Source of the DNA: a virus | Lineage: Duplodnaviria; Caudoviricetes | IMG/VR virus record: IMGVR_UViG_3300017747_002738 | Location: 1-43,450 of that record | Length of the DNA: 43,450 bases | Reading direction: 5' to 3' (one strand) | Shown: positions 1 through 43,450 of the stretch, piece by piece | Numbering within the stretch: position 1 is the stretch's first letter | How the letters are laid out: each line of letters opens with the position of its first letter | The notes under the pieces: generated by a model | Seen by the model: only the letters and a program-made list of their open reading frames with translations | The model's database searches: none | Told to the model about the DNA's origin: nothing | Translations under genes and position numbers: made by a program

Positions 1-141
1 AACCTGCCTTTAGCGTTAACGTTAAAAGATTCCTTCGGTGGGTAGGGGGCATACACCCAATAGGCAACATTTGCCGGTTTTTCATTCTTTATTTTTCCTT
101 GACACCTCGCCCCATCTTGGCATTAAACTTGAAAACCCCTT

Positions 142-480
142 TCATTCACTAACGAAGTTCGTCCAGTAACCTTCAGGGTGTCCTTCGAGAGTCGGCGGCT
201 TAACTGTTGTTATCCATCCTTTGTGGATATGCACCGGCACAACGCTAAGGGACGAATCCATTGTGAGATTCATCACTGTGATGTTTGTCCCTTTGATTAT
301 GATCGCCGAATTTGTTAGCACGATCCCGCGCAAATCGAGCTTGCAGTTGTCACTAAGCACAATCAGGCATGGGTCTGGATTCTCCTGCGCTTTGTGCTTG
401 CTGTTGATTGCGCGGATTCCAAACACCAGCGCCACAAATCCAACCATGCAATAGCAAATGACTCGATCTGTCGCTTTCAT
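142..480 (-). CDS. Hypothetical membrane-anchored protein
   Basis: 112 aa ORF with N-terminal hydrophobic segment (VICYCMVGFVALVFGI); ATGA overlap with upstream ORF; 3 TN dipeptides. Confidence 0.6.
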   Translation of the reverse strand: MKATDRVICYCMVGFVALVFGIRAINSKHKAQENPDPCLIVLSDNCKLDLRGIVLTNSAIIIKGTNITVMNLTMDSSLSVVPVHIHKGWITTVKPPTLEGHPEGYWTNFVSE

Positions 481-707
481 TCCTTATCCTCCTTGTTGTA
501 TTGTCCCGTCAAAAGGTTCAGCCGGAAGCCTTTCGCGGTCATCTCGTCGAACTCTTTGGCGTGCTCTTGCGGGGTGAACGGGACGAGTTCTTTTGGGATG
601 CCCATCCCTGCGAACACTTGATTTAGAATCTTGGCTTCGAACTCGGTATATTCTTTCGAATACGACATAGCCGCTTCGTCCCAAGCTTGTCCGGTGTAGT
701 GAATCAC
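477..707 (-). CDS. Hypothetical protein
   Basis: 76 aa ORF with 4-nt overlaps to both neighbours. Confidence 0.55.
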   Translation of the reverse strand: MIHYTGQAWDEAAMSYSKEYTEFEAKILNQVFAGMGIPKELVPFTPQEHAKEFDEMTAKGFRLNLLTGQYNKEDKE

Positions 708-1240
708 AACCTCCCCTCGATCTCCTTCACTTTGTTAATCGCGGCCCTGACCTCTTCCTTGCGCTCGGCTGGCATGGCAGACAAGTCGTAGCCATCCACC
801 AGTGTTTCGATGCGGTCGCATTCTCGGATGAACTTCACAACGAGTGATTGTTGGATGTCCAAGTCGGACATGCCGAGCGCCTTGGCTTTAGTTTCAGGTT
901 CGGGCAGGATGCCGATGGCGATGTAGGCCTGGCGCAAACCTTCGCAGTTTGTCAAATCCACTCCATGGAGTGATTTTGCCAGCAGCATCCATTTGCGCGC
1001 CGTGTTTGCGTGGATTTCGTTGCAGTTATCGAGTAGCCATTTCTCCCAGCCACCATGCCCGATTGACCGCTTGGCTTGTATTAGGAGCTTGCCACACTCG
1101 ATTGCTGCGACGATGGCTGCCTTGCCATTTCGAGAACTTTCGCCCGCAAATCGGACCGCTTCCCCGAATTTGCTGTTGATGTCGTCGGCGATTCGGTCGA
1201 GTCGGACAAGGCTTTGCGTTTTAGGTGATTCGATTTGCAT
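704..1240 (-). CDS. DUF3102-like helical phage protein
   Basis: Motif AIECGKLLIQAKRSIGHGGWEKWL...TARKWMLLAK; start chosen at MQIESPK (1240) rather than the ORF-track start at 1492. Confidence 0.7.
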   Translation of the reverse strand: MQIESPKTQSLVRLDRIADDINSKFGEAVRFAGESSRNGKAAIVAAIECGKLLIQAKRSIGHGGWEKWLLDNCNEIHANTARKWMLLAKSLHGVDLTNCEGLRQAYIAIGILPEPETKAKALGMSDLDIQQSLVVKFIRECDRIETLVDGYDLSAMPAERKEEVRAAINKVKEIEGRL

Positions 1241-1626
1241 ACTTTGCTGAACGTTTGGCGCGCTTCGTTGGATCGCATGCCGGTGGCTTCGACAATGCGA
1301 GTCATGGTTGACGGGTTTAGGTTTTCGGTTAGGAAATCTCGCAGGTTGACAACTTGCTGGTTGATCGTGGCTTTCTTCACCCCGATCTCTTTTCCGAGGG
1401 TTTCTTGCGTTACAGAACCGCCCATCAGCATGTAATAGACGGCTTGATACCGGACAACGCGAGCTAGTGGCCCGGAACCTTTTCGAGCCCAAGAGAGCAG
1501 CATTAGCATTGATTCGTAACCGGATTGCGGCTCATCTTCGAAGTCATCCGGAAGCGTGGCGCACTCAAGAGAGTTTTCGGCGGCGCTTAGCGGTAGGTGC
1601 TGGTCACACAGCATTCTTTCGCGCAT
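1081..1626 (-). CDS. HTH transcription regulator (sigma70 region-4-like), candidate late activator
   Basis: HTH-like segment TQETLGKEIGVKKATINQQVVNLRDFL; located near the end of the replication operon. Confidence 0.6.
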   Translation of the reverse strand: MRERMLCDQHLPLSAAENSLECATLPDDFEDEPQSGYESMLMLLSWARKGSGPLARVVRYQAVYYMLMGGSVTQETLGKEIGVKKATINQQVVNLRDFLTENLNPSTMTRIVEATGMRSNEARQTFSKVCKSNHLKRKALSDSTESPTTSTANSGKRSDLRAKVLEMARQPSSQQSSVASS

Positions 1627-1682
1627 TAGAACATTATGAGCCCATCCCTGAATCTGTCATCGGGAAGTTGCGCACTTGCTTA

Positions 1683-2021
1683 TCAAGCTTTCAGCCTTTC
1701 GCTTAGCTCTTTAAACCGGGCTTTGAAGCGCGGGTCTGTATCGACTAGGTCGCGAACTGCCTGCCTGCTTTTCGTAATGTTTGAATGGTCGCGGTCCATC
1801 ATCCCGCCGACTTCCCAAGTGGTTCCTTGTAGCAATGCGGCCAGCGCGTGGCGCGCCTCGCATATCTTTCGAAGGTTGCATCGGCTAATAATCCGCTCGG
1901 CTGGGACGTGGAATACTTTTGATACGGCGGAAAGTATCGGCTCCATTTTGGCAACCCTTGCGGCCCGTTCGGCCTCGGCTGCGCCCTTAACGATGCGGCG
2001 CTTCATTCGTCGTCGTTTCAT
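1683..2021 (-). CDS. DnaA C-terminal (domain IV) HTH-like protein
   Basis: ILSAVSKVFHV...ARH...VGGMMDRDHSNI matches the DnaA domain IV signature (GGRDHTTV). Confidence 0.75.
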   Translation of the reverse strand: MKRRRMKRRIVKGAAEAERAARVAKMEPILSAVSKVFHVPAERIISRCNLRKICEARHALAALLQGTTWEVGGMMDRDHSNITKSRQAVRDLVDTDPRFKARFKELSERLKA

Positions 2022-2085
2022 TTGATTTTAAACTCGATAAACCAGACTCCTGTGTTGTGCTCGTATCCGCCACGCCAATTTGCTG

Positions 2086-2259
2086 TCATATTGTCCCAGC
2101 TTTCCTGAGATACGTTTTGACGATCCCCGTTGGTGTGATTCTGACCACGAGCGTTTTCTTCGGCGTGTCGATGGCAATGACGACCGTCTTTTTGACTGGT
2201 CGGATCGTTACTTTGGCGCAACCCGCGTCGAAGCCGCGTTCGGTGTGCGTGATGCTCAT
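2086..2259 (-). CDS. Small hypothetical protein
   Basis: 57 aa from MSITHTERG; start overlaps the upstream stop. Confidence 0.45.
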   Translation of the reverse strand: MSITHTERGFDAGCAKVTIRPVKKTVVIAIDTPKKTLVVRITPTGIVKTYLRKAGTI

Positions 2260-2456
2260 TTTACCACCTCTCTTTTCGAAGTTACGCGGACAAGCCGCAG
2301 TTTGCTTGCCGACATGCCGGACCAGTATTTCAGGCTTTCCTTGGCCTTTATGATTCCCGGACCAGCGGACATGAAAAGCGACCAACCGATGATTGTTTTG
2401 TGTTCGATTTCGTAGGACGTGGAAACATGTCGTTTGCGCTTGGTTTTGGTGCTCAT
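2256..2456 (-). CDS. Hypothetical protein
   Basis: 66 aa ORF in a chain of overlapping genes. Confidence 0.5.
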   Translation of the reverse strand: MSTKTKRKRHVSTSYEIEHKTIIGWSLFMSAGPGIIKAKESLKYWSGMSASKLRLVRVTSKREVVK

Positions 2457-2728
2457 TCAACCCTCCCGAGAAGGATGGCCTCGCGGATAAAAGCGGCTCC
2501 ATAAATGTTCCGTCGCTCCGCCAGCACTTCGCGCGCAGTGTCCAAGTCTGTTTCGACAAAGCGCGGCAAGTCGTCCTCTATTCTGTCAAATATCAACCAA
2601 ACTTTCGCGTATTCTGGTTCTGATTTGCTTGATTCTAAAGCCGTTAACCTCGTCTCGATTTGCCCTAAAAGTTCCGTTACTTTTTCGAATGTCGAAACTA
2701 TCCATTCTTGTTCTGTTTTTTTGCTCAT
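2453..2728 (-). CDS. Hypothetical protein
   Basis: 91 aa ORF in a chain of overlapping genes. Confidence 0.55.
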   Translation of the reverse strand: MSKKTEQEWIVSTFEKVTELLGQIETRLTALESSKSEPEYAKVWLIFDRIEDDLPRFVETDLDTAREVLAERRNIYGAAFIREAILLGRVE

Positions 2729-2740
2729 AATGCTCCCGGT

Positions 2741-2959
2741 TTAAATATCATCATCTTCGTTGAAGTCTTCGCTTCGGTTGTTGTCATCTTGAACATTATC
2801 GCAAAGCCCGCCTGCAAGAACTCCATCGCATGGCTGGTTTGAAATTTTGCACCGGCAGTGCGGGACCATGCTGTCAACAAATCGTGCATACGACTCCTCT
2901 TCTGTATCTTGCTTTGGTGGCGGTGGACAAAGTGTCTCCAAAAAATCTTCAACTCTCAT
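2741..2959 (-). CDS. Small Cys-rich acidic protein
   Basis: 72 aa, HCRC...C...C pattern; start overlaps the DnaB stop. Confidence 0.55.
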   Translation of the reverse strand: MRVEDFLETLCPPPPKQDTEEESYARFVDSMVPHCRCKISNQPCDGVLAGGLCDNVQDDNNRSEDFNEDDDI

Positions 2960-4278
2960 AACGTCCCTGGTTTAAATCTCGTGAATTCCTTGAAAAACTG
3001 AAAATGCACGTCACCCGTCCTGCCGTTTCGATTTTTGGCGATCAACAGATTTACAGGCTGAATCAGGTCGTCAACCGGCCCGCCTTCGGTTGGGCGCTCG
3101 TAAAGGAACCCGATGATGTCGGCGTCCTGCTCGATGGCGCCAGATTCGCGAAGGTCCGAGAGGCGAGGCTTGCGGTTCTTGTCTTTGTCCAGTTCGCGGT
3201 TTAGTTGCGCCAGCACAATGACGGGAATCTTTAGCTCTTTGGCCAGCGATTTGACCCCGTTGGAGATCTCGGCGACTTCGCGCTCGCGGTTGTTCTCTCG
3301 CTTGTTGGTGCCACGCATGAGCTGCAGGTAATCGATGACGATCAACTGCACCCCGAACCGGAGCGACATGCGGCGAGCCCGCGCGCGAAGCTTCATGATC
3401 GAAAGCCCGGCGGTGTCGTCAATGTGAATGCTCGATTTGATGATCTTGGCGGCGGCGGTCGTCATCCGTCGCATGTCTAGTTCAGTGATGGTTTGTTCGC
3501 GGAACTTGTCCTGATTGCATTCAGCCCTTGAGCAGAGCATGCGCTGCACAAGCTCCTCGGCGGTCATTTCGAGGCTGAACACACCTACGGGCAGGCCGCC
3601 GTCCACCGCAACGTTCTCGGCGATGTTCATGGCGAGCGAAGTCTTGCCCATGCCTGGTCGGGCGGCGATGACGACCATGTTCCCGGACTTTAATCCGGAC
3701 GTGATTCGGTCCATGTCGGCAAAGCCCGTGGTCAACCCATCGATCTGATTTCCCATCGCGTGCTGGCGCTCGAGGTTGGCAAGGGCGCCGTCAACCAAGC
3801 TCTTGATGTCCTTTTTCGACTCGCCGACAAGCCCGTTGGCGATCTCTGAAAGAGCCTGTTGAGACTCGTCGAGCAGTTCCAAGCCGTTTTTCGCTCCGTC
3901 ATACGCCTCCAGAATCGATTTCTGAGAGGCGTGGAGCACGTTTCTACGCGTCGCAAGGTCCAAAAGGGTGTCTAGGTAGCTCTCAAGGTTGTGCGCGCTT
4001 GTGGGGGCGTCTGGGAGCGAAGTCAGGTAGCTGATTCCGCCGATGGCCTCCAGTCGCCCTTTTTTCTTCAGCCGAGTTTGAATCGTGATGATGTCCACCG
4101 GCACCAACTCGTCCTGGAGCTCGCGGCACGTGTCGAAGATCTCTTGGTGCCGAAGATCGTAGAACATTCCGGCGGGCGCCGTCGCGATTTGCGGGATGCA
4201 CTCGCGAGGGTCGAGCAACACGCAGCCGAGGGTGGCTTGCTCGGCTCGGATGTCGTGGGGTGGGAGGCGGTCGGTCAT
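2956..4278 (-). CDS. dnaB: Replicative DNA helicase DnaB
   Basis: LPPHDIRAEQ N-terminus, AARPGMGKT Walker A, IVIDYLQLM, AQLNR, LSDLRESGAIEQDAD, IAKNRNG. Confidence 0.97.
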   Translation of the reverse strand: MTDRLPPHDIRAEQATLGCVLLDPRECIPQIATAPAGMFYDLRHQEIFDTCRELQDELVPVDIITIQTRLKKKGRLEAIGGISYLTSLPDAPTSAHNLESYLDTLLDLATRRNVLHASQKSILEAYDGAKNGLELLDESQQALSEIANGLVGESKKDIKSLVDGALANLERQHAMGNQIDGLTTGFADMDRITSGLKSGNMVVIAARPGMGKTSLAMNIAENVAVDGGLPVGVFSLEMTAEELVQRMLCSRAECNQDKFREQTITELDMRRMTTAAAKIIKSSIHIDDTAGLSIMKLRARARRMSLRFGVQLIVIDYLQLMRGTNKRENNREREVAEISNGVKSLAKELKIPVIVLAQLNRELDKDKNRKPRLSDLRESGAIEQDADIIGFLYERPTEGGPVDDLIQPVNLLIAKNRNGRTGDVHFQFFKEFTRFKPGTL

Positions 4279-5204
4279 ACTCCACACATCCCTTCGCATT
4301 CGTTGTTAAATTGGTTGTTAAACAAATCGTTTTGCCCCATCTCCAAATCCGTCCTTAGATCAACTTCTGCGAGTGGTCGCAACGAACGATGGAGGTATGG
4401 AATGCCTTTTATTTTTCCGGGGCTCGCGATGGAGCCATGGAGCGCTTGTAGTCGCGCCTCAAACTCTACAGCCTGCCGAAACTCATCCGGCTCCTCATCG
4501 CGAAGCTTTCGCCATTCGTGGTTTGATTTGAATGGGCAAAACTTGCAGGCAGATCGCGGCGGCTTTGGGAATCTGTTTCTCTCCATCCAAACAAGGCAAT
4601 CGTGACGTTTCATTCCAATATCAACAAGCGGCCATCGGTGAACGATAAAAGCGTCCCGGCTAGACTTCATTCTAGAAACCTCATCCAGTGAAATCCCAAT
4701 CCACTGAACGATTACAGGCTCCGGAATTAGCGGCGTAGAAGCATTAGAGAACGCGCCACCGAGGATTCTCGCTATACGCCTGCTCTCGTTTCGTTTGCGC
4801 CGCCACGCGGCAATCTCTGATTTCGCCAACCGCTTTACTTGTCGGATGATTGGAATAATTTTGAAATCTCGTGTGCAATATCTCCCAACGCGGCCCTCGG
4901 CATAACTAGCTCCCTTAACAAAGGCGGGGATGCAGTTTGAATAATACGGAGCCCCAGTCTTTTGATTGATTTTCTCTTTGACTGCGAATTCGGAAAGCTT
5001 CCCAACTGTCACTCGGTAAACCGGAAACGGCAGTTGGCTTTCCAGCCAGTCAAGCCACTTGTAAACACTCTTGGGCTCGTCCTGTGTGTCCGCAAAGATG
5101 GCGCAAGTCGGCATCGGCCCGATCTCGCCCTTTGCTGCCATAAGCGCCATTGTGCTGCTCTGGACGCCTGCGCCGAGGCTGATGATGTGGATTGGGTCGC
5201 TCAT
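4275..5204 (-). CDS. PAPS-reductase-like (PP-loop) phage protein
   Basis: ISLGAGVQSST, IFADTQDE, CTRDFKI, WIGISLDE, SACKFCPF, terminal CEGMCGV. Confidence 0.8.
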   Translation of the reverse strand: MSDPIHIISLGAGVQSSTMALMAAKGEIGPMPTCAIFADTQDEPKSVYKWLDWLESQLPFPVYRVTVGKLSEFAVKEKINQKTGAPYYSNCIPAFVKGASYAEGRVGRYCTRDFKIIPIIRQVKRLAKSEIAAWRRKRNESRRIARILGGAFSNASTPLIPEPVIVQWIGISLDEVSRMKSSRDAFIVHRWPLVDIGMKRHDCLVWMERNRFPKPPRSACKFCPFKSNHEWRKLRDEEPDEFRQAVEFEARLQALHGSIASPGKIKGIPYLHRSLRPLAEVDLRTDLEMGQNDLFNNQFNNECEGMCGV

Positions 5205-5401
5205 GTCTCATGCCTCCAAGTCGCGCCGTGGATCGCCTTCCAAGCGACGGAAGCGTTGACGCCTGCTTGCTTGGCCATCGCCGCGATATTCGCGCCTTCC
5301 TTGGCCAGCCGCCGCATGCTCTGGACCATCGTCCAAGTCAGCTTCGCATTCGGGTGCCGATCGCCCCGCCGTTGGTTTGCGTGGTTGCCTGTGCCTTTCA
5401 T
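5201..5401 (-). CDS. Small HTH protein resembling the C-terminal domain of HNH homing endonucleases
   Basis: RGDRHPNAKLT...MAKQAGVNASVAWKAIHGATW; no HNH catalytic part present. Confidence 0.6.
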   Translation of the reverse strand: MKGTGNHANQRRGDRHPNAKLTWTMVQSMRRLAKEGANIAAMAKQAGVNASVAWKAIHGATWRHET

Positions 5402-5712
5402 TCCCCGCCCTCCAGCACTTCGCGGACGTGGACGCATTCGACGACGCATTCGATGCGGTTGTAGTCTGCGTCCGTATCCGCATTTTTGCGTGACGAATGG
5501 GCGCACACATTTCCAGCGGGGTAAACATTAATCCACCACTCGCGTGGCTCGGGGGCGAGGCGGTATTCCTTTGCGCTCCAATTAAACTCCAACTCATCCA
5601 GCGAAAGCTTATTGCTCCATTCAGTTCTCCCGCGATAACGAAACTGCACCTTCTTCCCCTCCGCCGCTCCAATCATCACGGCTGCGGCTGCTTTAAGTTC
5701 TTCGGTTGTCAT
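5398..5712 (-). CDS. Hypothetical phage protein
   Basis: 104 aa from MTTEELK; GKKVQFR...FNW...EYRLAPEPREWWINVY resembles a common phage family. Confidence 0.65.
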   Translation of the reverse strand: MTTEELKAAAAVMIGAAEGKKVQFRYRGRTEWSNKLSLDELEFNWSAKEYRLAPEPREWWINVYPAGNVCAHSSRKNADTDADYNRIECVVECVHVREVLEGGE

Positions 5713-6620
5713 ATCGTTTTCTCCATTTGTTTGATTTCTCGGTCTAGTTTCCAGAAAGCGTCGATGTCCTCGCGTTTGGCGGTCGCGGCGTTGAAGCCTA
5801 CCCAATCGCGGTTGCCGGGGTGCTGGGCGAGTTTGAGCTTGAGAGCCTCGATGGTTTCTTTGGAATTGGATTTCCGAACCCATGCAGCCAGATCGTCGAG
5901 CCACCGCTTTTTGTTCATCCACTTCTGGCACCACGGGACGAATTGCTTTTCACTTTCCGGCCAAAGAGCAACCGCTTTAGCGTATTCGCAAACCTTCACA
6001 CGAAGCTCTAAAGGTGGAATTAATTTGAAAGCCGCGACGATAGCTTTGAGTGCTTCCGCTTTCCCGTCCTTCCTCGGATACAGGCTGAAAATCTCGTTAG
6101 CGAATTCATCTTTGCTCAACTCTGGTTCTGGAATCTCAAGAACAAGTTTTGACTGAACCCCGCGCTCGTCCCCTTTGGGGACTATAGGGGTATTTGAAGA
6201 TGAAGATGAAGATGAAGATGAAGGGGTTTGAATTTGGTTAACCGTGGTGGTTTGAATTTGGTTAACCAAACGAGGGTTTCCGCCCTTTTTGCCACATTCC
6301 GTGCGAACTTTTCTCAATTCTTCATCACGGACCATTCGGCGATTCATGAGCGCCCCTGTGTTTGGTTCGCGCGATGCCACCCCTGATGTTAAGAGGGTGG
6401 TTAGCGTTTGGTTGAAGGTTTGGTTATCCAAACCGATGGCCCGCGCGATCTCCGAATCCGACATCGGGCGGCCATTCAGGACTAAAACCCCGCGCTGGTC
6501 TGATTCGTGCATCAGCAAAAGCAACTCCAGCCATACCCCTCGGTCGTGCATCGAAAGCGTTCGAATGCCGGGATCTCGGTGCCAGTCGCCAGGATAAAAC
6601 TGTATGGCCGGGAGCTTCAT
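5709..6620 (-). CDS. Phage replication initiator (DUF1376/YdaU-like N-terminus)
   Basis: PAIQFYPGDW N-terminus, central low-complexity linker with repeats, C-terminal YPRKDGKAEA...KWMNKKRW; upstream of DnaB. Confidence 0.8.
   Translation of the reverse strand: MKLPAIQFYPGDWHRDPGIRTLSMHDRGVWLELLLLMHESDQRGVLVLNGRPMSDSEIARAIGLDNQTFNQTLTTLLTSGVASREPNTGALMNRRMVRDEELRKVRTECGKKGGNPRLVNQIQTTTVNQIQTPSSSSSSSSSNTPIVPKGDERGVQSKLVLEIPEPELSKDEFANEIFSLYPRKDGKAEALKAIVAAFKLIPPLELRVKVCEYAKAVALWPESEKQFVPWCQKWMNKKRWLDDLAAWVRKSNSKETIEALKLKLAQHPGNRDWVGFNAATAKREDIDAFWKLDREIKQMEKTI
6195..6267. repeat. Candidate replication origin: two 19-bp direct repeats plus a (TGAAGA)n tract
   Basis: GGTTTGAATTTGGTTAACC at 6225-6243 and 6249-6267; (TGAAGA)x4 plus TGAAG at 6195-6223; inside the initiator gene as in lambda O. 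Confidence 0.65.
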
Positions 6621-7063
6621 TGGTTAAACCCTCCGAATTTTTGTATTTTACCAATGAACCCACGAAGCTCTTCTTCAAGCTCAAGCCTGCGCAACTCCTC
6701 GTGCGACGGGATCACTGTTACAAATCCCTCCCTTTCTTCAACGCATCGGTTGATTGATCTGAGCAGAAACCCAAAGTCATCAAGCTGAACAAGCTTAAGC
6801 AGTCGCGAAAACTCCAGTTTTAAATCCCTTTCGCCATCTTGCCTTGCGGTATGGCAATCTTCACAAAGGCACATCAAAGTGTCCAATCCGTATTCCCAAG
6901 GTTCCCGTTTGAACTCGTAATAGGTGTGATGGACCGAAAGTGTGGATTTGGTGTCGCCGCAATCATCACACATCCACTTGCTAGCCTCTAAAACCTCCAG
7001 CCGCTTCTTTTGCCATCGCGGGTCTTTGAGTTTTTCGGCGTAGGTGGTGGGCTTTTTCTTCAT
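6617..7063 (-). CDS. HNH endonuclease family protein
   Basis: LKDPRWQKKRLEVLE, CDDC, LSVHH, LCEDCH. Confidence 0.85.
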   Translation of the reverse strand: MKKKPTTYAEKLKDPRWQKKRLEVLEASKWMCDDCGDTKSTLSVHHTYYEFKREPWEYGLDTLMCLCEDCHTARQDGERDLKLEFSRLLKLVQLDDFGFLLRSINRCVEEREGFVTVIPSHEELRRLELEEELRGFIGKIQKFGGFNQ

Positions 7064-7073
7064 AAGCGAAAAG

Positions 7074-7154
7074 CCTCAGCAGCCGCCACGGGGTGGAATA
7101 ACCGGCTGAGACGGCCAGCTACGCTTTTGCAAGCGCCCGTGGAGGCGGCTGAGG
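7074..7154 (-). ncRNA. C4-like antisense RNA
   Basis: Three-stem junction: CCACGGG/CCCGTGG closing stem, CGCTT-GCAA-AAGCG hairpin, TAGCTGGC-CGTCTCA-GCCGGTTA hairpin, then TTCCAC; complementary TGAGAC and GTGGAA sites lie just upstream. Confidence 0.7.
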
Positions 7155-7224
7155 GTTCTGAATCTGTGAGTCTCATTTTGAACTAAAGGGATTCCACTCC
7201 CATTGAAGCCACACCTTTGCGGCT

Positions 7225-7515
7225 CTACTCATTGTTTGGAGTCAACGCGAGTTGGTGCATTGCGGCTATGGCCTCGGCTTCGGTGTGGTAGGTGAATCCG
7301 AGATTTCCCCAGTGTTTGGCTGACGGGTAATATTCCGATGACGGGATTTCAACTCCGTTGATCGTGTATCCTTGATGGCTTTGGAGTTTCACCGTCTCGA
7401 AGAATGGACGAGACCAATGCGGCGCCCGCTGCTCAAACACCGCCCATGCGCCTTCTCGCGCCTTGAGTGTGTATTTGATTCCGCGTTCGGTGAATTCGGA
7501 TGGGATTGGTTTCAT
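7225..7515 (-). CDS. Hypothetical protein
   Basis: 96 aa ORF coupled to the upstream gene. Confidence 0.65.
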   Translation of the reverse strand: MKPIPSEFTERGIKYTLKAREGAWAVFEQRAPHWSRPFFETVKLQSHQGYTINGVEIPSSEYYPSAKHWGNLGFTYHTEAEAIAAMHQLALTPNNE

Positions 7516-7844
7516 TTAAAAAACTCCTTCAGTTCCTCGATGGTTTCAAAAACCCGGACACCGATTTCAATGGCGTGTATAAACTCCTCGCGTGCTCCAA
7601 AAGATTTCTCCCAATCTTCGGTCAATAGAACCGCATCGCAGCGGCGCATGATTTCGAGATCGCCGTCCAGCCAATTCTCGTCCGGCAATTCGCCTTGAAA
7701 GAATCGTGTGTTCGCGTGCGGACAAATCGCCGCGTGCCCAAGCTTCCAGACTTCAAGCGCCAATTCCTCGGCGCGCCGGATGTTCTGCTCGATTGCCCAA
7801 TTTGTGGGGCCGCGATAAGGACCAGCGATGTAGATGACTTTCAT
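7512..7844 (-). CDS. DUF4406/DUF1937-like (nucleoside deoxyribosyltransferase fold) protein
   Basis: VIYIAGPY...ICPH...MRRCDAVLLTEDWEKSFGAREE. Confidence 0.8.
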   Translation of the reverse strand: MKVIYIAGPYRGPTNWAIEQNIRRAEELALEVWKLGHAAICPHANTRFFQGELPDENWLDGDLEIMRRCDAVLLTEDWEKSFGAREEFIHAIEIGVRVFETIEELKEFFK

Positions 7845-8821
7845 TGCTCGGGCTTTGGTTCGGTGTTCGAGAACAAGTCTTGTTCTTTGACTTGCTTTTC
7901 GAGCGCGTATCGAACGTTTTTAACAGCTTGCCGGAAGTAGCTCGGCTTAAGCTCCGCACCGATGGCCTTGCGGCCAAGCTTCACGGCCCCGTAAACCTCG
8001 GAACCGACGCCCATGAACGGCGTAAGAACAACGTCACCAGGATTGCTCCAAAGCGTAACGGCGCGCTCGATCACGTCGAGTTGAAGTGGATGAACGTGGC
8101 GCTCGTCTTGTTCGTCTCGCGCGGCTTCGAACGGCAGAACATTATCGATGCGGATGTCGTCCCAGAAGCACGAGGCGTATTGGCGCCATATCCAATGAGA
8201 GTAAATGTTCTTGATCTGGTTCCCGTCGTAACCCTTGTAGCCGAGCTTGTCGGCTGGCATGATGCGTTCCCCAGCGTATTCGAGGAGTCCGTTTGTGTGT
8301 GTGACGGGCTTTGGGTTCTCGCCTTTCTTGCGGAAGCAAATCAGGTAATCCGCCGCCGCAACGTTGGTCTTTGTGGCGTCCTCCACGATCTGCCGGTGAG
8401 CCAATGCCTTGCTCATAGTCCGGTTTCTGACGGCCAGCGGTTCCTTCCAAATGCAAATGCGCGGCAAGTATTCAAACCCGTGCTTTTGATGCAGCCGAAT
8501 GATGTCGCCCGGAAAGTCATTGTATCCGCAGATGTTCGCACCGTCCTTCGGGGTGTCTATGCAATGCACGGCGCTGATTCTTCCCGGCATTGTCAGCCGC
8601 GCAATTTCGGAAACGACAAACTCGTAGTGCGTAAAAAACTCGTCATAGTTGCGGTTGTTGCTCAGGTCGCGCTCGTCCGAACTGTAAACATACAGTCCGC
8701 AGAAGGGCGGAGAGTATATTGAAAGACCCACTGATTCGCTGGGCAACTGGCGCATGACTTCAATGCAATCTCCGTTATAGATTGCAAACTGGTCGTGAAT
8801 TTCTTGTGTTTCTTGGCTCAT
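7841..8821 (-). CDS. DNA methyltransferase, N4-C/N6-A beta class
   Basis: GDCIEVM, SPPF catalytic motif, HVHPLQLDVIER, VLTPFMGVGSE SAM-binding motif, IGAELKPSYF. Confidence 0.9.
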   Translation of the reverse strand: MSQETQEIHDQFAIYNGDCIEVMRQLPSESVGLSIYSPPFCGLYVYSSDERDLSNNRNYDEFFTHYEFVVSEIARLTMPGRISAVHCIDTPKDGANICGYNDFPGDIIRLHQKHGFEYLPRICIWKEPLAVRNRTMSKALAHRQIVEDATKTNVAAADYLICFRKKGENPKPVTHTNGLLEYAGERIMPADKLGYKGYDGNQIKNIYSHWIWRQYASCFWDDIRIDNVLPFEAARDEQDERHVHPLQLDVIERAVTLWSNPGDVVLTPFMGVGSEVYGAVKLGRKAIGAELKPSYFRQAVKNVRYALEKQVKEQDLFSNTEPKPEQ

Positions 8822-10206
8822 ACAAATGCGGGAAGTTTGATTGGTTTCAGGTTGTGTGATTTCTTTTCGATCTTGAGTTCTTGGGACATTAGCGAAACGA
8901 GTCTTTCGAACATTGTTTCTGCGGCGGCTGATTTGCGCTGAAGGTTAGCGAGCACGCGGCTTTCACCTTCGGACGTTACTACGTCGATCTGGACGGGTCT
9001 GGTTTGGCCAAACCTCCATGATCGTCGAATAGCTTGATACCATTGCTCGAAGCTGTGCGATGGAAAGAACGTCTGATGTGCGCAATGCTGAAAGTTCAAA
9101 CCATGCCCGCAGATGTCCGGCTTGCTAACAAGGAATTGAACCTCGCCGTTTCTAAACGCATCCAAGGTTTCTTCCTTGTGTTCGATGCTGTCGCTTCCAG
9201 AAACTTGCGCCGCGCCAGGAATGAGTTTTTCGAGAAGGTCTCCCTCGGGGTTAAGGTGGCACCACGCTATAGACGGCCCGCCGTTCTCCGTAATCAGTTC
9301 GGCTGCGGTCTCGCAACGTTCGGTTAGTGTTTTCCTACGCTCTTCGCGCTGCTCTTGCAGCCCGTGCGCTGGCAAGGCGATCAACATGCCATCGCGCGGC
9401 GTGCTGCATTTAATCATGTGCTGCCGCGTTTCGAGTGCGGGCAGCGTGAATAGTCGATCATCGAATCCTAAGTCAGATGGCTTCCGAATCGCTCGCGCCC
9501 AAGAGCAAACCCATCGCCAGAAATCTTTCTCGGCATGTCCTCGGAAACGGAACTTTCCGCCGAAGGGATTCTTTGAATGCCTGCCAACTCCGCCGCCTTG
9601 CGCATAGCTGTCGTTGTCGGCCTTGAAGAACATCTTCAGCATATCCACGTATCCGATCTCGCCCAATGCCTCGGAGGATGTCCCAAGCTCGATGTAGTCG
9701 TTCGGCGATGGCGTTGCCGTCCCAAGCATTCGGTAACGAATCTTGCGCATGAAATCTGTGACGGACTTCTTAGTTTCGCCATCGAAGTTTTTCAGGATGG
9801 CCGACTCGTCGCAAACCACGCCTTCAAAATCTTCGGGTTTGAAATAGTGAAGTCGCTCGTAATTGGCGATTACGATTTTGGAGTTAAGCGAGCCATCCCG
9901 CGATTGCAGGCATTCCACGCCAAACTTGATGCCTTCGGAAACGAACTGAGATCCAACGGCCAGCGGGGTCAGAATCAAAACTCTGCCGTTTGTTTTCCTG
10001 ACCACGTTCTCGGCCCAAACCAAAGCCATCGCGGTTTTGCCGAGCCCGCAATCGGCGAAAATGGCGCAGCGACCTTTCCGCAAAGACCAATCGACTAGCG
10101 ATTTTTGGAAGTCGAATAGTTTATCCGGCATGAACAATGGATCGAATCCGTCCATCGTCCCGAGGTGCTGCTTGCGCTCGATAAAAGCTAGGTAGTCGTT
10201 AATCAC
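8818..10206 (-). CDS. SF2 (SNF2-like) helicase
   Basis: FADCGLGKT, VVCDES, TATPSPND, GLNFQHC, QAIRRSWRFGQ; GTG start at 10206 overlaps the upstream stop. Confidence 0.9.
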   Translation of the reverse strand: MINDYLAFIERKQHLGTMDGFDPLFMPDKLFDFQKSLVDWSLRKGRCAIFADCGLGKTAMALVWAENVVRKTNGRVLILTPLAVGSQFVSEGIKFGVECLQSRDGSLNSKIVIANYERLHYFKPEDFEGVVCDESAILKNFDGETKKSVTDFMRKIRYRMLGTATPSPNDYIELGTSSEALGEIGYVDMLKMFFKADNDSYAQGGGVGRHSKNPFGGKFRFRGHAEKDFWRWVCSWARAIRKPSDLGFDDRLFTLPALETRQHMIKCSTPRDGMLIALPAHGLQEQREERRKTLTERCETAAELITENGGPSIAWCHLNPEGDLLEKLIPGAAQVSGSDSIEHKEETLDAFRNGEVQFLVSKPDICGHGLNFQHCAHQTFFPSHSFEQWYQAIRRSWRFGQTRPVQIDVVTSEGESRVLANLQRKSAAAETMFERLVSLMSQELKIEKKSHNLKPIKLPAFV

Positions 10207-10331
10207 TTCAACTTCCTCCAAATGCGTTCCCAGCAACGGCGGCGCGGGCTCCAGCGTTTGGACAGGAACCAAGGAAACGGCGGCTTGGGTTTGATGACGT
10301 TGTTTTCGGTGATGAAATAAACTGGTCTCAT
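10203..10331 (-). CDS. Small basic hypothetical protein (42 aa, not in ORF track)
   Basis: MRPVYFITENNVIKPKPPFPWFLSKRWSPRRRCWERIWRKLK; ATGA and GTGA overlaps at its two ends. Confidence 0.4.
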   Translation of the reverse strand: MRPVYFITENNVIKPKPPFPWFLSKRWSPRRRCWERIWRKLK

Positions 10332-10486
10332 TTTGAAAACTCCTCAGCTGAGACGGCAGTTATGCGAGCGCCCACGTAAAACCCTTTAACGATTCGCAGG
10401 ATGGCGTTCGGTGCTGTCTTTGCGGCTTGCTCATAGCTCACCTTTTTGCCGTTTTTGGTCGTGATTGAAACAAGGTACTTTCTCAT
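10328..10486 (-). CDS. Small hypothetical protein
   Basis: 52 aa from MRKYLVSITTK; GGAGG upstream; overlapping neighbours. Confidence 0.55.
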   Translation of the reverse strand: MRKYLVSITTKNGKKVSYEQAAKTAPNAILRIVKGFYVGARITAVSAEEFSK

Positions 10487-10989
10487 TTCATCGCCTCCAG
10501 AATCGGCCCGATGTTCGCCTTTTGATAACCCGGAGGCTTCATGATTTTGCCCGTGGCATCCGTCACGCAAACATCCCCGGTCGGCAGCGGCTTGAAGTTG
10601 TAACCCTTACCGATGGCTTCGAACGCCTCTTCGTCGGTCCAGATGAATTTCGAGAAGTTTGAGCGCATAACTTCATCGAAGATGCGCTCCATGTCGATGC
10701 CGCAGGCAACGGCGGTGCCGAGAAGCACGACCATGCTGTCCGCGATGCCGTCGGCGATTTCGATAAGGTCTGGCGATTTGTGCGACTCGAAGTCTATGTG
10801 ATCGGCATCTATAAACGGCCTTAGTGAAATCACTTCTAACCCGAGCGCGTGAATCGTCTCCATCGCCTCTTCCATGATAAGTTTGGCCCGAAGTCTTCGC
10901 GCGGCCAAATCTGGCACGGTTGGCGTTGCTGGCGTCGGCAGTCCTGCTTTTTCTGTCCATTGCTGGACTTGAAACTGTTGGCTAGTCAT
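10483..10989 (-). CDS. MazG-like / PRA-PH nucleoside triphosphate pyrophosphohydrolase
   Basis: LRAKLIMEEAME, EIADGIAD, FDEVMRSNFSK, GKIMKPPGY. Confidence 0.85.
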   Translation of the reverse strand: MTSQQFQVQQWTEKAGLPTPATPTVPDLAARRLRAKLIMEEAMETIHALGLEVISLRPFIDADHIDFESHKSPDLIEIADGIADSMVVLLGTAVACGIDMERIFDEVMRSNFSKFIWTDEEAFEAIGKGYNFKPLPTGDVCVTDATGKIMKPPGYQKANIGPILEAMK

Positions 10990-11003
10990 TTTAGTTTTTG
11001 GTT

Positions 11004-11459
11004 TTAAGGTTCAACTTTGCTAAGTGCTGAAACGACATCGGCGAGGCTGCGAACAACGTAGTAGCATCCTTCGCACTCGATAATCAGCCGCTCGAATCGC
11101 TTTTGTTCTTCTGATTGCTTCCCGTTTTCAGTCTTGGCTTCGAGCGCGACGAACTTTCCGCGCCACGGAGCCCACGGGAAAACGAAGTCTGGCCAGCCGA
11201 CTGCGAGCGTTGTCTTGCGGTCCATCCTGGGGTTGCCGACCGGAACGCCTTTCATTCGGAGCCAGTCGGCAATCTGCCGCTGCAAGGCCTTCTCACTGTT
11301 AACGCGGACTTGCTCCTCGATGTCAGGCAGTGTCATTGTTTCGCGCGTCGTGCGTTCTTCGCGGGGCATTAAGCGGCGGATGTGTTCAGGGATGGTTCCG
11401 GTGATTCTCATTCTGGCTTTATATTCAGATGACAGCCTGCGGATTTCTTTTTGGTTCAT
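11004..11459 (-). CDS. VRR-NUC family nuclease (putative resolvase)
   Basis: EKALQRQIADWL...GWPDF...LEAKTENGKQSEEQKRF...YYVVRS. Confidence 0.85.
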   Translation of the reverse strand: MNQKEIRRLSSEYKARMRITGTIPEHIRRLMPREERTTRETMTLPDIEEQVRVNSEKALQRQIADWLRMKGVPVGNPRMDRKTTLAVGWPDFVFPWAPWRGKFVALEAKTENGKQSEEQKRFERLIIECEGCYYVVRSLADVVSALSKVEP

Positions 11460-11767
11460 GGCGCTGTTTCGTAAATGCCTGTGATTTCTTCCGGGAAAAG
11501 AAGGTCGATAGGCTTGCCGCCGAGATTAGACTTGAGAATAAATCCGAAGCCAGTCGGCTCAGTTAAACCAAGCAAAACGAGCGCCGACTTCAATCCGTCG
11601 ATGTCAATTTTTGGAGCCTGACGAATTCGGTAAAATAGAATATCTAAGTCTTTTCTTTCCCCGTCTTTGTAAAGAGCGCCACCAGTCAAAGCCACATGGC
11701 AGCCGAACGCTGGGCATACCGACTCGATTTTGACGCACAAAGCTATGGCTTCAGACTGTGTCCACAT
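11456..11767 (-). CDS. Minimal nucleotidyltransferase-like protein
   Basis: VALTGGALYKDGERKDLDILF (GG...DxD) plus a later IDL acidic strand. Confidence 0.55.
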   Translation of the reverse strand: MWTQSEAIALCVKIESVCPAFGCHVALTGGALYKDGERKDLDILFYRIRQAPKIDIDGLKSALVLLGLTEPTGFGFILKSNLGGKPIDLLFPEEITGIYETAP

Positions 11768-11770
11768 AAC

Positions 11771-12043
11771 TCAAAACGGCACGGTGTCTTCGCCTTCGTC
11801 CGCGAGCTTGATAACCGGCGCCTTGCGCGGCTCAGTCTGTCCTTCCTGCGATGGCTGGCGATCTCTCGGCGGCTGGAAGGACAGGCTGTAAAACTCTCCT
11901 TTCGATCCCTGCTTGAGCCATGCCGACATCTCCAGCATCTTGCCGTATATCATGCAAGTCCCGCGATAGTCCGGCTGATTCGGTCTGTCCTTGTGGTGAT
12001 TCTTAAACAGCGCGCCGCTGTTGTCTCGTTGTTCGTATGCCAT
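11771..12043 (-). CDS. Single-stranded DNA-binding protein (DUF736-like)
   Basis: NSGALFKN...PDYRG...SAWLK...FYSLSF and an acidic tail ending EDTVPF. Confidence 0.75.
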   Translation of the reverse strand: MAYEQRDNSGALFKNHHKDRPNQPDYRGTCMIYGKMLEMSAWLKQGSKGEFYSLSFQPPRDRQPSQEGQTEPRKAPVIKLADEGEDTVPF

Positions 12044-12047
12044 AAAG

Positions 12048-12242
12048 TTAGTTTGTCTCCTTCCACCAATCGCCGTCGTCGCTATCGCGCTCTTGTTCGT
12101 TTTCAAGCTTAGCCACACGCTCGCGCAGCAAGATTATTTCGCGCAGCAAATCTTCTTGAATTTTCATCGCGTAATGGAAAAACATTGACGATCCAATTCC
12201 TCCAATGACGAATGCAACCGCGAGCAAATCTGTCCTGCTCAT
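12048..12242 (-). CDS. Small membrane protein
   Basis: 64 aa; N-terminal hydrophobic helix followed by a coiled coil. Confidence 0.55.
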   Translation of the reverse strand: MSRTDLLAVAFVIGGIGSSMFFHYAMKIQEDLLREIILLRERVAKLENEQERDSDDGDWWKETN

Positions 12243-13327
12243 ATCCTTTCCAAGCTCCCTTCTGATTTTTTGTATGTGACCGCGTCACCGAGGATGCGGC
12301 CAAGTTTCTCCTTTGCTTCCTTCAGGGTTCCTCCGGTGTTTTTGTGGTAGGTCTCGCGCAATCCAGTCAGTGAAACCTTGCAGCATCCAATAAACTCATC
12401 CGGCGCCATCATTTCGGACAACGCTCCCCATGCTTTCATCGGGTCCACTGTCGGCATGTTCCTGCCTTCGGTGATCCGCAGCTTACCCGCGAACGCTTCG
12501 GGATTCTCTTTGATGATCCGTTTAAGCACAGACTCAAGTTGCGCGCCCATGCCTTTAACGACGGTCCAGTGATCGAACATCGTGAGCAGCTTTTCGTGCG
12601 AGAGTTCCGAAGTTTGACCGTAGAGTTCCACGGCGAGCGCGCGCGATTGAAACTCCATGCAATTCAATTTCGCGCGGCAGAACTTGCACCATTCGCCTGA
12701 CGCGCGAGGTGCGTCCGGTTGGTTCGCTTTAGCAATGGCCGCTCGCAGCATTCGCTCGGCGGTTACAATCTCGCCCGGACCGTATTCAACAACGGAGACT
12801 TTCGGGCCTTGCATTGCGTTCGGCTGGACGATGATTCCGTAAATCATTGCGACATCGAAGGCATTGGCCACAAGGACCGCGAGTGCCATTATCTGCGCGT
12901 TCTGTTCCGCCGGTTCGGCCCCGGCCCAGCCGCTTTTGAAGTCGGTGATTACAGCGACATGTCGCTCGTGTGAAATCCGGATAACGTCCGGCTGTCCGCT
13001 GAAGATCTTCTCAAGTTCGTCATTGTGCAACCAAAGCCGCTCCTCACGTGTCAGGCTGTGCGATCCATCTTCGATGTCGATGTATTTGGATGCGGCCTCG
13101 AATTCCAGCCGCTCGCATTTCTCTTTGGTCTCGATCTGGTCCGGCGTGAGTTGAGCGAGTGCCCGCTCGTCCCCGCAGATTGCCGCGTGTATCAGCGTGC
13201 CGCCGTCGCGCACCGCATCGGGAGTCTCTGGCTCGCGTGGTGTTGCCGCTTCGGCTGCGTGGCTGCCTGGGCAGTTCAGGAGTCGCATTGTGCCGCTGGC
13301 GGATGGAAGATGCTTGCGTGTGCTCAT
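12239..13327 (-). CDS. PD-(D/E)XK exonuclease (DUF2800/Cas4-like)
   Basis: PSAS...LNCPGS, GTLIH, SGQPDV, ITDFKSG, NAQIMAL, WCKFCRAKLNC. Confidence 0.85.
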   Translation of the reverse strand: MSTRKHLPSASGTMRLLNCPGSHAAEAATPREPETPDAVRDGGTLIHAAICGDERALAQLTPDQIETKEKCERLEFEAASKYIDIEDGSHSLTREERLWLHNDELEKIFSGQPDVIRISHERHVAVITDFKSGWAGAEPAEQNAQIMALAVLVANAFDVAMIYGIIVQPNAMQGPKVSVVEYGPGEIVTAERMLRAAIAKANQPDAPRASGEWCKFCRAKLNCMEFQSRALAVELYGQTSELSHEKLLTMFDHWTVVKGMGAQLESVLKRIIKENPEAFAGKLRITEGRNMPTVDPMKAWGALSEMMAPDEFIGCCKVSLTGLRETYHKNTGGTLKEAKEKLGRILGDAVTYKKSEGSLERI

Positions 13328-13662
13328 ACTTTTGCCCTCCTCAGCCATTCACCAAACTTCATGAACCCGCCGCCTTCCAAAAATTGCTGATACCGCTGCT
13401 GGCTTCGGCTCAGCTTTGGGGGTTGCGGCGAGTGCTCGCGCATTTCGGACTTGCCTGTTTCAGTAACCGTGAAACAGTGCATTCCTCCGGTCATGGGCTG
13501 CGGCCCGTGGTCAAACATGAATCCAAGCTGTGTAAGCTCGTTGCATTTCGCAAAGTCGTCGGAACCCGGCCCGGTCACGAACCGATTGCGATATTGCGTT
13601 CCTCGCCCGTATCGGTCTGCGCCAAGCGAGTGCTGAAGTATGTGGAGAAGGTCCGGTTTCAT
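13324..13662 (-). CDS. Hypothetical phage protein
   Basis: 112 aa ORF with 4-nt overlaps at both ends. Confidence 0.7.
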   Translation of the reverse strand: MKPDLLHILQHSLGADRYGRGTQYRNRFVTGPGSDDFAKCNELTQLGFMFDHGPQPMTGGMHCFTVTETGKSEMREHSPQPPKLSRSQQRYQQFLEGGGFMKFGEWLRRAKV

Positions 13663-14363
13663 TTCTCAACCCTCCTGAATTCCAGCGCCCAAACCCACGG
13701 GTTGCGGTCCCAATCGTTTGAGGTGCCTACGTAGATCGATTGCCAGAGCTTTGCGAATCCGTTTCGATAGCACGGCGCATCCCAAGACTCGTTCCATTGC
13801 TGGCCTTGCGCGCCGAGGTTGGTGTCCTCGCCCTCTGGTGTTCCGGGGCGATGAAACCAGCGCAGCAGTTCCGAACCTTCCGCTTTTGCATCCGCTTCGC
13901 TGATGTCCATCACGCGCTCAACGCGGACGTTGGTGATTTCGAGCGTGATCCGCGAAGCCCAGCGCGGCATGTGGATCGAGGGCCAAACCCTGTTTGATAG
14001 ATCCTCGCGGAAAGCGTCATAGAATTCTTCAACTGGATCAGTGGCAGGGTAAACCACTCGATACCCAGCGCCTGTTTTGTAGTCTCGTTCGGATTCATCC
14101 CGGATGAGAGGCTGGAAATTCTCGCGCACCCAAATCTGGTCGCCAACCTTTCCGAATGGGCACAGCCAAGCCGCATCTGTGATGTCGATCATTGCCCCTG
14201 CTTTGGCGCATGGCCACCAATGGTCGCACTTGTCGCGTCGGCTTCGGATGTCAACAGGGATAGGTTCCGGCTGCGGCTTAATCGGCCTCCGCGTCTGCGT
14301 CTTACTGCCGCCCAGAATCGCGCGGACCATCGGAGATGTGAATAGAAGCGGGGTGGATTTCAT
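13659..14363 (-). CDS. ASCH/PUA-like phage protein (so-called morphogenetic protein family)
   Basis: MVRAILGGSKTQTRR, CPFGKVGDQIWVRE, PSIHMPRWASRITLEIT, WDRNPWVW. Confidence 0.85.
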   Translation of the reverse strand: MKSTPLLFTSPMVRAILGGSKTQTRRPIKPQPEPIPVDIRSRRDKCDHWWPCAKAGAMIDITDAAWLCPFGKVGDQIWVRENFQPLIRDESERDYKTGAGYRVVYPATDPVEEFYDAFREDLSNRVWPSIHMPRWASRITLEITNVRVERVMDISEADAKAEGSELLRWFHRPGTPEGEDTNLGAQGQQWNESWDAPCYRNGFAKLWQSIYVGTSNDWDRNPWVWALEFRRVEK

Positions 14364-14593
14364 GGCTTCACCTTCTCGCGTTCGGCCAGCATCGAATCCG
14401 CTATCTCGTAGGCCACAACCGCGAATTCGTTTTGGCGGTCTTCGTGGATGCGTAATTCTCGAATGACCGCTGGCAGCGCCGCTGCCGCGAAGTAATCGCG
14501 CAGGGTCATTCCGCAGTCTGCCCATTGAATGACATCGCCATTTCCGTTTATTTGTTGGGCGGTTGGAAAAGCCTGTGGGTTTGGAATGCTCAT
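14360..14593 (-). CDS. Conserved small phage protein
   Basis: AFP...GMTLRDYFAAAAL...AYEIADSMLAER. Confidence 0.8.
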   Translation of the reverse strand: MSIPNPQAFPTAQQINGNGDVIQWADCGMTLRDYFAAAALPAVIRELRIHEDRQNEFAVVAYEIADSMLAEREKVKP

Positions 14594-15459
14594 CGCACCC
14601 CCACTTTCACTTCCGCGAAGATCACCAACGCCGGGCACTTCCTCAGCGGGTTCTCGGCGGCATTAATGCGCTTCAGAATCTCGGAGCGGTTCGGTTCGAG
14701 AGTCACAAGGGACTTGTCGAACGTGTATAGTTCGTGAATGTCCAGAACCTCGAAGTTGAACCGCTCGCGCACAGTCATTCCCGATGTCTTCGGCTGCGCG
14801 AATGTGACAACCTGCCGACCAGCTTCCTGATGCTGCCGGTGCAACTCGGCTTGCTGTGCCGCTTCGGCCGCTCGCTGCTTCTCCTGGGCTGCTCGGGCCT
14901 CGGCTTGCTCTCGGGCGAGCTTGTCGGCCTGTTCCTGAGCGGCCCGACGTGCTTGGGCGTTCTCGGCGTTGCTGGCGTCCTGCTGCGCTTTGATGCGCTC
15001 GCGCTCGATGCGTGCTGCCTCTTCCTGTGCCTTGCGCGCAGCTTCCTGCGCCTCGCGCTCGGCCTTCAGTCTCTCTGCCTCGATCCGGCGAATCTCAGCC
15101 TGCCTGGCGCGTTCGGCTTCCTCGACTTTCCGGCGTTCAACCCGCTCGAATCCGGCGAGCAGTTCCCCGAGGCGCGCTTTCTCGACTTCCAGCGGCGAAG
15201 CAAAGGTCCGCGCGGTCTCGTCGATATTCCGGCCAGCCGCGAGCACGGGCTCTTTGATTTGCTTTCGCGAGTCTTCGACGGCTTTCAAAAGCGCCGTGAC
15301 GGTGCGGAGCGCGTCTGCGGCCTGCTTTTGCGATGCGGCATCGGATACGGCCTTGACCGCTGATGCCGTGGCCAGCGCCTCGGTTTTGCGCGTGATTGAT
15401 TCGGCGGGTATCTCGACCGTGATCGAGCTTGCTCCTTGAAGGATTAGGGCGGTGGTCAT
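14590..15459 (-). CDS. Coiled-coil protein of the recombination module
   Basis: 289 aa, E/A/R/Q-rich coiled coil; VEDSRKQIKEPVLAAGRNID; next to RecT. Confidence 0.75.
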   Translation of the reverse strand: MTTALILQGASSITVEIPAESITRKTEALATASAVKAVSDAASQKQAADALRTVTALLKAVEDSRKQIKEPVLAAGRNIDETARTFASPLEVEKARLGELLAGFERVERRKVEEAERARQAEIRRIEAERLKAEREAQEAARKAQEEAARIERERIKAQQDASNAENAQARRAAQEQADKLAREQAEARAAQEKQRAAEAAQQAELHRQHQEAGRQVVTFAQPKTSGMTVRERFNFEVLDIHELYTFDKSLVTLEPNRSEILKRINAAENPLRKCPALVIFAEVKVGVR

Positions 15460-15677
15460 TTGAAGGTTGTGTTTCGGAATACGTAGGTCAGTTCTTCCAT
15501 GCTGGCCGCAATTCTTTCGTGCGCTTCCATGGACCTGCTGAGGCGCGCTTCGACGGCCTTGTAGTGGTCGTCGAGCTTGTCTAATTCACGCTTCTTTCTC
15601 GGGGCGAAAGTGAAAATTCCAACGACTAACCCAGCCACAAAAGCCAACCCGGCCGCGAATGCGTTAAAGATGATCAC
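15456..15677 (-). CDS. Small membrane protein
   Basis: N-terminal TM helix followed by a basic patch. Confidence 0.6.
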   Translation of the reverse strand: MIIFNAFAAGLAFVAGLVVGIFTFAPRKKRELDKLDDHYKAVEARLSRSMEAHERIAASMEELTYVFRNTTFK

Positions 15678-16708
15678 GCCGCACCCCCAGCCGGATAAGC
15701 CGCGTTCAGCCCCTTAACGATCGATTGCCAGCTTTTGACCAAGTGAGCGGCTTTTGCGTCCGGGATCTCTGCAATCGTTTTCTGAGATTCGAGCGCCCAA
15801 CCTTGGTCGTGCGCCAGCGCCATGAAGTTCGATTCGGTGTGGCATGCGCCGGTCACCAGCGCCAGAAGCTTGGCTTGCGGCGTGATCTCGTGTTCCGCTG
15901 GCGCGGCCTTGCGCTCCTGCTTAGCTGCCGGGCGTTCAGTCCGCTCGGTTGGTGCCTCGGTCTCGCGTTCAATCGGCACGCGCTCTGGCTCGTCCTGGGG
16001 TTGCAATGCGGGCTCGGGTGCCGATGGCTCGGGCAGAAGGTTCGCGATGTTCGTTGCAATCGCAGGCTTGGCGGCTGCAATGGCCATGTCCTCGTGGCTG
16101 CGGAACTGCTCGCCTGGAATGTAAAGACCGCCAAGCTTCGTCGGAAACTCGCGGCGCAAGGCGTCAGCCTCGGCGCACTTTGCGATCATTCCGGCCGGGT
16201 CACTGTTCCAAAACTTGTTGTTCTTCTTGAATCCGTTGATTCGAATGCGTGACTTTGTTGGATGGCTGCGATTCTTTCGGAACACTTTGGCCCATCCACC
16301 AACGACCGTCTCGTTGTCATCGTGATATTCGCCTTCAAGTTCAACTGTGGTCCCGTCCTCGCGCCGGACAATGATGCCGGACTCCAGCCCGTCATATTCA
16401 GGACTGACTTCGGCTCGCTTGTAGAAAGCCTGAACGCCGGTAATGATCGAGAACTCCGGCCCGCTCTGGCCATCGTAGCCAACGAGATAGGCGTCGCCTT
16501 CGAACGGATTCAGCGCCCGCGCGTGGCAAAGCATCATGAATTTCATCGCGTCTGACTCGGTTGGAAGCTGGCCGCGCGAAGTCGGCTTGCAAAGGAACTT
16601 TAGGACGATTTGAAGGCTGAGCTTCACTTTTGTATCCCCGCCAAACGGCGTGTATTCGATGAATTTCTCTTCCTTCGTTGATGTTGGTTTTGTAACTGAT
16701 TGGCTCAT
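15674..16708 (-). CDS. recT: RecT/Bet single-strand annealing protein
   Basis: FMMLCHARALNPFEGDAYLV, GGWAKVFRK, W...PAGMIAKCAEADALRREFP. Confidence 0.9.
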   Translation of the reverse strand: MSQSVTKPTSTKEEKFIEYTPFGGDTKVKLSLQIVLKFLCKPTSRGQLPTESDAMKFMMLCHARALNPFEGDAYLVGYDGQSGPEFSIITGVQAFYKRAEVSPEYDGLESGIIVRREDGTTVELEGEYHDDNETVVGGWAKVFRKNRSHPTKSRIRINGFKKNNKFWNSDPAGMIAKCAEADALRREFPTKLGGLYIPGEQFRSHEDMAIAAAKPAIATNIANLLPEPSAPEPALQPQDEPERVPIERETEAPTERTERPAAKQERKAAPAEHEITPQAKLLALVTGACHTESNFMALAHDQGWALESQKTIAEIPDAKAAHLVKSWQSIVKGLNAAYPAGGAA

Positions 16709-16744
16709 ATTTTCGATTTCTGGTTGGTTAAAAGGTTTGAAAAG

Positions 16745-17437
16745 TTAGGTCGCCTTCGCGATAACCGGCTCTTCCTGCTTCTGAAATCCTTCGACGATCT
16801 TCAGAAACTCCGGCTGGTATTCAATCGAGTCATCGAGCTTGCACTGCATGACGAGCCCGTAGAATTGAGCGCACGCGGTAAGCCGGACTTCGACGCACTG
16901 CTCTTTACCCACAAGGTTCATCTGCACCACGGGCAGGCATTCCATCACCTTTGCGGCTTTGGCAAAGTCGCCGACGAGTTCGGCGTTCAGTCCAATGTCT
17001 GAAATTGGCTCGCGCTGTTTGGACTTCGAAGGAATGACTTTGCGCCAGTCCGGATAGGTGCCTTCGATCAGCGCGCCTGCGTGAACGTCCAAGTAAACAT
17101 CCTTGCCGTAGACCGTGGCGACGAGTCGCTTGCTGCCTGGGTTGTTCTCCAGTTCGATCCATGACGAGATTTTCCCGCCGCATGCTTTCGAGAGATGCAC
17201 GATGATGTTCGCGAATTCGGGATCGAGCGTGATGGCGTGATCCTCGGTGGCAACTTCGGATTGAACGGCCGCGCTCTCGATTGCGACCAGCCTGCGCCCG
17301 TCGCACGCGACAAGCATCGGAGTTTCGCGCTCGGGAGTTACTTCGATTCGAACGCCGTTCAGCGTCATTCGCGATTCGTCTGTGCTCGCGAAGATGAGCG
17401 CGGCCTTTAGTTCCTGTCTGGTGATGATGATTTTCAT
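16745..17437 (-). CDS. DNA polymerase III beta-clamp-like protein (two-domain)
   Basis: FASTDESRMTLNGV, VACDGRRL, IEGTYPDWRKVIP, YGLVMQC. Confidence 0.75.
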   Translation of the reverse strand: MKIIITRQELKAALIFASTDESRMTLNGVRIEVTPERETPMLVACDGRRLVAIESAAVQSEVATEDHAITLDPEFANIIVHLSKACGGKISSWIELENNPGSKRLVATVYGKDVYLDVHAGALIEGTYPDWRKVIPSKSKQREPISDIGLNAELVGDFAKAAKVMECLPVVQMNLVGKEQCVEVRLTACAQFYGLVMQCKLDDSIEYQPEFLKIVEGFQKQEEPVIAKAT

Positions 17438-17459
17438 AGTTACTTCCTTAAAATTGCCC

Positions 17460-17810
17460 TCACGCGCGCCCGCCCGCCCACAAGCCCGAAGGCAGACAAG
17501 CGCGGCGAGGAAGGTTCACGTCGCCAGAAACGATCATTCTCCTGATAACACTCTGAAGCTTTTCGATGGTCTTTTCCTTCATCGCATCATCGAACCAATC
17601 CGGTGTCCGTTCCTCGTCTATCTTGAGCTTGTATTTCTCCGGCTTATCGAAGTCATCCTTGTTCTCTGGAAAGAATTCCACGCGAGCGAAGTTGATGCGC
17701 GGGCCTTCTTTGATGTTGTTCATCCGGATTAAATCCGAATGGGATTCTGTCCACGGAGAGTAAAGTAAATCTCCGTTTCGCATGACGATTGCTGATTTGA
17801 ATTGGCACAT
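17460..17810 (-). CDS. Hypothetical protein
   Basis: 116 aa from MCQFKSAIV; A-rich leader; C-terminus runs through a GC-rich hairpin. Confidence 0.65.
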   Translation of the reverse strand: MCQFKSAIVMRNGDLLYSPWTESHSDLIRMNNIKEGPRINFARVEFFPENKDDFDKPEKYKLKIDEERTPDWFDDAMKEKTIEKLQSVIRRMIVSGDVNLPRRACLPSGLWAGGRA

Positions 17811-18056
17811 AGGTTTTGGTTGGTTAAAATAGAAACGAAAGCGGGTCATCGCGGAGCGTGGATTGTTTCTGCCAGCGAACGCTTTCGCGTGAACCGAGAT
17901 AATTCGCTCGATTCGTGTCTGGGTTACTCCTGTCGTCTTGCATCGCTCGCCGCTTTCGAAATTGGTTAAAAAATTGTGCGGCACTCTCTCCGCCCGTCAC
18001 GCCTAGTTTTTCGCTCTCAAGTTGCGAGGCCCGGCGTTCTCCCGAGATTGTTAAAA

Positions 18057-18275
18057 TTACTTCGCGCACTCGGCGCAATCCCGATACACCTTGGCCGCGC
18101 CGGAATGGTCCGGGAACGGCTCTTTGCTCCGCTCTTTTCCGCGGTGCCAGTGTCGGCATATGGCGCAGTATGACGGTTCCTTGCGCGAAGCTGAGCAGCA
18201 CACAAAGCAGGCTGCGGTTGAGATTATCGCGGCGATGAAGATTAGCGTCGCGGGAAGTAGGTAGATTTCGTTCAT
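18057..18275 (-). CDS. Small membrane protein with Cys pairs
   Basis: N-terminal TM helix; CAIC and CAEC. Confidence 0.55.
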   Translation of the reverse strand: MNEIYLLPATLIFIAAIISTAACFVCCSASRKEPSYCAICRHWHRGKERSKEPFPDHSGAAKVYRDCAECAK

Positions 18276-18302
18276 AGGCTTGGTTTAATGGTTTTCCTGA
18301 TT

Positions 18303-18506
18303 TTACTTGCACGCTGCCGCCGTGGTTATCTGCCGATGCGCCTCGCTGGCCGTCCGGCGCTTGAAGCCTCGGCGCTCTTCCCATTTCGCGAACTGGCGAA
18401 GGAACATCTTGAGCGTTCCGCTTCGCGGGGCGAGAGACTCAGTCTCTGAGCTTGCGACCAGATACGTCGTGTGCCTGGTCTTAACTTCTCCGTTTTCGTC
18501 GATCAT
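18303..18506 (-). CDS. Hypothetical protein
   Basis: 67 aa ORF coupled to the upstream gene. Confidence 0.5.
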   Translation of the reverse strand: MIDENGEVKTRHTTYLVASSETESLAPRSGTLKMFLRQFAKWEERRGFKRRTASEAHRQITTAAACK

Positions 18507-19489
18507 GCTCGGTGTGTGCCGGTAAGGCTTTGAAGTTTTGATGAATCTGATTTTAAGGCCGACAAAATCGAAAGATTCCCGTTCTCCTGTTTCTCTTTTA
18601 AAGGGTCGCGTCTGGTCGCTTCCGTGAATGGCTCCACTGCGGGGGGCTCGCTCATGGATGCCACCTTAACGGAGGATCGATTTTTTCCTGTCGCAAATGC
18701 GTTCCACCAGGCGATACAAGTTGAATACGCCACAAAGTGGACGTTCCTAGAGTTGTTTGCTGCCATGTTGCGGGTCAAAGTCTCGCGAAGCTTGTAGCAT
18801 GGATGGTCTTTGGATTTTATCCCAACTCCGTCTCCTACTAGCCTCCAAAACTCGCTGGCCGCGCTTTTGGACTTCCTGTAAGTGGCAATCATGGCGGCGA
18901 CCACTCCAACCTTTAACAGATGATCGTGCTCAGAGAATGACGCCACCCACGCAACTTCGTCGGGGTGTTCGTCGATTGCGGTCACTTTGATGGTTTTGTC
19001 CGATATTGAATGAAGCCCGAAAAACGGCTTTTCTTTTTCTCCGATAATGACGAGCGCCGAACCGCACGAGGAAAGCACGCGAAGTGGCAGTGTCCTTAAT
19101 GCTTCATCTTTCAGGAATCCGCGCGCGCCCCTTATGATTTGCCCCTGGGTGCGCGTTGCGTGAACGTCGAACGTAGCGAACAGTTTGTAGAAATCGCTTT
19201 CAGTCTCGCAGTGGTAATGAGTGACGATGCACTTAAACGGTTTTCCGTGCATCACAATTGCGTAGCATGTGTGCTGCCCGTTCATCAGGTATTTGACCCC
19301 GTTCGGGCCGGTCGCGATGTCGATGGGTGCGATCCTCATGCGTCCATCATTCATCCAGTCGGCATAAAGCCGAGATTTAGAAACCTTGTGAGGCCTCTGA
19401 CCTGGGAAATTATTAATTGAAAGAAACTTTTCTTCAGCTTCCCTCGGTGTCACTTCGCGGATTGATGGTTGGTTGGTTTGCTTATACAT
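18503..19489 (-). CDS. ParB/Srx-like (DGQHR-type) domain protein
   Basis: NFPGQRP...LYADWMNDGRM...LMNGQHTCYAI...FD...RT. Confidence 0.65.
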   Translation of the reverse strand: MYKQTNQPSIREVTPREAEEKFLSINNFPGQRPHKVSKSRLYADWMNDGRMRIAPIDIATGPNGVKYLMNGQHTCYAIVMHGKPFKCIVTHYHCETESDFYKLFATFDVHATRTQGQIIRGARGFLKDEALRTLPLRVLSSCGSALVIIGEKEKPFFGLHSISDKTIKVTAIDEHPDEVAWVASFSEHDHLLKVGVVAAMIATYRKSKSAASEFWRLVGDGVGIKSKDHPCYKLRETLTRNMAANNSRNVHFVAYSTCIAWWNAFATGKNRSSVKVASMSEPPAVEPFTEATRRDPLKEKQENGNLSILSALKSDSSKLQSLTGTHRA

Positions 19490-19491
19490 AT

Positions 19492-20151
19492 TTATTCGAT
19501 GTTGTTGATTATTTTTTCCAGTTTTTTGCAGAGCTTGGTTGCGGCTTCACGTGCCGGAATAATGTGGTCGTAGTCCACAACAAGCCCTTCCATTGCATCG
19601 ATTGCTTCGGTCGCTTGTCCACACAAATCTCGAAATTGTTTCCAGTGTTCGTATGAGCCTTTGCGGCGTGGTTCTGGTTTCGGAGATTTCGTTTCACGCG
19701 CTTCGACAATTGTTGTCTCGCCTGACCGGACCTTCTCTTTTTCCTCCGGCGGAAGCGCGGCAAACTCCTTGCCGATGCGATTGATTTTCGATGCTGTTGT
19801 TTCGCCTTCCAAAACCGCCTCTTTCCACACTGTGGCTTGATCTTCGGGTGCGAGTTTGGCCAGTTCTCGGGTTTGAGATTCCTTTTCAGGAAGAGTGTCC
19901 AATTGGACACTTTCTTTTAGGTTTGCGATAACGTTCGCTGAGTCGCAAAGGCGGTAAGCTTGCTTCCAACTCATCTCCCATTTCTGTGACACGTATTCCT
20001 TGAACGTCCGAAACTCCGCGCGATAAAGCTTCCGGTCACGAATCGCGATTAGCGCCCGTCCCGCCGCCTCCATCTCGTTCAGGCTGGATCGGATTGTGAA
20101 CTCAAGTTCCTCCAATTCCGCCGACTCTTGCTTTGTGAGTGACTCGATCAT
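19492..20151 (-). CDS. Helical DNA-binding phage protein
   Basis: GRALIAIRDRKLYR...TFKEYV...W...AYRL...ESQTRELAKL. Confidence 0.7.
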   Translation of the reverse strand: MIESLTKQESAELEELEFTIRSSLNEMEAAGRALIAIRDRKLYRAEFRTFKEYVSQKWEMSWKQAYRLCDSANVIANLKESVQLDTLPEKESQTRELAKLAPEDQATVWKEAVLEGETTASKINRIGKEFAALPPEEKEKVRSGETTIVEARETKSPKPEPRRKGSYEHWKQFRDLCGQATEAIDAMEGLVVDYDHIIPAREAATKLCKKLEKIINNIE

Positions 20152-20354
20152 CCAACCCTCCTTGCATCCCGAATGAGTTGCGCCGGGGACTGGATGCCAA
20201 GCTCACGGACGGCGCGCGTGATGCGCTTCAAATGCGCCACGTCGGCCCCCACGCTTTCGGGAGCGAAGCGCCGGTCCAAGGACACCAACTTGAGCAACCG
20301 AGCTGCGCTGCTGGCCAAAGCGGCGTAGCAAATGCATTTGGCGTCATTGCTCAC
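20148..20354 (-). CDS. Hypothetical protein
   Basis: 68 aa from a GTG start overlapping the stop of the RHH gene. Confidence 0.45.
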   Translation of the reverse strand: MSNDAKCICYAALASSAARLLKLVSLDRRFAPESVGADVAHLKRITRAVRELGIQSPAQLIRDARRVG

Positions 20355-20488
20355 TTCGCGCCTCCGATCCATGCCGCGATTGCCACGGCGACCGCTTCCT
20401 TGATTTTCACCGCGCGCTTGGCGCACTCCAGTTTCAGCCGCCGATGAAGCGCATCGGGAAGCGAGATTGTTTTGTTGTCAGGTTTCAT
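20351..20488 (-). CDS. Ribbon-helix-helix regulator (45 aa, not in ORF track)
   Basis: My translation: MKPDNKTISLPDALHRRLKLECAKRAVKIKEAVAVAIAAWIGGAK; CopG/ParG/Arc-type pattern. Confidence 0.75.
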   Translation of the reverse strand: MKPDNKTISLPDALHRRLKLECAKRAVKIKEAVAVAIAAWIGGAK

Positions 20489-20511
20489 CTGAATTTTGTT
20501 TCGTGGTTCAA

Positions 20512-20560
20512 TGAGTATCGAATGTTTTTATGTTTTGCAAGGAAAATGTTTTATTGTTTT
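20512..20560 (-). promoter_or_regulatory. Probable promoter with AAAACA(T/A) operator repeats
   Basis: AT-rich; TTGCAA at 20535-20540 followed by GATACT/TACTCA; repeats begin at + strand 20522, 20530, 20546 and 20554. Confidence 0.55.
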
Positions 20561-20859
20561 TACTCGTCATTCCAGCATTGGCAGGAACCGAATCGCTTTT
20601 CATCGGAGCCGCAGTGTCGGCAAAATCCGAGTGCTTCAATGAACCGGAGACGCTCCGAGTCGAACATCGGCAACAGCATCTCTCGCATCCCGCTTGGTTC
20701 CTTCAGCCGCTCGATCTCCGCCTCGGCTGCGATGACTCTGGCGCTCATGCGTTGCGTGTCCTTCCATGCCTTGTCTCGTTCGTCCGTCACGATTGCGAGT
20801 TGCGCCCGCAGGCTTTCGATCTCGTCTTGCTCGTCCATTATCAGTGTTTTGATTTTCAT
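20560..20859 (-). CDS. Coiled-coil protein with C-terminal Cys motif
   Basis: From MKIKTLI; ends FCRHCG...CQCWNDE. Confidence 0.65.
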   Translation of the reverse strand: MKIKTLIMDEQDEIESLRAQLAIVTDERDKAWKDTQRMSARVIAAEAEIERLKEPSGMREMLLPMFDSERLRFIEALGFCRHCGSDEKRFGSCQCWNDE

Positions 20860-21029
20860 TTCGCTTCCTTTCCTTTGATTTGTCCCGCCGGATTCTGCCT
20901 TTCGCGCCAGCGGCGCCAGCGTTCGTTGACGGCTGCGCGGGCTTGTTCCGGCGTGCGGGCTTTCGCCGCGCCTCGGCCTTTGCGGCCCATCTCGGACATC
21001 CATGCGCGGACTTCGGGGGGTGGTTTCAT
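20856..21029 (-). CDS. Small basic protein (KGG-like), possible DNA binder
   Basis: MSEMGRKGRGAAKARTPEQARAAVNERW. Confidence 0.65.
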   Translation of the reverse strand: MKPPPEVRAWMSEMGRKGRGAAKARTPEQARAAVNERWRRWRERQNPAGQIKGKEAK

Positions 21030-21274
21030 TTCGTGATTTGAACAGTGAATTGAATGTTGCTGCCCGATGTTTCGTGTTGTCCTGTTTTGTAGCCGATGAA
21101 AGCGGAGTATTCCGCAAGCGACCCGTCCTGCGAGTGCGATTGCTGCGTGCACGTCCGGCTGTATGCCGACCGTCCATATTTTCGGCGCGCGGCGCGATTG
21201 GCAAAAATCTCAGCGGCTTCTTTCATGCTTTCGGCCTGAACGTTTCGGAATCCGCTGCTTGTGTAGTTTTTCAT
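21026..21274 (-). CDS. Early hypothetical protein
   Basis: 82 aa from MKNYTSSGF; A-rich leader. Confidence 0.65.
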   Translation of the reverse strand: MKNYTSSGFRNVQAESMKEAAEIFANRAARRKYGRSAYSRTCTQQSHSQDGSLAEYSAFIGYKTGQHETSGSNIQFTVQITK

Positions 21275-21342
21275 TTTGTTTTCTTTCCCGAGCGTCCTCG
21301 CCCGCCTCACCCCTCTGCGAAGGGGTGGCGCGGATTAGGGAT

Positions 21343-21642
21343 TCAGTTGCCGTCTGCTGCGGCATTTTCTTCACCGGCCTTATCGTAGCAGGCCGCGCAA
21401 TATTCGCCTTCCATCTCTCCAGCCTTCGAAACCGCGCCACATGAGCAACGGACCATGATGTCCCTCATCCATGCGTCACGCCCCGTCGCAAGGCCGAGCA
21501 ATTCCACCGGAACAAATCTAGTGTTGAATGTCGTGGTGATCTTGGCCGCGCGTTGGCCCTTGGAATTCCGGACGATGGAGACGGTTCGCGCTCCGAATGT
21601 CTGGCCTGCTGTCGTTTGGTTCGCTGCTGTTGTTGTATTCAT
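21343..21642 (-). CDS. First early gene, hypothetical with Cys pairs
   Basis: 99 aa from MNTTTAANQ, directly after the sigma70-type promoter; CSC and CAAC. Confidence 0.65.
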   Translation of the reverse strand: MNTTTAANQTTAGQTFGARTVSIVRNSKGQRAAKITTTFNTRFVPVELLGLATGRDAWMRDIMVRCSCGAVSKAGEMEGEYCAACYDKAGEENAAADGN

Positions 21643-21651
21643 CTTGGTTAA

Positions 21652-21680
21652 ACCATACACAGCCGTTGCGAACAACACAA
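21652..21680 (-). promoter_or_regulatory. Sigma70-type early promoter
   Basis: TTGTGT-17 nt-TATGGT with extended -10 TG and an AT-rich upstream region; ATG 9 nt downstream. Confidence 0.65.
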
Positions 21681-21881
21681 GAAAAATCTTCAAATTATTT
21701 TTTGGGGCGGGATTTTGTCAGGAAAAGACCCCTAAATTTCTGACAGGAAATTACCGTTTCAACCGCCACCGCGGAGACGGCGCGAGCCTGCCTGCGGCGT
21801 CAATCAGTTTGAAGATTTTGCGCTCAGCTTTCCCGGCGGCAACACTTGCTTGGGCATGTCGTTGGAATCACTAGCAAAAGC

Positions 21882-22100
21882 TCAGTCATGGTTCGGCGGC
21901 TTGTGTTCGGCCAGCAGCTTGCGCAACTCCATCGACCGGCCCTCGGTATGATCCACCAGCACAAGGAACGCCGCAATAAATGCGCTCAGGTCGTGCTCGC
22001 CTTTGCACGGCACCCACTTCTCCGGGTCGAACTCCTTTCGGAGATAGTTCCCATCGCCGTTGCGGTATTCCGCGACGAGCCTGAGCCGTGTAGCAGCCAT
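21882..22100 (-). CDS. Hypothetical protein
   Basis: 72 aa ORF after the spanins. Confidence 0.55.
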   Translation of the reverse strand: MAATRLRLVAEYRNGDGNYLRKEFDPEKWVPCKGEHDLSAFIAAFLVLVDHTEGRSMELRKLLAEHKPPNHD

Positions 22101-22106
22101 TTTGGT

Positions 22107-22310
22107 TTATTGGTTAATCTTCCGACCAAGTTCTTCATTCAAATCGATCCAGAGCGCATCTGGAATGAACTGGCCGTCCACGGGAGCCGTGAACGGTTTG
22201 CCAGCCTTAACTCTTTGGATCGCCCGGTCGCTTGGAATCACGCGCGGCGCGACGCATCCGGAGAGTAGCAAGAGCATCGTTAACCCGAACAGAAGCACTG
22301 GCCGAATCAT
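22107..22310 (-). CDS. Outer-membrane spanin (Rz1-like lipoprotein)
   Basis: MIRPVLLFGLTMLLLLSG-C lipobox; overlaps the 3' part of the i-spanin gene in another frame. Confidence 0.7.
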   Translation of the reverse strand: MIRPVLLFGLTMLLLLSGCVAPRVIPSDRAIQRVKAGKPFTAPVDGQFIPDALWIDLNEELGRKINQ

Positions 22311-22452
22311 CGCTGTCGATTTCCTTTTCGACTTTGCGCATCCAATCGGCTTGCTTGTGCTCGGGTTCATCGTGCTTTGTTGCGCGCCGCTTCCATGCCC
22401 AAATGAGCGCAGGAAGCAACGCGGCGATAATGGTTAGGATTGTGGCGGTCAC
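22207..22452 (-). CDS. Inner-membrane spanin (Rz-like)
   Basis: N-terminal TM helix and helical soluble part; overlapped by the lipoprotein gene. Confidence 0.6.
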   Translation of the reverse strand: MTATILTIIAALLPALIWAWKRRATKHDEPEHKQADWMRKVEKEIDSDDSASASVRVNDALATLRMRRAARDSKRPGDPKS

Positions 22453-22646
22453 TTCACGCCAGCTTGTTCGCTCGAAACGTTGTTATCGCGCGCGAACAGC
22501 CCCATGACGCCAGCCGACACAATCGCAATCAGTGAGCCCCAATCTGGATTCGTCGCCGGGTTGTTATCCAGCAAAAGCGGGATGGCGTTGCCGATTGCGG
22601 TGACGATTGCGGTAATTCCAAGGACTGATGTTTTCCAGCTTTTCAT
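22449..22646 (-). CDS. Holin
   Basis: 65 aa, MKSWKTSVLG, two TM helices, GLFARD. Confidence 0.75.
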   Translation of the reverse strand: MKSWKTSVLGITAIVTAIGNAIPLLLDNNPATNPDWGSLIAIVSAGVMGLFARDNNVSSEQAGVK

Positions 22647-22650
22647 AAAT

Positions 22651-22890
22651 TTACTCCCGATTTAAAACGTGTTCCTTCAGAATCTTCATGTCGGTTCGAA
22701 GCTCCACTAGAATATCGTGGTCGCTCACGGTTTTTGCTTCAATCTTCTCAAGCTTGATCGCGGTCGCTTCAACTTGGGACTTGAGCAACTCCAGCGAGGT
22801 ATAGTAAAGCGCGATGGCGACGACGAGCGTAATAATCGCCTTTAGGTTCCCGCCGTTCTTTGTCAAAAATCGCGTTACGGACTCGCTCAT
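22651..22890 (-). CDS. Single-TM coiled-coil protein of the lysis cassette (holin/antiholin-like)
   Basis: AIITLVVAIALYY TM helix followed by a coiled coil. Confidence 0.6.
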   Translation of the reverse strand: MSESVTRFLTKNGGNLKAIITLVVAIALYYTSLELLKSQVEATAIKLEKIEAKTVSDHDILVELRTDMKILKEHVLNRE

Positions 22891-22897
22891 AAATCAT

Positions 22898-24541
22898 CTA
22901 TTGAATTCCGATCCCGCCTGAAAATATAATGCCGCCGCTCGCCTGAACCGTCGAAACATAGACGGCTTGAAACGTCTGCCCGCTTTCAACTGTTGGCGTG
23001 ATCGCAAGATCCGTGCTGTAGGTTTCGCCGTTGAGCTTCCATTGCTCAAATGGCAATCCGGAATACGTTGCTGGCGCTGTGAGCGTGATCGGCATTTGAT
23101 CGATGTAAAGATTCACTCCCGGAGTCGTCACGCTTAGGACGCTGTTCAGGTCTGCGGTCGTTGTGATGGTGGCCCCCATCGGAAGGCTTGTTATTGTCAC
23201 GTTGTGATCCGCGCCGACTCGCAGCGGATGCGGATATGATAGCGGTGTCCATCCCGGCCTCGGCGTGTTGTCGAAATAATCGCGGCCAGAGACGATGTAG
23301 TTCGTCGAATTTGGGATGTATGCGTAATCGCCAGTGTTGACGTAAGGCGTGGCATTCAGGAATGGCAATCCCAATACGCCGTCCATGTAATTCTCCCACG
23401 CGTAAAGCGGATTGTGCGTCTGCGTGACGTTCGTTGTCCCAAAGATCGTCGGCGGCCCCATGCCCATCTGGTCCATTGCTGGATAGCCGGTTGCATCCTC
23501 GCCTCCTACGTAGTATTCGCCCGGCGCGGCTGGGCCGAACGGATTGCAGCAAGGAATAAGAAAACCGGAACTATTGGTTGTTGTGTAGTAAATGTTCGTG
23601 CCTGAGTTCCGGTAATTGTCGATGCGGATGAAGTTCTGCGGAGTGTCAGCCACATGCACCACCGTGTTGCTTGCGAACAAGCCAGAACCGCCACGGAACG
23701 AAAACGGAAACACGTTGTTGTTGTTCGTCCAGTTGTTGCCGTAAAGTTCATACCAGACTGTCCCGCGATTCGCGCCCGAGGAGTCGGTTCCATGAGCCCC
23801 GAAGCTTAGGTTTGTTCCAGTGAAGAAACGCGCCGCCCATCTCGCTCCCGCATAACTATCCACGGTTCCGTTCCCGCTACCTGTGTTTGGATACGTCGCA
23901 TAAATATCCTCCATAACGACCATGTTTGTCGTTCCTGGAGACAATGGGATCGTATCCCAAGATGGGAACATATTCGTCGCGTTTGCCGCGTTCGTGCTTG
24001 TGGTGTTAGCGTTTCCAAGTCCGTTGATTTGAAACATCTGGCCATTAACCGTGGAATCGATGCGGCAGTTGTCTGCTAAACTCATTGACCAACCGTTGAA
24101 GGTAATTCCGTCACGCAACAGCAAGTTCGTGATGATGATGTGATCCACGCGCGCAATGTTCGTGAACAAGTAATGGCTTAACCCAAAGTTACCGATTTGG
24201 ATGATCGATGAAGTTCCTCCTGTGGTTCCACCATCTATCACGCGAAAGTTGCTCAAGCGAACAAGATTCGTCGGCGTCCCGCTGAATTGAATCAAGGGCT
24301 CGTTGGCCGTCGTGGCGCGAGTGATGATTGTGTGGTAGCCAGCGCCGACAAGCGTGATCGCCTTGTTCGTGACCTTGAGGGAATTGGTCCAAGTCGCGGC
24401 CCCCACAGGAATAATCACCATGTCACCCGTCGAAGCCAAGTCGATAGCAGCCTTCACGTCGTCGCGCTCAACAGACGCCGCCGTGTAAACTGCTCCGAAG
24501 CAGTTCAGGCTTGCGAGAAAGATGACGAGTAAAAGTCTCAT
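22898..24541 (-). CDS. Secreted beta-helix-like protein with signal peptide
   Basis: MRLLLVIFLASLNCFG signal; DDVKAAIDLASTGDMVIIPVG beta-helix cap; WTPLSYPHPL; InlB-B-repeat-like C-terminal domain; ATGA coupling supports the start. Confidence 0.75.
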   Translation of the reverse strand: MRLLLVIFLASLNCFGAVYTAASVERDDVKAAIDLASTGDMVIIPVGAATWTNSLKVTNKAITLVGAGYHTIITRATTANEPLIQFSGTPTNLVRLSNFRVIDGGTTGGTSSIIQIGNFGLSHYLFTNIARVDHIIITNLLLRDGITFNGWSMSLADNCRIDSTVNGQMFQINGLGNANTTSTNAANATNMFPSWDTIPLSPGTTNMVVMEDIYATYPNTGSGNGTVDSYAGARWAARFFTGTNLSFGAHGTDSSGANRGTVWYELYGNNWTNNNNVFPFSFRGGSGLFASNTVVHVADTPQNFIRIDNYRNSGTNIYYTTTNSSGFLIPCCNPFGPAAPGEYYVGGEDATGYPAMDQMGMGPPTIFGTTNVTQTHNPLYAWENYMDGVLGLPFLNATPYVNTGDYAYIPNSTNYIVSGRDYFDNTPRPGWTPLSYPHPLRVGADHNVTITSLPMGATITTTADLNSVLSVTTPGVNLYIDQMPITLTAPATYSGLPFEQWKLNGETYSTDLAITPTVESGQTFQAVYVSTVQASGGIIFSGGIGIQ

Positions 24542-25404
24542 CGCACGGTGGCGTAAATGTGCTTCTGTGTCCAAGCAACCGTTGAGGCGGTGTTCGGAGT
24601 CACCGTGACCCCGAATGTAAGCGCTGCGGACGTGTCGATTGCAGCAGCCCCTCCAGCCACAATCTTTGCCATCAATGGAGTGAAAAATATCTGCGTCGTC
24701 AGCACTTGCGCGCTACCGATATTGAACCCGCCGCTCACCCATTGAGCCGAGGCGCTGTCCATGTTGCTTACTTCAAACTCAAGCTGGTAGGCGTATTTGA
24801 CATCTGCTGAGGCTTGTGTTGTGATGTTGTAAGTTCCGCCGTCAAACACAACGCTTCCCCCAAGGTAAAACTTTGGCCTGATTGTTATATTCCCCCCTGA
24901 ATGGTTCTCAAGGTATCCGACAGATCGGACGTAAAGCACTTTATTTGTTCCAAGAATCCCCGCCGTCAGAAGCGTCGTGTTGGTGTAAATGCTTGACTCA
25001 GATGTGGTATTTGTTATTAATCCGCTGGTTCCGCTGTATGCGCTCGGCCCTGAAGCTCCTGTCACGGTCGCATTGAACACAACGTTCGAGTTGAACACAA
25101 CTGGAATGCTGTTTGTCAGCTTAACGTCATTCGCGGCGTTCGTGATCGTGCCACCGACGGCCATTGTCACAAGCGCTGGCGAAACCCCGGAAAGCGTGAA
25201 GCTTGCGGCGGTGACTGCTCCGGTTGCGTTCAGGCTGTTTGCGCTAACCTGCCCTTGCACAAGCATATTTGTGCCTGAGATTATGGCCGCGTTTGTCGCA
25301 AGTAAACGGTTGGCAACACCGTTATATGCGGCGATTGCTCCAGTGGTTGCAGCCGTCGCGGTGTGCGCAAAAAGCAGCGTGATAAAAATGCAGATCGTTT
25401 TCAT
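24538..25404 (-). CDS. Fibre-like protein with signal peptide
   Basis: MKTICIFITLLFAHTATA signal; T/A/N/G-rich beta-type sequence; TAATG coupling. Confidence 0.75.
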   Translation of the reverse strand: MKTICIFITLLFAHTATAATTGAIAAYNGVANRLLATNAAIISGTNMLVQGQVSANSLNATGAVTAASFTLSGVSPALVTMAVGGTITNAANDVKLTNSIPVVFNSNVVFNATVTGASGPSAYSGTSGLITNTTSESSIYTNTTLLTAGILGTNKVLYVRSVGYLENHSGGNITIRPKFYLGGSVVFDGGTYNITTQASADVKYAYQLEFEVSNMDSASAQWVSGGFNIGSAQVLTTQIFFTPLMAKIVAGGAAAIDTSAALTFGVTVTPNTASTVAWTQKHIYATVR

Positions 25405-25553
25405 TATTCAGGATTCTCCCAAGGTTCGCCGGTTTCTGGATTGACCCATGGCTCTCCGGTCTCTGGATTGATCCACGCATCAGCGGGAACCGAATCTCCT
25501 GGAATCTGTCCAAAAGGGATTCCCATTCCAAGTCCTAAGCCAAGTCCAAACAT
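25404..25553 (-). CDS. 49 aa peptide with GLGLGLG N-terminus and WxNPE(TGEP) repeats (not in ORF track)
   Basis: My translation: MFGLGLGLGMGIPFGQIPGDSVPADAWINPETGEPWVNPETGEPWENPE; GGAG upstream; TAATG coupling to the next gene. Confidence 0.75.
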   Translation of the reverse strand: MFGLGLGLGMGIPFGQIPGDSVPADAWINPETGEPWVNPETGEPWENPE

Positions 25554-25564
25554 ATAGACTCCAT

Positions 25565-27439
25565 TTAGTTCAGGTTCACCCAAGCGCCCCCGGCGCGCCC
25601 TTGAAAGTTTGTGGTCGAGGTATTGTAAATCAGCATTCCGTTTGCGGGTGACGCAATAGCATCGCGCTGCGTTGTGGTAACGCGCGGAATGGTCAAAGCC
25701 TCGTGCGTCAAAACCGTGTGCTGCGTGCTGCCGTTGTAAAAGCCGAACCCGCCCACGCCGGAAACCATCGCGAAATTGTTCGGACTGACAATCGACAGAT
25801 TGTTTGTCGTCGCATCGACAATCGTCCTGTCCGTGTTATTGGTCACGAGTTGGAAGCTTCCCCAAGTTCCGGTTGAACTGACGTGCATCTGCGCATTCTG
25901 AGAGCCGACAATCGCGGCTTGGTTTGTTTCAGCCGTGGCCGAGGCGGTCAAATAGAAAAGGTTTGTGGTCGCAAACAGAGAAAGGTTTGTTGCGCTCGCG
26001 TTTGTGTTTGCTCCGATCAGGATTTCAGCAGCGTAGTTTGTGGTTGTGGCGGTCTTCCACGTCTTTGTTTCGCCGTTTATGACGAGCGTATCTCCGTCAG
26101 TCGGATTGTTCGTCACCAGCGCATAAACCCGCCGCGTCTCGGCTTGAAACGTTAGGCTTAGGTTTGTGCTCTGGTTGGCAATTACTCCGGTGCCGAGTCG
26201 CATGCTCCTTGTGACGTTCAGGTCGCTGCCTGAAATCGTGACGTATGTCGGAGAATAAAGAGTCATTGATGCGTCCGAATTCCCATCAATGTAAATGTTC
26301 CCCGTGTTCGAGAGCGTCGAACCCATCGATAAGTAAATCCCGCTGTCAACCTTCGGCGCGTAAGTGCGGAACGATGCGGTATTGATGTTGTTAATCGGGT
26401 AACTGACACCAGTTTGCCGGATGTTCCCCGAGCCTTGGAACCATCCTTTAAGCGAAGCCCACACCCAACCATTAGTGGCGCTGTTGTCCACGTCCACGAC
26501 GACGCCTCCACCCGAGGCGTCCAGCCACATGCCGGAGCTTTGCAGCAAAGGAGAGTAGCCGAATGCCGAGGCGGTCTTTGTCATCTTAACCATTCGGCCG
26601 CTCGTGCCGTCAACGTAAGTGCCGATGAACATCAGTTCGCTCGCGTCAATCTCGATGGCGTAAACGTCCGTGCCGGACGAGCGCCCGTTAATCTCGCCGC
26701 CGAAGAATCGATTAGCTGTGACGTAAGCATCCTCGTCGTTCGCCCAAAGCGAATAGATAGCTCGGGAACCCTCCTCGCTGGATTGCTCGATCCTGGTTCC
26801 GTAAAACTCGTTGAGCGTCGCCGGATAGTTCGTTCCATTCCCAAGCATGATGTTGGTCTTGTAACCAAAGAGAACAAGGTTTTGGTAGTATCCGCCCCAC
26901 CCGCTTTGAATCCAAAGCGCGCGAGATCCGTTGTTCGGAGCATACATGGTTGCGTTCTGGATGCTGAATCCCTTCACGGTTCGCGAGTCGTCACCAACCC
27001 GGAAGGCGGTAACGTTCGTCGCATGCGTGAGCCAAGCAAGGTTGGTTGCAATGGCAGTCGAATAAACCATGCCTGCGCCTGGGCCTGAAAGCGTCACGTT
27101 GTCGTTTGTGATTGTCACGGTCGAATTGATAACCGTTCGAGCCGGAATGAACACGCGCCCGCCGCCGTTGGTCAGCGAATTAACAGCAAGCTGGATGTAG
27201 CTCGCGTCGTCAGTCTCGCCGTCGCACGCGGCGCCGATGGATCGAATGTCGATCTGAATCCCGCGCAGGACGTTCGTCACCGACCAAAAGTTCGTGTTGA
27301 TCTTCTGCGCCATTGAGCGCGGAGTGTCGCCCGTGCCGTCGTTGGCCGCAGTCCCGAAATTGATGTTCGTGATCGCGTATCGCTGCGCCGAGGCGTTCAC
27401 GGCCAGCAACAGAACGAAAATTGAAAAGATTGCTCTCAT
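25565..27439 (-). CDS. Tailspike/fibre with pectate-lyase-like beta-helix and signal peptide
   Basis: MRAIFSIFVLLLAVNASA signal; INFGTAANDGTGDTPRSMAQKINTNF (T4 gp9/gp10-like); IRSIGAACDGETDDASYIQLAV beta-helix start; C-terminal PRVTTTQRDAIASPANGMLIYN. Confidence 0.8.
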   Translation of the reverse strand: MRAIFSIFVLLLAVNASAQRYAITNINFGTAANDGTGDTPRSMAQKINTNFWSVTNVLRGIQIDIRSIGAACDGETDDASYIQLAVNSLTNGGGRVFIPARTVINSTVTITNDNVTLSGPGAGMVYSTAIATNLAWLTHATNVTAFRVGDDSRTVKGFSIQNATMYAPNNGSRALWIQSGWGGYYQNLVLFGYKTNIMLGNGTNYPATLNEFYGTRIEQSSEEGSRAIYSLWANDEDAYVTANRFFGGEINGRSSGTDVYAIEIDASELMFIGTYVDGTSGRMVKMTKTASAFGYSPLLQSSGMWLDASGGGVVVDVDNSATNGWVWASLKGWFQGSGNIRQTGVSYPINNINTASFRTYAPKVDSGIYLSMGSTLSNTGNIYIDGNSDASMTLYSPTYVTISGSDLNVTRSMRLGTGVIANQSTNLSLTFQAETRRVYALVTNNPTDGDTLVINGETKTWKTATTTNYAAEILIGANTNASATNLSLFATTNLFYLTASATAETNQAAIVGSQNAQMHVSSTGTWGSFQLVTNNTDRTIVDATTNNLSIVSPNNFAMVSGVGGFGFYNGSTQHTVLTHEALTIPRVTTTQRDAIASPANGMLIYNTSTTNFQGRAGGAWVNLN

Positions 27440-27440
27440 G

Positions 27441-28649
27441 TTAGTCGCGAAAACTTGTGACAATCCAACGTGAGGCGGTCGCATCATAAACAAGCGTCAC
27501 GGCGCCCACTCCTGACGTTGCGATGTCGGATCCAGTCAAGGTATAGATTCGATTCGCGGGCGTAGGGTCCGTCCCGGAGTCGTTGGCAATCGTCATGTTT
27601 TGCGCAATCGAATTGTAAATCGTGATCTCGCGCCCGTCCTCGCCACCGGCGATTCCGCAAATCGCGAAGGCTGCTGTTGGTCCGGCTGTCAGCTTGGTGT
27701 TCTTCGCGGTCACAACGATCGCCGAGTTGTTGCCGTTCGCGAGTGAGCTATTAACGATGAACGGAAGGATTGACGTGCCAGTGTTCTTAATCGAGTCATC
27801 GATTCGAAGCTGTCCTTCCTGAAGGTTTAAGTAATCGAGCGTTGTCCCGGTTCGGTCCGCGACAAGCACAGTGTGAAATGAAGATGCCGCGTCATCGTAA
27901 ACACCCAACGAGAAGAACCCGCCAGCCGCCGAAATGTAGTAGTTCTTCTCGTCCGCCGCCGCGTCCGTGTCTTTAAAGTTCATCGTCGGCGCGGTGTTTG
28001 TAATGTCGAATGCGCCGTAAACGTAAAGGTTCGTTGTCCATATGTTTGTAAAACCGCCCGTGACGTTTGTCAGAGTCCCGCTGCTCATCGTCGCGGAAAC
28101 GAGCGTCTTGTTGCTCAACGTCTGCGCGGTCGTCAGGTTCGCGTGATGCGCAAGCGCCGTGGCGGCTGCGGGAATGCTGTTTGTGCTGTGCGTCCCGATG
28201 TCGCGCACGAGCTCGCTAATGATGTTCGTCGCCTTGGACTGAACCGGAACCGAGGTTGCCGGAACCATGACGACAACCATGTTCGTGGTCGTGTTCGTGC
28301 TCAGCGTGAGCGTCGCCCAAGTCCCCGAGGCGCTGGCGCTGATTGTCTGGTCAACAATTCCGCGAAGCGTAACGATGTTCGAGCTTGAACGGTTCAGGCT
28401 TAAGGTTGTGAATCCGTAGCTTGCGAACTGGTTGAACATGTTCGTTGTGCAAGCGCCGATATTCGCTCCGATTAGTATCTCGTTTGCAGCCGTGGCCACG
28501 CTCGCAACGTTTGTTCGGACAACTGAATTGACGGTAATAGTGTCGCCTGCGCTAGGCGTGTTTGTGACGGTGATGGTCAAAGTGACGATCGAACCCGCGT
28601 GCGCGCAGGCAACACAAAGCAAAATTGGAATGAGCGTTAAAAACTTCAT
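27441..28649 (-). CDS. Tail-fibre-like protein with signal peptide
   Basis: MKFLTLIPILLCVACAHA signal; AQTLSNKTL fibre motif; C-terminal GIAGGEDGREITIYN...VTLVYDATASRW; TAATG coupling. Confidence 0.8.
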   Translation of the reverse strand: MKFLTLIPILLCVACAHAGSIVTLTITVTNTPSAGDTITVNSVVRTNVASVATAANEILIGANIGACTTNMFNQFASYGFTTLSLNRSSSNIVTLRGIVDQTISASASGTWATLTLSTNTTTNMVVVMVPATSVPVQSKATNIISELVRDIGTHSTNSIPAAATALAHHANLTTAQTLSNKTLVSATMSSGTLTNVTGGFTNIWTTNLYVYGAFDITNTAPTMNFKDTDAAADEKNYYISAAGGFFSLGVYDDAASSFHTVLVADRTGTTLDYLNLQEGQLRIDDSIKNTGTSILPFIVNSSLANGNNSAIVVTAKNTKLTAGPTAAFAICGIAGGEDGREITIYNSIAQNMTIANDSGTDPTPANRIYTLTGSDIATSGVGAVTLVYDATASRWIVTSFRD

Positions 28650-29269
28650 TAGAGCAAATCGCATTCGAGCGTTCCGTTGTTCGATAGGTAAACGTATCCG
28701 CGCTTCGTTCCATCCGGAGAAGTCAGGATGTATCCAACCCCGGCCCCGTTGTCCCGCAGCAAGGCGCGTGCATTCATCTCCGGCGTTGTCACGTATGTCG
28801 TGTCCGGTATTGCGGTCGGGCTGCCTGAATAGTTCCGCTGGTTCTGAATCGTGCCCGTGGTCCGGACGTTTCTGCTCCCGTAAGCTCCCGTGAAACGAAA
28901 TTCAATGATGACTGATGCTGTGGTCGCCGTTGATACGTAGCTCGCCATCGCCACGGTGTTGCAATCCACATTGCCGGTCAGCGTGCCCGCCGACGTGTCC
29001 GCCGTGAATGAGCTGCCCGTGGCCAGAACCGTTGCGCCGTCGCTCGAATAAATCGAAGCGACCAGGCTCATGCCGGACACGTCGCAAGCGGCCAGAGGCG
29101 TGGAAAGCGTGGCGGCGGTGTTCACCACCACGGGAAAGACCTGCAAATAGAGATTGTTCCGTGAAAAGAACTGTCCGAACGGCTGATTTGTCGTTTGCCG
29201 CGATTGCTTTCCCTCAAGGAAGTAACCGGAGGACAAATTCGCGAAAACTGGAATGATCTCGACCGCCAC
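28649..29269 (-). CDS. Tail/baseplate adaptor protein
   Basis: 206 aa beta-rich; C-terminal ILTSPDGTK...LSNNGTL motif seen in fibre proteins; no signal peptide. Confidence 0.65.
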   Translation of the reverse strand: MAVEIIPVFANLSSGYFLEGKQSRQTTNQPFGQFFSRNNLYLQVFPVVVNTAATLSTPLAACDVSGMSLVASIYSSDGATVLATGSSFTADTSAGTLTGNVDCNTVAMASYVSTATTASVIIEFRFTGAYGSRNVRTTGTIQNQRNYSGSPTAIPDTTYVTTPEMNARALLRDNGAGVGYILTSPDGTKRGYVYLSNNGTLECDLL

Positions 29270-29289
29270 ACCTTAAGGGCGGGAGTCAA
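29270..29289 (-). promoter_or_regulatory. Candidate late promoter motif, copy 1
   Basis: TTGACT-CCCGCCCT-TAAGGT directly followed by the GTG start. Confidence 0.7.
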
Positions 29290-29293
29290 TCCC

Positions 29294-30049
29294 TTAGGGG
29301 CGGTAGGCAACCCCGGAGACGGTGAGTGATGTCGGCGGGAAGATCGTCGCGCCGTAGGCCATCAGCGGAGCCGCAATGGAGACGTTCAGCATTATCATGT
29401 GAGTGATCGTTTGGTCGGCTGCAACCAGCAACCCGCCAGCGACATCGTCTGCCGTGGTGTCAACCTGCGGATATCGAAGCGGCACGACCGGCTCTTCAAA
29501 GCGCGCTGTTGCATCCGGGCTTGCGATGAAAATGCCGCCGAGTCGGGCGTCCTCAACAAGCGGCTGCGTCTCTTCTGGAACGTCTCCGTTTCCGTAAACC
29601 GATTGGCCCGTGCCGACAAGTATCGTCCAGCCGCCCGGAATTGGCGTGCTGAACTTGAGAATCGAATATGCCATTTGCGGAACAGCGTCCAAATCAAGCT
29701 CTGGCCCGAGCGTTGCCCAAATTCCTTCCTGTTCCACTGCGGTTGGCGCATACAGTCCCCCAGCGCCGGTGGCTGAAATGTCGGGAGGATACCATGCGGC
29801 GATGGTCGTGCCGTTCCTGAACCCTGTCGGTGCGACCCATTGGGCGATGAATGGAATCCGCCCCAGGCTCGCGCGACGCGACCTTTTCCCACCTTTTGGC
29901 CGATGCATTACCCCGCCAGGAGTGTGAATTGAAAAAGAGCCGCTATCAAAAAGCATGCGGCGTTCGCCATACAACCCGCCTTGGACCTTCTTTGCCCAAT
30001 CAGCAAACGGGCTGCCCCCGGACGGCTGCGGTGGCTTATATTCGTTCAT
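29294..30049 (-). CDS. Tail tip-region protein
   Basis: 251 aa ORF after the tape measure; N-terminal 50 aa duplicated in the upstream mini-gene. Confidence 0.65.
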   Translation of the reverse strand: MNEYKPPQPSGGSPFADWAKKVQGGLYGERRMLFDSGSFSIHTPGGVMHRPKGGKRSRRASLGRIPFIAQWVAPTGFRNGTTIAAWYPPDISATGAGGLYAPTAVEQEGIWATLGPELDLDAVPQMAYSILKFSTPIPGGWTILVGTGQSVYGNGDVPEETQPLVEDARLGGIFIASPDATARFEEPVVPLRYPQVDTTADDVAGGLLVAADQTITHMIMLNVSIAAPLMAYGATIFPPTSLTVSGVAYRP

Positions 30050-30053
30050 CGAT

Positions 30054-30206
30054 TTATCGGCTGTGGATTGTCCCGCGAGGGGTCACGATTATTTTCGCGC
30101 CGGTCACGAAAAGTATGCGTCGGCTTTTGGACGCGGAAACTTGCTTCTTTGCCCAATCAGCGAAAGGCGAGGAACCGGACGGAATCATTGGCTTCGGTTC
30201 GTTCAT
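30054..30206 (-). CDS. 50 aa paralog of the N-terminus of the next gene
   Basis: MNEPKPMIPSGSSPFADWAKK versus MNEYKPPQPSGGSPFADWAKK; ATGA coupling. Confidence 0.65.
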   Translation of the reverse strand: MNEPKPMIPSGSSPFADWAKKQVSASKSRRILFVTGAKIIVTPRGTIHSR

Positions 30207-30946
30207 GAGTAAAGCAGGTCGGACCAGGCGTAACACCAGTATTCAAAGTTCAGCGCAATCTTGTTATCTGCCACCGTGTTGAGCGTAGGAGCCTGTTTAA
30301 GCCATCCGAGCGTGTAATCCGCAGGAATAGTCCCGAAGCTTGCTTGCGCTGCTGCTGCGGCAAGCTGAATGGCCGTGGTGTATGCGCGTGGAGTTGAAAT
30401 CTCCGCGAGCATTTCGGCAGTCGTGTAAATCTTGTTCACGTCCGTGAATGCAACTGGAATCTCGTTTGCTCGCCGTCCAATGATTTGCGTCACCCGGAAA
30501 ACGAATTGTGAATCGATATACGTGTCCTGGCCGGTAATGGCCATGTCGTAAATCTTGAGCGTGTTTCCCGTGAACGATGGCGCAGCGTCTCCCGGGCTCC
30601 TGTCCAGCGCATCCCGAATTTGCAAGATAACAGCCTGTCCAAGAGCGCGAGCCACCGGATGCTCAAAAATGCTCTTGCTGCTCGTGTTTGCCAGAAGCTC
30701 GTATTGAACATCAAGTATTGCGTTCGGATCTTCGTTCTCGCTGTATCCGGTTTGCGTGATTGAAAGCTTTGCGATGGGCGGTGACGTGTAGTCAACCTCG
30801 TAACGCACGCCGACAAGCTGACGCTCCAATTCCTCGATGGCTTCCTTTGTGCCCTCGTAATACTGCGTGAATGACGGTCCGCGAGACGGGTCGTAATCCC
30901 GCGAGAAGCCCGCCCGGACCAAAGCTGATACTCCGTTGACAATCAT
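30203..30946 (-). CDS. Tail tip/hub protein
   Basis: 247 aa directly after the tape measure; position-based call. Confidence 0.6.
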   Translation of the reverse strand: MIVNGVSALVRAGFSRDYDPSRGPSFTQYYEGTKEAIEELERQLVGVRYEVDYTSPPIAKLSITQTGYSENEDPNAILDVQYELLANTSSKSIFEHPVARALGQAVILQIRDALDRSPGDAAPSFTGNTLKIYDMAITGQDTYIDSQFVFRVTQIIGRRANEIPVAFTDVNKIYTTAEMLAEISTPRAYTTAIQLAAAAAQASFGTIPADYTLGWLKQAPTLNTVADNKIALNFEYWCYAWSDLLYS

Positions 30947-32059
30947 TTAGAAAATTGTTTCCTTAGGTTTTGCTGCCGAGAATCCGCCGCCTTTTTTGAT
31001 GGCGTCCAAAGCGTCCGCAGCCTTGCGCGTGTTCTTCTCGATGTTGTTCAGCGGGCGATCTGCCGACATGACAAGCCCGCCCAGCTTCTGCCAGTTGTTC
31101 ACCTCGGGTTTGTCGGCATTGCGAAGCTTCTTTTCCTTTTCGGGTGTGGCGTCGAACATTCTCGCGTTGACACCCTTAAATCTTGTGTCCTCCTCCCATG
31201 GTCTTTTGCTGTTACTTACACCGCCCAGTCCTTTAATTGCATCTGAGAGCGTTCCCATCATTGCCTCTTGAAGCTCTTCAAATGGAGCCGTTTTGAAAAG
31301 AGACCCCTTAACGGTTTCCTTGCCGCTAAAAAGCCCTTTCAGTAAAAGCTTTGCAGACTCAAAGCCGCCAACTAAAACGTTTGCAAACGTCGTTTTTGAT
31401 TGGGATTTAAGATCGTTCAGTTTGTCTCCAACCTTATCGAGCCGATCAATGACACTCTTGTCGATTGCAAGCCCAAGCCTGTCGAAGTTGTCGATCATCC
31501 CGCCGATGCCTTCCTTCATCGCTGGAATAAGCGAGTCGGCGCTCTTTCCCATCAACGCAAGCATGCTGGCCATGTATTTCGTTGAATCACCAGCGCCTTT
31601 GATGACATCTGAAATCTGCCTGAACAGTTGAAGGTTTGGCGCGCTGCTTTTCAGCATGTCCAAATCGATTCCGTATTCTGCGAAATTGGAGCGTGCTTTT
31701 GAATCTCCTCCGAGCGCCGCGCTTCTCGCAACCGCGATCTTTTTCAGCGCCGATGCCATGTCCTCGATAGATGCGCCGGTCTGTTCTGCCGCGTAACCAA
31801 GTGCCTGAACCTCCTCCGTAGTGATGCTCATGCGCGCGGCCTGGTCGTGAACCTTGCCGCCGTAATCCACAATCTTCTTAATCTCTGCCCCCATCTTTGC
31901 CGCAGCCGCAATGAGTGCCGCCGGTCCAAACGCGGCAGCGAAAGCCATCTTAATTCCGGCGGCGGTGGATTTCGCCTGGCTATCCACCTGCTTCATGCCG
32001 AGCTTGAACCCGCTCGCATTCAGCCCGAGGAACGCCTGTAGATTGAGAAAGTTTGCCAT
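30947..32059 (-). CDS. Tape measure protein (short)
   Basis: LGLNASGFKLGM N-terminus, EEVQALGYAAEQTG, LMGKSADSLIP; Ala/Gly/Lys-rich helical sequence. Confidence 0.8.
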   Translation of the reverse strand: MANFLNLQAFLGLNASGFKLGMKQVDSQAKSTAAGIKMAFAAAFGPAALIAAAAKMGAEIKKIVDYGGKVHDQAARMSITTEEVQALGYAAEQTGASIEDMASALKKIAVARSAALGGDSKARSNFAEYGIDLDMLKSSAPNLQLFRQISDVIKGAGDSTKYMASMLALMGKSADSLIPAMKEGIGGMIDNFDRLGLAIDKSVIDRLDKVGDKLNDLKSQSKTTFANVLVGGFESAKLLLKGLFSGKETVKGSLFKTAPFEELQEAMMGTLSDAIKGLGGVSNSKRPWEEDTRFKGVNARMFDATPEKEKKLRNADKPEVNNWQKLGGLVMSADRPLNNIEKNTRKAADALDAIKKGGGFSAAKPKETIF

Positions 32060-32062
32060 GCG

Positions 32063-32692
32063 TCAGTTTCCCTGCGAAGCCATTACCTTTTTGGCCCAAG
32101 CTTCAATCCGGGCGTTCACTTCTGGATCGTTGGCAACCTCGTGCAGCGCCTTCTCTTCCTCGGACACAAATCGAATGAGCCCCTTGCCTTCCATGGCCGT
32201 CAGGTAATCAATAATGGCCGCAGAATAAACCGTGTTCAGCGCCTCAGCTGGACTGCGTCCAAGCTCCTGCTCAAGCTTCACCTTCAGGAATTGCGAGAAC
32301 GGAATTGCGCTGTCGAATTGCGCTTCGTTGCCGTTGCTTATTACCTTGAATTCCGGCTCGCGGGAGTGCTCCTCGATATACGTCTGGAAAAACTCGATGG
32401 CTTCCAGCAAATCGAACCGGCCGCAAAGCTTTCCCCACGCCCAAAGCTTTAGCTTTAGAAACCGGCTGTTGAGTTGCCGCAAAGCCTCCTCGAACGGGAA
32501 CGAGCAAAGGAAAACGGAAAGGATCAAGTCTCCGTAGATGTTTGAATCGTCGGCTTGCTTTTGGGAACCGACCGCAAAGGAAGATTCGAAACGCTCTAGC
32601 AGGATTTGATGCCCGAGCGTGAACGGCTGAAGATTACGGCCAAGAACCCGGTATGGTTCTGGAATAGCCGCTAGCGAAAATGCGGCTTTCAT
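32063..32692 (-). CDS. Tail assembly chaperone (putative)
   Basis: 209 aa between the tail tube and tape measure genes; position-based call. Confidence 0.55.
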   Translation of the reverse strand: MKAAFSLAAIPEPYRVLGRNLQPFTLGHQILLERFESSFAVGSQKQADDSNIYGDLILSVFLCSFPFEEALRQLNSRFLKLKLWAWGKLCGRFDLLEAIEFFQTYIEEHSREPEFKVISNGNEAQFDSAIPFSQFLKVKLEQELGRSPAEALNTVYSAAIIDYLTAMEGKGLIRFVSEEEKALHEVANDPEVNARIEAWAKKVMASQGN

Positions 32693-32700
32693 AAAATGGT

Positions 32701-33123
32701 TTACGAAGTGATCGCGACTTGGACGGCTTTGTCAACGTGCTTGCGCATTTCAATGGAGATCGAGAAATTGCCAGTGTTACTGCCGGATTTGCTGGCGCGA
32801 ACGCACTCAAAGACGGTCACAATCTCGCCATCGAAGTCGGGTGTTGCGGAGTCCCCGATTGTAATCAAAGTTCCGGGGTCTGGAATTACATTTGCAACCT
32901 TTGCGTCTGCGATGGTTGCGCCAGTCGGGATGACTTCAATAGTGAAGTTCCGCTTGCGATTGTGCCAAACGCTCAGAATCTCGTCGCCTTGGTAATCGCG
33001 AGCCGTGGCGTTGTCAGCCTCGGACGAAAGCTGGTAGGACTGCGGCTCGAACGTAGTGAGACCAGTCACGCTTAGTGTGTTGGGCATTCCCCACACAACG
33101 GCCTTAGTTCCGCGCATCAACAT
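32701..33123 (-). CDS. Major tail tube protein (putative)
   Basis: 140 aa beta-rich protein; position in the tail module; has its own late motif. Confidence 0.6.
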   Translation of the reverse strand: MLMRGTKAVVWGMPNTLSVTGLTTFEPQSYQLSSEADNATARDYQGDEILSVWHNRKRNFTIEVIPTGATIADAKVANVIPDPGTLITIGDSATPDFDGEIVTVFECVRASKSGSNTGNFSISIEMRKHVDKAVQVAITS

Positions 33124-33125
33124 AC

Positions 33126-33145
33126 ACCTAAGCGTGGAGAGTCAA
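33126..33145 (-). promoter_or_regulatory. Candidate late promoter motif, copy 2
   Basis: TTGACT-CTCCACGC-TTAGGT-GT-ATG. Confidence 0.65.
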
Positions 33146-33148
33146 CGT

Positions 33149-33616
33149 TTACATATCGGCTTGCCCGTAAACCATTGCAATGCGGATCGTGTTCTCCCAA
33201 TTTGCGCCGTTGCGGATCGCGTGCCCGTTGTCCACAACGCGGGCTTCCAAAGCTGAGAAGTCGGAAGTGTGCAGACCGATGGCTTCATTCAAAGCCTCGA
33301 TTCCGAACGCATCAAAAACTTCCTCGCACATAGCCGCGAAGTCCGCATCCGTGGTGTGCGCAACGATGGCTTCGACCGAGACGGCAAGAATGCCTTGGAA
33401 AAGAAGCGTGTTGACCACGGCCTCCGAATGCGCGCCCTCGGCAACGACCGTAACGCATGGCATTTCCCGCGTGTTTGCCTGCTCGTTTCCTTCGTTGGAT
33501 TCTAGATCGATTGTGTTCTGAATGCCCTTGTAAACGTTGGTCACGAGCGCGAAAGGCGTCGCGAGATTTGCGATGTAATTGTAGGCTGCCGTCTCGAGTG
33601 CTTGCTTTGGATTCAT
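33149..33616 (-). CDS. Tail terminator/completion protein (putative)
   Basis: 155 aa acidic protein, MPCVTVVAE; lies before the tube gene. Confidence 0.55.
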   Translation of the reverse strand: MNPKQALETAAYNYIANLATPFALVTNVYKGIQNTIDLESNEGNEQANTREMPCVTVVAEGAHSEAVVNTLLFQGILAVSVEAIVAHTTDADFAAMCEEVFDAFGIEALNEAIGLHTSDFSALEARVVDNGHAIRNGANWENTIRIAMVYGQADM

Positions 33617-34341
33617 TTGGATTTTGCGTAGGCTTTTTCAGCGGTTCCGGCCATTTTCTTGGCCAAGTGCGACATCTTATTCCGCGCCTCGGTTTCAAAC
33701 CCGATGGCCAGCGCGGCCTTCGTGCGTTCGTCGATGTATCCGCGATGCGCCTGATCGAACGAGTTGACGTTGTATGAAACCTGCGCCTGCGGGCTCCAGC
33801 CGGGTTTGGCCGGGATGGCTGTGCTTCGGCCCATTACGCGCGAGGATGCGCCGTCTAGGAACGTCCCCGGCCCGCCAAAAGTTCGGCCAAGGATGCGAAG
33901 TGCGTTGAGCCAGCCTGCCTTGAGCGTGCCGACTCCGCGCGCGCGTTTGGATATTAGCTTGCTTGTGGCACTTTTCATGGCCGAGCCGTATAGCCCTTTT
34001 TTACCTGACCTGCCAAGCCTAGCATTGATAATGAGATTCGCGAGCGTTGCTCCGCTTTGCATCACCCGGCTGAACCTTATCTTGCCTTTTTTGTTCAACC
34101 GCGCCGCGCCAGCAACAGAGCCTGTCTTTTTGTTTGTCCGTTTGTATGTTTGTGCCTGATACGATTTAACGCCTAGCTCGCGCTCAAACTTCGCACGATC
34201 TGCTTTCGGAGTTTGCTGTCCTGCCACCTTGACGACATTGAACATTGAGGAATTAACGGCCAAGCTCAACTCGCGCTCGGTTTGCGCAAGGTAATCCTGC
34301 ATTACCGCCTGCCACCTAGGATTTAATCGGAACTCGTCCAT
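33613..34341 (-). CDS. Neck/tail completion protein (basic, gpZ/HK97-gp10-like)
   Basis: 242 aa K/R-rich, GTLKAGW motif; position. Confidence 0.55.
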   Translation of the reverse strand: MDEFRLNPRWQAVMQDYLAQTERELSLAVNSSMFNVVKVAGQQTPKADRAKFERELGVKSYQAQTYKRTNKKTGSVAGAARLNKKGKIRFSRVMQSGATLANLIINARLGRSGKKGLYGSAMKSATSKLISKRARGVGTLKAGWLNALRILGRTFGGPGTFLDGASSRVMGRSTAIPAKPGWSPQAQVSYNVNSFDQAHRGYIDERTKAALAIGFETEARNKMSHLAKKMAGTAEKAYAKSK

Positions 34342-34342
34342 T

Positions 34343-34762
34343 TCATTTCCCGCTGTTCAAGTCTACTAGGTTTAGACGGTAATAGGCTCGGCTCGGATCC
34401 TCGGAGCATGTGCCGACTTTGTAATTCTTCCCGCGAAATTGAACCTTCTTTCCTGCGATTGGATGCGGCTTGCTCGCGTCCGCGGTAAATGCCGAGTCGC
34501 TGTCCATCGTGCCTATTCCAGACCAATCGACCGAGACAAACACGCTGCGCTTAACGATCAGCGTCAGGCTGACGAAGTATTCCTGTCCGCCGATGAGCGC
34601 CAGCAGCCCGCGCTCCGCATTGCTTGGAATGCATTCGATTTCAACCGATTGCTGCGGATTGCCGAAATACAGGATGAACTTCTGCGCGGTCGCGTCGTCC
34701 AATTCTAGCAAGTCGGCTTGCATCTCGTCCATTGCTTCTTCCAGTTCAGTTCGAATCGACAT
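34343..34762 (-). CDS. Head-tail joining (head closure) protein (putative)
   Basis: 139 aa after the capsid gene; PIAGKKVQFRGKNYKV resembles gpFII-type beta barrels. Confidence 0.55.
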   Translation of the reverse strand: MSIRTELEEAMDEMQADLLELDDATAQKFILYFGNPQQSVEIECIPSNAERGLLALIGGQEYFVSLTLIVKRSVFVSVDWSGIGTMDSDSAFTADASKPHPIAGKKVQFRGKNYKVGTCSEDPSRAYYRLNLVDLNSGK

Positions 34763-34800
34763 AAATCAAAAAGGCCAGCCAGCTTTTCGCCGACTGGCCC
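34763..34800 (-). terminator. Intrinsic terminator after the major capsid gene
   Basis: GGCCAGTCGGC-GAAAA-GCTGGCTGGCC followed by TTTTTGATTT. Confidence 0.8.
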
Positions 34801-34842
34801 CCAACCAATAAACCAATGAACCAAGCGTCCTAAGGAAAGGGA

Positions 34843-35805
34843 TTAGGAATATTGCGTCGCAATCAATGTCCCGCAGGAAGCATCGATGACTTTCTCGGTC
34901 GTGTGCTGGCGCACGCGAACGATGTTAGACCGAGTCGCTTCCTCGCGGTAAGATTCCGTCACAAACAAGCCGCCCTCGGCGTTCCAAACAATCGTGCGAC
35001 CAGCGCCGCCGTTGTAAAAGTCTCCCGCGCCGACTTTGCCGACCCAGATGTAAGTATCGCTCCAGATTTTTCCGGCGCTGTAGGTCTGCGTCGATTTCTT
35101 CACGGCGCTGTCGTATCGACCCATGCCGATCAGGCATTGCTTGATGCCGTTCGCGGCGAAGGCCTGGGCGATGGCGTTCGGAGTCACGTTTGCGCCGGGC
35201 AGATTCTGGCCGACCAAAAACGACTTGAGAAGCGTCGAGCGGCGAGCGCGGTTAAACACGTTCGAACTCATGACGATGGTGTCCGGGCGTTCGGCGTTGT
35301 CCGCCACGCGCTCAATAGCTGCCTGCACGTCGGCAGGCAGGTCCATGGTCGCGATGTTCGCATCGGTGTATGCAACCGTCGAGTTAGTCGCACTGCCCCA
35401 CGTCGATGCGTGGAAGATTTCAGCCGCAACCCGAATCTCATGCGAGAGCCGCATGGCGCGCAAAACGTTCTGAGCCGACACGGATTCGGCGCTGAAGAAT
35501 CGCGCGACGTCTTTGGCGTCGCAATCGTCAATCGCCTCCTCAAGACCGCGATCAACGGTGTCGTAGGTGTCGTTCGTCCACGCGCGTTTGATCCGCCCGT
35601 AGCTGGCTCCGCGTTCCCGGCGAGTATCGCCCGGCTTGAGCAATTCGCTGATCGATTTCGTGAGCTTGGCGTAAGTGCCGCTCTTGGCGTCAACTCCAAA
35701 CTCCGGCATCAGGATCGAGCCGATGAAGAAGTTGTCGGCCTCTCGCGCCTCAATCAATACCTGATTAAGGTCGGCCCTGATTGTTGCTCCGCTGTTTGGA
35801 TACAT
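34843..35805 (-). CDS. Major capsid protein (lambda gpE-like)
   Basis: 320 aa; FIGSILMP, RERGASY, HEIRVAA, PDTIVMS, SYREEATRSNIVRVR; follows protease, scaffold and decoration genes. Confidence 0.85.
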   Translation of the reverse strand: MYPNSGATIRADLNQVLIEAREADNFFIGSILMPEFGVDAKSGTYAKLTKSISELLKPGDTRRERGASYGRIKRAWTNDTYDTVDRGLEEAIDDCDAKDVARFFSAESVSAQNVLRAMRLSHEIRVAAEIFHASTWGSATNSTVAYTDANIATMDLPADVQAAIERVADNAERPDTIVMSSNVFNRARRSTLLKSFLVGQNLPGANVTPNAIAQAFAANGIKQCLIGMGRYDSAVKKSTQTYSAGKIWSDTYIWVGKVGAGDFYNGGAGRTIVWNAEGGLFVTESYREEATRSNIVRVRQHTTEKVIDASCGTLIATQYS

Positions 35806-35831
35806 AAATATTTGCCTTTATCTGAAAACGT

Positions 35832-36578
35832 TTAGTTGTTCACGTAAGTGATGAGCAGCAGCCCTGCGCCTTCGGAGAAGGCTGTAACGCTCGAACCTTC
35901 GATGCTCAGCGTGTCGCCAGAAACGAACGTGTTCGCTGCGGTCACCGCAGTTCCGGCAACCATAACTCCGAGCGGAGTGCAGTTTGCGGAAGTCAGAGCA
36001 ACAGCGCCGCCGGTGAGATTGGTCGTGCCGATCTCAAGGTTGAGCGTGGCCGCCTTCGATCCGGTGGTAACAGCCGTGGTCACCAGGAAATTCACCGAGG
36101 TGATCGTGCCCGAGAAACTCAACGGGATTGCGGTCGCAACGTCGCCAGCGGTTACGGTCGAAAGCACAATGGGAATTGTGAGAATTCCAGTGTTTCCACC
36201 GCCGCCAACGCCAAGCGCCGGGGTGGCCGTGAAAATGTCACCGTCAGCCAAAGCGGCAGACGCAGCAACAAAGCCCGTCCATCCGCCCGCCGATTGCACG
36301 TCGTCCACTTTTCCGGAAGCGGAAGGGTAAAGGCGGTCGCCGACTTCAATGGCTCCAGCCGCCACGAACATGTGCGTGCCCGGAGAGTTGCGAAGGCGAA
36401 CTGTGCCGGTGCCGCTCGCCGCGATGGCTGAAATCGTAGTTCCAATCCAATCGTCAGTTGCGCCAGCCGCAGAAATGTTGCCGCTGGAATCGAGCTTGAC
36501 GCGGACCCCCAATCCAATCGCTGTGGCAGTAGCCGTCAGCGCGATGAATCCCGTCGTGTTTTCGTAGGTATGAGCCAT
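35832..36578 (-). CDS. Capsid decoration/cement protein with an extra C-terminal domain
   Basis: DUF2190-like N-terminal half (AAGAIEVGDRLY...GKV...ALADGD), then a Gly linker and a T-rich beta domain. Confidence 0.7.
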   Translation of the reverse strand: MAHTYENTTGFIALTATATAIGLGVRVKLDSSGNISAAGATDDWIGTTISAIAASGTGTVRLRNSPGTHMFVAAGAIEVGDRLYPSASGKVDDVQSAGGWTGFVAASAALADGDIFTATPALGVGGGGNTGILTIPIVLSTVTAGDVATAIPLSFSGTITSVNFLVTTAVTTGSKAATLNLEIGTTNLTGGAVALTSANCTPLGVMVAGTAVTAANTFVSGDTLSIEGSSVTAFSEGAGLLLITYVNN

Positions 36579-36587
36579 ATATTTGCC

Positions 36588-37097
36588 TTAGATTTTCGAT
36601 GTGTCGCCCGCGCGCCATTCGGCGTATTCAGCCGGAAAAGCCCGGATACAGAAGTTGATCGCTTCCGCTTTGGTTTTTGCCTTGCCTTCCTTGATCAGAG
36701 CGTCCAGCCGAGCGGCGAAATTAAGCCTTTGTCCGCCAGCGGGATTCGACGGGGCCGGGGGAACCCCGAGACTAGCCGTAATTGCGGCGGCTTTTTCAGC
36801 AGCGCGTGCTTCAACTTTGGCTTCAAACTCGGTGACCGCCGTTTGCGCGGCAGCGAGATCGTTTTCAAGTTTAGCCTTGTCGGTAGAAAGTTGAGATACT
36901 TGCGAAGTAAGCGCGGAAACCTGTCCGGAAAGTTTATCTACTTCGGATTTCAGCTTGGTTGCCTCTTCGGCAATCACGGCTTCATTTTCAGACGATGCAG
37001 AGGCGGCGCTTGCTTTAGCGGCAGCTAGCTCGGTTTCGAGTCGCTCAATCTCGGCGTTTGCTTCAGAAATTTTAAACCAGCGATAATTCTTCGCCAT
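36588..37097 (-). CDS. Capsid scaffolding protein (putative)
   Basis: 169 aa Ala/Glu coiled coil between the protease and decoration genes. Confidence 0.65.
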   Translation of the reverse strand: MAKNYRWFKISEANAEIERLETELAAAKASAASASSENEAVIAEEATKLKSEVDKLSGQVSALTSQVSQLSTDKAKLENDLAAAQTAVTEFEAKVEARAAEKAAAITASLGVPPAPSNPAGGQRLNFAARLDALIKEGKAKTKAEAINFCIRAFPAEYAEWRAGDTSKI

Positions 37098-37117
37098 GCA
37101 CTAACGCCGCAAGTCAA
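37098..37117 (-). promoter_or_regulatory. Candidate late promoter motif, copy 3
   Basis: TTGACT-TGCGGCGT-TAGTGC directly followed by ATG. Confidence 0.7.
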
Positions 37118-37929
37118 CGCATGAAAGATTCGATCACTTCACTCATGTCATCCACTAGTCCATCAACCATTCCAATTTCTGCGGCAGCGTCTCCAAAGAA
37201 AACCTGCCCCTCCAAGTATTCGGCATCCACTAATCGACGCGACGTAATTGCTGATTTGAACTTCGAATGGATGTCATCTACTTGATCTTGAAGCATTGCT
37301 CGCTCGCGCTCGGTCATGGCCTTGAAGCTAGCCCCGGCAAGTTTGAATTCCCCTGCTGAAATCGCGTTTACCTTCATGCCCATTTCTTCGAATTGCTTGC
37401 TTCGGTCCAAGTAAATCGAATAAACGCCGCACGAACCAACCGATGCAGATTCGGTGCAGTAAAATTTGTCGGCCTGAGACGCAAGCCAGAGAGCGCCAGA
37501 GCAGCAATCGGAATCCGTGAAGGCAATCACGTCTTTGCTTATTGATGCAATCTTTTTTCCAAGCTCCGGTATTCCGGTAACAACCCCGCCCGGACTCCGG
37601 AAATCGAGTAGGATGTTGCGGATTTGATACGACGCTTCTGCCTTGTCTAGTTCTTTTCCAATCGCGTCAACAGAGCATCCGCCGCACATCATTTCCAGTG
37701 ATGATAAATGCTTTCCCAGAACTCCGTGAACCGGAAGGATTAAAGTCTGCCCGTCAATTCTCGGGGACGAATCGTCTTCATCGGAATCGTCTTTTTGCTG
37801 GTCGAAAATGCCGATGTTTGCCCCCGAAATGTGAGCCTCGAAAAGCGCCGTCAAAGAGTCGTGCTTCTCTTTGGTTATCAACCACGGTTCGTTGTAAAGC
37901 TTTTGCGCAATTTGCGGGTAATTCTTCAT
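37114..37929 (-). CDS. S49 family prohead protease (lambda gpC-like)
   Basis: LLDFRSPGG, CCSGALWLASQAD, VGSCGV, AGEFK, GMVDGL; start at MKNYPQ is coupled to the portal stop. Confidence 0.9.
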   Translation of the reverse strand: MKNYPQIAQKLYNEPWLITKEKHDSLTALFEAHISGANIGIFDQQKDDSDEDDSSPRIDGQTLILPVHGVLGKHLSSLEMMCGGCSVDAIGKELDKAEASYQIRNILLDFRSPGGVVTGIPELGKKIASISKDVIAFTDSDCCSGALWLASQADKFYCTESASVGSCGVYSIYLDRSKQFEEMGMKVNAISAGEFKLAGASFKAMTERERAMLQDQVDDIHSKFKSAITSRRLVDAEYLEGQVFFGDAAAEIGMVDGLVDDMSEVIESFMR

Positions 37930-39494
37930 TCGTCTTGCGGGTTGTCTTGCGTGGTGTCTTGCGGTTGCGCAACAGCGGCTGGCGCATTGGGAATCGTTTG
38001 GCAAATCGAGAAGTATGCTTCCTGAATCGTGAGCCCGAACTGCTTGGCGATGCGTTGTGCCATCTCCCACTTGGCCACCGTCTCACGCTCTTTCTTCACC
38101 TTGACGACGCGGCTGGAGCGCCCGCGAGATTCGATAGCATCTTCGTCCGTCAGCCATCCTACCTGCGCTTCTTTAAGGTCAATCTCGCTCTCGTATTTGC
38201 GGTCGCTGGTAACGTCCGCCGGTCCTTGAAATTCCCATTTATACCACTCGGAATTTGGTCGCAACATCCCGAGTTTTATGAACTTCGAAATGCGATAACC
38301 GCAAATCCGACGCATTGCTTTTGCCGCAAGCTTTTGGTTTTTGGCCACGGTCCGCTTGATCTTCTCAACGATCACTCGGGTCATCGCGCCGCCTGTGCCG
38401 TCCGGCTTAAGTGTGAAGTCCAAAGACCAGTCGATTGCGTAGAAACAGCCGCGAAGGATTCGATCCTCGTAATTTTGTTGGTTGGCGCTCGGACGGTCAG
38501 CCACAAGCGTGGCTATGCTCGAATCGGTTCCAGCCTTCAGGTAATGGTAAACCCCACCCTCGAGAACTTCAGAATACAGCCCGCCCGTAGCGTTCGCGCT
38601 TCCGCTCGATCCTGCGGTTAAAAGCTGCGCTCCTGGCGGCGCTTCGCCAGCTTCGTTCGTCTCGATCAAAGTGATCCGTGCCGCTGCTTTCTGCGCCAGC
38701 TTTTCAAAATCGCGAGTCTCTCCGATGTCCTGAAAATCAGCAGCGCAAGTCGCCAGCGAAGGAATGCCAACGAGCTGGTCCGGCTGCATCGCGAAATACG
38801 TCGGAAAAAGGCTTTGCGCCGAGATGTCCCGGAACGTTGACGGAGGATCATCGTAAAGCCGATAAGCTTGCGCCGCGCCGTATTCGTTTACAATGTTGCC
38901 AGCGATAACGCGCGAACCTGCCCACGGGTTTGCCGTTCCAGTATATGGTTCCCCATCGTAAGTCGGAGGTGAAAATGGATCATTGATTGATACTGTGGTC
39001 TCGTCGATTAGCCCGCCGATTCGGTGCGCCGGAATTACCTGTATCATCGGGAACCCGTTTGAGCTTTCGGTGAGCAAGGTCCAATATGTTCCGTCAAGCC
39101 GAGTGTGGATAATCAGATTGTGTAGGTATGAATCCTCGTCGTTCGGCCAGCCGCGGACATCGAACATGTCGGAATAATCCAGAAGCATTGCCGTGGCTTC
39201 GTCGCCCCAATCTTGGTCGGCGCCCGCGAACTGTGGGGCGAAATGCGAGACGGAAAGGTTTGCTTGTTCGAGCAACGCCCCTTGAACCATCGGGTATTTC
39301 CAGAAAAGATATCGGCTAACGTCTCGCGCGCGAGCCAGCCCCGTTGCGCTGATGTTTCGATGAAAATCGAACTGAAGATTGGGAATCTGCTTGCGGTCGT
39401 AGGAAGTGTTTGCCGCCGGTATCAACCGATTTGAACCGCCGCCGCCAGCCGATGCCCCTCGCCGGTCGTAAAATTTATAAGGTTTTTCGGCCAT
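37926..39494 (-). CDS. Portal protein (lambda family)
   Basis: 522 aa after gpW; IQVIPAHRI, IVNEYGAAQAYRL, DRPSANQQ. Confidence 0.85.
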   Translation of the reverse strand: MAEKPYKFYDRRGASAGGGGSNRLIPAANTSYDRKQIPNLQFDFHRNISATGLARARDVSRYLFWKYPMVQGALLEQANLSVSHFAPQFAGADQDWGDEATAMLLDYSDMFDVRGWPNDEDSYLHNLIIHTRLDGTYWTLLTESSNGFPMIQVIPAHRIGGLIDETTVSINDPFSPPTYDGEPYTGTANPWAGSRVIAGNIVNEYGAAQAYRLYDDPPSTFRDISAQSLFPTYFAMQPDQLVGIPSLATCAADFQDIGETRDFEKLAQKAAARITLIETNEAGEAPPGAQLLTAGSSGSANATGGLYSEVLEGGVYHYLKAGTDSSIATLVADRPSANQQNYEDRILRGCFYAIDWSLDFTLKPDGTGGAMTRVIVEKIKRTVAKNQKLAAKAMRRICGYRISKFIKLGMLRPNSEWYKWEFQGPADVTSDRKYESEIDLKEAQVGWLTDEDAIESRGRSSRVVKVKKERETVAKWEMAQRIAKQFGLTIQEAYFSICQTIPNAPAAVAQPQDTTQDNPQDE

Positions 39495-39498
39495 GCGA

Positions 39499-39744
39499 TT
39501 AGGAAAATTGAACTGTCGTGCGATTGATTCGCGGCGTTGTGGTCAATCCGCGTCGCTGGTATTCGTGCGCAACTGAGCGGAGAAGAACGTCAAGCGTCAC
39601 ACCGAAAGCCTTTGTGACTGAAAGGTCTGGAGTGTTAATGCCGACGATGGATTTGCCGCCTGTGGTTGTTAGCTCCGTCGCCACCTTGCTGCGCAATGCA
39701 ACAAGCTCGGCATTAGTTAGGAAAGTAAGGTCAACGAGCGCCAC
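39499..39744 (-). CDS. gpW-like head completion protein
   Basis: 81 aa helix-hairpin-helix pattern immediately before the portal gene. Confidence 0.6.
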   Translation of the reverse strand: MALVDLTFLTNAELVALRSKVATELTTTGGKSIVGINTPDLSVTKAFGVTLDVLLRSVAHEYQRRGLTTTPRINRTTVQFS

Positions 39745-39764
39745 ACTTTAGGCGGCGCAGTCAA
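39745..39764 (-). promoter_or_regulatory. Candidate late promoter motif, copy 4
   Basis: TTGACT-GCGCCGCC-TAAAGT directly followed by the GTG start. Confidence 0.7.
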
Positions 39765-39780
39765 TCTTAAGAGTCTCGCT

Positions 39781-40035
39781 TTAGCGCGACTTTTGGTGGC
39801 ATTCGACGATGCCGGAACTGATCGTCAAAGACTGAATGTCCCAAAGCATCGTGCCTGCTGGCATGGTCAAGGAAAGCTTCTTTGTGCAGAACGCGGCGCT
39901 TGTGGTGGCAGAAGCCAATGCGGTAAACACCGTGTCATTCAGGCAAACGACAACGCGGTAATCCTTGCCGGTCACCGCCCCATCGGCGGAGGTCCAGACT
40001 TCTTTCGGATAAACTCCAAACTGTTGCTCGAACAT
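39781..40035 (-). CDS. Small beta-rich virion-associated protein (putative)
   Basis: 84 aa from MFEQQFG; AAGGA upstream; LTMPAGTMLWDIQSLTISSG. Confidence 0.6.
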   Translation of the reverse strand: MFEQQFGVYPKEVWTSADGAVTGKDYRVVVCLNDTVFTALASATTSAAFCTKKLSLTMPAGTMLWDIQSLTISSGIVECHQKSR

Positions 40036-40050
40036 CGCTTCGTTTCCTTG

Positions 40051-40070
40051 CCTTAAATGGCTTGAGTCAA
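40051..40070 (-). promoter_or_regulatory. Candidate late promoter motif, copy 5
   Basis: TTGACT-CAAGCCAT-TTAAGG, 15 nt before the ATG at 40035. Confidence 0.6.
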
Positions 40071-40216
40071 TTTGAGCCTCGCGGATTACGCACGAAAGCC
40101 GGTTGCTCAACCCGGCCCAATCTGGAACATGCCGCCAGCGTGCAGTTTTAAAACGCTCTCACGAGTTACGTTTGCAGAAATGGAGCGGGGCCGGTTTGTC
40201 CATGGACGATCCCCGC
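40071..40216 (-). ncRNA. Candidate structured noncoding RNA
   Basis: 146 nt between two late motifs; three adjacent stem systems; no credible ORF. Confidence 0.5.
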
Positions 40217-40236
40217 ACTTTAAAGCGCGCAGTCAA
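40217..40236 (-). promoter_or_regulatory. Candidate late promoter motif, copy 6
   Basis: TTGACT-GCGCGCTT-TAAAGT, about 3 nt after a terminator U-tract. Confidence 0.7.
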
Positions 40237-40239
40237 CCG

Positions 40240-40273
40240 AAAAGAAAAAGGCCCGCATCCCAAGATGCGAGCC
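40240..40273 (-). terminator. Intrinsic terminator after the terminase operon
   Basis: GGCTCGCATC-TTGG-GATGCGGGCC followed by TTTTTCTTTT. Confidence 0.85.
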
Positions 40274-40322
40274 CAATCGACACGTTTTGACATCGTGTCC
40301 TTACCCGGCAAAACCCACAAGG

Positions 40323-40538
40323 TTAACCGGGCAAATTTTCAACATCCTCGAAATAGTATGGATTCCACTGGCCGTAAATGAAAGTTGTTTCAATGGTGTT
40401 TCTCCACGAAAGCGTGAACTCATTAAAGTCGGTGTGAACTTCGAACTTTGCCTTAAGCCATCCGTGCCCGTTCTTTCCGTTTCGGCGGTAAACCCGATGA
40501 AGGTTGCGCGCGAACGATGGTTGTTTGGTTTTCTTCAT
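40323..40538 (-). CDS. Hypothetical protein
   Basis: 71 aa from MKKTKQP; ATGA overlap with the terminase stop. Confidence 0.55.
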   Translation of the reverse strand: MKKTKQPSFARNLHRVYRRNGKNGHGWLKAKFEVHTDFNEFTLSWRNTIETTFIYGQWNPYYFEDVENLPG

Positions 40539-42439
40539 TTCCTTTCCTCGTGATGTTCTGGAACCCCGTCCCCTATAATACGCGCCATGCTTGCCGCGAG
40601 ATTTCCAAGGCAATAGCAGTCCATCAAATGATTCGGCCTGTTGCCGATCACCTCGTATCGCCAGACTTCCCGGCCTTGCGGGTCCGTGCTCCTGACTTTC
40701 TGCTCCGCGTAAAGATGCGCCGAGAACTCTTTGCAGACTCGTGGGCCGACAAACGATAGCCTTCCTTTTTCCATTTGTTCGCGGCGCGCGAATGCAATGT
40801 CCTTAATCCAAGGATTGCTCCAATGGATAACCGGGCAGGTCCTGCCAGACAGCCGCGAAAGCTCCGCATCGTTCGAATGCAACCCGAATGAAGGATCGCC
40901 CTTCGCTGGGGGCCATTGGAACGCCAGCCGTATCCGCTGCCCCTTCTGTGGTCCTCGTCGCGGCGTGTATGTGTATGAATCACGGTCCTCGCCCTTGGTT
41001 GCCACCCAAGTCTGCCAAGCGGCTTGCGGGCGCCCGTTCATGTTGACGACGACTTCCTTGCCGCGCTTCACGCATTCAGCGAAGACCTCCCGCATCCGGT
41101 CTCCGCAATCCACAAAAACTGAGGAATGCGGCACGTTGAATTCCTCCTGAACCGCTTGGACATCGTCCCAAGTCCGAAGCTCTCCGGCCCAAATGTTCAT
41201 TTCGCTGCCGTTTTTCGACCAGCATTGGACAAGGGCCCAGAACCCGAGGCGCTGAACGTCAACCAGCAGGAAGATGTAATCTTGGTGCTCCCAGAACTTA
41301 CCGGACTCGCTCGGCTGCGCGATGGTCACCGGCAATTCCCGGATGGCCGTATCGTTGTCAACCCACGGCTCGCCCAGGCTTTCCTGCACAAAAACCTTTA
41401 GTGGTTCCTTGTCGCCTCGACTGGCCGCAACCTTTGCCTTCAGAAACTTGATTGCGATCTTCTCCCAATCGCATTCCGGCCACGGCATATACATTTCGTT
41501 CCAATGCATCGATACTTGCTCCGACGCCATCGGGTTTGTCTGCACCGCCTCAATGGTTTTAATCAGCGAGAGCTTGTCGCTATTGCGGAACTGATGCTTG
41601 CACTCCGGATTTTCGCATTCATACCGGACAGTTTTAGCAACCTCGTCGAAATTCCAAACGCCTTCGCTCGGGTGTGTTGTCGGATTGTCATCCCAAATCA
41701 TTCCGCCGTGTTCGCGCGCTTTCGGGAAAAGGACCGTGGCTTTGCGCCCGAATCGGAACGGCTGCTTGTGCTGGCAATGCGGGCAGGTCCAATGGAAAAA
41801 GTGTTGCGTGCCGTCCTTGAATGTTTGGTGGAGCTCGTCGTCCTCGATCCCCGCCGTCGAGAACATGATCTCTTTGTAATTCCGAATCGTCTTGTATCGG
41901 TTCCGAATTCCCTGCATGGCCCCGGGCGGGTAATTGCGGATCTCGTCGCACAAGACCACGGCGGCGGTAATGCGTTCCCTGTTCTTCCGGTTGTTCGCAC
42001 CGAGAACGTAGAGGTTCATCGAGTCGAACTGGATTAGTGTTTGGTTCTTCCGGTCGCGCCTGGTCGGCAGCAATGGCCGGACGGCGGCGCAGTCCTCAAG
42101 GTCAGGAAGCAGCCGAGTCTTGAAGAACGTCTTCGCGCTGACGTTGTCGTCCTGATACCAAATCATCTCCTGCGGTCGATTCTTCGCGCTCCACATGACA
42201 AAAAATTCCGTGTTCTTTGTTTTCGCCGATTGCGCGGAAACCATAACCGCGATTCGCTTAACCCGCGGATTCTGGCATTGGTTCAAAAAGAACTTGCCCA
42301 TCGGAACCCAATCGAACGAAACCTTGCCTTTGATTTCAGAATCGTTGCCAAGCTCAACGTTTTCCTCAACCCATTGCCAAATCGGTTGGTCGGACGGCGG
42401 CGTCCAAGCGTCGGCTAGGATGGTTTCGGCGGCGGTCAT
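40535..42439 (-). CDS. terL: Terminase large subunit (lambda GpA family)
   Basis: AWTPP...WQWVEE, SAQSAKT, VVLCDE, FSTAG, CPHC, FVQESLGEPW, LVDVQ, NHLMDC. Confidence 0.92.
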   Translation of the reverse strand: MTAAETILADAWTPPSDQPIWQWVEENVELGNDSEIKGKVSFDWVPMGKFFLNQCQNPRVKRIAVMVSAQSAKTKNTEFFVMWSAKNRPQEMIWYQDDNVSAKTFFKTRLLPDLEDCAAVRPLLPTRRDRKNQTLIQFDSMNLYVLGANNRKNRERITAAVVLCDEIRNYPPGAMQGIRNRYKTIRNYKEIMFSTAGIEDDELHQTFKDGTQHFFHWTCPHCQHKQPFRFGRKATVLFPKAREHGGMIWDDNPTTHPSEGVWNFDEVAKTVRYECENPECKHQFRNSDKLSLIKTIEAVQTNPMASEQVSMHWNEMYMPWPECDWEKIAIKFLKAKVAASRGDKEPLKVFVQESLGEPWVDNDTAIRELPVTIAQPSESGKFWEHQDYIFLLVDVQRLGFWALVQCWSKNGSEMNIWAGELRTWDDVQAVQEEFNVPHSSVFVDCGDRMREVFAECVKRGKEVVVNMNGRPQAAWQTWVATKGEDRDSYTYTPRRGPQKGQRIRLAFQWPPAKGDPSFGLHSNDAELSRLSGRTCPVIHWSNPWIKDIAFARREQMEKGRLSFVGPRVCKEFSAHLYAEQKVRSTDPQGREVWRYEVIGNRPNHLMDCYCLGNLAASMARIIGDGVPEHHEERK

Positions 42440-42708
42440 TTTGAATCGTCGCTTAACCGAATCAAGTGCACTACGTGGTATCCGTTCGACATGACAACCG
42501 TTGCCACAAGCTCGCCGCGTTCTGGAATTTCGTCCCCGGTCATTACGACAATGTAACTACAATGATGTGGCTCTTCTGAATTAAACCAAACAGAAACCCG
42601 GTTCTGGCTATTGAAATCCCCGGCGGTTTGGTTTCCGAACGTCACGTTTCGGGGAGCTTTGAAAACCTCCCCGGAATAAATGGTTTGCCTCCAGATTGCG
42701 CTTTTCAT
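42436..42708 (-). CDS. Conserved small phage protein
   Basis: AIWR...VSVW...IVVMTGDEIP...VATVVM...VVHL pattern. Confidence 0.65.
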   Translation of the reverse strand: MKSAIWRQTIYSGEVFKAPRNVTFGNQTAGDFNSQNRVSVWFNSEEPHHCSYIVVMTGDEIPERGELVATVVMSNGYHVVHLIRLSDDSK

Positions 42709-42809
42709 TGTTTCTTCCTCCGCTTCAGCGCGCCAACATAGAATCCTGGCTGATGTTTTCGGCCTTGGCCGATGTCGGCGGCTAAATCGCTTGGGTAATC
42801 GTTGGTCAT
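42705..42809 (-). CDS. 34 aa hypothetical peptide (not in ORF track)
   Basis: MTNDYPSDLAADIGQGRKHQPGFYVGALKRRKKQ; ATGA overlaps at both ends; GGAGG upstream. Confidence 0.35.
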   Translation of the reverse strand: MTNDYPSDLAADIGQGRKHQPGFYVGALKRRKKQ

Positions 42810-42922
42810 TCCTCCCCTTCTACTGTGCGCTTTTCATCCAACCATTCATCCAAATCGGAGCGCCTATACATAATATCCGCGATCTGACGTTCGTTGAGTA
42901 TATCCTCGCATGTGTTTTTCAT
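42806..42922 (-). pseudogene. Internally deleted excisionase-like (HTH_17) ORF, 38 aa
   Basis: MKNTCEDILNERQIADIMYRRSDLDEWLDEKRTVEGEE; both HTH_17 ends are present but the core is absent. Confidence 0.5.
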
Positions 42923-43425
42923 TTCTCGCACCAATCTCCCTTCGCCATTTCCTTGGCAATGTCCAAATGCGCCTCGCCGACAATCTCCACAATCGCCGCC
43001 AGTTTCTCGTCATCCAGACCGAGGCGCATTTTGATCTTCATCGAAATGATTTTTTCACTGCCGAGGAGCTTGGACTTTGCGGCCAGGACCGAGCGCGTGT
43101 AGGTCCGCTTCACCTCGTCCACTGGAATCACCCGCCGCCGCGCTTCCGCGAGCTTGTGCTCCTTGAGCATCCGGTCTGCGCGAGTCTTGAGCGCCTCCTC
43201 AAGCGCCTGATTCACCGGCCCGGAGTCCGCAATCTCTGGATGGTCGGCAACCCACGCCAAGAGTTTGTCACAATCAACATCGCCCCGGCTGCGGAATGCC
43301 CCACAACCCGCCGCTTTGGCTGCCGAGACCACGGACTGCGGGAGCCCCGTCAGTGATGCGGCTGCGCTTAGCGTGGGCGCAATGCCGAGGCGTTTAGTGC
43401 GTTTTTGCTTAGTTTTTTGGGACAT
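42919..43425 (-). CDS. terS: Terminase small subunit (Nu1-like)
   Basis: N-terminal winged HTH, coiled coil, then VIPVDEV...AAKSKLL as in Nu1-type proteins; upstream of the GpA-type terminase. Confidence 0.75.
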   Translation of the reverse strand: MSQKTKQKRTKRLGIAPTLSAAASLTGLPQSVVSAAKAAGCGAFRSRGDVDCDKLLAWVADHPEIADSGPVNQALEEALKTRADRMLKEHKLAEARRRVIPVDEVKRTYTRSVLAAKSKLLGSEKIISMKIKMRLGLDDEKLAAIVEIVGEAHLDIAKEMAKGDWCEK

Positions 43426-43450
43426 CGGAGAGCTCTTTGCTTCTCTTTCT

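Follow-up and report, generated by a model that had tools for sequence, protein, structure and literature searches.

Tailed phages are taught to complete their assembly in the cytoplasm, and in BppU-type systems both the anchor and the fibre assemble there. In filamentous phages, the receptor-binding protein of the virion, pIII, is membrane-anchored and is added during non-lytic extrusion. The gIII product of these phages is made with a signal peptide (PMC9402515). Among bacterial proteins, the Bdellovibrio MAT fibres are described as carrying a beta-rich domain, ~130 aa long and conserved, after the signal peptide (PMC10769870), and the account of Pantoea WceF reports its export via Tat (PMC7949094). 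We have found no description of Sec-exported fibres in tailed phages in the literature. Here, we consider four fibre- or spike-like proteins, gA–gD, encoded in a tailed-phage genome (IMG/VR record IMGVR_UViG_3300017747_002738, analyzed as one window of 43,450 nt). The genome encodes a portal, terminase and tape measure, and the phage host is likely a member of Verrucomicrobia.

Locus Organization and Leader Peptides

Within the late operon, gA–gD follow the gene of the predicted baseplate anchor (Table 1), as genes of fibres and tailspikes do in tailed phages. No promoter-like site has been identified on the coding strand within positions 22898–31000, and no integrase in the record, which is linear and 74% complete. 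Pfam and PHROG searches yielded zero matches for gA, gB, gC and gD, and no endolysin was recognised with these databases in the lysis cassette.

Table 1. Coordinates of the leader-bearing genes and their neighbours in the window.
Feature	Position	Strand	Description
Tail core upstream	29294..32059	-	Without leaders; synteny in relatives
Tape measure, 370 aa	30947-32059	-	TMP PHROG, E 1e-14
Conserved tail-tip protein, 247 aa	30203-30946	-	Without leader
251-aa gene	29294-30049	-	Without leader
Adaptor, 206 aa	28649..29269	-	Without leader; N-terminal Ig-like domain ~1-147 resembling the BppU-type anchor fold
gA, 402 aa, first fibre	27441..28649	-	Leader 1-18 (28596-28649)
gB, 624 aa, mosaic spike/fibre	25565..27439	-	Leader 1-18 (27386-27439)
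49-aa ORF	25404..25553	-	Without leader; Gly-Leu repeat and three W-x-NPE(TGEP) repeats
gC, 288 aa	24538..25404	-	Leader 1-18 (25351-25404)
gD, 547 aa	22898..24541	-	Leader 1-16 (24494-24541)
Lysis cassette	22107..22890	-	Two holin-like ORFs, Rz-like ORF, overlapping lipoprotein
Holin-like ORFs	22651-22890 and 22449-22646	-	Putative label, from hydrophobic segments in sequence
Rz-like ORF	22207-22452	-	phrog_7686 match, E 0.0018
o-spanin-like lipoprotein	22107-22310	-	Lipobox in sequence; overlaps the Rz-like ORF

The N-termini quoted in an earlier sequence-only reading are present on the minus strand in all four genes, and the Sec-type leaders claimed there are borne out by a heuristic of charge, hydrophobicity and cleavage site (not SignalP), which was applied to ORFs and homologues. 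Each leader has a basic n-region, a hydrophobic h-region and small residues at –3 and –1; all are short (16–18 aa), with a single basic residue. Out of 69 minus-strand ORFs the heuristic flagged nine: besides gA–gD, these are the o-spanin-like lipoprotein, both holin-like ORFs and a pair of small ORFs lying outside the structural region. None of the head or tail-core genes was flagged, in agreement with the claim that among the head and tail genes such N-termini are confined to the four. No lipobox, transmembrane helix or PEP-CTERM tail was found in gA–gD, and PEP-CTERM was seen in none of 69 leader-bearing phage proteins, though the host uses it; nor does the Gly-rich C-terminal tail of gD recur as a sorting motif.

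The start junctions TAATG, TAACATG, TAATG and ATGA are as previously claimed, but the partner in the coupling of gC is not gB: it is an ORF of 49 aa, without a leader, missed in that reading. The ATG of this ORF is preceded by GGAG, as read from the sequence, and its product has no match in Pfam or PHROG. The possibility that the true starts lie just downstream of the hydrophobic segments finds no suitable ATG: the next in-frame ATG is codon 43 in gB, 47 in gC and 41 in gD, and gA has no further in-frame ATG in its first 70 codons, hence no ATG start is situated directly behind the hydrophobic stretch.

Conservation of the Leader in Related Loci

Homologous fibres do keep the leader in the case of gA: 79 out of 86 homologues pass the heuristic, and thus the leader in this family is not due to chance. 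Of the seven failing homologues, three carry a leader downstream of a start that was called too early, in another the leader is truncated, two sequences are fragmentary, and a true absence is seen in one. The leader sequences diverge, the mature start is fixed, and the small residues at –3 and –1 are found at a constant distance before it. At the level of loci, the gA leader is detected in 22 of 26, the remaining four being hydrophobic by eye; elsewhere in these loci leaders occur in 0/26 adaptors, 1/18 tape measures, 1/20 tail chaperones, 0/16 tail-tip and 0/14 tail-completion proteins. The adaptor is present in 26 of 27 related loci, without a signal in any of them, and in 22 of the 25 loci having both genes gA starts –4 to +7 nt from the adaptor stop.

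The gB–gD slots vary freely between relatives, later slots holding leader-bearing alpha-galactosidase, GDSL-esterase and LamG proteins, and in six relatives the head-decoration position is likewise occupied by a TN-rich protein with a leader. Relatives are also found in bacterial genomes, and a genome of the host order (G303) contains a gA homologue in a small element that has no adaptor gene. For gA there is no match among 50,697 phage records and no cultured family member; scanning viral contigs with gA or the adaptor as single proteins gave no matches, alignments being needed, and relatives selected by capsid are either too distant or end before the fibre slot. A profile of the N-domain of the relatives' second fibre had no match to a leader-less 1412-aa protein (locus L107) at E 1e-3, and we do not claim their homology.

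Predicted Folds

The AlphaFold model of the adaptor (pLDDT 87) matches folds from the TP901-1, 80alpha and NF5 baseplates and the T5 tail tip (Z 7.5–8.6, Foldseek E 3e-4 to 8e-4; for 4v96_AA, Z 8.6, rmsd 3.0, 115 residues aligned; for 3uh8, Z 7.6), these Z-scores being middling and generic Ig folds scoring up to Z 7.7. There is no Pfam match, and PF10651 in ESM Atlas (score 0.79) can be taken only as a lead. In four of five loci examined from phages of the same host order, leader-less proteins of 446–828 aa start with the adaptor domain, which fits the expectation for a fibre root. Based on these models, the adaptor is predicted to be a BppU-like fibre anchor and a cytoplasmic docking site. 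T5 p132 and BppU, which share the adaptor-type fold, anchor fibres, and the T5 collar is reported missing when its fibre is absent (PMC10038345); if such dependence is valid here, the adaptor too could join only at lysis. A complex prediction for three adaptors and three gA N-terminal regions (21–154) gave no answer (score 0.02, in a run without controls) and counts neither for nor against their binding.

The monomer model of gA (pLDDT 89) comprises a beta-sandwich (19–122), a helix (137–154), a shaft and a C-terminal beta domain (294–402). In this model the N-domain resembles phage sheath and nozzle domains (Z 8.8–10.5), the middle domain, the Bdellovibrio Bd2133 fibre (Z 6.8), and the C-domain, a tailspike C-terminus (Z 8.0); the C-terminus is a soluble beta-sandwich, with no C-terminal beta-barrel. 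Homologues show a fibre shaft and trimer repeats, YadA-head being found in 31 and BppL_N in 4 of 87 gA matches, and a YadA anchor had no Pfam match.

In gB, residues 21–55 form a gp9/gp10-like N-terminal motif (304 cultured-phage records at E<=1, the best listed at 5e-5). Met1 of two gp9-like proteins aligns with mature residue 3 of gB, and the predicted mature end appears to coincide with the end at which gp9-like fibre connectors have their initiator Met, the motif match being weak but in register. gB also contains an internal copy of the gA N-domain (427–530, E 2e-6 to 6e-5); its body is likely a beta-helix, judging by sequence, and no full-length homologue was found. gC has a short shaft and a C-terminal domain (~120–285) common to many leader-less proteins: out of 95 homologues, 16 have a leader and 79 do not. 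PDB sequence searches with gB and gC were empty or gave noise. gD, in the ESM Atlas model, is a right-handed beta-helix to ~445 followed by a small C-terminal domain, with TM 0.50–0.65 to beta-helix clusters, the best ones bacterial, and one homologous phage locus (E 2e-16). It begins directly with the beta-helix, and no virion-attachment element was recognised in gC or gD; gD is a candidate glycan-binding or depolymerase subunit.

Thr-Asn Signature

The TN dipeptide is observed 52 times in gA–gD with 21 expected (2.5-fold), compared to 8 and 13 (0.6) in 16 core virion proteins. In G303, the counts are 277 and 147 (1.9-fold) for 66 signal-bearing proteins and 180 and 157 for 259 charged leader-less ones, while 37 signal-bearing proteins of other phyla have 149 and 193 (0.8). 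In the gC family the ratio is 1.66 for homologues with the leader vs. 1.03 for those without. The excess could be a compositional habit of the host.

Canonical N-glycosylation, the first idea suggested by Asn and Thr richness, was rejected: N-x-S/T is not enriched in gA–gD (41/34 vs. shuffles), and STT3 (PF02516) was found in none of five likely host genomes, of which four may be incomplete. A putative modification step thus gained no enzyme from this search, and we found no publication on protein glycosylation in Verrucomicrobia. Disulfide folding is unlikely as the main reason for export, and modification is favoured over it, because the mature chains contain only 0–3 Cys (2, 1, 0 and 3 in gA, gB, gC and gD, respectively; the Cys content of gA homologues is 0.22%).

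Discussion

The fibres probably pass into the periplasm, where they may be modified, and dock at lysis. The same proposal in the sequence-only reading is supported in part: for export, leader conservation and the host-secretome TN signature give strong support; addition to the virion at or after lysis is the reading with the best support, which we infer from gene position, coupling to the BppU-like anchor and attachment motifs. Since leaders are present on four fibre- or spike-like proteins and absent from the anchor, maturation outside the cytoplasm and joining at cell burst are likely. The head, tail tube and anchor would be made without export signals, and gA–gD would pass through Sec, be cut by SPase I after residues 18, 18, 18 and 16, respectively, and fold as trimers in the periplasm. 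Holins and spanins would then mix the compartments, allowing the fibres to dock on the particle, gA binding the adaptor, and gB–gD attaching via gA, via N-terminal motifs of their own or via the head. The benefit may be periplasmic modification by the host at Thr-Asn sites, most simply glycosylation. Assignment to virion appendages has a good foundation in the case of gA and gB and a weaker one in that of gC; it is weakest for gD, which looks most like beta-helix proteins of cells. The 251-aa gene could encode a conventional receptor-binding tip, and gA–gD therefore need not be required.

Export without incorporation, with gA–gD acting as soluble lectins, depolymerases or decoys in envelope or capsule remodelling for progeny escape, or in receptor masking against superinfection, is unlikely as a whole, but may be true of gD alone. 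The resemblance of gD to cellular secreted proteins, the enzymes in later slots of the relatives and the lysis cassette with no recognised endolysin agree with it; against it, the adaptor tightly coupled to gA would be left without an evident client, gB retains an N-terminus like that of virion connectors, and gA homologues have the shaft and trimer repeats. We consider it improbable that a prophage supplies gA–gD as adhesins of the host surface (lysogenic conversion), similar to MAT fibres: despite YadA-head repeats, the Bd2133-like middle domain and relatives in bacterial genomes, the proteins lack a beta-barrel and any lipobox, transmembrane helix or PEP-CTERM anchor, which also counts against the surface display earlier offered as an alternative, and the genes are coupled within the late operon, with neither a promoter-like site of their own nor an integrase in the incomplete record. 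Similarly improbable are leaders serving as uncleaved membrane tethers or unused extensions, with folding on the cytoplasmic side and conventional assembly. Their short length, single basic residue and cleavage known from prediction would allow this, but the fixed spacing of cleavage sites before a conserved mature start in otherwise divergent leaders, the TN signature of exported proteins on mature chains and not on core virion proteins, and the lack of an ATG directly behind the leader speak against it.

More speculatively, and with some doubt, this may be a lineage of Verrucomicrobia phages with two-compartment virions, in which the capsid, tail and anchor are cytoplasmic, and all outward appendages (fibres, spikes, head decoration) are periplasmic and Thr-Asn-glycosylated by an undescribed host system, so that infectious particles coated with host glycans are completed only at lysis. 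If fibres do take the Sec route, it would add a periplasmic stage to tailed-phage morphogenesis, virions could carry host periplasmic modifications, infectivity would depend on lysis mechanics, and such fibres would be mistaken for secreted morons in genome annotation. The Thr-Asn signature suggests that exported Verrucomicrobia proteins undergo a lineage-specific modification, which can be tested, and it is usable for marking the hosts of uncultured phages.

The locus shares with siphophage BppU/RBP baseplates, as described for TP901-1 ORF48 and for the T5 p132 collar and pb1 fibre (PMC10038345), an Ig-like anchor gene directly before the fibre gene, as well as the adaptor fold and, in gA homologues, a shaft weakly similar to BppL_N; it differs in that the anchor has no leader and the fibres do. 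With the T4 gp9/gp10-like wedge and tail-fibre connectors (PF07880), known from cultured cyanophages and coliphages, gB has the weakly matching N-terminal motif alone in common, here placed between a leader and a body unrelated to theirs, and one leader-bearing protein of a relative matches PF07880 at E 4e-4, below the cut-off. Bdellovibrio MAT fibres and Pantoea WceF, as presented in PMC10769870 and PMC7949094, similarly have a signal peptide in front of folds like those of phage fibres or tailspikes, but are chromosomal bacterial proteins, unlike gA–gD in a phage late operon. Filamentous phage pIII is likewise a receptor-binding protein with a cleavable signal, whereas the phage considered here is a lytic tailed one.

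Leader-bearing genes in the late operon

The sequence-only reading had assigned Sec-type signal peptides (leaders) to four fibre-region genes, here gA–gD, with coupled stops and starts; genes, leaders and junctions all match the sequence. Leaders were called with our own heuristic rather than SignalP; the heuristic is positive for 9 of 69 minus-strand ORFs and for none of the head and tail core. A 49-aa ORF without a leader, possibly a linker peptide, lies between gB and gC. Acidic repeats similar to its own end small leader-bearing proteins of relatives (L014, L027, L050).

The phage is lambda-like and tailed. Its minus strand encodes the terminase, portal, S49 protease and major capsid protein as well as a tape measure of only 370 aa. 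The window is an entire virus record of 43,450 nt, linear, with estimated completeness of 74%; as the late operon is unbroken from the small terminase to spanin-like genes, the fibre slot is completely visible. No endolysin was recognised in the lysis cassette of this only ~74% complete record or in 21 scanned ORFs of relatives, several of which have an alpha/beta-hydrolase-like gene in the lysis region. The PAPS-reductase-like, DNA methyltransferase and MazG-like genes of the early region are ordinary for environmental siphophages.

Coordinates of features in the window and in related loci (L-numbers)
Feature	Location	Remark
Adaptor, 206 aa	28649-29269	minus strand; directly upstream of gA
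gA, 402 aa	27441-28649	minus strand
gB, 624 aa	25565-27439	minus strand
49-aa leader-less ORF	25404-25553	inside the putatively exported block; Gly-Leu repeat, triple W-x-NPE repeat
gC, 288 aa	24538-25404	minus strand
gD, 547 aa	22898-24541	minus strand
Lysis cassette	21882-22890	
MazG-like pyrophosphohydrolase	10483-10989	early region
DNA methyltransferase	7841-8821	early region
PAPS-reductase-like gene	4275-5204	early region
Lysis regions of relatives	L008:15704-16504, L016:16631-17236, L112:13792-14424	
Leader-bearing, TN-rich 148-204-aa proteins	L005:1090-1536, L016:1544-2158, L032:944-1558, L034:1699-2262, L037:1923-2375, L050:875-1339	
Small protein with acidic repeats	L014:11557-11949	leader-bearing
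Capsid relative	L112:4000-15604	
Family 2 glycosyltransferase genes	L003:120-2456, L113:9668-11488	also L119, L120
Integrated element, ~9 kb	G303:C1 ~2,314,500-2,323,600	L060/L061

Conservation among relatives

Of 86 gA homologues, 79 pass the heuristic; their leaders diverge in sequence, yet precede a conserved mature start. Locus searches gave 52 rows, 27 of which were kept; duplicates were removed, as were loci that matched the C-terminal domain alone (two viral, 13 from genomes). Among those excluded, L013 belongs to an unrelated phage whose copy of this domain sits in a leader-less 164-aa protein. gA is present in 26 of the 27 loci (leader by heuristic in 22, hydrophobic by eye in four), the adaptor also in 26, never with a leader, and the remaining core genes have 0–1 leader calls each. 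In 22 of 25 loci gA starts –4 to +7 nt from the adaptor stop. More leader-bearing, TN-rich (Thr-Asn) genes of variable content usually come after gA. Since the loci were retrieved via gA, they document leader retention in the gA family rather than in related phages at large.

When the likely host order (401 genomes) was searched with the adaptor, seven genomes contained it. Five loci were read: in four the domain begins a leader-less 446–828-aa protein (the other is truncated by the contig end), hence a conventional fused form coexists with the split, exported one.

Likely host and the Thr-Asn signature

Three MAGs contain full-length gA with a syntenic tail. One is titled Verrucomicrobiia (L037); the others are titled Terriglobia and Pyrinomonadaceae, which may reflect mis-binning or a broader range. 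gA homologues are found in 5 of 401 genomes of the order containing the L037 genome, presumably also the host order of the window's phage. With gene labels assigned by eye, an integrated element in G303, a genome of this order, combines a leader-bearing gA homologue and part of a tape-measure gene with small genes and an integrase-like one; it has no adaptor, suggesting a remnant or satellite.

TN is 2.5-fold in excess over shuffles in gA–gD (52/21, z 8); Asn-Thr is not (19/22). Sixteen core virion proteins give 8/13, the two equally Thr-rich ones among them 2/4. In 36 random G303 windows (L063–L098), which cover 720 kb of the 5.9-Mb genome and had their ORFs called crudely, the ratio is 1.89 for leader-bearing proteins, 1.15 for charged leader-less ones and 1.42 for all leader-less ones, the last set containing proteins that look extracellular and whose leaders were missed or truncated. 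For the other phyla sampled, the ratio in leader-bearing proteins is 0.77. The shared signature implies that gA–gD evolve like host exported proteins. At TN sites, hydrophobic neighbours are favoured and Pro after Asn is avoided, in a set partly chosen on TN content. TN may be a site of periplasmic modification, and its excess in G303 exported proteins a possible unrecognised modification motif; STT3 was found in none of five likely host genomes, four of them possibly incomplete. The excess in this genome merits a study of its own.

Structural models and domain content

The adaptor model, a predicted BppU-like Ig fold, has its structural matches at Z 7.5–8.8 among the baseplate proteins of three phages (TP901-1, 80alpha, NF5), myophage neck proteins and a chain of the T5 tail tip, with generic Ig folds nearly as good (Z 7.7). 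T5 p132 is reported to anchor the lateral fibre and to have the N-terminal fold of BppU (PMC10038345); the matched 139-aa T5 chain is probably this protein. In gA, the N-domain resembles sheath and nozzle domains of phages (Z 10.5, rmsd 2.5, 90 aligned). Next come a helix, a shaft and a sheet similar to the Bdellovibrio fibre Bd2133 (Z 6.8), and the C-domain resembles a tailspike C-terminus (Z 8.0). YadA-head repeats are inserted in many homologues.

gB contains an internal copy of the gA N-domain and, behind the predicted cut, a gp9/gp10-like motif matching 304 cultured-phage records, each with a weak E-value. In the two such proteins opened, Met1 aligns with gB mature residue 3, so the leader is prefixed to the extreme N-terminus of what is elsewhere a virion protein. 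As the motif is also found on leader-bearing proteins adjoining head genes (L025, L112), an attachment of gB to the head or neck is possible. The gC C-domain occurs in 79 leader-less proteins, presumably phage minor tail proteins judging by their N-termini, an identity PHROGs did not confirm, and in 16 proteins with a leader.

The 148–204-aa proteins of relatives fall into two groups of weakly related members in head-decoration position, upstream of neck genes, and are candidate exported capsid decoration proteins. L112, the closest capsid relative (62% identity), has portal, scaffold, decoration and capsid genes, and directly behind them a gp9/10-like start, LamG and beta-helix proteins that begin with leader-like segments. 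Neck and tail genes are missing from this locus, possibly a tail-less or satellite-like element. Family 2 glycosyltransferase genes directly after the capsid gene in four relatives suggest a distinct phage-encoded capsid glycosylation.

Proposed mechanism

The leader phenomenon is real and family-wide, and a virion role of the products is probable. Most likely, the leaders would direct gA–gD through Sec, the proteins would fold in the periplasm, possibly being modified there, and, once holins and spanins merge the compartments at lysis, would dock onto particles built in the cytoplasm. Fibre-less T4 and P22 particles accept finished fibres in extracts. Within this scheme, docking of gA on the adaptor has the firmest basis.

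That gA–gD are instead soluble proteins acting on the envelope is unlikely overall, while plausible for gD, a beta-helix protein with nearest matches in bacterial clusters. A role as adhesins on the host surface is distinctly improbable; lipobox, transmembrane segment in the mature chain and PEP-CTERM tail are absent from all four proteins. Leaders serving as uncleaved tethers are hardly to be expected.

Comparison with known systems

No description of Sec-exported tailed-phage fibres was found in the mostly open-access literature covered, at the level of listings and abstracts. A 2026 preprint on huge-phage envelope proteins concerns sortase substrates and outer-membrane proteins, and its main text contains no "tail fib" (10.64898/2026.10.24.761521). 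Bdellovibrio MAT fibres (PMC10769870) and Pantoea WceF (PMC7949094) are analogues of cellular origin. The window adds a leader-less BppU-like anchor coupled to a putatively exported fibre, fused leader-less counterparts within the same host order, and a TN signature with controls.
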